Under the pieces are notes generated by a model that did no database searches, had not been told where the DNA came from, and saw only the letters and a program-made list of their open reading frames with translations. The translations under genes were made by a program, and so were the position numbers. A stretch of DNA of 64,000 bases from Catajapyx aquilonaris (Eukaryota): contig KZ538026.1 in NCBI GenBank assembly GCA_000934665.2, positions 62,001 through 126,000 of the forward strand. The letters are read 5' to 3'. Of this stretch, positions 1 through 64,000 are shown piece by piece (position 1 is the stretch's first letter; each line of letters starts with the position of its first letter).

Positions 1-3000
1 TTGACTACAATTTGCAATTAATTAGTCCGTCATGTCGCCAATCTTGGCTTACAAGAATAGGATGCAGATGCTGCTCCGAAATTTTTGTATACGAAAGGCT
101 CTGGCAACAACGGATTGTTTTCTTTCATCGTTATTCCNGGGGGGGGGGGGAACGCGGTGTAAAAAGCTTTCAAGATCCTTGTCTCGCCATTTTCGACCGA
201 TATTGATTGCTTCTCTCGGGCCTTTCCGTCGGTGTGTAAATAAGATTTTCCAGGGGTTGGTGTGGGTGGAAAGGACGGATTTTCCTGAGGTGTCAATGCG
301 ACTTGGGAGAGAGAGTCTCTGTTCTGAATATTCAATAGGCGTCACGGCGCGTGTAGGCAGACACAAAAGCACTTCATTATTAATTCGTCAGCAGTACTTG
401 CAAGAAATCATGCACCGTTTTACTGCAGGAAATAATAACTTTTCTTTTGCTCATTGCTCAACGTGACAGTTCATAACACGCTCCAATTATTTGCAACATT
501 TTCGCGACGTTTAGACCTCGGATACCATAGTAAATCGTCCGATACGGCCAGAAGGAAAGGGATGCCATTTACATAGCCAAGGCTCTACCTTTTCGCGTTA
601 ATATTTACAGCATTTACATACTAAATGAGGCCGGATGATAGCCTTGTCGGATTTCAAGACTAAAACCAATACGCTAGAGTCTTGCCTCCGGACGCCAGGC
701 TTTTCTATATACAGGGTGTTCCAATATCTGTGCAGTTTTTCTGCACCCCCATCACACGGTCCCCGTGTAAGTGAGACCTCTCTGAATTTGGTGCGGCTGG
801 TTTAGCTGGTCCGCCACCACTTTTCCGAATGGATTCCCGGGCCGTTTCATCGCAAAAACGGTGCCGGGGTGATTATGGCCTGGTTAGTTGGGTTTAGGCC
901 CGGGCTGACACTCCTGGCTGTGTTCCCCCCTGGGTGCAAAACCTGCTGGGAGTTTGGGTTGACAACAAACATGCTTGCAACAAACGGGGGTGTCCCTTCA
1001 AAACAAAACGAGTGCGATTGTATGTGTGTGAGCCCATGAAAATCGGGGGGGCTGAGTTTCCACTTCTTTGGAGCTGCAGAACACACCGACCCTAATTGGT
1101 GTGCACACCAGTGAGGGGGGCATCTAACTTGGGTTAATCAAGGCCGGCATTTTTTGGTTCGCCACCGGATCCTAATAGGGGGGGCAGCTTTCTGTCCGAA
1201 TTTGCATGAAACAATGGGGGTTCAGATGAAGGGAAAATAGGGAAAGAGTTGGCCTGCAAGGTGCCTATGGGAATACATTTAAAAAAATGCATGCAGTAAA
1301 CTTGACGTTTGCTAATCCGCTTTATCCAAAGAATATTCAGTGTTGAATATTTTACGCCTGCGAGATATACTGTCCGTGATACAAGGGTGCGGTTGTATAC
1401 ATCACAGGATAAACCGAAAGCAAAAGAAATGTACTGGCTTTTCATAGTGGAACCAAATGATGTTAAACATATATTTAGTGGGGAACAACTGGCATAAACT
1501 GTGTATAATAAAAGCAACCTCAGTTCCATCATTAATATGGAAATTAACGGGCTCTTAAACAGCCTCTGTGCAACTCACTTAGTTGTAAAACCGTCCTCAC
1601 TAGGCCGCCACTATCTTCGGGGAGAACCGTCTTTTTTTAATTTTTTTAGTTGCTTATTTGGTGACGTCTCGTAATTGGGAGGTCTGTTTACGACCAAGAC
1701 ACTGGTACACCACTCTCCGGCTGTTTACACATAATAAAAAGGTCCACATGGTGCGGACATTCCGTGGGCACTTTGGACCTCGTTATACCCATTTTCACTC
1801 CCCATTGGACGGGGGAAAGAGCAGGGCTAAAAAACAGTCACACAAACGCCGTCTAGTAGCCCACTAAAAAAAAAATACGAATCGTTATTAGAACGCTGAT
1901 GAGAAGGATTTAAAGGGCTTATCTGGCTCTCATTTTTCAGCGAACTCCTGGAATTAAATTCCTTCAGCTAACTGTAACCCTCTGCGAATAGGCGATAAAC
2001 AAGACTTATGAATGCGAGCAGCGAAGGAGCAGGGATTAAACGTGAGATCTGGGAAGAAAAAAGTAATTTGTTCCCTTGCTTCACTTTTTTGTATAAAGCA
2101 TGATGCTCTCTCGATTTAATCCTCGTGAACTTTTCCTTTTCGCAAATGAAAAAAATTTGCGCTAGAGACGAAACAGTGCAAAAATAAAAGAACGTGGAGG
2201 TTATTGATAGTGTGCGAACAGGAGAGAACAAAAATATACAAGTGTCAGGTTTCGGGGATGGGATATTTCCATTGCGGATCGTTCAGTGGAAATGAAAATT
2301 CATAGCCGCAGAAATTTCCATGCTGGCCAGTCGCGTCCCATTTTACGACGTCAATTTACGGCTGGTTTAGAGCCGGATGGAGATCATTTCGCACTAAAAA
2401 TGATATACGGAATATTTTCAGCGCTGTCTGTGTGTGTGTGTTTTTTTTAAGGGGGGCAGGCATGTGCGTTGAAAGAGCCATTTTTGGTCAAATGAATCCA
2501 TCAGCTTCCTGTAATGTCTCTGGTTCCTAAAGCGATGATTGGCAGTTTATACAACGAACACTTACAGCTTTAGGCCTCTTGGGATTTTGCACCAATTATT
2601 TCGAATCAGATTAACAGCTGCGGAAAAAAAAGTGTTTGTCACATAATTACAACACGAAGCTGTGAATGCCTCTCAAGGCCAATAAAAACGCCCATGGCGA
2701 ACACAGGCGCAGTTATTGGCAAACAGCATCGGACAATATTGTGTCGATATTTGGTACCAATGCGGAAACCCAAAATATTTTCCAAGGGACGAGTTATCTT
2801 TTATCATTTTTTCCCCCCCTCCTTCCTTCGGCCGGATCCATTTTTATAGCTCATACCACTGCGGAACTCTGGAGCTCCACTGCCCCCATTATGGTCACGT
2901 TTTGGCTCCAGGGATCCACCCTACCCACAATCCCAAATAACCTTCCTTCCTGAGGGCCAGCTAGCATCACACAGCAACTGGGGTCTACCAATTTCACGCT

Positions 3001-4385
3001 CCCAGGCCTTGTTTCGCTCCCAAGCCGTCATTGGAAATGGGCTTTTTTGCAAAGTCCAAGACAGATTCCAATATCCAAGAGAGGGACTGGGGTGGCTCTC
3101 CCGTTTTTTTCTTCCAAGACACTTAGATGGCGCTCGATCAGTGATTGAGTGACGCCACCGACAGAGGATCTGAAATCTTGTTACCTGCTCGTAAATTGGT
3201 TCGCTCAACTGAAATAATTGCTAGCATCCAAACATGGGAGTAAACCCCCTCGGATGGTAATAACCCATCCCGATTGCATGATTTCAACCTTGCGGGACGC
3301 CACCACTAGATGGGTCCATAACAAATTAAACGGCTGTTCAGCATGGCGTCCCCTCCCACCAAAGTGCGTATGAGCCTCTGAATCCAATCTTGGCTGTCTC
3401 AGTCTTTAGAACTTAATTGATTCCCCGTTATACAAGGCGGCGGTGGTAATAAAGGCCGTCTAAACTTGCTAGACCGCGGAGGCGCTGAGATGGCGGGCCC
3501 TGTACCGCAAAGTGCAGGCTTCCAATTATTAGTAGGGGTGCACGAGGCTGAGATAACTTTGGGAGCTAATGGCCCCTAGGCTGGACCTAAATGCTCGCCA
3601 GCTAAGTGCTATGGGCCCCAAGAGTTGAGAGGCCGAATCTCCCAGACATTGCATGGCGCGGTACCGTGCCAGAAGGTCACACCCAAATTAATTTTATCGC
3701 TTCCATTCATTCAGATTCTAAGAGGCCATCAGCCAGCCATTTTTAACGCCCCTTTTCTGTATAGTTAAGTCAATTCGAGCGAGATTGATCTTCCATTGCA
3801 GTTAAACTGTTGCTGAGATTAATTCCTTCTTCGCCAGTTCCAACGGAGGCCGGTAATTTGGCTTTTGGCCCCCGTCTCCCGGGCCTCTAAAGCGTATCCT
3901 TCCTTCGCTGTGGAGAAGGGAGCAACAAATCACCAAAGTACACACAATAGAAAGGAGGCCTTCCTTCCTTCCCTGCCTGGATCCCTCCATGAATAATAAC
4001 CCGCCTCCTTTAACAATCGCGACTAATGGTGCTGTCTAGGTAATTATCACCTCGTTACCTCCCCTCATCTTCAAGCCGGAGACGCCTCTCCAATACAGAC
4101 AAGGACGAATGCTCCTTGAGGACAGTGTAATATACAGCTTGTAAAATAATGAACTTTGTGTTTTAAAAAAAGGCAAGTTTGCACACAGTCGCTCGTGCTG
4201 ACAAAATCCATCAATCAATCGGTCGATGAACGCCACTTTCTTTGCATACCCGTTTGCATACCAACGATTTGCGATTTAGATCCACTGGCAGTAACACTTT
4301 TGGTGACGTCATGAAAGAGCCATTACCGCTCTTCAATGAACTAAACATCCGACTATCAACGATCCAAATAAAAGTGTGTACTCAC

Positions 4386-4627
4386 TGAAGTCGATCAAGT
4401 GTGACCCAGGCCATCCGAATCCAAGCAGAGCCGCCAGCCTGGTGACCATTCGTGACACCCAGCTTCTTTTGGCTTCCCTGTGGTCCTCGATCACCCTCTG
4501 GAAATCACTGTCCACTGGAAGTACAGTGGTCACTATGATGCGAGTCGGAGGCCCGACCACCATCCTCCGAAGCTGTGTTTCTCTGTGGACACCGTACATG
4601 ATGGTTCCGCACCGATCGGTCGCAACA
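4386..4627 (-). CDS. Candidate coding exon of an unidentified minus-strand gene (ATG at 4599)
   Basis: Good acceptor TTTTTTCATTCTTAG ending at 4628 and consensus donor GTGAGT starting at 4385. The enclosed GC-rich frame is open: MYGVHRETQLRRMVVGPPTRIIVTTVLPVDSDFQRVIEDHREAKRSWVSRMVTRLAALLGFGWPGSHLIDF. No family recognised. Confidence 0.4.
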
Positions 4628-6702
4628 CTAAGAATGAAAAAAGGTACGGTTTGGTGAGCACAACCTTCGCACTGACCCAGCCTAAACACCCTCTCAGAAA
4701 AACCAGGAACTCTTGCCAACACCTCTTAGAAACTGCACACACACAAAAAAAACTTCCTCTTCCAAGCATAAACCGTGCAGATATGACTCATTTGTTCGGC
4801 CTATTTTGCCAGTAAGCATAAGTACCATTTCCTTTTACGAATACGCACCTGGACTAACTCCAAGTTTCTCAATTGCAGTGATGTATGGAAGGCAAAAGGC
4901 AGATCAAAAGGATTCCTTGCCAACTTTTTTTTTCTTGCATACCGTGAAAACAACGCGGTGCAAATTATTACCTGCGTTTAATATCTAGTTACCTAATGAG
5001 TGACAAGACATAGTGCAGCTAAAATATATGACGGCAGCAAAAATTCACGTTGCCAAACTTTTCGAGGGGGGGCTAACCAGACACACACGTGCCCTTGTCT
5101 GGTGTAGCTATAAATGGATAACAAAAACCACGATTTTATTTTGAGGCCTTCTATTTTAAATGCTGGGCCAGATTTAGTTTTTGAGATGCTTTTACATGCT
5201 GGAAATAAACTCTGGAAGTATTTTAAAAAAAGAAGCCAAGCTGACTTTTCCGCCAAAACAAAGCCTTTGAACAACATAAATAGACATTTTTTTTTATCTT
5301 GTCGTCATGCACCGTTGAATGTTGCTGCTTCAGAATGGTTGTGTAATGCTGGATCATTGCGGTGGTGGTTCAAGTTCAAGCTTACGTATCCGTAATTCGT
5401 CTTCATTACGGAACTCCGAGCAGTAATTATACTTGGCGTCTAATCTGCCCGGAATTAGTATAAATGATGCAGCCTACTGACGAACACGCGTTAAAAATTA
5501 ACCAGTTAGCCAGAATTCATGTTCAAGAAGAAGAAGAAGAAAAAAATTGCGAATTCATAAATTCACGCAAATCCGACTTCCAATTTTTTGATACCAATCT
5601 TCAATTTCGGTTGGATCAAAAATGATTTCCAACTTTTTTTGACAGGTAATGCTTCAGAATTTATATCTGAAAAACTGGTTATATCACCAAATTTTTATCC
5701 ACATTACTTTCCAAGCTTCTTATCCGTTTCACCCTTCCGTTTCTTTAACTCTTGTGGAGAGAGAGAAAAAAAAAATCTGGCCTGTGTTAAGCCCGAAAAT
5801 TGCGTGCAGAAAAATCCTTCAGATCTGCTATGAAGTGAGAAGAAATCAGCATACAAAAAGGAGGGTCTTAACAGATCAATATTGGAAATTCCCTTCTGCT
5901 TCTCATGACCACTTTAAAAAAAAATCCCATAAAGCACATTTTTTTCTCCTTCTCCCAAATGTGTTGGCTCCAAAAGTTCCGAGTGATTTCCAACTCGGGG
6001 TTAACCCCAAAAGCGGAGGCAATTTCTTGGTGATCGATCTTTTTTTTAAAAAAAAAAAAAGTGTGTGCTGTGATGTACACTGGTCCGGGCCAGTGTCCAA
6101 AAAAAATTCACTCTCTCTCTGCCTGTCTGGTCGAAACAATTCAAGCTTCAAGGATTTTCGAGGCCTGTTGTGATGTCCGGCAAGGAAAACCACTGACGCC
6201 AGCAACTGCTTTCTTGGCACCGAAATTTTGGGTGTTGGCCCTAAAACTAGCTTTAGGACTGTTTTGCGGCCGGGTTTATACACATCTGCCAAGCAACGTA
6301 ATGGAGGTAACTAAAACCCCCCTGTGAGTTACTACCAGGGTGTTAAAATCATCTTCCATAGCAGGTATCAAGGTTATTTCCGGGGGGGCTGCCATCATGC
6401 CATCATCAATAATCACGCGGTGGTTTGCAGACGAGTAAACACTCTAAAGAAGTTGCGAAATTATCTTGTAAAGTATTGAGCAATTTCATCCAAGATTACG
6501 ATGTTGTTTGGATTACACATGGGAAGGGACCTACTACTACTACTACAAAAAATAAAGAAACCATGACATTGCTCGTGGATGGCGTGCACACACACATTTC
6601 ATAATACATGTCATCCTAAATATAGACGCGCTGCTTTCCCTATCATGCGTTCGGCTTTCCCATGCCGTGTCAACCTTGATGACAATCCCATCTATTGGCA
6701 TG

Positions 6703-6801
6703 TATATAAAGAGACACGAGTGAGAGTTTCTCGCTTACACTCATCAAAAGATTTTCATCCAAGCTACTGGTTGATTGCGGTAAACAGACTAATATGTAAG
6801 T
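6703..6801 (+). promoter_or_regulatory. Putative TATA promoter and short first exon of the secreted-peptide gene
   Basis: TATATAAA at 6703-6710 and a consensus donor GTAAGT at 6796-6801. Joining 6795 to 8237 gives AT+G ATG AAG, an in-frame ATG ATG. Confidence 0.55.
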
Positions 6802-7876
6802 AACCATTAATTATTATCGAATATACACTATTTTTTTAAATAATTCAATATTGGCCATTAGCATGCTGGCCTTCTCAACATTACTAATAAAAATTTTATG
6901 GCAAAGATGCAAATAAAAGTTGCCATAATTATTGCAGACAAATGCATGTTGACAGAACATGTGACATACACATCTGGATATTTCCATGCAAAAAGTATAC
7001 AACAATTTACAATGTATACAAGAATTTCTCACATACTGTACATTTAAGTTAACAACACTGTTTACTTCCAACGTGGCAGGAATGTTTTGTTCTGAGGTTC
7101 CGCATAAATCTTAATAATTCCACAAGCAAGGTCTATAGTGTTTCTTATTCAGTGAACTGTGGTTTCTATCACATAAGAACTCAGTAACAGTGAGTGAAAA
7201 GTACTTTTATATTTATCTTTGCACTGTAATGACTTATTCAAAATAAAAATTCGAACTTTTAAACACCATCATTGTCGTGTAAGTCACAATTTTTAGACCT
7301 TTTTATATAAAAAAATTCAGGTACAAAGCAAAAATCTAAGAGTAATGTTGATATTAATCCTTATATTCTCACTATGCAGTAGTACCCTTAAAATAATGAC
7401 AGTTTTTGGGTAATTTTTGTCTGAAATTTTCTTGGCTGTTTAATTTTTGTCGCTTGGATGCTACTGTCACTATTGTTTCCCAGTACGTAGTTAAAATGGC
7501 GCTTAAATTAGCAAAAATGAAGAAAAATCAAATAGCAAAGTTAAAGCAAGAAGGAATAAGTTAGAGCTGGTTAAGATAAGTGCATTTGAAGGCAACTATA
7601 GAAAAACCCTCGCTTTGGTCACATTTTTTCTATGGAGCAGGCCAAGAAGGCCACCTTCTTCTTTCACTTTTTCTAGGCCCGCGACATGGGGTGGTGGAGG
7701 CCTAATTGTTAATCCTTCCAGACTTACAGCCAGTGATGATGCCTACCCCCGATTCGTATGCACCACCCCCATCCGTTCCTCCGTTTTAAGGTGCATTCAC
7801 ATATCCATGAATCCATATTAGAAGCGGTTCAAAATTCGACCACAATTGATTATTATGCAGTTGAATTTTCCATTAT

Positions 7877-8164
7877 AGCAACGTTCCAAACAAAGGGTCA
7901 CCAACACACAGCCACGCTCCAAACAAAGGGTCACCAACATGCAGCAATGTTCCAAACAAAGGGTTGCCAACACTGCACTGTTCCAAACAAAGGGTTACCA
8001 ATACACAGCAACATTCCAAACAAAGGGTCACCAACACACAGCAAAGTTCCAAACAAAGGGTCACCAACACACAGCAACATTCCAAACAAAAGGTTACCAA
8101 CACTCAGCAAGGTTCCAAACAAAGGGTTACCAACATACAGCAATGTTCCAAACAAATGGTTGCC
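7877..8164. repeat. 33-bp minisatellite, about 9 copies
   Basis: Tandem units of consensus AGCAACRTTCCAAACAAAGGGTYACCAACACAC. One unit is 2 nt shorter and the last is truncated. There are no unique spacers. The array explains the repetitive ORFs on both strands. Confidence 0.95.
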
Positions 8165-8237
8165 TGTCATATTGGATCAATTTAAAGGAATCCCGTACCC
8201 TGCAAATCATGATCCAACCTTCTGTCTTCTCCGCAGG

Positions 8238-8459
8238 ATGAAGTTTCTCCTCGCTGCCATGCTAATTGCATGCCTCCTCCTCCATGTCCAGCCGGCACCT
8301 ACCTGGCCGCAGTTTGGCAACGGAGGACAAAGACAGGGTCCAGGGAACGGACAGCAAGGGCAAGGTCGCTACAACCGCTTGTGCCGCGTACTGAGCCCTG
8401 ACAATTACGCCTTCCCCGGCAGAGCCCCTTACCCATCACAGCCAGTGTGCGTTTATTGA
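8238..8459 (+). CDS. Small secreted peptide precursor of unrecognised family (73 aa; 74 aa if the intron-split ATG is used)
   Basis: Translation: MKFLLAAMLIACLLLHVQPA PTWPQFGNGGQRQGPGNGQQGQGR YNRLCRVLSPDNYAFPGRAPYPSQPVCVY. It has a classic signal peptide and GC-rich codons in AT-rich flanks. A strong acceptor TCTGTCTTCTCCGCAG ends at 8236, and AATAAA lies at 8535-8540. Confidence 0.75.
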   Translation: MKFLLAAMLIACLLLHVQPAPTWPQFGNGGQRQGPGNGQQGQGRYNRLCRVLSPDNYAFPGRAPYPSQPVCVY

Positions 8460-8906
8460 ACTTGCTTTTTATTAACTCAGTTCCAACATGTACAACATTA
8501 CATGAAATGGGAAAAACAAGATCGCACCACTGCGAATAAAACCTGTGAGAATCTGATAACAAACCTTGACTAGGAGGAGTATTTTTTTTTTGTTGCACAT
8601 TTCACAGTTGACGGCACGAGGAACCCATGAGTTTCTGAGCAAGGTACATAGATAAACGCGACGATAATTGGAAGTTAACCTCCCAGCCAGTATCTGCCAC
8701 AAAATTCTGTACATTATATTAAAGCTGAAATTCTCACATCCGATTAAAATTCCTCAACATTTCTATTTCAGTGTAAGACAACACAGTAATAAGATGTTTT
8801 TGCCTGCGTACACTCTAACATCGGAAATTATTTGTGCTATTTCTACCTTACTCGGAAATTGGATCGTACCTTATGCTACCTTTCATCTTGATTGTCGTTT
8901 TTTTTT

Positions 8907-11900
8907 TCATTTCCAAACTTTGATGACCCCATCCCTTGAAGCGGAGACAACGAACAATTGGCTGGCCTGGCAGAGCGCAATGTCGCTGATGCAGTCGTGA
9001 TGACCCGCAGCAGGAAGCTCAGGCCGAGGGGACTCTTCCCCACCTGCCGGACCCCCTCGTGAAGTATAGTTTGGACGGGGTTTCGTATAAATCTCTTGGA
9101 TCACTTCCGTGCCATCTATTAGTCGAGTCCTGAAATAAAACAAGTGCCAATATGTGTAAAACAACCGTTCTATCCCAAGAAGAATGCTGCACTTACTGGT
9201 ACTTATACATGGCTGTCCCTGGAATGGCTGGAGGATCATTAGCTGCTGGAGCCATCACATAGCATCCGTTAGGCGAACCCATATCCCAGAACCTGAGTCG
9301 CATGTCAGTCCCGCCTGTGATGACGAAGGGAGTCTGATCCCCTCCCATCCCAAAAGTCATGGCGCACACGCTGTGAGGTGATGGCTGCTGCTGCGACAGT
9401 GCAGGAGACGGGCTGGCCCACAGTGCCGTCTGCCTACACTGCGTCTCCATATCCCATACACTAACTTCATTATTGCCTGCAACAACACATAGTCAGTCAC
9501 ATGCAACGTTGTTTCATGAAAATGCAATTATACCTTGAACGGATGAGGCGACCCACGGCTGGCTGGCCACTGGATGCCTGGCAAGTCGCCTCACACGTGC
9601 ATTTCTAGGATGAATCACAGTCGATATGGGGAGCTGGAATCGGAGGTCCCAACAAACGTGGGCTCCTCCAGAAGTTCCGACAGCAAGCCAGTGCTGCCTG
9701 GCATCTGTGCAGAACGACGTAACCATTCCATGTCGGAGGTTGCTCTCCAGCTTCCAAGCGTTAAAAGGCGAGCGAAGGTCCCAGCCCACAAGGTATCCAT
9801 ACGCTGTTGCGTAAACCAGCACAGACTGGGAGCCAGAGTCGTAATAATTCATGTCTACTGCGCAGCCTTCTTCGCACATGTCAAGCTGCCTGGAGTACAG
9901 GAACGACACCTTGCTGCTGTGGCTTTCCATTCTGCGAATCGAGAATCAGGTAATCACTGACGCAAATTATTCAAGCTGTTGTGGAACATGACATAATATG
10001 GGGCATATACGCAAATTCAGGCAATAATTAGAATTTCGATCACTCCATATTGGAGCGTCATGAAAACCTGCAAGTGCGCCTGCAAAGTGCACTGCGGATC
10101 TTGCTGTCACACACCCTTTACAAGAGGGCTTTGATTCAAAGTCGTTTCGGTTCAATTAGCATTGCAGATGTGCTGCAAAGCCCTGTCCCTTTGAACTCAA
10201 TGAGGAAGTAATCACTCTGGAGGCTCAAGTTGGTTCCCCGGAAGAGAGATTTTTGCCGAACAGTGTTTTGTTAAGTGATTGCCTGCCAAAACTTTACAAA
10301 AACATTCTAGCTCACATTCGTTACAAACTCAAAGCGTAATGACCACTTGAAATAGTAAAAATTGGAATAAAAAGTTGCGTAAACTTGTCGTCAACCAAAT
10401 ATTGCGCATCAGATCATCACTCACCGGAAGACATGTATGCTTCCATTGTCGGCTGCTGCAGCTAGCGACTGGTGATTGTGGCAAACGGCAAGGGAGGTGA
10501 TGGGTCCTCCAACCCTGTTGTAAACGTGCCTTGATCTGTTGGCAATATTCCTTCCCTCCATCCGTCCGCAGTCCCACAACCGCACACTCCCATCGCTAGA
10601 TGAGCTCGCAAACACGGGAGTTCCTGGTACCACGGCCAGGCGAGTGATGGACCCACGATGCTCATGCAGGTGTGCCACCAGCTGACCTGTGGAAAAAAAA
10701 AACAAGTGGTAGCTCATATCGTAAGCAAACCAACTCCAGTTACCTTTAGGACACCAGCCCTGCGGTGCTTTCTGCGTGTCTCTACTCCCAGATCCTGCTC
10801 GGTCTGCCTCTCGTCGTGCCAACACGGCCATGGCATACTCTTCGCCTTTCTTCTGCAGTAATGTCTGGAGCTCGGCTTTGCATGGGGGGCATCGTTTCTG
10901 CACAAAGGTTTGGGCAGGCACCACCGCAGTGGGCTCCACCGGAAATTCATCTGGGGACTCCTCAACAGTTCCGGGGTTGCTCCCAGCCGATCCAAACATA
11001 TGCTGCCACTCCGCATTCATTGTAGGCGAATGAGGTGGTGCTGCGCGACGAGGAACCGGTGCTGGATCTGCGGCAGTGGGCGGCACCAGGTCACGACCTC
11101 GCAGTGGAACTATGGAGAGGTCAACCAGGCCGTCTTGGCTGCGTTCAACAGCAACTGCTCGGTGGCGATGGGTCTTGACGAGATGTTCCCGCATGGCCAG
11201 TAAGTACTCCTCAGCAGTCTCGTTCATACCTGGGGACAGCAAAAGATTGCTCACATTTGCACTGGTATATTGCGTCACTGATTACCTTCTGACGCAAGCC
11301 TTCTGAATAGGTTGCGCAACCCAGGAGGTATCTCTGGTGGAACTCCTCGTGTCCTTGCCCTCCTCACGTCTTCTAATGCTTGCAGAAAGGCTGCAGGGTC
11401 TGCACACTTCAGAACCGAGTCATACACAGTCCTCGGTAGTGGCGGACGTAGAGCTGACAACAGTATAACTTCCTTGTCTGCCTGAATCACTGGCCGCTCC
11501 AAGTAAGGACGGACTAAACCTAGGACTTTGCATTGCACATCGACCAAGTTCAGAGTACGTGCGGCCGCAGACACAAACCCAGCCATCGCCTGCCTCACCC
11601 ACACGCTCGGGTGAACCAGAAACGGTGCCGTTTCTGACAACAACTCGTACAATGCTAGTTTCTGCAGTAGTCCCAACTCGGTCAAAGTTGCCATCGCGTT
11701 GATTGACTTGCACATAACAAATTCCTCTGGGTCGCTCAAGCCTTGCTGCAACAAGGGCTTCAGTATGGACGAGCTTTGCCAGCCGACATATGTTGCTACT
11801 CCAACGATGCAATTGAAGAAGGAACCACGCAGGTCCTTATCTCCTTTGTCATTCAGGAATGTAATCATATGCGACAGCAACACATCATTGGCCTTCTGTC

Positions 11901-13751
11901 GCCCAAAGAAAACACACAGTCGGGTTATGCCGTACTCCATAAGCACACGTCTCACAATGTTGTCAGAATCGGTCAACATGCTGCACACAATTACTTCAAA
12001 CATCTCCTGAAGTATGTGCAATTCTGACTCATAAGTCGGCTGCGGTGTGTCATTTGGCATCGCAGTGTACGCCAGTTGTGTCAACTGCAGAAAACGAAGC
12101 GCAGTTTCGGCCAGCAACGCAACATCCTGCGTAAATGCGGCACGTACAGACACAGACTCATCGTGCGTTATGTGCTGTAGACTTGGAAGAATGTACTCTG
12201 GGAATATATTCGCATCACTTAGAGGCACTGTCTTCACGCAAGAGAGACAGCGGGTCAGAGTGTGTATTGCAGTCACACGGACCCGAGGGAGGCGATCGCT
12301 CATCAGGTGGAACTGCAACAACAATTAGGTTTAACCACATGAAAGTAATTGCTGCCAATGTAACACCTTACCACATACGGCAGAATCCTATCCAAAATTA
12401 TGTCCGAAGGCAGATGCTGGGCCAGCTCCTGCATGACCTCGAGGCAGGCAAGCTTCGATCCGCAGTGATGTAACGCTCTTACGCATGAAGTAACCAACGT
12501 GGAAAAAAGGAGGAGACCCTCGGGTTGACCCTTTGTCCCGGTTTCTCCTCCGCCATTCTCCTTCTCCTCTCCCTCTTCTTTCGGTGGGCCAAACATCTGC
12601 ACAACGTTCTTAATATCCTTTCGCAAACGGCTGATCTTTTCATCAGGCGACATTATCGGAGAGGCGCTGAACATGGTCATGTACGACTGGAAGAAGGTGT
12701 AGAAGTACTCTGGAAACACCCGACCCTTCTGCTGGGCCAGGTAGTCCTCTGCTGACAACCGCACATTGGCATCCCGTTGCATCATGTGGCCCAGAAATTC
12801 CTGCAGATGATTTAATAAGTTGCGCTCAATTAATGACATGATGTACTTACCCTAATTTCTGGGTCGTCGATCCTTTCCAGCACTTTCGTTGGTGTGTACT
12901 CCCCGCTTCTGTATGCCAACAACTGCGAGAAATCAAACGGCGGATGCCCCTCGGTGAACAGCTCCGTTAGAGCACAACCAGCTGAGAAAATATCCATCGC
13001 AGGCGTTAAGTCCCCCCGTTTGATTCCCTCTTCCGGAAGAATAACCTCCGCCTCCGTTTCCGTCGCTTCCGAATGCGACTCGAGCGTCCGGATGAATCGC
13101 TCCGGTGCGATGTAGCATGTCCTACGCCTGGAGGTGTCGAAGAAAAATGAGAAATCGGCCGGGTTGTCCTCAGGCAAATATGTGGGCTTAAACGGCGCAA
13201 AGTCGGTAAGCAGCACCCAATTCCAGCTAGTCACCATCACATTCTCTAGCTTAATATCGCCGTGGCAGACGCCGAGGCGGTGACACTGGCTGAGTGCGTA
13301 CAGGACCTGGAATAATTCCGGGTGATTAAAATAAATTCAACGAGTGTGTACGGTGAGTACGAACCTGGAATGCGATCCATTTCTTCTCGACTGTTGATAG
13401 GAACGGACGTGTGCTAATCCGGTCGTACACATTGTGCTTTACGTACTCCCGGATTATCAATCCGGCTTTGTCCGTCAGCAATGCTTTTCTGTAGCACAAG
13501 CAGTTGACGGCCGGAGCCAGCTTGGCCCCGATGTCCTCCAGCCTTTCCTTGTACGTCTTAAGCGGCAAGGACGGGTCGTGTATGGCGAATACTTTAACCA
13601 CGATGTACCCTTCCTTCGACTTGGCCCGTACCACCTTGAAGAACCTGGTGCTGCCCAAACTTGCATCGTACTGAACCTCTGGGAAGTCTGTCAAGTAGTG
13701 TTCCACTGGGAATATCTGCGACGGAGCTATGCCCACCAGCTGGTTACCCAT
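8907..13751 (-). CDS. PIK3R4: Phosphoinositide 3-kinase regulatory subunit 4 (VPS15/p150): pseudokinase, HEAT repeats and WD40 domain; 9 coding exons, about 1315 aa
   Basis: Exons spliced by hand at GT-AG sites: 13751-13365, 13306-12851, 12800-12372, 12312-11286, 11229-10744, 10686-10425, 9931-9534, 9476-9197, 9129-8907. They total 3948 nt in one open frame. Family motifs: N-myristoylation start [65 protein letters not shown]40 repeats, C-terminus [10 protein letters not shown]. Confidence 0.97.
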
Positions 13752-14413
13752 GGTCAACACGGGTCAAAGGGGAAGGTCACCAAATGTGGTCAGCTGATGG
13801 ATGCAGATGAGGTGGTCATTCCAACAGAGGCTAATTACTGGAAAAGTAATTAGTGCACAAAAAAAGTGGAACGAAAAATTATTAGAACAAGAACTTGACA
13901 AGTGGGCAGAAATCACGTCGCGTAGTCGAATCGCGGTTATTTGATACGAAATAGCGGCGACATGTTGCTGCCAGTGTTGCTCCTTTTTTTATTTAATATC
14001 TAGCTGAAATATGCCTACTGTTGCTAATTAATCGTGGTTGTAATTAATGTCCATAAGTATGAAGGTAATTAGCGTCCGTAATAGCCAAATCAGGAAGTAT
14101 GACATAATCGCGCTTTATGCCAATACAAGGGGTGGTATTATGGGCGCGTTCGAACTCACAACTGCCAATTTTTGCATCTAATTTGCGATTAATTGCCCCC
14201 GTAATTTACAAGAATGCTGATTGCACATTAATATAAATAGAGGTGCATTGTTTTTAATTGCCGTTCAAGTAATGAACCAGTGCGTGCAAGCGTTGCGCAA
14301 TGCCCGTGTGCAAGCTTTCGAACGCGCCCATCATCCAAGATGGCGATTGAACCACGCTTATTTTTGTGAGGAATTTTTTTGAGGCGTTTCTGTGCAGTTT
14401 ATTGGCTTCAAAA
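13752..14413. promoter_or_regulatory. Bidirectional (head-to-head) promoter region of VPS15 and MAK16
   Basis: Only 662 bp separate the divergent start codons. A YY1/Pho-type motif CAAGATGGCG lies at 14336-14345. Confidence 0.75.
14141..14330. mobile_element. Putative 190-bp MITE, possibly PIF/Harbinger-like
   Basis: Perfect inverted repeat ATGGGCGCGTTCGAA (14140-14154) and TTCGAACGCGCCCAT (14317-14331) around a non-coding core. Flanks TTA and TCA resemble an imperfect 3-bp target-site duplication. Confidence 0.5.
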
Positions 14414-15545
14414 ATGCAGCACGACGACGTAAGCATACCCAGCTGACCGTAGCCTAACCAATGGATCAGTTTCTAACCACTTTTACCATCCGTTTTGACA
14501 GGTCATATGGAGCTTGGTGAATAAAGGCTTCTGCTCATACAAGTCAAAGTAAGCAGCTCTTACCTTTTCAATGTGACAAAATTTGATTGCTAAATTGATA
14601 TTGCAGGACAGCCACGCAGACGTTCTGTCGGAATGAGTACAACCTGACCGGAATGTGCAACCGTTCTTCATGTCCGCTGGCCAACAGCCAGTACGCCACT
14701 ATCCGCGAGGAGAACGGGATGTGCTACCTTTACATGAAGACTATCGAGCGGGCAGCGTTTCCGTCCAGGCTGTGGGAAAAGGTGAAGTTGTCCCGTAACT
14801 TCGAGATGGCCATCCAGCAGATCAACGAGAACCTGCTGTATTGGCCTGGGTACGTGCGCCAGAAGTGCAAGCAGAGGCTGGTCAAGATCACGCAGTATCT
14901 CATCCGAATGAGAAAGCTTTCCCTCCGTCGGCAGAAGAAGTTGGTTCCGCTTCAGAGGAAGATCGAAAGGCGGGAGAGGCGGAGGGAAGAAAAGGCCCTT
15001 ATAGCTGCCAGGCTTGACAATGCAATCGAGAAGGAATTGCTCGAGAGACTTAAATCTGGCACGGTAAGAACTGTGTTGGACAGTTATGTACTTCATTACA
15101 TTCCGTTTTCATTTTGTAGTATGGCACCATATACAACTTCCCACAAACTGCGTTCGATAAGGCGTTGAATGCGGAGGAAGTGAGCGATGAAGAGGAAGAG
15201 GAGCTGGAGGAGGGCGAGAAGGAAGAGGAAGACATTGACGCTGAAGTAGAACGGGAGCTGGAGGACGAGGTGGAGGACCTTGACACAGAGTATGTTGCAG
15301 CAGATGATTTTGAAGAAAGCGATGAAGATATTGAGGTATGTCATATGCCAATCACTTGGGGTTTGAGCAAATTGAAGTCTCTTTGGGTACCTAACTGTAA
15401 TGCATATTTTCAGGATGCATATGAAGTTGATGAGTCATCTGATGAAGAAGTTGCTCAGCCTGTCAAAAAGAAGCGCACGCATGTTTCCATCGAGTATGAA
15501 AAGGAATTGGTTCAGCCTGCTGAGAAATTAAAATTGACGCACTAA
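14414..15545 (+). CDS. MAK16: Protein MAK16 homolog (60S ribosome biogenesis factor), 5 exons, 288 aa
   Basis: Exons 14414-14428, 14502-14548, 14607-15063, 15120-15335, 15414-15545 total 867 nt with GT-AG introns. Motifs: [91 protein letters not shown], then an acidic tail. AATAAA at 15566-15571. Confidence 0.97.
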
Positions 15546-18500
15546 TGTAATTCATCGGGTTAAAAAATAAAATCAATGTTAACCAACTTGCCTGAATCTT
15601 TTTCCTTTTCCGTCAATCACGTGAGTGACCTGGAGAGAAAACTTGACACATTTGATTAGCTGGAGCTATTAAAGGATACATGATCTTGACCTGTGATACG
15701 CTACGAAAGGTCAAGGATAGGGGGATTGTTAAAAAAAGGGTTTAATTAAACCCCGGCTTGGTTTATTCTCCTTGTTTTATTATCACGTTTGCCCTTCCAA
15801 GCGTCTTTTGGTTACTTTTTACATGTTTCTCATGGGTCAACTGGTTCTGAAATGTTTCCCTCATATTTTTTTTATATATACTTAAAGTCTTTCATGTAAC
15901 AAACAAGAAATGCAGGAGAAATGCTCTGGGGACGAATCTGTTTTAGTGATCCGCACATAAATGAGACCAAGAGACCGGTGTGTGTATAATATGTTTACAT
16001 CTTTTGTCTGTTTTTATTTTGGTTTGTGTTAGGGCCCCATAGCATTTACCCAGTTGCCGCAAGTCAGCCATTACGTTGAGGCACGCACCATTGACACACA
16101 TCCCATGTGTCGCACTTGTCCTCTCTCATTATAATTTCTTTTCTCCCCCTTCTGAACACAACAGTCCCGCTCTGTCATAATTGATCACAGGCACAACACA
16201 TTTACTAGCATCGTGTAAGGCTCCAATATACAAGGTAATTGGCAACTATGATATTACGCTCATGAAATATTCTAAGGTGTTAGATGCTTGTGAAGTGATG
16301 ATCTGAAGAGGGAAGGAATTTTTTTTTTCACTCATTTTGTTGTCTATTATTTTTTTGCTGGCTGGTTTACATAAGTCGATCTCAATCAGCAGATTGCAGT
16401 GTTTTTTTTGAGATATTGGGAAATGATGTGCCACAGATATTTGCAATGAGGTCTTGCTTTTTGTATGTTCGTGATTTGAACGAATTAACGGAAAATAACG
16501 AGTTGTGCGCTTGAGCAGTTCACACTGTCTTTCATGTTCCGGTGGTCGACTGTCCTTTTAACTTGTATTCATTGAAGTCTACTGGTGTGCAGATTCCTTT
16601 CTCTAAATTTTGTGCTAATTTTCTCAGGAAATTAATTACCGGTCTCTCCTCCTGTTTCCAAAAAATAAGATAATAACCAATTACTCTAATCAGAGTGATA
16701 CTTTTCGATTTCAAAATAAAACATAGATATCGATATTTGGCATAATTTTAAATCCTGCAGTGTCGAATAATTGCAAGCATCTGTGGCATCACCTTTTCTT
16801 TTGCAGAGAGACATTGTTTAGGTTGGTTTGTAATGTAGCCTTCCCAATATTTTAAAATGTTGGTTAATGATGATGTTTAGGTCAACAGTTCTCAATGTTA
16901 TTTTTTATGTTACTGGTGTGAAAAAAGGGGGTTCACCCATGAGCAAGAAATTGCATTTCTTATTGAATCATGTTTCTGTCTCAAATTTTGTCGGAGAGAT
17001 AAGCAGCGAAGCAGATAGGTGATTTCTTTATTAATTGTTTAATCGCACTTGATTTTGCTCATGCGCGCACTTCAACAGGGGAAGCACCTCTTCTTCTTCT
17101 TCTTAATAATCTTGTTTTAAATCCCTCGGGGGCCATGTAAAATGTGTTACCAGTAATAATGACAGTTCTCATCGAGGGGACCATACAGTAACTAACAACA
17201 GTATGTAACAACAGTTAAGTGTCAAACAAAACATTGTTTTCCCCTAAGTTTCATCCCTATCACAAAATCAACACAGAGATTGTTTCTGTTTATACATATA
17301 ATCATCTTTTCTGTCCTATAACACTTCGAAAACGAAGCTCATTTGCTCTTTTTACTTCTTCTTACAAGGTAAAATGACATTTTGCGAACTAAATTATATT
17401 TGGAATCCGGTATTTGCCAATTTTAATCCTGAAATGTTGACTCTTTGTTGGTTTTTTTCTTTGAAAAAGTAAGGCAACTTGTTCAATCAAACTCTGGGAT
17501 AACGACAGAAAAATAAAGCTGTTATTCTCTCTCTCTCTTTTTTTTTTAAGGCAGCGACAGAGCAAAGGAGGAAAAAAGAGCAGCCACACAAACACCATAG
17601 GATAAAGACTGAGATGGTCCACAGACAACGATGCAACAACACTGTGACCAAACACCCAACTATATAACACCAAGTAAATCTAAATAGCATTTTATTTTTA
17701 TTTGGTCCGCACCATCAAAATCTAGATCCCTCATTATAAAAGCATGAAGTCAGAAAAAAAAGTATTGAGAGTAAAAAGTGCGGGGGGATCACAGAAAAAA
17801 AAGCACAAACATTTAACTCTCTTTTTTTAAAATACATTTAAAATGCCTTTGTGCAGAGAAGGTCCAGTCAGTTCTCAGCACAAGGTTTGAAAAAGGTTCA
17901 CTAAACAATAAGGAAGCGGAGGATGAAAGATGCCAACACTGCGAAGGTTAACAACCACAGTCGAAAGTATCCCAGAGCAGAACGATTCAAGTAAATTGCC
18001 TTCTTAAAAAGTACACTTGAAAGTTATTATTATTTTTTTCCCTGTGAGTTGACAAAACTCGATGATGGGGAGGGGAGGGGGGGATATTATATGTTTATAT
18101 ATTTATTTATATAAACTGATGGGGGGGCAACTGAAGAGTTTAAAATTGCTGACTGGTACAGCAGCTCATCACTTTTGTGTCTTGACTACAACATTGTACA
18201 TGTAATACTTTTTTTTTTTGAAATTAACATCAAACATTTAAAAAAATATGAAAAAAAGTGTCCTTCCAGCTGAAAATAAAGCTGATGAGAAAATTGGGAG
18301 ATGAAAGTTTTAGCCAGAAGGACATAAACTTAACGACAGTTTCAGCATTGGCGGGGGGAAAAGGTAAATGGCGAATAATTAGTTTTAACAAGCTAAAGCG
18401 AGCGGCGTTATCAAAATAGCGTTGTTATTTTTTAAACGTGAATTGGGCTAATATGTTTTATTAATATCTGGTTTAAGCTATTATAGGCAAGTCCAAAGTT

Positions 18501-21500
18501 CGGACGCGCTTTCAGAATTTGCCTGAAATTTTGGACAGACATTTAAGATGGTGCGATTTTGCTTTTTAAGCAAGAGCCGAATTTGGTCCTCATGTATTCG
18601 TAGGCAACATGACGTGATTTTGAGCAATGAAAAAAAAAATTTTTTTCCACTGTTGACGGCAGCCCGACACGTCTTGAAATATTTGATCTTACAGCCTATC
18701 TACAGTACGTAAGGCTTTTGTTTTTATGGGTGTAGGATTTAAAGGACACAGATTCACACGGATATCATAGTTAATTTTATCTACAGCCTATCATTTTTTT
18801 TTGTAAATATGATTCGCCCGTTTGTTTTGAAGATAAAGTCAGGGATAGGTTATTTTCAGCAGCAAAGTTTTATGCATGCAGGATGCTCTGTATGTAAATC
18901 GCTTTTCCGCGTCACACTTGGGATCCTCACGAAAAAATGTGGAAAGACAATAGTAGTGGTATAGTTAATAGTCATATCTCTCATGACGTCATCACGTCTA
19001 AAATTCGTACGCCACAAAACCACTGGTTTATGTTAGTTTTTCTTATATGTATATATTTTTTTTCTTGTTCTTCTTAAAGAGCTAAAAACACGCATTGTCT
19101 ATTTAGAAGTCACGATTTTTGGATCGTTCAGAAACTATTGCCTATACATAACAATAGGGGGAGGGAAAAGTCTATTTACATCCGATAGTCTCTTCTTTGA
19201 AAAGGAGAGAGGATCTCGTGTTCAACACGGACGCGGGGAAGGACATCATGCAAAGAGACGCTCACAGTTGTGCAACGAATATAACACCTCGAGGGAAAAA
19301 AGGGTCTAAGTGTTCAGGGATTAAAATTAATACAAACAAACAACAAACTAAAATATTGTGAGAACGATTTTCCCAATATTGACTAGTGGTCAACACAACA
19401 ATGTGGTTTACACATCAAAATAATAACTAACACATGTCTGCCTAATTATGTGTGTTTTATATTTTTTCTCTCTCCCTCTCGCAAGCTGATGATTGGTCTT
19501 ATTTCTTTTTTACTTATGGTAACCCAGCCCTTAAAATCCATATTTTTTCGTGTGTCGTTCGGATGGAAAAGGGAAAGATGAAGAGACAGTTGAGAGTAAA
19601 GGTTTTTTTTTTGGCTTCGAAGTACACCAACCCAGCGACATCCTTTCTACCTCTTTTTTGGGGGTTTAAATATATAACCTGGTTTTTATCCCAATAGCAC
19701 ATTTTTTTCTTCAAAAAAAATGTCAGAAACGAACATGTGACGCGTCTTGTTTTCGCAATGTTTTTGCATCCGTTCGCGTGGTCTCGGGTGCAAAAATGCG
19801 ATGTGAATTCGAGCAGGTTGCACTTTTTTTTTCTTCTTCAAAAATAATAATACACACAAAAAAAAACACCGAGCCCGAGCCGCAACGTTGCCACTTCAGA
19901 GACAGATTTTTATTTCAAAGATAGCGAAAAAGCACACCCATGGTGTCACTCCTGCGGTTAAAATCGTGATTAAGCACGTGCCTAGACACAATCTGTGGAT
20001 ATTTTTTGGGGGGAGGGAGAAATAGGATTTTGGGAATAATGTGCTCTCGGCATTTTTTTTTGCAATGACGTGAAGCTTGACGCGAAAATAGTTCGCAAAT
20101 ATGTGGAGCCCGATGAATTTCCAGAAATAATTATACGAAATGGCCAACAGCAGAGCCAATTAAATATTATTATTTTTTTCAAAAAAAAATTGTAGAGTTC
20201 GAGTCAACCTTCAAGTACACTTGTTAAAAGTTACTGTACACAAAAATACGCACGATCAAGCAGCGACACCGTTATTTAGGATTCGAGCATTATTATACTT
20301 TTTCTATAATATTACTACTACGTGTAATATACACATCTACACCGCTGCCTTTATAATGATTACGGTTCTCTCATTTTTTTTTCTTCTTCTTAAAATTCTG
20401 ATTAGATATACGGTACCCCAAAAAATTGACCCGTTTCTGAAGTTTCACGATGGCAAAAAGCAGTTGGGCCTCCTTCGTCTAGGAAAGGTCCGTGAGGAGA
20501 TGGTACAAAAATATGCCTTCTATTGCTTCTTTCCCAGCTGAAGGAGGCTTCAATAGTATGTTTTTTAATTTATATATATGACCACCGATCGTAATTCACA
20601 GCCAGATGCGTCACATGTTCGGTCTTTAAAAAAAAGTGGGACATAAAACCTGTCTTTGGCTCCTTCACAATCCAGATAAATAGCCTAGAAGGAGAAATCT
20701 AAGCTCTATATAGACTAAGTACGTCGTTATAATTATTTTTGGTTCAAGGAGAAGTGACGATAGCAACAAGACATGAAAAGGAGTGGGGGGCAGTGGCCGA
20801 TATGTCCTCTTATATACTTATATATTTTTTTCTTTTTTTAAATACAGTACGGTCCCATAGTATACGAGTCTATTCAACAGGGCCGTGAATAATGTTCCTC
20901 GTCTCAAATTGTTCAAAAAAAAAATTTATTAGCGTATAGGAAAAGTTGGCAGAAGACAGAAAAAAGGAGAGGGTTAAGAGCAGGAACACTAACCGCATAG
21001 TTTTTTCATCCCTCATTAACACATTATGATTTTTTTTGCTTATGTATATTTTTTTCGAGAGAGAAAAAAAAGAGTGTTTTGTTGGTTTCGCAAAGCGTCT
21101 CGTCTCAAACAATGGCACAAAAAAATGACACACAACGGATCATATTTTTCCTCTTCAAATATATATAATGAAACAGAAAGAAACGAATTATTTTTCGTTG
21201 TTTTGTTTGGAAGCCGACAAATAAATTGCAAGTCCCCACACCCTATCCCCCCAGACACATACCCAGAAAAATTATTGCCAACAAGTTGCCTTAAAATAAG
21301 ATTTTTTTTTTGTAAAAATCGTGAACTGTTTTGTTATTCTTCACGAAAACACGACGAAGGGGCCAGTGTTCAATGTTATTTTAAGGATAAGAGAAGGAGA
21401 GATAGCGAGAGAGGAAAATAAAGTGAAAAGGTGTGCTCATGTTACGCAGCCATGTTTTTGGTTTCCTCTAAGTTTACAAAAATATTGTGCCTACTATTAT

Positions 21501-24500
21501 TCTTCCCGTCATTTGGACACAGTTTAACTATCTTCTTCTATTGGGTATTCGCCACGGTTTTTTTTTTTGTCTACAAGAAAAGCGGCGACATCGCGAATTT
21601 ATATCCTGTTTGAGTGGAAGTTGATCTTGCACGCCCGCACATTAGACTTAAAGCGAATGGAATTACTAATCCCTCGTTACTGCAATCAGTTTGGACTTTA
21701 AATGAGACCAAACTGGTTGAGCAAACCATCCTAAAACTCTCTTTTGAAGTCTCCATTACGGTCTTACAATGTTGGCATTAAAAAAAAAATCGAAATCTAA
21801 AAAAATATTGGGAGGTTTGGCATTTCAAAAAAAAAGGGGCTTCCCACTGATTTGTTTAAAAATCTCGTAAAAATTTTCATATGAAAAAATAATTTTTCAT
21901 ATGAAAACAAACAATGGAAAATACTTGTCACCAAAGGCTATATTATCCTACAACATCGTCAGGTTTCGAGATGATAGAAATAGGCGATGCGTCTACAGAG
22001 TTAGTCACTAGCTTTGCACCACACCCGATGCGTTTCGAAAAAACGCTTCAAAGCTTCAAAAAGCCATGCGGAGCAGAAGATGCTTGGCGATAGTTTATTA
22101 ATAATGTAATATAACAAGTAAATATAATTAATAGTTTACGCTGCATATGCAGAGGTGACAAAAAATGTGCACACTTTTATGTCTCGACTGGTTTAATGGC
22201 GCAGTGTTAAGGAGAAAGGCGGCTTTAACGAATAAAACCGCCCCCGTTTGATCAACTGCTCCCCAGGTGAATTTGTTTAACATCAAACACACACATACAC
22301 AACTACCGTACCACACAGGCGATACACAAGCCACGAACACTGTTGTCACACCACAATTACGCCACCAGAAAGGAGATGAAATAATTGTATATAGAAAATT
22401 AAGAGCCACATCACTGCACAAGACGCCTAACATTTCTAATATCCCAAAAGCAAAACTACACACGTAGAATCATGTAGTAGGAACACACACATACAAAACC
22501 AGAGGAAGCCCTTTTTTTCTAGTTCAACAAAAAACAAACAGACAAGACCGTTTGAAATATATATCCCCATGAATCGTTCCAAGTGGCAAATTTATAACCA
22601 TATTTATAATATTTGCTACTATATTCCCAGTGTGATCGAATTAGCCATGATGATTATATCCGGTTGGATTTGAACACCTTTGCTACCATTCCTAACATTT
22701 AAAGGCAAACGTGGATGCTTGTCACTGAACGATACGCAGATAGAAGGAGACGAGAGAGTGTGCGAAAAGACCACTGAGACTTTGTGAACAGTTAAAAACA
22801 CCTGCTGACGAGCAAAAAGAGTTTACAGTGCGTCGTAACGTTGACAAAAACCCACAGCAACGCCCTAATATTTTTTCGTTCCATTTCACCTTCCAATCTA
22901 CGCCATCTCTTAATTATCGAAAGGCGTCCATTTTATTTATACATCATTAATTTTTTATGTTAAAATTGGCATGGGGGGGGATGCAGTGAGTACATATCGA
23001 GGAGGAAGAATAAAGGTGGGGAAAAAAGTCAGGAGAAACGGCCATTTCAAAACAAGACATTTTTTGTCGGGTTTTTTTTGCACAGGAAGCAAGGAAATCT
23101 TGCGTTCACTTGCTCACAACAACGACTTGATTATTATTATTATTTTGCCATTTATTTCGAAGAGAGAGGCGCAGGAGGCAGGTAGTAAACGCGAAAGAGA
23201 GAAAAGTGAAGAGAAAAACAGGAGGTTGGATTCCAAAGAAGTTTTCCGAATTTGTGGCTCTCCATAACGAGTCTTATCAAAATTGCAAAAAACTTACGTA
23301 ACATAGTCAGTACAGTGGTAACTCTATCAAAACGTGAAGTACAAAAAACTTTTTCCTTCGCAAATACTTCATAAAGGAGACAGGTAATTACACCACTGAT
23401 AAATTTGCTTGATCGACTTCAGTATGTTGCTTCTTTCTCTCCCTTGGAAACAGTTGTGTACGTGTGTTATGTGTTTAGGTGTGTATATGTATGTTGTGTT
23501 GTTTTTCTCTGTAAAACCAGCTGCCCCTTGTTTGGTTACACAATACATGGAAATATATTTTTACATTATATTTCTACAGTCCATGTCGCGGAAGGTGCGG
23601 CTGGAAAATTTCCAGCCGCACTTTCGCCAAACTCAGGTAATGAAACAAACATATTTACAAGTACTTATATTCACAACCCTGTTAATTATCCGATGTAAGG
23701 CTATTCTTGTTCCTCTATTAACGATAGTAACACAACTACTCGTTTTACTCTATTATAAAGGGTATAGAGTGACAGGGTTTAAGGTTTTTCTCTCTCTCTC
23801 TCTCGCTCTCTCTTTTTTTTCTTTTGAAAATCCCTATGGCACTTGGCGTCAAACACATTTTTTTTTACGAGGATGGTGAATCTGCACTAGGGTGTCACTA
23901 ATCAAATACTAAGGGAGGAAAGAAGTGGAAGAGTGTTGAAACAACATCCGCTTATTGCCTTTCTAGAGGAACAAAATTAGCCTGAGTGTCAGGAAACAAA
24001 GTCACTGCCATTTGCCTATTGATGTCACCAATCATTCCTGGGATGTCAGGGTATATAGGGGGTGAAAGGGTTTTGAATATTTTCTGTTAAATAAATAAAT
24101 AAATGAAACGAAAAAGTCGACACGAAACTTGAACCGTCTTGTCCTTTAGGCTGCACAGCTTCTTGTGGTTGGTTGTAGGTTGCTTGTAACTCAAAAATAA
24201 AAACAGAAAAAGAAATTTCCGTATATGGAGACAATATTATTAATTTTGAGAGGGTTGGGGTGCGGGGGTGTCTCTCTCTCTGGCTCGGAGGTCATGTTGT
24301 GTTTACTCGTGTCGTGTTTTTTGGTTTATGGTATCAAAATGAGATGGTGCGAGGGTTTTTCTTTTTTTTAGGGGGTTGGGAGAGGGTTGTAAATATTACA
24401 TCCGTTATTTTGAATTTTGATTCTTTTTTTAGGAGGTTTTTTTCCGGGAGTGAGAGGAGAAAGTATGTGTGTGTGTGTTTTTTTTTGTGGGGGTTGTGGT

Positions 24501-24632
24501 GTGAGGAGATATATTTTTTTTGTTTGTGTGGCCTCTTCCTATCCTTTTTTCCTTCCTCTATCATTCTTCTTCCACTCTAACAGGCTTCCATTGCATAGCA
24601 GTGTCCGGGTAGTGCGACTCCCACACCATTCT

Positions 24633-27600
24633 TCACTGCATCACACACTTGCTCTCGATTTGAGCCTTGATGTCGCTCACTTGGGTTTCTATGGTGTTCT
24701 TCAGTTCTGAAAAGCAAAAAACGGTAATCAGCATGTACAGCAGCATTTTTAGGCCAAGATGGCCGATTTGATTTTGAACTAAAATAAATGGCAGAGAGAG
24801 AGAAAAATTGTGACGGTCCCCACTCGTGAATTCGTCCGCTTCCTCCATCTCCGCCTCCATTGCCAGTTCTTCGGGCGTCTTTTTCTTCCGCATCAGAGGG
24901 TTTGGATCTTCAACGGGTTCAGGAGGTAGTACTTCTTCCTTCTTTTTGATGTTGTACTGGAAAAAATTTGCAATCAAATTATTGGATTTTAATCATTCAT
25001 GCTCTGCGTCCCAAAAAATTATGAAATGAATCCTCATGTCCCGAAACGATGTGTCAATTGTACGTTCCTTATGGGACACCCTGTGGATTTGTGTAGATGA
25101 GGGACAGGTGAGAGTGAAAACGAGCCGTTACAATGGTGCATCATCTCCCTTTGCTGATGCTGCTGCTGCTGCACACAGACGTATTATAGCTCAGCGGATG
25201 CAACTATCTCGGGTTTTGGGCTCGGTGCCAAAGGGGCCAGGGTCTGCCTCCGGATGTGAATTTATTTGGCCCACGTAACCAAAATCGATATTAGAGAGGG
25301 GGGGTAGTATCCACCCCTCGAAAACCCCAGTCCTCTTCCCCCTGTCACATGCCTAATATACATGGGGGGGCCATCAAGTGGGCTGTGGCCGAGCACGTGA
25401 CGCCGACTTTGATGCCAATTAGTGCCCCTTTTTCCACGACTCCTAATTCCAGATGTCCCACCAACCCCCTCCTAAAAAACAGACAAGCCGAAAAAAAGGC
25501 AGAACGAGATGGCTCCCGTGTGACTGAATTTTAAACCACCAAAAAAACCCGTTACACCCACGCATTTGTTATGCACGCCCCGCTGCTGTTTCGCCTGTCC
25601 CCCCCTCAAAAAAAAATCGGTAGTTTTTTTTTTGGAGAGGGTTATGTTGCCATGGTAAACAGTATAGGAGTTTTTGGATTACGCTCTGACCCCAAAATTT
25701 GCATTTATCGCGCCACAGCAGCCTTGCATTACGACAATTTCATGCTCCCCCCCCCCTGAAATCACCACAGCCAAATGGTGTGCACACCTGGAATCCTCCG
25801 CAAGTGAGCGTACCTAGCCCCCCAAATATTCATCAAAGGACCTCGTTTTTTGGAGGGGGATGGGTTGCAACATGACACACCGGGTGACTGCACAATGTCA
25901 AAAGGAGCACTTGTCACTGCCACCTCTTTTTTTCCTCCCCGTACATATAACTGACGGAATGTGACTGTGTCCAGCCAGGCTGAAATTAATTGCACTGCAG
26001 CGTGTTTACAGACCGATTAGATGTTCCTGAGGGGGGAGGTTCTCCAATCCGCTCTATTTGTTGCTGACCAAAACAAAGGGGTGGGCCAAAACTGGCCTTT
26101 CATGTGCCCGCATTTGTAAATCCGTGTGTGCAAACTGGGGTTCCCATTAGATGGACTCCCTCGGTATTTTTGCAGCAACGAGTTGGGAAAATTGGTTCGA
26201 CATGAACGGGGAAAGAGAGAAAACAGGACGACCTCTGTTGCCCTTTGTCTGATTACTAATGCAAATTCGGTACTCAATCACGCAATGTCAAATGGCAGTG
26301 ATGATGATAGTCTGTCAACTAACCCAGTTCAGGTCGTTGTCTCGACACAATGTAAGATTGAAGAGCGACGTTTGAATATTTCATGAACACCTATTAACCC
26401 TATCGTCTAATTTAATTACAAGTAGTATCAATGTTCACGACATCTGTTCTGGATGTCCTTTCAGTGTGTGACGCCACGTTCAATAAAAACAACCTGAAGT
26501 TCATATGGGATGCTGAACCGTCATCTCTTGACAGACTGTCAGAAAAATATTGGAGAATCCCGTTGTAAGTGTTGGTATTGGATCGATTTGCGCTCCAATC
26601 TCTGAGCCAGTGTGCCGGCGTCAGATTGTCTTTTGCAGAGGTCATGCTTAAGGTCTTTGGGGGGCACAGCTGGCCGCAAAATGCATTAATTTCAATACCA
26701 GTGAAGCTCACATGTTCTCCACTTGGAAACCTCCCAAAAAGGAATAAGCCCTCGAGGATTGTTGCGGCCCCGAAAACGCGATTATGCGTGGTATGCAAGA
26801 CCTTAGCACTGTACAGGCAGCACCAGAGCTGTACAGAGGGAGACCGCAAATTCGCACAAAGTATTGGCAACGAGGATCAGCTTTGGCACAAAATAACCAT
26901 GGAGATTTACCAGCTCGTGGGATTCAAACATTGCTGCGGGACAATCACCATTTGACCTCAGCTAGTAATGCTGATTGTTAGTACACTGTACATTAGCATG
27001 TTAATAATAATACTATAGACCAGTACAGGTTAGGGACTGTTCATGAACTGTACACATGAACTTCAATTAAGGATCACGCCCTGCAGTGCCGTATTGATTT
27101 TGCAAAGTCATATTTTCCCCCTGCTGAAAATTTGAAGAAAATGCCTAAGCTCCCCTCAGTAATCCTCGAGCCATCCATTTTTAATGAAAATGCAGGCATG
27201 TCGAGATTATGAGTGATGTCTCAAAAAATCAGCTAGTGTTTTATTTACGCAGCAGGAATTCCTGAAAAGAATATTAAATTCTCTCTCTCTCTCTGATAAA
27301 ATCCAATAAAAGTAAGGCTACAGGACTCACATCAATGTAATCACATTGTGTAGTGTCTGTGTTCTGCTGTCGACCTGATTAGTTCCACTAATAACGACGC
27401 TACGAGCATTTACGTCATCATGTACGTACCTTCGCTGCTGGAAAATGCAGCAAGGAAATGATAAAACGCCACTTTTTTGCATCGAAAGTGTTGGAGGGAA
27501 AGAGGCGTGGCCGCCATCTTTATTAGTCAGATCCGAGCATTTTTCTTCTCTCTCCGTGAATAATGTGGACAATATTCTTCTCGCTCCAGCCCCTGCATGG

Positions 27601-27959
27601 CCTGGAGCCCTGCAGTATTTTAACGCAAATGGCGCTTTTTAGATGCGCATAGTTTGTTTTTTCTGTCTCTATTTCGGAAAGTTATAACAGTGTGTCTCTG
27701 GCTGGATAACCAAGATGGCCGCCACCGCGCGGAAAGAACGCGTCAGAGTTACCAGACGCAGAGTGACGCGTCAGATGGCTCACCTTATCCCTGATGTCCT
27801 GCCTCATATTTTCCCTCTCCTCCTCCATCTTGCGGTGCTTGTCTTTCCGCCTGTCCTCCAACTCCTTGATGGCCTCCAACCGCTCCCTCTCCGCCTCCTC
27901 CTCCTTCTCCTTAGCTCCTTCCTCATCTTCACCACCACCACCTCCACCAGGAAGCGACC
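24633..27959 (-). CDS. cpx: Complexin (synaptic SNARE-binding protein), 5'-partial: last three coding exons, CAAX isoform
   Basis: Exon 27959-27784 encodes GSLPGGGGGGEDEEGAKEKEEEAERERLEAIKELEDRRKDKHRKMEEERENMRQDIRDK. Exon 24956-24824 encodes YNIKKKEE...PNPLMRKKKTPEELA...DEFT. Exon 24706-24633 encodes KLKNTIETQVSDIKAQIESKCVMQ-stop. Splice phases are compatible and the sequence is close to insect complexin. The N-terminal MAAFxAKQM exon was not found in the window. Confidence 0.95.
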
Positions 27960-30900
27960 CTGAAAAGTTCGAACACAATTCAACGACACAAGGAACACCA
28001 ACAATTTCACCACCGTTCCCAATCCAACTCATTATTAATTCTAGAGAGAGAGAAAAAAACGTGTGCTAGTTGCGGGACAATCGAAGGGTTAATAGGAACA
28101 CTCATAATTGCCGAAAATTATTGCAGCAGGGGACGGGGGCCTTCATCAAGGGTGCCTTGTCCTGGAGCACGTCCAGAAAATGGCACCCTAATGCTACAGA
28201 ATGTCTCATTGGACGGACGGAAAAGTTACAAGAAAGTTGGGTGCATGCTGGCTCGACTTCTGACTAATTTTACGTGAGCAATTTGCACAAGCGCTCATTA
28301 GCACAATTGCAGTGAAATGTCTTTTTGTGTCTGTGCTCATACAGAACTCTAATAAGTAATACGCTGGCATCAGAGGCACTTGACGGACTTGAAGCAGCAA
28401 TAAGCCCAGTATATTAACACAAGCACAGCACCTGAGTCACAACATACGCACGTTTATAACTTATTTGAACAGTAACATAGTGTGTTTGCAGATGTTCCAG
28501 TGTTTTTCTGGTTTAAAAAGCTAAATGGAACTGGCCTGTCAATCCTCTGGGTTTGGCACAGCACGACTCTGTCGTGCAAGTGAAATATCTGACCGGACAT
28601 GGCAGAGAATCTCACTGGAACGCACAGTTTTGATCACATCCGTTGGAATCTCCTACTCCAAAGGGGACTAAATCCCAAGTGGGATGGAAATATCATGAAT
28701 ATTCAATTTAATGTAATGCAGTTTTTTTTTCCTCTTCTAAAATTTACTGACTCGTGCCCTGCTCAAAATTCAAATGGAAGTAAGATTTATGCATAAGGTG
28801 ACGCACAGAAAAATCCTCAAGCCTTAATTTTTGTGGCACGTGTTAATTAAAGGCCACTTGATATAACTTTGTACAGTATATATGCATACTTGCCTAGGTA
28901 AGTGTGAGTCGTTAAATATTTTATTCTCGTAAACATACATGCAATATTTTATTCCCCAAGACGATAGTTAAACACGATTTGAATTACTCTTGCTGAGGTA
29001 AAAGAGTCAAATTCTTAACACATCAACTAGTGTGTAATTTTCAAATAAAAATGCCTTAAATGTTTAAAAGTAGCACATGTAATTCATAATTATTTTTTTG
29101 CATTCGTGTCTACTGTCCAGAAGCGTACGTCAGCCTTTAAAGCATTTTTTGACGATGAAATTTTAATTAGCATCTTTCCGCGAGGCAAAAAAATGAATAA
29201 ACCACCATGTACTGACCATGTAGTTTTTTGAAACAAAATAATTCATTTTGTGGCTAACAAGCTCCCCTCTCCCATTTATAATGCATCGCATGTAATATAA
29301 TCAAAGCATGTAAAGGCTACTTAATTGTGTTTGTGATCAGACCAAATTAGGGAACCAAGGCCGCAAAATATAGTTTACCGGGAATCCAACACAACCTTGG
29401 ATTCCACGTGACGTGCCCAAATGCACAAAACTTTCATTAAGTGAACAACATACACTATCCTAATTTTCGATACGTTAAATATTGCTATAGTGTCAATATG
29501 TTCAGTGTGCGTATATGTACGAGCACACACTTACTCTTTATGGATGCCTTCAGTACTTTAAACATGGCGTTGTTGACCATTTCCCAGCCCACACACGGTT
29601 CCGAAAAAAAAAACAACACACACACACAATTTTTGGAGGCAGATGTTGGTCACAATGTCATCCTGATTCCTGTCCGGTACGACCACGATGCTGTCTGACA
29701 CATATCCCTGAGTAATAATCCCAACCAACTTCTATATAAGCAACCTTGAGTATGAAGTTGCTGGTGCGGAAAACTCCGGCACTGCTTTTCGCAACGACAC
29801 AGGTGGGATTACGTGACCAGCCAACGTGGATCTCACCATTTACCGACCTTGACTGCATGGTAATGTTTTCCCCTCCATCTAGGGTAAATGAGGCCAGGTG
29901 AATCACATTTGAATTTATCGTTACATATTAAGGCAACATGGCTACGTTGCCCGTTTGGTACACATTCCGGATGTGCCGCACATATGACTTTGAATTTAAA
30001 ATAATCCCATCATTTTACCTTAATGATTGCAATAAATTAATACGCATGAGTTATGACGGGTAGGTACCAAATTGGCGATTATTTCGGATTAAGGTGCTTG
30101 TTATTAAGCAGTTGCCACCGAAAATTTACGAGACACTAAAAATTAGCTGCTTATATTAGGTGGAATAAACACACCTTTTTAAAGCACTGCGGCAGACGTA
30201 AAAGTATAGGATAAAAAGTGCGAATCATTGACAACTAGCATATCTTACTATCCGAAATTGCCAGTAAGGACAATAAATTCGCCTACTCAGTTTTGGTGTC
30301 ACCTCAAAGCAAAACTAATTGTGGAAAATAATTGCCTAAAATAAACCAACACTAATAAATCTGTAACTGAACCTGACATTGCAATATATTGCAAATTAAT
30401 CATATCCCCAATGCGAAAATTAATTTATAAAAGTTTTCTAAGGCTAGATGCCATATATTTTACAAGTTCAATTAAACCCTTCATTACTGAGTACTCCTTT
30501 AGCAGCAAATGATAATTATGGGAGTGAAGGCAATGAACAAGGCCACACTGCAGGAAAATCGCACAGTCCAGGAAAAACAAGTGTCCAGACATGCAGATAA
30601 ATCTATATACACGGCGCAATAAAATGCATCGGTCGCTGTCCTTATAGGCCATTGCATATGTAGAGCTTCTCTCTCAATATTATCGACAAATAGACTTGAC
30701 AGGTGCATCTCTCGACCGACTTGTCTTCTAGTGAGAGTGACACGATACCCCCCGATATCTGACGGTACCTCACGTTCAGTTTAATATTAAACAAAACTTC
30801 TACAGCGCACCAAACCTGATTGTTATGAGATAGGAGCTACACTATTGATTATTGTTTGCACGGTTTAAACTTACACAGGGTATTCCAGCTTTCCAGTGTT

Positions 30901-31446
30901 TTAGTTTGCGATTTTTTTGGCAAAGATAATTTATGCACTGCTTGCGTCATTCTTTTCCTATATGTATATTGTGAGCTTCTCAATTCGCGAATGCTCGACA
31001 TGCGATTGTCCCTGTAACAAATCGACAAAGCGCCAACAATGCGACCCGAATTCGCGAGTGTAGCATCAATAAAGGAAGAGCGTGTGAATTTCCTCGGAGT
31101 TCAGATCCAATCAGCTCCATTCACCCTCGTAACGGGTCTTCGCTTTTGAAAATGGTCCAGTATAACGAAAAAGAAAACAGTACATCTCATAAGCACAAGA
31201 GACGAGCAAACTAACTCTCCCTCCCCAATCCAATTGAATCCTTATCAACTATACACCCCTCCTCCTCCTCTTCTGTACCTCCTCTTGAAAGAGTCAGCCA
31301 TGGGAAATGATTGCAAATCTAATAACATTTCTCCTTCCTTCCCCAATTTCCTCCTTGTCGCGACTGGTGCATGCTCTTATCAGCTACAGCACACCCAGAT
31401 AATCAAAAGGACGCGGGTCGCGATTACTTCTGATACTCCAAATGTA

Positions 31447-31508
31447 CAGGGTGTGGCAGCAGCATCAATAGTGGGTTTTTCTAGCACAAAAATTGCTGGA
31501 TCACCCTG
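31447..31508. mobile_element. 62-bp TA-flanked mini-MITE (Tc1/mariner-superfamily-like ends)
   Basis: Structure is TA-CAGGGTG...CACCCTG-TA. The inverted repeat extends imperfectly to CAGCA/TGCTG. Confidence 0.5.
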
Positions 31509-34500
31509 TAGCCTTTGGTAAAACTTCGAGGGCAGTGACAAGCTGGCAAGAACAGCTTGTCAAGCTATTGGGTGGAGCGAGAGAGATAATGATATTCAGG
31601 CTTGATCGAACGGAGAGATGAGGCAGAGAAGAGCTTTGGGACGCCGTCGGGATTGCCTGCCAAGGCACGTTATGTGTGTTTATATATACTCAGAGGGCAC
31701 ACAGACGGGTTGGAACAATTCGGGTAATATGTTGTACAGTGTACAGTGTACACAAGCTGTTATGGAAACCTATCAATTTAGAGGGCTGGAGGGTATTTAA
31801 TGTGAGGTTAATGAAGAAAAGGGAGTGGGTTGGACTAATTATGTACTGTAAATAATTCCCTGCATAAAATGACCCTAACTGGGCTGTATATAGTGTGGCT
31901 TTTCCAACAGAATGCAAAGCCGCACTTGCACACAGCAGGATTATTCAACTAACCAAAAAGCATTTATAATTTATAGGATGAGCACTTACAGTAAAGTACA
32001 GCCCTAGCAACAAATCAAAAAGGTATGCGAATCAATTTCGACGTTGACAATGGACTCGGCTGTCATTGTCAGTTTGACGAACTTGCTCCGGGAAAATAGT
32101 ATTGGAGAGAACGGGCAGGTACAGAGGACATCACCTCATCCTCCGAAATTGAATCCGACGACCGCATTCCGACATTCCTCATTTTTATTTTATTGACTCG
32201 CATTAACTTTGCCCGGTGAACTATGCCCGAGCCTTTATTGAACTCGCGCCCTTGGTATGACCTCCACGTTTATGGGGTCCACAGGTTCAGAAAGGGGATA
32301 AACACGCACCACCAAAATTATACTCCAGAGGTTCTCCTGCACTTGGTGGGGGTTGACTCTTTGAAGTCAAGGAAGAAAGAGAAGCCTCAGACTAAGTGTA
32401 CCGCATGAAAAGTCGATATATGAAGGTATATTTTAAAGTGCGGCCTGGAGTGGAAAGTTAATCCGGAGCGACGTGTCTATTTATCAGGAAGCGTGCGGGA
32501 CACACCGAGAGAGAGAAGTGGCCAAGTCATGGCTCTAATAAATGGCGTCCCATCGCAAGCCGCATGCAAAATGCAAAACCTCCAAAAGGCCGGAAAAGGA
32601 GAAAAAGTATTTACGGGCTTTTCATCCGGAGAATTAGCATATTAATCACTCCCAACAAAACCCAAGCCCTGTGTCACAACAGAGCTCATTATAACTTGCA
32701 GAGAAGCTTGGCACTGTAGATTCCGTGTCGCGCATAATTGCTCGGAGGGGACATCTAGTAAACTGCTTTGGGGTCCATATGGTGCTGGACATTGTTGCTG
32801 CAGGTGCAACAATGCAACTTTGCCCATGGCGACATCAGCGGATCGCTGTGACGTTGTTTGAAACCAGGGATTTAGACAAAAAAAAATCCGCAAAAATCTG
32901 CTGGAGATACGAAATGCAAAAGCACATCACGACTCTTGTGCGGGCCCGTAAAATCCGGGCTTTCCCCCATTACGCATATTATTCACTGCGCCGTGGAAAA
33001 CTGTGCCTGAAGGAAGGCAAAGGTTATAAAAGCATTACCGTATATGCGGAAAAGAGCTGTGCTGCCGACAAAAAAAAACATTGTGAGTTAAAAAAAAGTA
33101 CAAAATTTTCAGCCGACTCCTAGGTGCATGCCCGCAGGAAATTAAAAGTCCCGGACAGTTGTTTGCACAGCCTGGGAATTAATGTACTGACAACGCGGCC
33201 GTATTCCTTTGCAAAACCGTTGCAAAATGAAGACCCCGTGTTTCGCAACACCCGGCATGTTAAATATTTTCCTCATCAAAAAATGGAAGACGGATTCGCA
33301 ACAATAGAGTGGAAGCCTAAAAACCACCCCGCAGGAACCAACTACGAGTTAAAAATGACGCCGTAACTTGGCAGCCTTGTTCTTTCCAACTGCTGGGGAG
33401 GATTGTTCTTAATAGGTCTCATATATACCCATTTGTGTGCGCATTAAACAAGGGCGGATTAGGCCGTGGGAACACCATACCCAACCCTGAAATTGCTCGT
33501 GGGCTGCAATATTTAAGCCCCCAGGAGTTCAGGGAAAAATAAGGAAACACGGTTATACAGGCTGGCCTTTTTTCGGGTTTCAAATTGCAATAAATGAGGA
33601 TGGGCAGGGATGGAAATGGCCCCCCGTGATCGTAAAATGTTATGGAGATTGCGATGCAAAGGTGTGATGCTGCATACTCAAAGAAGGTTTGTATATTCTG
33701 TACATGAGATGCTGCATACTCTCTGTACTGTATCCAGCAATAGAGTGAGACAATATTTTTGCGCGTTATTAGTACAAGGAATCAACCAATCCTTGAATTG
33801 ATCATGAGAAATTCGAGTTCTTGCAGCTCCAACCTTCAAAATGAAATCCAGCAATATTGGGAGTTTCTTCCTTTGAAAAGAAAAATATCATAACCGTGCG
33901 GCTGCATTGTTTATTCCCCGGAATCTTATTCCTGAGCGAATGGAAACGAAGTGTGGCACATCCTATTCATTTTCGGAAGAGCCTTTTGCTGGCGGCGGGG
34001 GAGGGATTACCTAAGAAATGGATTTCCTCAAGACTGTTCCTGATGGATAGAAAAAGGAATTCGTTTGGATTACAGCGCGCAGTCATGTATATGCAACCCG
34101 GGAGCAAAATCCGCTTCCATTTTATTTTTAGGAGAAACACAGCGAAGCAATTTCCATACGGTGAGCTGCCTTCATTCCATAAGCAATCTCTCAATTTCCA
34201 AAGATTTTATAGGCTGGTTTTTTGTATCTGCAGATATGACTCACCCTGTAGTCACCTAACAGGCTTTTACCGTTGTCTTTTCATTGCTGCAGTCAAACCC
34301 ATCAGGACACGAAGATGGCCAACTCTGCTGCATCGGCACAGGAAATGCTTCTACGACTCACTTCCAGAAGAGACCTGGCTAAATCCCCTGTCGAAATAAA
34401 GTTACCCGCATCGCCTTTTGTTCTCTCTCTCGTCCGATTCCAGCGTGCCATCTTCCAGCAAAACCGACGCAATAGTGCATGGTGGGCATAAAAATGTTCG

Positions 34501-37500
34501 TTTCCATGTGAATTTTTTTTGGGAGGTGGAAGCACGTTTCGTGTGTGCCTCGGGGGGCATGGGGAATCACCAAGGGAGAAAATAGGAAACGCGACAATTC
34601 CGACCGAACGAGAGAGATCGCTCGAAGGACAGAAAAGAAAATGGTGGTCGTCCGGAGGCGCCTTGGTGGCGCCTCTTGATTGGCGTCGTGCCAAATTTTT
34701 TTTCTTTCTCTCTCGAAGGGATGGAAGGGGAGGGTTTGTTATAACGATTTGGGGGGGGGGGAGGAGGAGGATTTCATTTCACCATAGTTGCGCTATGGGC
34801 TTTTAGGACGTAATATCCTATCACTACCGCATCTAGCTCATTAGATTTAACTGCTAAAAAGGATTTTTACCCACTCCTGCTCTTACCACCTGATTTAATA
34901 ATCGATTGGATATGAGCCCAGCCATTTGGAGGGGGGGACTACGGATGCATAGTGTAATGCCAGAGTTCTATTACACCGCTTTGATCTTAACTCACGGTTA
35001 AGGTCGTACATGCAATAAATTTAATCTGAAAGCCGGAATTAGCCTGTAAAACAAAGCCCAAAGCATCCAACTAACCAAACTAATTGCAAACTAAAATATT
35101 ACGATCTGAATTAATTTAAACTAGCAAAAAGCGAACATTTCCGCAATGGATTCGAAACAGATAATTCTACCGCATCACTAGTTGAACCTATTGCCAAAAT
35201 TTAGCAAAACCTATAATCAGTATGACAGTGATCAAACGACTTTAATGATAAAAGGCCCGCCGATTTACCAACTTACCGTTAGTACTAATCTTCAAGCATA
35301 GATGGCGCATAATCCATCTGCACACTACTGCCACACTCAGGTAGTGCGAGAGATAGCGGTACTATCAAGTCGGACAAACATCCGACCGATTGCACCAACG
35401 AAATTAGCGAGGATCGGTAGAACAAGTTCAAAGAGCTCCTAACGATCCATGAATCGGCAATTTCGGTTGGTGTAATCGGGCATACGTCTATTACGAGAAA
35501 GATGTATACTGTTCCACAGTTGCAACCAGGGCAACGTGACAATTTGAAACATTTCACAATTTGCAGTAATTTTGTTTCCCTGCAGCGAACTGCACGAATC
35601 TGCACAAAAAAAGAACCCTGCAGTCTGAGACAAATCCCCCTGAAAAAAAAGAGCTCCGGATCTCAAAATGCCGATGGCGACAGTCACGTTCGAGCGTGTT
35701 CAAGCTGAGGGAGAATCTCCCGAAACTTCCAGGAAATCAATGGGGGAAAAAAAACCCCTGTACACCATACTCTCTGAAAACCCGAGGCCCTGTTTATATC
35801 CGACCCCCCCCCCCTCTCCCTTTATATCTACTTCCCAGAGAGAAAAAAAACATACCCTGGTAATGATTAACTCAGACCCTGTGGGGGGTCCATCCCCTGC
35901 AATATTGCGTGGGATGAAACCCAGCGTAAGGCAAAAGAGGTCTCATCGCTTCATACATTTTGCAAAAGCCTGGTCCCCTATATATTTTTGGGGAGGAGAG
36001 TGAAGTCCCTTTTTTCCCTCCCTTCCAGCATAGCCTCTCCCCTTATGGCTGCTGTCAGACCCTACTTGAAGAATGAGTCCCAGCCCGGAGTGGTTGGCCC
36101 CGGAGTTTCAAGGGAGGCATTTTGTGAGATACGTGAGACTCCGAATGGATTTCGAGACCTCTGCGGTTTGTACCGGATCGAAGTCACTCGGCCGCCGGAC
36201 TTGCTTTTAGCCACATGAGTGGTTTACGTGTTTAAACTGCGTTTTCCAACATCCACGGTAACCATATACGTGGAGGGGAGCCAGAGAGTCCAGCATCACA
36301 GTGTTTGTTTCTATCAAAGGCTGAAATAGGATGCTTCAGTACTTTATACACTGTTGCTGTGCAATGATGGTTTCGTATTACTTCATACAGATAATTTTTC
36401 CGCATGAAAATATATAGGTCAGTTAGAAAACAACAACGTAAAACATACAAAAGGATTCGGTTACATGTTTACACAAGTTAGCCTCTGAGTTACTGGAATT
36501 GCGACAAGTATCATCTGCGTAACAACTGTACAAACAGCCATCCGCTAAGAAAGGTCGTTACACAGTATCTTTATGTCACATTCTTGGAACAATAGCGCCC
36601 ATATCTGGCTTGCCTACACAAGCAAACAAGAGGCAATTCATGTCAATAATAATGCGTCAAGATATACGTAACCAAAGCCAACGTTTTTATCCCCTCCTCA
36701 TTCCCGTTTCGGTTGAGCAAACTCCGGAGCCAAACTTTGCTCGTTATTACGTTTCTCCAGCCACGAAACTTTCGGAGGCCCGGAAACACTGAAGTTTCTC
36801 TCGTGCCTATATGTTGATCTGGAAAGTGAACCACCCTGTATCGCCAGACTTATAACGAGACCCAGCAGGACAGAATCGTTATTTTTGCTGCATGGCCTAA
36901 GGGGTGATCAGATGGCAAGATATTAATATTAATGCCCCAGTGATATTAATGATGCTGCCTACACACTCATACGTATATAGAGTAATCCCAACCCGGGAGA
37001 GGTTAAATGACATTTAATTAGCGCCCAACCCTGCTTGCACGACATTGCCATTTTATGTGCGGTTGATTAGGCCTATTTCGCATGCAGATGCAGCTGTGCT
37101 CACTGCTAACTGCTGCATGTAAACAAAGAAATTACTGAAAGCACCGGGGGCGTCGGGTTTGCAGGAGAGGAAAAACATGCAAAGCAAAAAAAATATCTCG
37201 GAAAGTGTTGGGAGGGTGATTCCGACCGGAATAGATTCAGGGAGCTGTGGGAGTGAAATGAAAATGCTGGGGGGCCAGTTGAGGTCGAGGCCGGCCGATG
37301 GATTCCGACGGCCTCCCCAGCAATTGCCGGATTATTCAGGAAGGAACCACCCCCCCCCCTCCCGCCGCCTCAAAAACCTCCCTGGAAAATGGCCGCAGCA
37401 CATGCAATTTCATGAGAAGGATCCGACCGAAAGGGCAAGGGAAGATACCAAAGTTTTTTTCTTCTTCTCTTGCTGGAATCGGCTGGAATGGTCCATAGAA

Positions 37501-40500
37501 GATAAGGGAACCTTCATATACACCCATATCGACACCGGACGATTGAATCCCATCCTCAACAGGGTGCTGCTGCGACCAGACATTTCCCGAGAGGAAATCT
37601 TGTAGCTGGTCCCATAGGCTGCTGAGTTCAGCAATCTGTGACGGATGAGATGTATAGGGGAGCCGAAGAGAGATTCAGTGAATCACCCTGTGGGAATCGC
37701 CGATGGAATGAAATGGGAGGTTGTGGAAAGTGTTATTTCCAGAGAAAACTCGTACACTAAATGGATTGTTCGCCGCAGAAACAAGATTAAGTATCTGTAA
37801 ACCGGAACGGAAATGGAAATGCAGATTATGGATCTATTTCTGATGCTTTTTAAAAGCAACTACGATATGGTTACCCACAAGAGAGCTTATGGATAATCCG
37901 GTCTATAATTGGACGGAAAAAAAATGTATAGGAAAGAAGATGTCTATGGGGAAATTTTCTCAACCCAGAAGACAATTCTGAAAGATTATCATGTTCCGGC
38001 TGGTATTTTCAGACAGACGAAATATTCACACTAATTGCTTCCTAAATATAAAAAATGATTGCTACTTTATAGGTAAAAATAGGCCTGTTTGAATTGAGGA
38101 GGAAGAAGCTTCTTGTGCTTACCAATTCAGATCTACACTACATCTTAACACTTTTTGAATTCATATTCTTCAATTTTTAGTTAGTAATTAGCTTGGAAAA
38201 CAATCGGCAGACCAGACATTGGAAAATAGATAATGACTCGGCTATTTAAACAATTACGGAAAACAAGTGCGGCACGTGTTTCCGAGAATGCTTTTGTGAC
38301 AAAGCGTTGGGAAACTTCAGTGATGCGCCTGTAATTAAGCTAATCACCCTGAAAGTCACCCAATATGCCAATTAAAATAATGAGTCCCGCCTATTTTCGC
38401 GTGGCATCAATTAGCTCATCAATTCTAATTAAACCGCATTAAATTACAACAAACGACGGAAAATGAGCCACAGTTTTTGTGTACAGTAGTTATGCTGCAG
38501 CATTTTCATGCATTTCTTGTCATTTAATGTAGTTTAATATTGCACGCAAGGGATGATTGTTATATAGGCACCAAAACCTTGTAATTACCTGCATTTTGTC
38601 AAGTCAAATTGCGTGGTACGCTCTATAAAAACTGTCCTTAAACCCGCTTCATAACAGGGAGAGCAACAATAATTACCCCATGAGGCCTTTAGCAGCAACT
38701 TCCTCATGTATTTATACGTCAGTATATCTGCGCAGCTCCTGCTCCAAAACACCGTCAAGCAGCACAAGAATAAACCGCAACTGACTGGTATCGTTCATTT
38801 TATCAGGCAAGAGCCCGAGATAAACTATAACACCCCAGCAATATATATACCCCCCCACACAGCAAGTTCCGATAAGCCCGAATGGGTCGCGGATAAAGAG
38901 TCTTCTCTTCTCCGGGTTGGAATTGACGCCTCGGTATAGGAAAAGGAGTGTGTTTAGCTGGAAGGATTCCACTGATTGACTTGGAAGCTTGCGAGGCTGG
39001 AGGAAGGAGAGAATCTCACGCCAGGATAAAGCGACGGAGGATTCATTTCCTAGTGGTCGATAAACTACCGGGGATATGCGAGGAACGTGTTCCAATTACC
39101 GCTTGTCCCATGCACTGAATATCTAAGGAGCGTTTGTACAAAGGCCGTTTCAGGTGACAGGGAAGGGGCAAAATTTTCGTCGCCTTCTAAAAAAAAATTA
39201 TTAATAACCGAGACCTGTCAGAAGATGAGGGGGTTGTAATTTTTGAGGTAAACAGGTGACGTGGCTCGAGAGTGAAATATGTGACACTTGGCGTGTGTAT
39301 AGGAGACAGCCTTTTAGTCCCCTGCACCTTTCTTAAGAGACAATGCCATTGTTTGGGCTGCGTCAATATCTGAAAGGTCCGGATATAAACACTGGACTTC
39401 GCACAAATGGACCAGTATCATTGCCAGTAAGGCCATGTCAATAGCACTTGCTAATCCCGCAGATTAACCTCTTAATTCGCATCTCTTGTCTCCCCCAGAG
39501 GCAATAACCTAAGACCTGGAGGGGACTGAACCCATGACATTGTTGACAAAAGGGGCTAGGATGAACATGTAGCTTGAAACCCCTTTGTTGAAACCGGATC
39601 TTACTGAAAAATAGTGCTCAATTTTTTTAAATTTTTTTTGGAAGGGTTGTACAGGCTGGCCCGGTTTTTGTAACAGATTGGTGCCGACACCAACACCTGA
39701 CCTCGGTTGTAAAACGAACCCCGGGAAAGGAAAAGCATCCTCCCCGGAACATTGATTACGGAGGTGGAGTTGGAAAATATATGGGGGGTGCCCCTCCCTT
39801 CCCGACCTCTTCCTCCTCTCTTGCAGCCTTGCTACGTTGAATTATTCAACCAACCAGTGGCATAGGTCCGTTGCACTGCCAACACACCACCAGGAGGTTC
39901 TCACCAGTCATCCCCAAAAAACCGAGAGGTTATAACTTACACGGAGAACTAGAGGTAAATACAAAAAAAAGACGGAATTGCAGTCGCGCGGAATTCCAGA
40001 CGAAATACCACGTGAAATAACTTCGCTACCAGCTGAAGGACCAAAATACGGCAAACAATCCAAATCCCAGTTTTCATAAAGACAACTCCAAATAAAATTT
40101 TCAGACTATCATTGCGCAGTAATCGCTTAATACGAAGCATATATTAGTACGTGAAAACTTACTTCAATTGGAATACGATATCAGTAGCCATACTTCAAGA
40201 TGTTCTTGACCCCCCCAAAAAAACTGGCACGAAATCATGCGATGAATACCAAATGACCTCCTCGTTTCTCCAAAAAAAAAGAGCAAGTTTTTTGGCATTC
40301 AGCGCAGATTTTTTTTTGCCAGTTTCTGCCATCTCCGCTGAGTATGATGACCACTCTTTGCACTTTTTTTTGGCTGCTAAGGTCATTTCTTGAGAGTTCG
40401 TTTCGAAGTGATCAAACTACTAAATAAATGTTACATGCTTTTTTCGTCATAAAAATGGCGAGAAATATTTTTGCAATTGAATTTTTAAAAAAATTACTGC

Positions 40501-41906
40501 CACCCTTACTATTGCAGCGAATCCGGATGAAGTACGTAACAATGGCCAGTTAGTCGTTTGATCTTCCCATGCCGGAAGCTGGTTTAACGCGCATTAAAAA
40601 GATTTGGAAAAAAAAGAGGAATCGAAGCAGATTTGCTCTGGATGATCCTTTCGGAAAAAAACGGTGTGATAACTTTGCTAATTTTTTTGTCGACGTAATA
40701 ATACGTTGAGCTGACTTTTCATACACAATATTCGGTGAAAAGGCAGCAGGCCATGACGCCGAAATGAGCTTCGGTTGGGATGGAGAAGATCAGAGTTCCG
40801 AAGCGCTTTAAAAAATTAATATCGTCAAAAAGTTGGGAAGGGGTGGGGGAGGATTTCGACTGGGAAAGTTTAAGTACGGCCATGATTAGTTTGAAAAGTT
40901 AATCTCGAAAATTGTCGGGACGACATGCAGCCTGGAGACGTGACGTCCTCACCAAAACTCTGTTGCTGCTGTGCACAGGGTGTAAATTAAGCCCAAAATA
41001 TTTTAAACCCCCCCAAAAAATTTATGAGCTACTAGTTTCGTTCCCCTCCCAACTTTTCAATGATGATGTGTTGTACCGGGGGCGTCAAATGGGCCGTTAC
41101 AAGTCTGGAATTAACGCTCTCATTTCGAAACTAGGTCCGTCTCTCGGCACCACATTACAGCAATTAAAATAATAACGATCGGACACAGTAGGCTCATTTA
41201 AAACGGCGTGCTTAAAAACTTTTGCTAAAATTCGCAGGATAATTCCGCAAAAGGGTACGTTCGTTGTATAATTTAAGACTGGTTAGATTTAATGTAAAGA
41301 AGATTACTGAGTGTTACAAAACGAAATGTTTGTGAAAGAGTGAGTGAGGTTTTTCCACATCTGGACACATCTAGAAGTAATTCGGATCTCTCTGCAGGTA
41401 CTGTACAAAGGTACAGTAGAGTCTGAAATCTGACCTCGATTGCTCGACTTACACCCATTTTGGTCCAGCAAGGCTCGTGTAGTCCGGCATAGCAGCCAAT
41501 TTGGATTACACAAAAGGCACCCCAAAAAAAAGAAAGGGTGCTCTCGACTTTCCTTTTTTTCTGTCCAGTCAATTTCCCTTCTCGTATTCTGGTAATGATA
41601 AAAGGAGAAGCAGCGGGTGTAAAGCGAGAGAAGCTGGCTAATTACGTCCCGAATGTTCCCTGGGCACAAAAGCTGCCATGTCGACGAATGCAAAGCCGTC
41701 GGATCTACTAATTGAGCAATGGACTCCAACCATTTTTTTCATTCCTTTTTTTTCTTTCTCATTATTCTGCCAGTTCCTCAATTGGATTTGGCAAAAGACG
41801 GAGCCTCCAACTCGGCCGCAATGTCTGATTCGATCGGTTTCCAGAAATCGCCTTTTCTCAACTTCCATCAGAAGCTCCAATTCGGATCGTTCTGCCTGTG
41901 TGTGTA

Positions 41907-41964
41907 CAGGGTGTACCAGCAATTTAAAAAAAATCGGTGTGTCCGATAGTGACTGACCACCTTG
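41907..41964. mobile_element. 58-bp TA-flanked mini-MITE, same family as 31447-31508
   Basis: Structure is TA-CAGGGTGTACCAGCAATTT...CACCTTG-TA. The left end matches the reverse complement of the right end of the 31447 element (CAGGGTGATCCAGCAATTT). Confidence 0.45.
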
Positions 41965-43105
41965 TACATGCAGTGACGATGTGTCCGAAGAGTGTCGGAA
42001 ATGCGGCTAAATTCCCCGAGAAAATAGGTTCTCCTCGGTGAATTTGCCTTTCCCTCGACTGATTTAACTCGTTTGTTTCTGCTCGGAAGCCATTACCGGC
42101 GGCGACGTTTTATACGTCCCCCTCCCCTATACCTCTCTCTTTTGGTTAGGTGCCGCGAGCAGGTGTCCCCTCAGGGATATGCTCTGACTAAAACACCCGT
42201 CCTTTCCACGTCCTGCTTGCCCATTGATTGGATCCGGAGCACAAGTGCTGGACACACCAGGGGGGACCATCCAACTGAATATTTGGATTCTCACTCTCTT
42301 AATATCCCAAAATCCCATCAGAAAATATGATTGAATTTTAAACAAGCTGTCCCTTAGAGCAACTGTTTCATTTTTTTACAAAACAGCAATGTGAAAATAA
42401 GCGGCTTTGATGCGGAATATACGTTATTTTTTAACAGTACGTTGTAAATCCGGCTGCGTCATTTCAAAGCTCCTCATATTTTTTTTGTCATTTGGACCAC
42501 AACTTTTTACAGCGTGAAAAACCTTTTGAACTTTGTTTCAAAATGCCGTCAAAGGCAACTTTTGGTACAGTTTGACACTATTTTCATCGCTAGGCCCCTC
42601 TAACAGCATAGCCGAAATGTTAAAGTTGCGGTGGGGGTTTTAACAACCGGAAAAAGTTTTTTCGGCGCATTATTATTACGAATGACTACACACATAAATC
42701 TTTAACTTAGCCGCTTAAAAATTACGTGGAATGTAGACGAAAAGTCCGGATTTTTAAGCAGGAAATATAGATAAATAAAATTTAATAAACAAACGGTAGA
42801 ATTTCAGTGGAAAGCAAATTAATGGAAATTCATGAAACCTTCCTAATTTTCTTTCATAACTTATGCAATATTACAATTGTTCCTTCCAGAAATGCGATCT
42901 TCATTGTCGTTTATAGTTGCAAACTATAGCAATGCACCACACTGTACTATATTCTATATTTATACCCACCGGCTATTGGCTTGATTCCCAAAAATAAACT
43001 TTAAAAAATGTGCCAAGGGCACTCCTGCCTAACACACAGCAATTCGAATTAATCAATGCAGGGTCACGTCCTTCAAGAGGGGGTTTTTGCCAGCGGGTCC
43101 CCCTT

Positions 43106-43118
43106 TGACCTTTGACCT
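43106..43118 (-). promoter_or_regulatory. Perfect DR1 nuclear-receptor element AGGTCA-A-AGGTCA
   Basis: The plus strand reads TGACCTTTGACCT. A third degenerate half-site (AGGGGA) follows at the same spacing. Motif match only. Confidence 0.35.
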
Positions 43119-44365
43119 TCATTAGCGCCGGTGGGCAAATTGCGCTCTCCCAAACTCTTTCATCCTCCATGTGATTCAATCTCGTCACGTTTTCCTATTG
43201 GTCATAATATCCTTTGGTGAGTTCTAAGGTAGGAAACACATTCATATGGATTCTGTTCCGATTTTTTTTTTTTTTTTCACCTGGAACATGGGGGTGGTTG
43301 GGTGGATTTTTTTTGGCTTTTAAAAGCGGCGTCACACCGTGCGACAAATTACGATGGCTGGAGTGTCACAACATGCCACCGGAATTGATGCCAAAGCCAT
43401 AGTTTCCGAGGGGCTGACTTCTGCATTCAATTGGAACATCAACAGAGAGGACGTGACCTGACAAACGCCTCTGATTATGGAACCCTTCCCCCCAAATATC
43501 ATCTGGGGGGGTGGGTGGATGGTATATAGACCAGGGGGGGGGGGGCAATATTGAAGCCATATATTATTACCGAATAAAGGCGGATCGTGCTCATTACGTG
43601 ACAGAATTCTGATGTAGATGACCCAGTTAAACAGCTGTGGTCAGTTTATAGCCCTGATATCAACTAATCGGAAGGACGACACACTGACCTCACCCTCTCT
43701 TTTTTTTAGCTTGAACTTATCAGAATGACCTGCACTTACCAGTCATATTCTTACTGCTGCCAAATCGTGTGTAAAAATAAGCCAGACAATACTGTGTAAT
43801 GTAACATGTTATTTTTAGTAGCCTAATGCTCTGGCGTGACTGTCGCTAATCAGTCACGGTGAATCCGGGGACAATCGACGTATCATGCGACAATCTTGTC
43901 GGGGGACATCGGGACCTGATTATTTTTTAATTAATGGATGCCGAATGTGTGGTTCGCTAAGTGAAATGCCAGCCAGGTATCGATATAATTCCAAGGTAAA
44001 CAACATGCAGGAAGCGCGCAATTAATTCACTACTAAAAATGTCCTTACTTGTATAGTTGAATGCATTCAAACTTGAGAGATTATATCATAAAGTAGACAG
44101 AGGTGCGATAATCATAAAATAAAAGAAGGTGACAGCGCATTTTATGCTAAATTACTCATTAATCCGGGTGGCCCCAATTCGAAAGCAAAGTTGGATTACA
44201 TGGAAGGGGAGATCTGACTGTGGGATTAGTTGAACTTATTCCCCTCTCACAGAAGTTGGTGATGCCAAAGGGACTGTGTTTTTTTGGGGAAGGGGTAGGG
44301 GGGGGGGGGAGAGAGACCCATTATGATGAACGCAATTACCATTCGTAGAAGAGGGGGGGGGGGGG

Positions 44366-44465
44366 NNNNNNNNNNNNNNNNNNNNNNNNNNNNNNNNNNN
44401 NNNNNNNNNNNNNNNNNNNNNNNNNNNNNNNNNNNNNNNNNNNNNNNNNNNNNNNNNNNNNNNNN
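44366..44465. other. Assembly gap (100 N) between poly-G tracts
   Basis: Run of N with G homopolymers on both sides. Confidence 0.99.
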
Positions 44466-47400
44466 GGGGGGGGGGGGGGGGGGGGGGGTAGGGGGCCTTT
44501 TTTCAGCTATAATTGGACCAATTGAAGCCCCCTTTCATTAACGAAGAGCTTCCCCACCCTTGTTTTATTTCAAACTCTCTGATATACCAACAAAAAAAAA
44601 GTTTCAGTTAGTAATACCCCCCACCCATAAGGGCACTTTGTTGTATAAAAATTAATGGCCGGAGCATACTTCATAGCGAAATTCGCACCACCTCATTAAT
44701 CTCCATTTATGAAAAGCCGTAATAAAAATATGAATTATGCTACATCACCCTACTTCCTACTTATACACGCGCATGTTTGTAGGGCTTGGGGAAAAAAAAT
44801 AATATTCCGCACTCCAATGTACAGTATGCATTAGCCCTACCCTGCCTCACACGATTTCCCACTAATGTGTCAGCAATATTTTAGCTGCCATCTGAAACCC
44901 AATGGTCCTTATTCATTCAATGCGGATACGTCGCGTGTTTTTTTTGCAAACTATTTTAAATAATACAACCACGGTCAGAAAAAATAGTAAGAAATTGCTT
45001 GTAATACTCGGAATAATTGGACGGTGTTATGCAATCTCAACCCACACAAAAGTCAAAATTAAATTAATCCCAGGAACATATACCCAAAGGATCGTTCTTC
45101 ATTCAGTTAAAATCAAGCTGGCGAAATCTGCATACTTCTGCCATAAATGACCGAACAGGACTCAATTAATTTTACAGACTGTGTGACATATTCTCATGTG
45201 GGTTAATTCATTATTGCATACACCGTACAATTGTTATATGAATCTTTTTCGTTGCTTTTCGTTTACAGCGAGCAATATCTTCATCTCCAGTAAAATTTTA
45301 ACCTTCGCCTTTTACGCAACCTAAAACGGGGGCATTGGTGGTATACCGACAAGGATAAGGCCCCTGATATTGCCGAAATCCGGCAATTGAAATCGTGATA
45401 TAAGGTCGCTATGTCCACGCCGTCAATTAGGATCGCCATTTGGGCCGATAAATTATCTCTAAAACCAAGAAAAAAAAGTGGGGGGGGGGGGGGGGNGGGG
45501 GGGTATAGGGCCTGGTATGGCAAACCCCGAAACGGCCCCGCCGTTTTTGGCCCGGATCATGCAAGAGCCGCATAAAACACAGATCCTTCCTCCTCAATCA
45601 CCGGAGCATTTTACGTCCCTTTGCGACTGATAAAAGCTTCGGCATGATGTAGTCGAGCGGTTTTAGGAGATTGCCCTTCACTCCGTCCCTTCGCTATATA
45701 CCTCAGGAACAAACCCAGAGATCCGTGAACTAAGAGTCCATTACTGGCCGCCTCTAACCTTGGCCGATCGCCGAAAGGCTGCAATTTACGGTCCAAAAAC
45801 TTTTCAGCCTTGCAAAAAGAACCGGGGCAGGAAAAAAAAGAGAGAGAAAAAATATATATTCTATGGTGGTTTAATAGCTACTAACATACGTCTAGAGTGC
45901 GCATGGTCAGTACTGGATATATGACAAGCACGTAGAGCGTTTATATCAATCCGTGCCCGAAGGCGCTGACACGTTTTATCCGGGCCTCGAAACTTCACTC
46001 ACGGGAATTTCCTATCAATGGCCTCAACTTCCAATAACTGGGAAGGGGGGAAAAAAAGTTTGGGGGGCATTGGCTCTCTGTTGTCTGACAGGCCATCATT
46101 TTTTGTGTTATTTTTAGGCTGCCATAAAGCAAACTTTTGTTTGCACTTTTTTTGATAGGGTGTTCCCTAAAGGGCATTGCAGTAATGATATGTTAGCATA
46201 ACCTTGTTGCGAAATCATACGTGATTGAAAAAATGATCAAATCAAGGTTTAAGTCTAGTAAGCCTCCAACAGAAAGCAGAAAGGAAAAGACAGCTTTTAA
46301 TGAGCACATACAGTGATTGCACCATATATTTGATACATGAGCCCAAAATGGACCTTCAAACAACCCATGATTTACCTTAGCGTAACTGTATCTTACAGAA
46401 TGTGGCTTATCCTGCACATCAAAGGCGTATAAGCTAATGCATTAGTTACAGTAACAGTGATATTATTATTCAGGAATGTCATCCAGGCTAATGAGTTATA
46501 ATGGTATGAATATTAATGTTTTTTTTCCAGCTGATGACACACTGCAATGGTTTATAGATATTGCTCAATGTATCTTCTCATGCGAAGCATAACTGCAATA
46601 CTGGGAGGGAATAATAATTTTGCATTGCAGCTCTGCACTGCACGTGAATTGTACAAAGGGCTACACGAGCAATAGCCGTTTCCAAGGAGCTCATTTTGCA
46701 AAACGATGCCATAAAAAGGACCGGTTATTAGAGAGTCGTGTACGTATATTCCGATGTCAGAGTAATAATACATTTCATGGAGCTAATGGGGGTTGGAAAT
46801 ATGGTTTTCCTCCCCTGTTGGCCAGTGGGTTTGGCGAGTGACACACCTTTTGAATATGTCACTTCCAGCCAATTCCTCCATCCGAGAGGCCCCCGTATAC
46901 AAAAAGAAACCCCTACAGAGTTAGAGGAAGGGTAAAAAAGGAACCTTTAAGCCTTCAAAGAGAAGTCTGTGCAATAAACTCCACGCATTCCCACAATAGT
47001 ATCCTGTCCTCTCCACCCTCCCAAAAAACCGATTCACTTTAACTCCCTCGGTTTTCTTCTATACATCTCCTCCAAGTCCCTTCGCCGCTTTGACATTTCA
47101 CCAGGCATGAAATTAGTGTCTGCTCTGGTCCTACCGTCTTCAGCTCCTCGCCTCTCGATGCAAAAGCCTTCAAAAGACACGCCGAGATGAACAGCGGCTC
47201 AGCTTTTCCCCTTTCGACGTGACGACAAATATGCCTGCGCTGAATACATGTTGAGGAGGTCGAATATCCGACCACATGGAGCGTGATGGATCAGAGAGCC
47301 ACGGATAAGCCACATATTATTAAGGCTAAAGTGCAAAAAAGAAATATTTGAATTTGCAATATCTTGCACTATCCATTGGGATGGCGCTGTAATGTACATA

Positions 47401-50400
47401 TTTTAACAGTATTCTGTGGATTTATAGTATGAATATCTGTATGCATTAACATCGTGTACAGAGCAATGTGGGGCCGCAATTTCGTCTGTCATCCAACCGA
47501 CCTGAGTACCTTCCAGTCCGTAACTGAATATTACATCAAGACACTGCATTAATACACGGGGAAATTCATTCCCTTTTTGCATATCAAATGTACAAAATCG
47601 AGCTCCGAAAAGCCGGGCAGAGAGGTAAAACGCCATGTAGAAAAGCCAATGCCCCCCTTCTCAAAAATAATATATCTTTGGATCTTTGCTTATTTGCTTT
47701 CACTTGGTACGCTCTACCAGGCCAAGCCCTATAGGTCACTTAGCCGGGGCTGCCAAAACAATCCGGAGGAAATCTAATATTAATAATACAAGAGAGCGGA
47801 TTCCGTGCTGCCCAGGGCAAGCAATCGGAGATCCAAATTTACCTCTATAGGAGAGTGGGTCACGTGGAATATTACCAATCGATTTCATTGCAGGATACCC
47901 ACCACTTTTTTGACCTAAGGTCTGTGTATCTACAGGGTGGTGCACTATACATTTCCTCCTATTGGCCTGTGGACTTATTGGGCAATTTTTCCCCTGAATG
48001 TACTGTGTAGGTGTCATTACCCGGTTGGTGCCGACACTACACAATTGCTTAACCGTCCGCATGAATCAATCTGCGATGGAAATATTGCACTGAAATATTA
48101 TGTGCGGCATATGGCACCTGTACGCGCTTCATATAGGGAGGGAGAATTTCGCAATGAATAATTCATCAGCTTATTACCTCGAACGAGCCAATTGTAGTGA
48201 CGGGTTGTTGAGCGATTAAGGGAAGTAGACAGGTGTGTTTAACCTTTTTTTTTTATTCACCTGTTCACGGAACCACTTTTTAATATCAATTCACTCGACG
48301 TCACTTTATTTTAAATAAAGTGAGCCATTTTGCTCAACTTTCGGACACGACGCACACTCACCCCCGGCTTCATTATCCGGCCTTAATTGGTTGAGAGCAA
48401 TTACGAGGTATCATTACCCTTTCAACCGAAATTGGTCGCTCCAATCAATGGATCGATGGACCGTCTCGCATGGCCACTGCAGCTCATGTCCCGATGATTT
48501 TTTTTGCACAAAAATTTCGCGAATTGGAGAATAAGCTCTGGGAGTAATGAAATTCCCCTCCATTCCCCCCCCTCTCCCCTCTGGGAGTGTGGCAAGTAGC
48601 TGAGGGAAACGTGTGGTGAGAGGGGCCACACGTTGCTGAAATTCACCACATGCACCACTCCCTTTAAAGGGGAAGTGTAATTGCCTAGGGTGTCAATCAC
48701 ACCGAGGGAGAATAAGAGTGAAATGTCTCGTTTTATTTTCAACACTGAAACTTTTTTTTTTTTGGGCGAGGAAATCCACAAAAAAAAAATTTTCGGGTGC
48801 GTGTCTCTCCTTGGCCCCTGGGTGTGGCATCATGCTACCCGGGTATCGATCACAGGAATGGTAGTAAGTGAACGGCATGTTTCTATTCCCCTCCAAGCCT
48901 CAGCCCCATTGCTCGTGGCAGTGTGGAAAAAAAAAAAAGATATATAAAGGAAAGAAAGAAAAGAAGTTTACGGGGCCAAAGCCCGCTGAGAAATCCGTTA
49001 CCTCTAGAGGATCAGGATAAAAGGAAGGTGTGCTTCTTCCCTTCTCTGCTTTGTTTCACGCTCAAAGGACACTGATTTAGAGCAACAACGGCAGCCAAAG
49101 GAAAATGTCGAGCGCAATTTTCTCGCGGGCAGAACTCTTGTTACGAGGTCGGATACTGTACAAGTTACAGCTTGACTAGCGTATATTTTAAGACGAAATT
49201 GTACTGCACCATTTTGGCTCCATTATGGTCAGAATGTCATTTTTAATTTTCGTTAGAAACACTTGAATGATAAGAAACATCCTGCGTGTTATGCACCTAC
49301 ACTGTAGATACCCAGTGATGTAATAGCTATAGAGCTTGATGTGTGAAGAGGTGCAGAAGTTAAGTGAATATTCGACGCACTTTTTATCAGAACCAACTAC
49401 TTTCACAAAGTGTCTAGGTATTGCTGAAAAAAAAATCCAAAATGTATCATTGAGGCGTTGACATGGAAAAGGGCGTAAGTCACAATGAGAAATGTGCCAC
49501 AAAAGGAAAACCGAGACTACATTTTAATAAACTGCTTAATTACTTTTGCTTTTTATGACTTTGTGTAACGAATTCAACAATAAGAAATCTTTTGTGTAAT
49601 AAAATATGCTTCAGGGTGTTCTCAAAACTGGTTTATTCCTTATATTTTTTTGACTTCCGCCCTTTCCCATGTCAACGCCTCAATTATATTTCAGATAGGC
49701 GTAACTTTTTTTTTAAGCTTTAACCCTTCCAGTGAAGCAATTTCTGGGAAGATAATTTCGTACAGTAGGCCTACCCAAATTGTGCAATTTACATTTTTGG
49801 CTGATATTTTATTCATACAAAAATATGTCAATAGGAAGTGATAATTTATGTCAATTGCGAAATTATTACTTGTGTTTCTTATATATGTATCACATTTTAT
49901 ACGATACATGTAAAACGTTTCGATGCTGTTACATTGTCTACTGCATCGTTTACCTACAACGAGGCGTGTAAATAGATTCCCCATACAAAATATTGATTCC
50001 AAATCCAGTTCCAAACGCCCAGAACTGACGTGCCTAATGTTCCGTCATTATTGCGGCAATATTAGCCTCCAGCTATGCAGGCAGGCGTAACACACACTGT
50101 ACTGCAAGGTGAAAATATGTGTGGTTTATCACACAATGTATCTACTCTGTTCAGGCCATAAAAGAATGCGTGAAGCTCCTAAAGCTGTATTACATATGTT
50201 TACTGTACACGTGGTTCCCCAGCATTGTTCAGAAACCTGCGTGAAACTGCCTATTGAGCGCGCGTGTCAGCTTCACCCCCCCTCTCTTTAGCCCTCCCCA
50301 ACAATGGAAAACACTTTGTGTATAGCCTTGGGGGGAGACGATTACTGCGCATGCAGACCTGTACTGCGTCAAAGCAGAGACCGGTTCCCCTTTGACGCCG

Positions 50401-50584
50401 GACAAAAACCGAGTGTGTCTGCGCAGATGTGTCCCCCTCAAAAAAAATTATTTTAAGGGACACCCCTTAAATCCTCCGCCAGCAGTCAAATGGCGCTCCT
50501 ATAGTGTCTGTCGCATGGGGATAGGGGGGTGAGCCCGCAGCATAAATCTGGCAACAGTGTCGGGGGGTGTCAGCGCAAGGCATT

Positions 50585-50600
50585 TGGCGCCATCTGGCCA
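50585..50600 (-). promoter_or_regulatory. CTCF-like motif
   Basis: The minus strand reads TGGCCAGATGGCGCCA, matching the YAGRTGGCGC CTCF core. Motif match only. Confidence 0.35.
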
Positions 50601-51254
50601 CACTGCGCCACAACAATGCAGGTCCATGCAACAAAAAAATAAAGTAAAAATCGTGCAGATGAAAATACCTCACCCAGGAAATCCATCCCGAATCGGTGAC
50701 CAGGGACGACCTTACGAGTTGACCTCCTTCACGCACTACACACACCACAACCCCCCTACACAGAGGTCCGAAAATTTTCCTTCCGATTTTTCACCGCATG
50801 CAGCAAAAGGCCCTACCCCCTAACTTGAGCGAAACCCCCGCACCAACTTCAATCTGTCGCAGAGCACCCCCGCTCCCCGCCTTCCCCCACCCCAACCTTT
50901 CCCCCTCCCCGCTCCCCCCTCCCTCCAACGAAATTCAGATCCGGTTTTAGGGACACTGCGCATGCGCGGACACGCCTCCCAAAAGGCGCTGATGCCACAT
51001 CGACCCATTTATATAAAACGCGTTGCACCAACTCCGGGCGAAAGAGAAGCGCCATTCATGCTGCGGAGGTGCCAGAAATTGGCTGCTGGTGGGGGGGACC
51101 TTCAAGTTGCAACAATTGGACATTGTTGGCTTCTTCCAAATCGGTCACTGTCGCAGTGGTGCATGACGCTAATTGACCACTCTCTATACCGATAAGCGCG
51201 GCGTTTAGCTTGATTGTCACTAAGAAGCTACGCTACATTTTGACGTTCAAGCAG

Positions 51255-51901
51255 GGATTTCGGATATAAGCTGCTTATTTTAACGGGGGTTTCAAAAAAC
51301 GAAGGTCATTATCAAAACGAGGTTAAAAGTGTGTTAGCTGTTTCAATATATGGAACGTTTTCACCTCTGGTCCAACTACAATATTGGGCAAGGTCACCTT
51401 GGCTGTGAAGAGACTCATTAAATATGAAAATATTCATGTTATGACACGAAGAAGGTAGTTTTGTGAGCTACTCACTTTTTGGACATAAGCTGCTATTTTT
51501 AAAAAATAAGGTGCTTATTTTTAACGGATTTTCCAAAATAGCAGTTAAAAATTAGGTTCATTTTGCAGCGAATTAACTTAATGACAGAGCTTAAGACATA
51601 TGTAGTACTGATCCACAAAGCCAATTGAAGTTCAAGTGTAGCAATAGACACACCTTGTAAAAGCCACGAAATATGGGGACCGTTTTTTTTATTTTTAAAA
51701 AAGACACCAGTAAAGTTTCGATTTTGGATATAAGCTGCTATTTTAAAAAATAAGGAACGGATTTTTCAAAAATATCAGTTAAAATTAAGTTCATTTGTAG
51801 CGAATTAAATTCATGACAGAGCTTAAGACACATGCTGTCTCAGATCAGATTGAAGTTCAACTGTTCAAGTGTAAGTTAGACACCCTGTAAAAGCCACAAA
51901 A
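51255..51901. repeat. Diverged direct tandem duplication: two copies of about 180-195 bp plus a partial third
   Basis: 51477-51671 and 51722-51901 share TTTTGGAYATAAGCTGCTATTTT, ATGACAGAGCTTAAGACA, ATTGAAGTTCAA and CACCYTGTAAAAGCCAC in the same order. A partial copy GGATATAAGCTGC lies near 51262. Confidence 0.85.
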
Positions 51902-54404
51902 CAATCTAATAGAAATGCGCGGAACAATTTTGCAAAGCAGCTGAGCAAACCGATGGCCCATAGAGAATTGGCATTGCGAAAATCGGTTGCTGTGTTATGT
52001 CTGTGTGCACGCATCGTCGCAATGCAATCATGATAATGCCGATTTCCTTGTTAGTCTCGGGGCATTGCAGATAAAGTGACACTTAACGCGAGGCTTCCTG
52101 TTCCGATATTTGGAAGGGGGGGACGATATCGACAGGTCTGTCGTGCCATTTATACAGAGTGGTGTTACACTATTACCTCCCCCCCCCCCCTTCCCAAACG
52201 TTGTGTGTTTGCTTTCCAACAGCAGCAGAGCGGCAGCACATCGATTTTCAACAATCTGACCATTTTCCGTTCCTAGATTGGGTGAAATGGAAGAGACTGA
52301 CAAACTATTCATCCTGTCAAACATTAATTGAGGCAACCCCCCCCCCCCTCTCTCCCCATCCCCGGCCATTCGACGGTTATGCGCCGGAGTGACGTGCAAA
52401 CCAGGAATATCAGTTAACGTAATTGGCCAGTCTGCGTTGCGGTGCGTCCATTTGAAAGAGGAGAAAGAAAAATTGAATTTAATCCGAATTACAGTATGTG
52501 CTGAAAAACACTGCAACGCACGTATGTATATGCGGATGGGAACTACTCCGATCTTATCAAAAATTGAACGACCGGACAGTCAGGTACGCAATCACTTATT
52601 TATCAAATATTGAAATTTTAATGCCGGGTCTCTTCTGGATAACATAACCAAATGATAAATTCAGATTGCACCCTCTTATAGGATGTATAAATAAATTTAC
52701 AAAATTCCAAAGCAAAATGTGCGTAACCGATTCCGAATTTATTCAACAACATTTTTTTGATGGACGCCTATAAAACTGAGCCTTCTTAACGGCGAGTTAA
52801 AAGTTAGTCGAAACAATTCATTAATCATCCCGAATATGAAGCGGCCAGTTAACACTCACTTGTCTGCCTGTAAAGCACGCGACCCTGCCTCTCAATTGAG
52901 GCGCATGGGTTGCGTACACGTCAGGATGAACAATTAGCTTTCTCTAACTTCCCCACCCGCAGAGCCAGTCACGAACCTCAAGTACTTCACCAGACCTACC
53001 CTTTGAACCTTTTCATCCAAGACCTTCCCCCTTTTCCAGCAGCAACAAAAAAAAACCCTGTACAAAAATCGATGATTGTTGGAAGAATGCCAATGGCGGA
53101 TTAACGAGTGAATGGTGTATATCAAAGCAAACATGCCGCCTTGTGTACGTGTCGCCTAACGATTCGACTTATAATACAGGTTCATATTCAATTCACTGTG
53201 ACACACACAAACCGACGGAGCAAGGGAACGGTGATGGAAAGTGATTGCCAGGGTCAAAAAGTTTGCCAAACTTTTGCGAGCCAGAGGGGGGGAAAAAAAG
53301 AGGGGTGGGAGAGTTCCACCCGGTTTTTACGGGCTTGCATATAAAGTCAAGGTTCATTCCGATTAAAGAATTATCCGGATGTAACGGATGTTGAATCGGC
53401 GCGATGAAATTTTCGCATGGCTTCATCGCATTAAAAAAGCGGTTAATAAATAGAAGGAAATATGACGAGTGCGCGCAGACCTACTTAGACATAAAAGTTA
53501 TTAAGCAATTAATAATCTCTCAGAGTGGCTCCTGCAAGTAGGTTAAGCACTGTACTAAACCACTTTTGGTATTATCATATACTGTACTGAATTTCGTTAT
53601 ATTTTTTTGTTGGAAAACTTTTTAGACGATAAAATTGCTTAGGTACTGTGCAATAAGGACGCAGTAATATATGCGTACCTTCAGTACTTTATGTTCTTAA
53701 ATAAATTTAAAATATGTTCGAAGCACATTGAAATGAAATTCTATAGAAGCAACCATTGTTGGAAAAGTGTTAAAACTATTTTTAAACCTGTGACAGGCGC
53801 AGTTAGAATAAATCTGGTTTTTTTATACAACTCCTGTTGTTGACAAATGGTTTGAAATCCTTAAATAATAATCAGGTGCTGTAAACCACTATTAATCTAT
53901 GCCAAACATCTTTATTAAGTTACCAGCCACTGTTGGTGAATTGTTCAACAAAAATGATATTGCGCATGCCGTCATTATTTTTTCAAGTATTTTGTAGACA
54001 GTTCCCAACACTTTAAAGAGCAATGTTGTGCAAGAGCAATTACGTTACACCTTGAGTTTCAATTGCTTCATATTATTAGTAAATTGTTCGTAAGAGTATA
54101 AAAACCTGGGCAGCCAGATTTTACGGAAATGGCAGTGTCACTATTAATAAAACTGATTTATTGGCCTATTAACGATTGTGTGATCGACATAAAAATCCAT
54201 CTGCTACTTTTCTTGTTCGTAGCATTATTCGGAACAACAATTTAGAACTTGTTCTCAACCTACCCTAAGAAGTTCCAACTCAGCCGAAGTCTTACCTGCA
54301 ACGAGACAAAATAAAGGACAAAGGTTAGTATACAATCCACTGTGACAACAGCTCGTGACATTGTAACCCACTCCCTGGCACGTGATAATCCCCCCCCCCC
54401 CCCC

Positions 54405-54515
54405 NNNNNNNNNNNNNNNNNNNNNNNNNNNNNNNNNNNNNNNNNNNNNNNNNNNNNNNNNNNNNNNNNNNNNNNNNNNNNNNNNNNNNNNNNNNNNNNN
54501 NNNNNNNNNNNNNNN
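54405..54515. other. Assembly gap (111 N) between a poly-C and a poly-G tract
   Basis: Run of N with C15 on the left and G19 on the right. Confidence 0.99.
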
Positions 54516-57500
54516 GGGGGGGGGGGGGGGGGGGTGCTTCCCCCCTCCTGGTTTGGAACAGGGCCTTTTTGGCACCGTGCCTATTTTCTGACTTGCACTT
54601 TATTGAGGTCAAGGAGAAAAGCGACGGAAATCGACCCGATTTCCATCCCCTTGCTTCCTAACAATGCTTCCACATGCCTTTGGTCACTCACCGACCTTTT
54701 CGCCAACCTGACTCTCTCTTCCCCCACCCCCAAAAAATTTCTCTAGTACAGTTAAAGGATCCTTGATGCTAGTCCTTCGACCCACCTCAATTCCCAAGAG
54801 ATGCATCGAGTGCTGGATGCCTTCCCCTTTTCGGCAAGCAGGCAAGCACAAGAGGGGTAGCCAAAAGGAGTTGGGATAAAGTTCCACGGATCCTCTGGTG
54901 TGCTCAACTCCCACGATACGTGCCTGCCTAACATGACACCCTCAACCGGTTCGATTAAAGGGGATTTCACGCCGAGGATAATACTCAAAAGGCGGTCTCT
55001 CTCTCTCTAACTTTGCTTCAGAGGGTGTGAATCGGACCTATTGGCGAAACGATTTGCAAACAATGCAGGGGTTACGTGCCGTCACTCACAAAGGGTCAAG
55101 TTAAATGGCAACACCTGGGAGGCTATTTGGAGGGAGTTTGTGCCATTAGACAAAATCCTATCTCTCTCCGGCTCGCTCATTAAAAACTTATCGGGGGGGC
55201 CTTCGCCACTTCCAATTTTTCTCCGGAGAAAACACGAGGGCTGGGATGGAATGGCTAAATCATATGGCTGGCGGGCGCAGGGCCGTCTGAACTTTGACAT
55301 TTGGTCGACCCCGTATCCCCCCCCTACCACCCAAAACCGATTCGAGGCCAGAACTGCAGTGATGTTTGTGGCATTCATTTTAAACAGGACTACAGAAGCC
55401 GGAGCTAATTACTTTGCCATACCCACTCTTTTTGAAGTCTTGCTTTATTCAGGTGACCTGAATTGAAGGTCAAACATTCCCATCCCTTACAGTTCAATGT
55501 GTTACATTAGCTTAGCCCTGCGCAATTTCTGGCATATGTAACACGCCGCACTTCGCAACTGGCAGCGCATATTTTGGGGCTGTCCTGGTAATGCAACCGC
55601 ACCTGCATAATGGCTCTCCATATCTCAGTTTTTACCTACCTACAAAACGTTCCGGTAACGATCCGTATCCGGGCAGAAATCCGGGAGGCGAATTAATACG
55701 CGGAAAAAAATGGGATGGCGTCAGTTTGCAAAAAAAAAATCTCCTCTCGCACTCTCTGAATTTGCATCGAGCAAAAGTAATCGGGGCTGAAATTACGATG
55801 TCTGCAGCGCGACAAAAACGTGGTTAATGCGAATGCAAACACAAGTACTACTTTTACTATCGGCTAGGACACATCCAGGGGCTTTTAAAAGTCCGGATAG
55901 CAAATAATAAAAAAAAGCTGTCAAACCCCGCAGCTTTAGCATTCCAGGGATAACAGCGACAGTAAACCTCCACAACCCATATGTGGATTGGTAGAAACTT
56001 TTTAAAAAAATAATAAATTAAATAGATGACTCTGCCTGATATGAGTGCCAACCTATGTAAACCACACATGTATTGTAACATGCCCTAGCCCCAAGAGAAG
56101 AAAAAAAGAGTGTGTATTCATAAATTGCAGTGCGATGTACCGCGTTACAAATGAAGTCCGAACTAGTGTCCAGACTCGTAATTTGTTCCTCTCGGGCTGC
56201 ACGTTTACAGTGTCGATGTAATTCGCCCGCGCTTTTGTGCAATTTGCCGCACTGAAATTACTCCCCACCCACCCTACCCTCTCCTCTTTTTTTGCAAAAG
56301 CATGGTAGAATCATTTGCAGACACCTTACATGACAGCATCCAATTTTGCAAAGTTGGAAAAGGCCACTGCTGGCTGAATCGACATATGCCGTTGGCTACA
56401 GTACCTTGGATTATTTTTAGGGGGAAAAAAATGGTGTTCATAACTTTTTGGAACCATTCAAATATGGAGGCACGTGCAGGAAAAATGGAGATAAGCACTT
56501 TGCTTCACTTGACGCTAAAATACTGTCCCCGGGTTTGTCGTAAATAGAGCTGGGAGGGGCTTGCACGCAGTGGGATATCTCTCTCTCTCGTTTAGATCCG
56601 ACTAGGTGGGCCACACGTATATGACTAGGTAATATTTTTCGCATGTGAGAAGAATCATAAAGATGTCTCTGAATCCACTACTTTGTCAAATGGCATTGTC
56701 TAAATTAGTGCACAAATTTTTTTGCGAGCTTAATCAACATCATCTAGGTACTTGCTAAGTTAGAGCCACCATAACTCCTGTTTCAACCCTGAGAAAAACA
56801 GTTTGTTTTACGATACAACCTATTTTTTCTCTCTCTCTCTCTCTCTCCATCCCTTCCCTAGTCCATTATCATGCCCACATGAGGCAGAAAAGCAATCAGG
56901 ACGGAACAAATTAACGAGCCCGGTTCTAAACCCGCGTAACTGCGGCTTTTACGTTCCACCTTCCAGTTAATTGCAAAGTCAGGCCTATCAGTTTCTTAGC
57001 TCTTGGGTATGTCCTTACACACGGAGGCCTTTCCCACAAAAAAAGTGTACACACGCAGAGGCTATGTTTTATGGTTGGGCACCCCTCCCACTTTGCGACT
57101 ATCAGATAGCATATAGCGTGAGGAAAGGCCTGGCTGAATATCCTGGCCTGTTAAGGTGGTTCAATAACGAGGGCATGACTCGAGAGATGGGGAGGGTTTA
57201 GACAGGGGGTGGTAGTCCCCAAAAGCTTAGTTCTGTCACCGCGTTGCGTCAGATGGAGTACCCTACTTTAGGGGGGGGTCGCCCTAATCAAGCCAATAAG
57301 AAGGAGTACAGAGTTCTAGCGGATCAATCGGTGGGCTATTAATTTCCCACCTGCGAGAACTACCATCACGCACTCCGCACCTGCCATTTGCTGCACGGAA
57401 ATTTTTGCGCGATAGAAAAAGTTTGATCGAGGGTGAAAATAGGTGCGTATGGACTCAGAGGCACGCAACAGTGGAAGGAAAATTCAATGGAAATCTGGAA

Positions 57501-60500
57501 GTAATCCCGAGAAGTCAGGAAGGAAATCCCTGCCATTATCCTAATTTCTACAGGTTATTCCCTTGTGGGAGTGGATTGACTCGGAATGTCTTGGATTACA
57601 TCTGATTGCATGACATAATACAGTGAACAGTTGTTACTAAAGGAATAACCTCGCACTATTGTGATCAATTTTCATGCACTTCCTTCTTCAAGCAGGATAG
57701 ATTTTTCCGGCACAGTTCCAGCCCTTTGGATGACCCTTCATTCCTTTATGGATTACGTGTGATAATCTCTCGGATATTACGGAATTCTCATAATTTTTTT
57801 ATTACGTCCCACAATGTCAAAAGGATTTCCTCAGATTTACTTCCATGCTGTGGATTAACGCTTCTCATTCCGTCCCCATCGATGGATACTGATGTCATTT
57901 TTTTTCAACAGTTCATTTCCAGGATTACTTTAGGATTTCATTTGAAATTCCCCACAGTGCTCAGTAGGCATCAAAATCTGTCAGAATTAGTTTCACTAGA
58001 TTCTTTCCAATTCACTTCAGGGCAAAAAGTGACTGATTGTTTACTAAAAGTGTCAGTGACTGTTAAGCTGGTTTCTGTATTCCTCCGGCTTCATTGTTGG
58101 ATTGTGAACTAACTGTGCATGCTACAGTAAGAATCGGATTTTTTTTTGCCTCTACGTTCCTTCCCTTTTCATCCCCCCCTCCCCCTTTCCTATCCATACT
58201 GGTCCCATGACAAATCCAGAGATGGCTCCAATAAAAAAATCATTTATCGATCTCTGATGATGCACTGGGTTGACGTTTATGGATCCCTTCCATCACTAGC
58301 CTTCGAATCTGGAAGAGTTATCAGCTCAAACACGCGGTATATTACAGGCCCCTCCGGTGAATAGATAGGAAGAGAGGGAAGTGGGGAGAGGAGAGGGGGG
58401 GGGGGCAGTTATGGTGGCACCACATTAAATTTTTCATCACACGCATTCGTTTCCTTCAATTCTAGTGATGACAGTTGGAAGCATTCGCGTCACGCCTTCA
58501 ATCAACATTGATGAAGCGCCAGAGGTATTTGAATAGTCCCCCCCTTCCTCTCTCTCTCTCTGAACATCATTCCCCCTTCCCATCCTCCCCCGTCCCCAGC
58601 GTGAGTGACCCTGTTTACCCGAGGAATGCCTGGGATTGGTCCTGAAACACGACAGAGATAACCCGAAGCGTCAATTTGAACCTGAAAATCACATCGGACG
58701 AAAATGATCCAGTCTGCTCGATATACAGAGTGGTACAAATGAATGTGGTCAAAAATACGTCATGAGTATACAGCCTACGACACTTCCATCTTTTCGATGA
58801 TGATCGCATTATCATGGCAATATTTTTGTCATTTTAAAACGTTAAAATGTTGCGCTCTTTTTCACCAACCAACTGTAGGGAATAATCGCTCTTTTTTTCC
58901 CCCTCTCTGGTCCTTTCCAAACTTGCAAACAAATTAATGGCATTCAAAACATGCGATCCTCTCCACCCATGGTCCAATTGCTGGCCAGCAGCACAAACCT
59001 GGACAGGTTCAATTTCGCTCGTGGGGTACGCTATGCCGATGGGGGCCAATCAGCTTATGTTTGACATGCCCCATTATTAAACCATGGCGCAGAACATGTC
59101 ATTTTCGGATGTTAGCGCCCATGCCAGATGATGCAACAATATCAACTCGGGTGCAGTTATGGGGGACGAGGCTATTGCAATAATGGCGTGCTGAATTTTT
59201 CGGCAAAATATGGGTTCGCATACTAACGTGAAGGGGGGGGGGAATAAGCCGCTTACTTCAATTAGATATTGCATTACCAGGTATGGATAAAAATCGTTCC
59301 CATGCCTTGCATTCACTCTGGCCATTGGAGCATCAAAAAGGAGCTGGGTATGGATCGCTGGCAAAAGCATTTCGCGCTCACTTGTGCGAAAAGGAGATCG
59401 AAATCGCGACCTTAATCATTCATTAGCATAATGCGATCTGCTGGGATGGGATGGGGGAGGAGCGTTGTGACACCCGGTGCTCCACTAGTTCTTTTCGTCA
59501 CGTCACAGCTGAAAAATGATCGCATCGTCATACCGATAAGCCTCTTTGTCATATCCAGTCCCCAACCACCACTTCCACCATTCATCCGCAAAAAAAAATG
59601 CGAAAAAATCAATCTAGCTCTGGCTTTAGAATTAGCGGCAAAAATTGACGGTTTAATCTCTGTAATACCTGGCTGGTGTAGTTGAAGGCCCTCTCACTTG
59701 CTGATTTATGCCTGTGATTCACTGGAGGTTACGAGAAGGATTGCTTTCATTTACTCCATACTTGCTTCAGAGGTCAAAAAATGGCTAAAAATATTAATAA
59801 CCGGTTTTTAGTCGAGTGAACCGGATTCAATATGGCGGGTTGAAAGCCTTGCCCTTTGGAAGCAATAAGGGGCCTAATGAGAAGCGGGGAATAATCCGGC
59901 AGAAATCATAACGAAGCTCAAGTTACCCCCCCTAAAAGCAGCAGATGCACACAGAGTTCAAGGGGGAAAAGGGGGGAGAGAAGAGAATGGGGGGGGGGGG
60001 GGGGGGGGGTTCAAAGGGAATTACATTCAGAAGGCTGGCAATGAAATTCCAAATCTTATTGCATTTGGCCAGGAGAATTAAGAGCACTTGCAGGTTGAAC
60101 TCTAAGCCACATGTACGAATTCGACTGCAACGCACAATGCAAATGCACCCAGTCCTATATACGCTGCCTCTCTCGCAGTTTTAAGCCGGAATAATATTGT
60201 CACGCCAAAGCAGTCACGCATGCGCACTCACACTGGTAGATCCGGATGTGTAAGCAGATATGTACATTTTAATCCTCCAATTTACTGGAGGTATAATTTA
60301 GGCAGTGTGCCAACCTGAATTGCAGCAAGTGGACTACATATATAATCGACATTGTTGCAACTGCACCTACTATTTGCGCAACCATCTATCCCTTTCACGA
60401 ATCTGCTTTTTTTTTGCTAAAAGATTTACAGGGGTCGCGCTGCAAGTGAACTATTTAGTAGATGTGGAAAGAGAGGGGGGAGAGGGGGCAGTGTTGATCA

Positions 60501-63500
60501 AATGGATTAATATCCCGGGGTGTCCCGGTGCTGAAAACAATTTTCCAGCAAAGTATGCGTCCAGTTGGTTAATATTGATAACCAGTATCCAGTGCTAGCC
60601 CCATTGCTCCCCTCTGACGGTTCACATGAATAATTAACTCTCTCGGAAAATCGACCTCTCGCCTGGTTACACATTCCCTTTTGCAAATTACAAAAAAAAA
60701 GCGAGAGAGAGAAACACATGAGACTTCAGGTGAAAAAAAAAATCCATCAAATGTCATCACTTTTCCCTGGAGGAACACACACACATTGCGATGGGACTAT
60801 TGTTAAACCTCGATTCACCCATACTGTGTCCCACCCACCGCAAAAAAAAACCCAAATAATAGCTACCCTGTGACACGTTATCGAATTTTCTGCTCGAAGG
60901 AAATCTACATAAGACTATAGAATCTCGCCTGCTCGATAAACGTGCTGGTGACAAGAGGCCTACCGCGATCCTGCACAATTTATAGTCATGCTGGAAGGCT
61001 GGTTGGGGGGGATGGTATGGAGAGGAAGGGGGGGGGGGGATGGAGGAAGAAATATGGCCTTTGGTTTCGACTGTAAAGGCCACTTCTTAGCCCGCAGTGA
61101 AAAGTTCTGCGGGCGAGGACAGATTTTCGCGAAATATTACGCACGACACATCGGGCTTGAAATGGTTGCAATCTGATATATAAGCCAAAATATCTATGGA
61201 GCTTCCATCTTGAGTGTTAAAATATTCATGCGGGATTTTTAAATCAGCGACTTCAAAGAACCTTTTCATTAGAGCATTTCATATCAGTTCAATAATATAT
61301 GAGGTTTCGACCTTTTTGAGGTATTTAGTTCCACTGGTGAGCCGCAGAGAAACCTGCAGCAGCCACAAGCTTTTAATAATTATTAAAGTTTTAATTTTCA
61401 GCCACTGGTTGTTGCACTCAAATCAACAGCAAATGCTGTAGCCAGCATATGTGCAAACAATTCACACACGCGGCAGTTAAAACTAAACTTTTAGCGGTTT
61501 GTGCAGCAGTTTCTGGTCTCTGCTTGCGGGCCTTTTATGACCATTAAATATAAATGAAATGGTCGGGATTAATACGAGTGCAATTATGCCGTTTGATTTT
61601 TGCAGTGCTCGGATTTTGCAGGAGATTACTGCCTAATAATGTTTCAATCTGTCACGCAATGGTATATTCCATTTTAATTTATTTTAAATCTACTGCATCA
61701 CTGTGTTTGCAAAAAAAAAAAATGAGACGAATTCTGCCCATAAGAACTTCATTCTTACAAGATGGAAAGTACACAACTGGCTCAGGAAAAAAAAAAATGT
61801 CATCTACTTTCCGACCCGTTCAATTTTCCGCCAGGAATCGAATGGCGGCCGGAAATCTGAGTCTGCCGATCCCAAAAAAACTTTTGCTCTATTTGCCTAA
61901 AATTCGCAGCGATTTTTGTGACGCAAAAACGAATATGTTCATCGAAAATATAATGTGTGTTTAAATGCCAGTTACATTTTAAATGTGGCCAAAATTTCAC
62001 CAGATTTTCAGCCTCTATAGAGAAAACCGCAATTCTGTGCGAAAGGTGTATGGATTTCAAATTCGGCTTAGTTTTGTTCTCGAAAACTTCAAATCCGGAG
62101 CAACTCCTGAAGTATCGGTGCTTGAGTAATGGTTTTTCGAGGCAGCCGCTTGAACAAAAGCCGTTAAAAAAAATAATTCCAACTCTTATCTTCTATACAG
62201 CACTATAGAAAGTAGGTTGAGAACAAGTCCGGGTCACGCCCTGTTTCGGACTTATATGTACAAACGGGTTTTAATGCCCGGATTTTCAGTACCGGGCCGT
62301 GATTTCACGTCACCTGCTATCTGTGACGTCAGAAGCGCGGTTGTCGCCCGTAAAAACTAGACCCGCCGTTATCTGCTGCTTATGGCCGCGTAAAATAATT
62401 AATCTCTGACGGCGATGACTTCCCTTAAATGGGGAGGAAACACCCAATTTTAGTGACGGTCCCCTGTGATTACAGGGTTCTTCGTTTCTTGGGTTGATAG
62501 ACGGAGATCCGAAAACCCTGGCAGTGACGAATTGAGACAATTTGCGAAAAAGATACACTGCTTAGTCTTCTCTCTCTGAAGACTTGCAAAAAGTGGGGAG
62601 GAGGAAAAGACTATAAGTTTTAATGAGGAGATGTAAGGAAAGAGACGCCTTTCATTTCTCCCCGGGCTCGACAGAAGCGCCGAAAACTTTCAGACTGCCT
62701 GTCTCGGCTGGCACGTCATGTTCGCAACCTATTTCTCCACGCAAAGTGGCAGCGGCGCACAATTTGTTCAAGCGGACCCTTAATCCTCTTCCGCCATTTT
62801 CGACGCCAAAAAATGTGGCCGTGGAATTTTGCAATATTACATCTAGGAGAAAAAATATGTTTCAAGATTCTTCTCGAAAAAAAAGTAATTTTCTAGGGAC
62901 ACTTGATGTGTTGCCGGGGCACCCAAATTTGACGGGTCCGCTTATTGATAAATAACGATTCTATTCATCGATTGCCTTTGTCAATTTCAATTAACGTTGC
63001 CCTGATTCACATACCGTTTTTTTTGGTATGTGAGGAAAAGACGAGACGTATAGGAAATTGCATCCTCCATTTTTTTCTCACTCTCCAACGTTATCACTCA
63101 GCCAACCCAACCCTTGCTTGTCTCCCTGGCAGCAGAATCCTCTTCCAGTTTCCTCTCCGACATCCAATTTGATCCCTCCTCTAACTTTCCTGACGCCTCT
63201 GGACAACGCCACACTTTGCAAAAGAAAAAAAAGAAGTTTTGCGACAATACACCTCCTTTGAAAACATCTAGCACGACCATTACCGAAGTGCTGCTCGTTG
63301 CAAATGTCCTGAACAAATGTCGCTAACGTTAACCCCCCCAAAAAATTCAACCTTTTTTTTTTGCCCGAAGAAGGTTTTATTCCCCTCTGGGTACCAACGA
63401 GAGCAAGGTCAACAGCAGCGCTTGTGCTTCAAGTATCGAGAAACACATTAAAAGTTAAGGGCTGGCAAGTTTTACGACACCGACTCCGGCGTCACCTTCC

Positions 63501-64000
63501 TATACACACGTCCCCCTCCTCCTCCTGCAGCACCCTTTATTCTCCAGGCATCAGACTTGAGTAAGAGCTTTTCTCCGATTGGTCCCCCCCATGCTGCATG
63601 CACAAACCAAAGGCTCTAAACTCGGACAGAAACGACTGCTATAAGTGGTTCAGGATGACATCTGCGACTATGAGAAGCCATTCAGATGTCAGATTCATCC
63701 AAGGCGAGCCTTTCTCTTGTGTCTCTCTCCGACTCCGATTTTCCATTTTGCATATCCAAATCGCTTTTCCCGCGCTTTGTGACAGACCGTTATTTGTCAA
63801 GACGAGAGAAAACTACTGATTACACTTCTGGGGGAGGGGGAGAAAAGGCGAGAGAAAATATCCGGGGAAGCTCGTTTCTTGCCGAATGTACAGGGTGTTC
63901 CAACCGAATATTACTCTGGTTTGGAAAGGTCAGAGGAAAGCATTCGTGTACCTAATTTTTTGCTGCATATCTTGGCTGTGCCTCCGATTGTCCGCGGTGA

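Follow-up and report, generated by a model that had tools for sequence, protein, structure and literature searches.

The locus described here raises the question whether a reading frame of 73 codons, lying within a longer open reading frame in the genome of Catajapyx aquilonaris, represents a gene and, if so, what kind of product it encodes. All positions refer to the window, i.e. the whole stretch of 64,000 nucleotides that was analysed (Table 1). A first-pass annotation of this DNA had proposed an orphan gene for a secreted peptide. By sequence comparison, the gene is a member of a deeply conserved, unnamed insect family containing CG13639 of Drosophila melanogaster, and the considerations given below point to a precursor from which a C-terminal peptide may be released.

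Homology and gene neighborhood

A word-index protein search with the single window sequence gave no match. An exhaustive phmmer search with the same single sequence against 1.84 billion representatives retrieved 27 relatives at E≤1e-3 (best 2.1e-10), and a profile search yielded 128 matches, CG13639 among them, so that the locus can no longer be called an orphan. The named relatives belong to eight insect orders, including Odonata, Ephemeroptera, Orthoptera, Hemiptera, Hymenoptera, Coleoptera and Diptera, and comprise a sequence of the stink bug Nezara and one of Corethrella. All of them are labeled hypothetical, uncharacterized or, as in Corethrella, "putative conserved secreted protein", a label that is uninformative on neural expression. 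A profile made without the window sequence scores the window reading frame with 74.4 bits (E 1.1e-21); the next-best of 2176 six-frame window reading frames reaches E 0.24, leaving the coding sequence as the only match. Both tblastn and the profile scan indicate that the family gene is single-copy within the window. A paralogue candidate at 52121–52210 (tblastn E 0.23), which lacks a signal peptide, contains a poly-C tract and a third Cys and has a profile E of 6.1, was dismissed as a chance similarity. Scanning the window for Rfam families and tRNAs gave no match.

That no named arthropod family could be assigned, as the first-pass annotation had stated, agrees with the searches of Pfam, solved structures, member labels and full-text literature. 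Pfam returned no family for the window protein and only scattered weak matches for the 102 aligned members, with DUF1373 in five and Moricin in three (E≥0.007); these were taken as signal-peptide or low-complexity noise and rejected as identities. Among solved structures there was no accepted match for the window protein, a similarity to FAM155A (E 0.05) being discarded since it is confined to low-complexity sequence, and the ESM Atlas held no usable match to the peptide. A full-text literature search on the family motifs, CG13639 and other member accessions found no paper. The family, defined here by an alignment of 102 sequences (alignment A2), thus appears to be unstudied and was known before only in the form of hypothetical or uncharacterized proteins.

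In the window, the peptide gene and a Vps15/PIK3R4 gene are arranged tail to tail, with stop codons at 8459 and 8907, respectively. A metagenome scan yielded ten loci, seven of which are true relatives representing three distinct genes; the remaining loci, L008, L009 and L010, contain stops, share an AFPGKIPFP pattern only and were rejected. The tail-to-tail order of the window recurs for the relative and Vps15 in L004 and L005 (L004: peptide stop near 10204, last Vps15 exon near 11645), which supports orthology. The linkage was seen in one of the three distinct relative genes; the loci of the other two end soon past the gene.

An open reading frame arising by chance, with no gene behind it, would be in line with the shortness of the frame and the empty word-index search, but its probability is negligible in view of the profile match, the Vps15 synteny, the GC island described below and the intact core residues Tyr57, Ala58, Gly61, Pro66 and Pro69. 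Homology, profile and synteny effectively refute this reading.

Gene model

Table 1. Features of the peptide locus and its neighbor, in window coordinates.
Feature	Position	Strand	Basis
TATA box TATATAAA	6703..6710	+	read from sequence
Putative non-coding exon 1, ending AT	6735..6795	+	start inferred ~30–40 nt past the TATA box
Putative intron, GTAAGT...polypyrimidine-CAG	6796..8236	+	1441 nt; sequence features
33-bp minisatellite, 8.7 copies, within intron	7877..8160	.	TRF; 84% matches, score 393
Exon 2, entire coding sequence and 3' UTR	8237..8560	+	sequence read
Coding sequence, 73 codons and TGA	8238..8459	+	translation; family profile match
Signal peptide, residues 1–19	8238..8294	+	cleavage site placed by alignment, ± ~2 residues
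Conserved post-signal-peptide motif APTWPQFG, residues 20–27	8295..8318	+	alignment
G/Q/N-rich spacer ending G-R, residues 28–44, putative monobasic processing site	8319..8369	+	alignment
Predicted mature peptide YNRLC...CVY, 29 residues (45–73)	8370..8456	+	sequence comparison
Polyadenylation signal AATAAA	8535..8540	+	sole AATAAA from stop codon to 8700
Vps15/PIK3R4 neighbor, convergent with peptide gene	8907..13751	-	Pfam VPS15-like_hel, Pkinase, WD40

The TATA box, the 1441-nt intron and the AATAAA proposed in the first-pass annotation were all found at the positions given there. The intron opens with GTAAGT at 6796 and closes with ...TTCTGTCTTCTCCGCAG at 8236, both splice signals being strong. 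Exon 1 likewise ends at 6795 (...CTAATAT); as the stretch 6712–6795 contains no ATG, this exon is putatively non-coding. The coding sequence, from the ATG at 8238–8240 to the TGA at 8457–8459, has a GC content of 58%, compared to 37% in the intron and 34–36% in the putative UTRs, and hence forms a GC island. The putative splice between 6795 and 8237 joins AT to G, thereby creating an ATG in frame with that at 8238, and the product could accordingly begin with MMKFLL; this in-frame junction ATG is not mentioned in the first-pass annotation.

The octamer TATATAAA at 6703 is one of five copies on the plus strand of the window. However, the combination of TATAWAA with a GTRAGT 50–150 nt further on is limited to two sites in the entire 64-kb window, both strands considered, one of which is the site at 6703. 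Together with the GC-island coding sequence and the match to an independent profile, this rare pairing lifts the pattern beyond chance and marks the locus as a real protein-coding gene, probably with two exons, the splicing being deduced from sequence signals. A comparable layout is suggested for L004, where the same octamer is located about 60–70 nt upstream of a putative donor that follows a short leader, and a likely acceptor lies about 57 nt ahead of the ATG: TATA box, non-coding exon 1 and intron would thus correspond to those of the window.

Alternatively, the gene might consist of a single exon, starting at about 8210 from a weak TTTAAA near 8183, with the TATA box at 6703 and the donor at 6796 being coincidental. 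L001, in which a TATA-like AATATAAGG is positioned about 38 nt ahead of the ATG and a 5' UTR intron seems dispensable, provides a precedent, and further GTRAGT sites at 7190 and 7279 show that donor-like sequences are available elsewhere. Such an arrangement is nevertheless unlikely for the window gene: the ATG is preceded at a distance of 1 nt by a strong polypyrimidine-CAG acceptor, TATAWAA and GTRAGT are found at exon-1 spacing just twice in the window, the two-exon layout recurs in L004, and a start near 8210 would leave an out-of-frame upstream ATG at 8209. Since L001 appears to require no intron at this position, the 5' UTR intron is not a fixed feature of the family.

The gene is obscured by a 233-aa reading frame (7758–8459) which traverses the intronic minisatellite and covers the coding sequence. 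This spurious fusion had been recognized in the first-pass annotation and is borne out by the list of open reading frames and by the repeat detected with TRF. For annotation, the lesson is that a longer spurious frame crossing an intronic minisatellite can conceal a gene of some 220 nt.

Precursor anatomy and proposed processing

The 73-residue translation (MKFLL...PVCVY) shows the division into signal peptide, G/Q/N-rich spacer ending in GR and YNRLC-x21-CVY which had been noticed at the outset, and since the same layout recurs in the 102 aligned relatives, this interpretation is strengthened. Throughout the alignment, a signal peptide comes first; a variable G/Q/N/Y spacer then leads to a basic site, behind which some 30 residues make up the C-terminal peptide.

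The boundary between signal peptide and mature part lies between MKFLLAAMLIACLLLHVQP and APTWPQF. In alignment A2, the column preceding A-P holds Ala, Gly, Cys or Ser in 93 of the 102 sequences, and position -3 is occupied by Val, Ala, Ser, Gly or Ile in 92 of them; the window protein has an unusual Pro at position -1 of the aligned signal-peptidase site, a residue found there in 6/102. The motif A-P-x-W, in its longer form A-P-x-W-x-D-x-L-F, is typical of members and absent in fly forms (Pro21 in 94 and Trp23 in 62 of the 102 sequences). Behind it the spacer varies largely in length and composition, whereas a G-[K/R] site 0–2 residues ahead of a conserved aromatic residue is kept in 94/102. 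A pattern [RK]xx[RK] ending at the boundary of the C-terminal peptide is present in 77/102. In the window protein, G-R corresponds to residues 43 and 44 and leaves a tail of 29 residues.

The C-terminal peptide is always situated at the extreme C-terminus, with a length of 26–33 residues (median 31) and a low net charge (median +1, window +2). Its core follows the motif N/S-P-D-x-Y-A-F-P-G-x-x-P-Y-P-x-x-P, in which Asn53, Tyr57, Ala58, Gly61, Pro66 and Pro69 are near-invariant, all but the first being present in at least 96 sequences each. The core of the window protein, SPDNYAFPGRAPYPSQP, retains the latter five and carries Ser instead of Asn53, likewise seen in 6/102. Outside the signal peptide the window protein has two cysteines only, Cys49 (8382–8384) and Cys71 (8448–8450), which are separated by 21 residues and predicted to form a disulfide; the oxidized 29-residue peptide has a predicted [M+H]+ of 3343.61. 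The first-pass annotation had suggested that homologues with a conserved Cys loop and a variable spacer would speak for a bioactive peptide. In the relatives found the spacer is variable indeed, and the Cys pair is either conserved or jointly replaced: both cysteines are present in 69 sequences and both substituted in 33 (A/W in 28, A/Y in four, A/N in one), with no mixed case among the 102. All 33 Cys-less forms end with G, GK, GR, GKR or GRR (or GG, AGR, SG), i.e. with an amidation signal. An AF2 model based on the 102-sequence alignment reaches a mean pLDDT of 64 and contains a helix at residues 2–15; the mature part is coil with the exception of a helix at residues 42–51, modeled with low confidence (pLDDT about 58–61), and was too poor for a fold search.

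From these features we infer cleavage, disulfide formation and a signaling role. After removal of the signal peptide the product would enter the secretory pathway, a convertase may then cut behind Gly43-Arg44, and the liberated YNRLC...CVY, ringed by a Cys49–Cys71 disulfide, could serve as an extracellular ligand in the manner of a neuropeptide or peptide hormone. The A-P-x-W piece and the G/Q spacer would either be released as a second product or serve as a pro-region. Higher flies have dispensed with both cysteines of this peptide, which has acquired a C-terminal Gly as amidation signal. Taken as a whole, a real gene of the CG13639 family whose 73-residue prepropeptide is processed to such a ligand is given slightly better than an even chance.

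A competing view holds that the product is an uncut small secreted protein of about 54 residues with a non-hormonal role, for instance as a salivary or extracellular-matrix protein or an enzyme inhibitor. In prohormone processing, monobasic sites follow the rule of a basic residue at P4, P6 or P8. The site of the window, GNGQQGQGR, has none at these positions and is weak, the A-P-x-W-x-D-x-L-F motif is conserved in its own right, and one member bears a sialome-style label. This view is difficult to reconcile, however, with a highly variable spacer next to a G-[K/R] retained in nearly all members, and with flies that dropped the N-terminal motif, kept the C-terminal peptide and gained an amidation signal; an uncut protein therefore appears improbable, albeit worth considering.

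The first-pass annotation had left open whether an undescribed signaling or an undescribed immune peptide is encoded. The first part stands insofar as the literature search found no description, and comparison favors signaling. As an immune effector, the product would be a Gly-rich and Pro/aromatic-rich one-disulfide antimicrobial peptide released into the hemolymph on infection. A Gly/Gln-rich spacer, a Pro/Tyr-rich loop and a small gene with a strong TATA box would suit this role, and amidation as well as X-Pro N-termini, which also occur among insect antimicrobial peptides, are compatible with it. Antimicrobial peptides are, however, usually lineage-restricted and fast-evolving. The core motif is near-invariant over eight orders, the gene is present as a single copy in the window, the median net charge is low, and there is no consistent Pfam family, the Moricin matches in 3/102 probably being due to signal peptides. 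The immune role is thus quite improbable, and signaling is favored because of the deep conservation, the low net charge and the amidation signal of the fly forms. Low charge and conservation across eight orders are more in keeping with a receptor ligand than with a cationic antimicrobial peptide that evolves fast.

With about 50 genes, the inventory of insect neuropeptides and peptide hormones is regarded as almost complete. A precursor whose conservation extends from mayflies to Drosophila, and which bears classical hallmarks of peptide processing, would be an extra candidate ligand for orphan receptors. A hitherto unrecognized, ancient pan-insect, possibly pan-arthropod hormone or neuropeptide system with an orphan receptor, whose ligand of about 30 residues is closed to a 21-residue ring in most lineages and has become linear and amidated in higher Diptera, is conceivable at somewhat less than even chances. 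The motif of the family does not occur in the neuropeptide-precursor supplements for Picromerus lewisi (PMC10570428) and for Tenebrio/Zophobas; in these two, it was accordingly not picked up by specialists from nervous tissue, despite the relative in Nezara.

Comparison with known peptides

Crustins, penaeidins and defensins have at least six Cys, a WAP domain or a cysteine-stabilized fold; the window protein has its two Cys only and no Pfam match to any of these groups. Anti-lipopolysaccharide factors and Gly/Pro-rich antimicrobials of crustaceans or insects share with it the signal peptide, stretches rich in Gly or Pro and two Cys enclosing a loop of roughly 20 residues. Compared to an anti-lipopolysaccharide factor, however, the mature part of the window protein is far shorter; its charge is low, conservation is deep, and there is no Pfam match.

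Drosophila sex peptide and DUP99B resemble the predicted product as small secreted peptides in which a Trp-rich N-terminus and a Pro-rich middle part precede a disulfide loop at the C-terminus. They differ from it in loop length and in motif, and sex peptide is, to our knowledge, restricted to drosophilids, whereas the present family is pan-insect. Pfam contains a Sex_peptide family; none of the 102 members has a match to it at E≤1. PaOGS36577/fliktin, a recently proposed insect neuropeptide-like precursor, also stands outside the classical insect neuropeptide list. In the supplement to PMC10570428, the Picromerus precursor PaOGS36577 is a long acidic protein that lacks the family motif. As a family name, PaOGS36577/fliktin was rejected on account of this unrelated precursor sequence.

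Peptides of the allatostatin-C/somatostatin type are similar in general design, with a one-disulfide peptide at the C-terminus of a small precursor and a basic site ahead of it. The likeness extends to the flanks of the ring, where a basic-aromatic-basic arrangement leads up to the first Cys and an aromatic residue follows the last. Allatostatin C has a 6-residue ring and a PISCF-type C-terminus, whereas the ring of the window peptide would span 21 residues and its processing site is a monobasic G-R instead of a dibasic one; neither a sequence match nor a Pfam family of this type was found among the matches.

CG13639 and its insect orthologues are homologous to the window protein, with which they have in common a signal peptide, a G-R site and, at the extreme C-terminus, a peptide with the ..RV.NP.xYAFPG..PYP..P.. 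pattern. Direct testing in Drosophila is feasible, since the orthologue is known. The window peptide ends with CVY, whereas 90 of the 102 members have Pro after the second Cys. The fly forms carry Ala and Trp or Tyr in place of the two Cys, end with Gly and lack A-P-x-W, while the window protein keeps both Cys. The joint loss of two cysteines and gain of an amidation signal is a clean case of changing stabilizing chemistry in peptide ligands and, if the proposed hormone system is real, would be a natural experiment in which one peptide-stabilizing device was exchanged for another.

Family membership of the peptide gene

A word-index protein search with the 73-residue product of the window gene (P0001, MKFLLAAMLIACLLLHVQPAPTWPQFGNGGQRQGPGNGQQGQGRYNRLCRVLSPDNYAFPGRAPYPSQPVCVY, as translated from the ORF) gave no match. 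An exhaustive search with phmmer through 1.84 billion representatives retrieved 27 proteins at E ≤ 1e-3 (best 2.1e-10), all with the same build as the window protein when their sequences were compared, and a profile made from 17 of them retrieved 128 proteins at E ≤ 1e-3, which contradicts the orphan status proposed in the first-pass annotation. Where the sources give a member a name, it is 'hypothetical', 'uncharacterized' or 'putative conserved secreted protein'. Members with a named species come from Odonata (Ladona), Ephemeroptera (Cloeon), Orthoptera (Schistocerca), Hemiptera (Diaphorina, Nesidiocoris, Nezara, Laodelphax, Homalodisca, Lycorma, aphids), Hymenoptera (Odynerus, Vespula, Polistes, Mischocyttarus and the ants Formica, Cataglyphis and Pogonomyrmex), Coleoptera (Phyllotreta) and Diptera (Corethrella, Bradysia, Pseudolycoriella, Musca, Stomoxys, Lucilia, Calliphora, Cochliomyia, Anastrepha, Teleopsis and many Drosophila); none named among the family hits is lepidopteran. 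In D. melanogaster the family is represented by CG13639 (69 aa).

Against a profile of 101 relatives excluding the window sequence, the window ORF scores 74.4 bits (E 1.1e-21), compared with E 0.24 for the second-best of 2176 six-frame window ORFs, indicating a clear family member that is single-copy within the window. The locus is almost certainly a real gene of this family. Its product is a divergent member with a CVY end and a short G/Q spacer, reaching at best 22/30 identities in the core and lying on a long branch beside unnamed sequences in a rough FastTree phylogeny. Pfam yielded no family for the window protein and none consistent across the 102 sequences (window protein and relatives) of alignment A2; no solved structure is related to the window protein, and AF2 confidence is low for the mature part. 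PaOGS36577/fliktin, whose Picromerus precursor is a long acidic protein lacking the family motif, is unrelated to the family.

Gene structure and neighbouring loci

Every element listed in the first-pass annotation was located at its stated position, and the longer ORF said to hide the gene stands in the mechanical ORF list.

Features of the window
Feature	Position	Strand	Remark
TATA box TATATAAA	6703-6710	+	read from sequence
Leader without any ATG, ending ...CTAATAT	ends 6795	+	read from sequence
Donor GTAAGT	6796	+	consensus; read from sequence
Intron, 1441 nt	6796-8236	+	polypyrimidine tract and CAG at 3' end; predicted splice
233-aa ORF	7758-8459		minisatellite fused to real coding sequence; mechanical ORF list
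33-bp minisatellite, 8.7 copies	7877-8160		inside intron
Start codon ATG	8238	+	
Stop codon TGA	8457-8459	+	
AATAAA	8535-8540	+	
Vps15/PIK3R4	8907-13751	-	kinase, VPS15 helical and WD40 exons; tail to tail with peptide gene
MAK16	14599-15542	+	head to head with Vps15
MOZ_SAS acetyltransferase	19517-19837	-	weak match, E 5.6e-4, below Pfam cut-off
Synaphin (complexin), two ORFs	24636-24992, 27685-28065	-	Pfam, E 3.9e-6 and 2.9e-17
Run of N (assembly gap)	~54405-54515		poly-G/poly-C tracts on its flanks

At 58% GC the coding stretch stands out as a sharp island from the intron (37%) and the putative UTRs (34-36%). Counting both strands, the whole window has just two cases of TATAWAA followed by GTRAGT at the exon-1 spacing. 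Joining 6795 to 8237 would create an ATG (AT+G) in frame directly before the ATG at 8238, so that the product could begin MMKFLL. Although splice and transcription start are inferred from sequence, the two-exon model is likely correct. An ATG at 8209 (+), out of frame with the main start, begins a 10-codon ORF (8209-8241) that terminates at a TGA overlapping the main ATG. Being inside the putative intron, this ORF is relevant only to transcripts that begin downstream of 8183.

Scanning metagenome contigs with the family alignment gave ten loci, seven of which hold true relatives that trace to three different genes (L001/L002, L003-L005 and L006/L007). L008-L010 contain stop codons, share the seed pattern alone and were rejected. 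Downstream of the relative, both L004 and L005 carry Vps15 in reverse orientation, so that the two genes stand tail to tail (in L004, peptide stop ~10204 and last Vps15 exon ~11645), the same arrangement as in the window, where the Vps15 stop at 8907 faces the peptide stop at 8459. As that relative is only 46% identical to the window protein, the shared linkage supports orthology. TATATAAA is also found in L004, together with a short leader, a candidate donor and, ~57 nt before the ATG, an acceptor; on sequence this is the proposed two-exon layout. L001 has a TATA-like element ~38 nt before the ATG and needs no 5' intron; the intron is thus plausible in the window and not universal. Just past its stop, L001 holds a tandem repeat (10230-10400; ~60 nt units, acaacagcacaccgccggtccctatcac...), making it a second family member with an adjoining minisatellite, and 18 nt past the stop comes a candidate GTATGT donor.

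Elsewhere in the window, Vps15 and MAK16 lie head to head, with the Vps15 start ~850 nt from the first MAK16 ORF, an arrangement suggesting that the two share a bidirectional promoter region. The two Synaphin-matching ORFs probably represent exons of one complexin gene, and the MOZ_SAS match could be a decayed exon, a partial exon or chance. Poly-C tracts similar to those flanking the gap occur at 52180-52190 and 52335-52346.

Precursor anatomy and the cysteine pair

In A2 the aligned -1 column of the signal peptide holds a small residue (A/G/C/S) in 93/102 sequences and the -3 column V/A/S/G/I in 92/102; the window protein has Pro at -1, leaving its exact cleavage site uncertain. A near-invariant Pro (94/102) lies two residues into the mature chain, within an aromatic motif that typically reads A-P-W-L/F-D/N-x-L/F (APTWPQFG in the window). 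In several members additional X-Pro dipeptides stand at the start of the mature chain (APAP in Diaphorina and Nesidiocoris, QPAP in the window), an arrangement similar to the dipeptidyl-peptidase pro-sequences known from certain secreted peptides of insects.

The spacer that follows, in which G, Q, N, Y and R abound, varies widely in length. G-[K/R] stands 0-2 residues ahead of a conserved aromatic in 94/102 sequences, with [RK]xx[RK] ending at this putative processing site in 77/102. The C-terminal peptide (26-33 residues, median 31) is in every case the end of the precursor, with the core ..C-R-V/T-I-N-P-D-x-Y-A-F-P-G-x-x-P-Y-P-x-x-P-x-C-P-Y/W. The P-Y-P segment is missing and the loop shortened in the beetle Phyllotreta and one unnamed member (P0022 and P0088).

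The two Cys columns read C/C in 69 sequences, A/W in 28, A/Y in four and A/N in one, without a mixed pair, the covariation expected of a disulfide. Where named, the 33 Cys-less sequences all belong to Brachycera or the Bradysia/Pseudolycoriella group, and all end in G, GK, GR, GKR or GRR (or GG, AGR, SG), the classical signal for C-terminal amidation; the dipteran Corethrella keeps both Cys and ends in CPY. The ring protecting the C-terminal end may therefore have been swapped for an amide in that dipteran lineage, which speaks for the C-terminal peptide as the functional product.

Proposed function

After removal of the signal peptide from the prepropeptide, a convertase would cut behind G-R (residues 43-44), releasing a 29-residue peptide cyclised by Cys49-Cys71 (predicted [M+H]+ 3343.61 and net charge +2 when oxidised) that would act as an extracellular ligand. 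Such a processed signalling peptide is, by a modest margin of confidence, the best-supported reading. A receptor ligand accounts better than an antimicrobial peptide for the deep conservation of a short linear motif and of the processing site, for the placement at the end of the precursor, for the amidation signal seen in flies and for the low charge (family median +1). Against signalling, the monobasic site of the window protein lies in a poor context, amidation is not exclusive to neuropeptides, and the family is missing from both precursor lists examined, its AFPG motif being absent from 59 Picromerus precursors (supplementary file of PMC10570428) and from the Tenebrio/Zophobas neuropeptidome supplement (PMC9552230). 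Full-text searches by motif strings, CG13639 and other accessions, covering the main text of articles, found no paper on the family; one search for CG13639 returned human CpG probe ids only.

As a kind, small secreted prepropeptides with a disulfide loop at the C-terminus are well known. The CG13639-type family itself appears to be unnamed and unstudied, though many insect genomes list its members as hypothetical proteins, and through Drosophila CG13639 it represents a directly testable candidate, with a putative function, for a new insect peptide signal.
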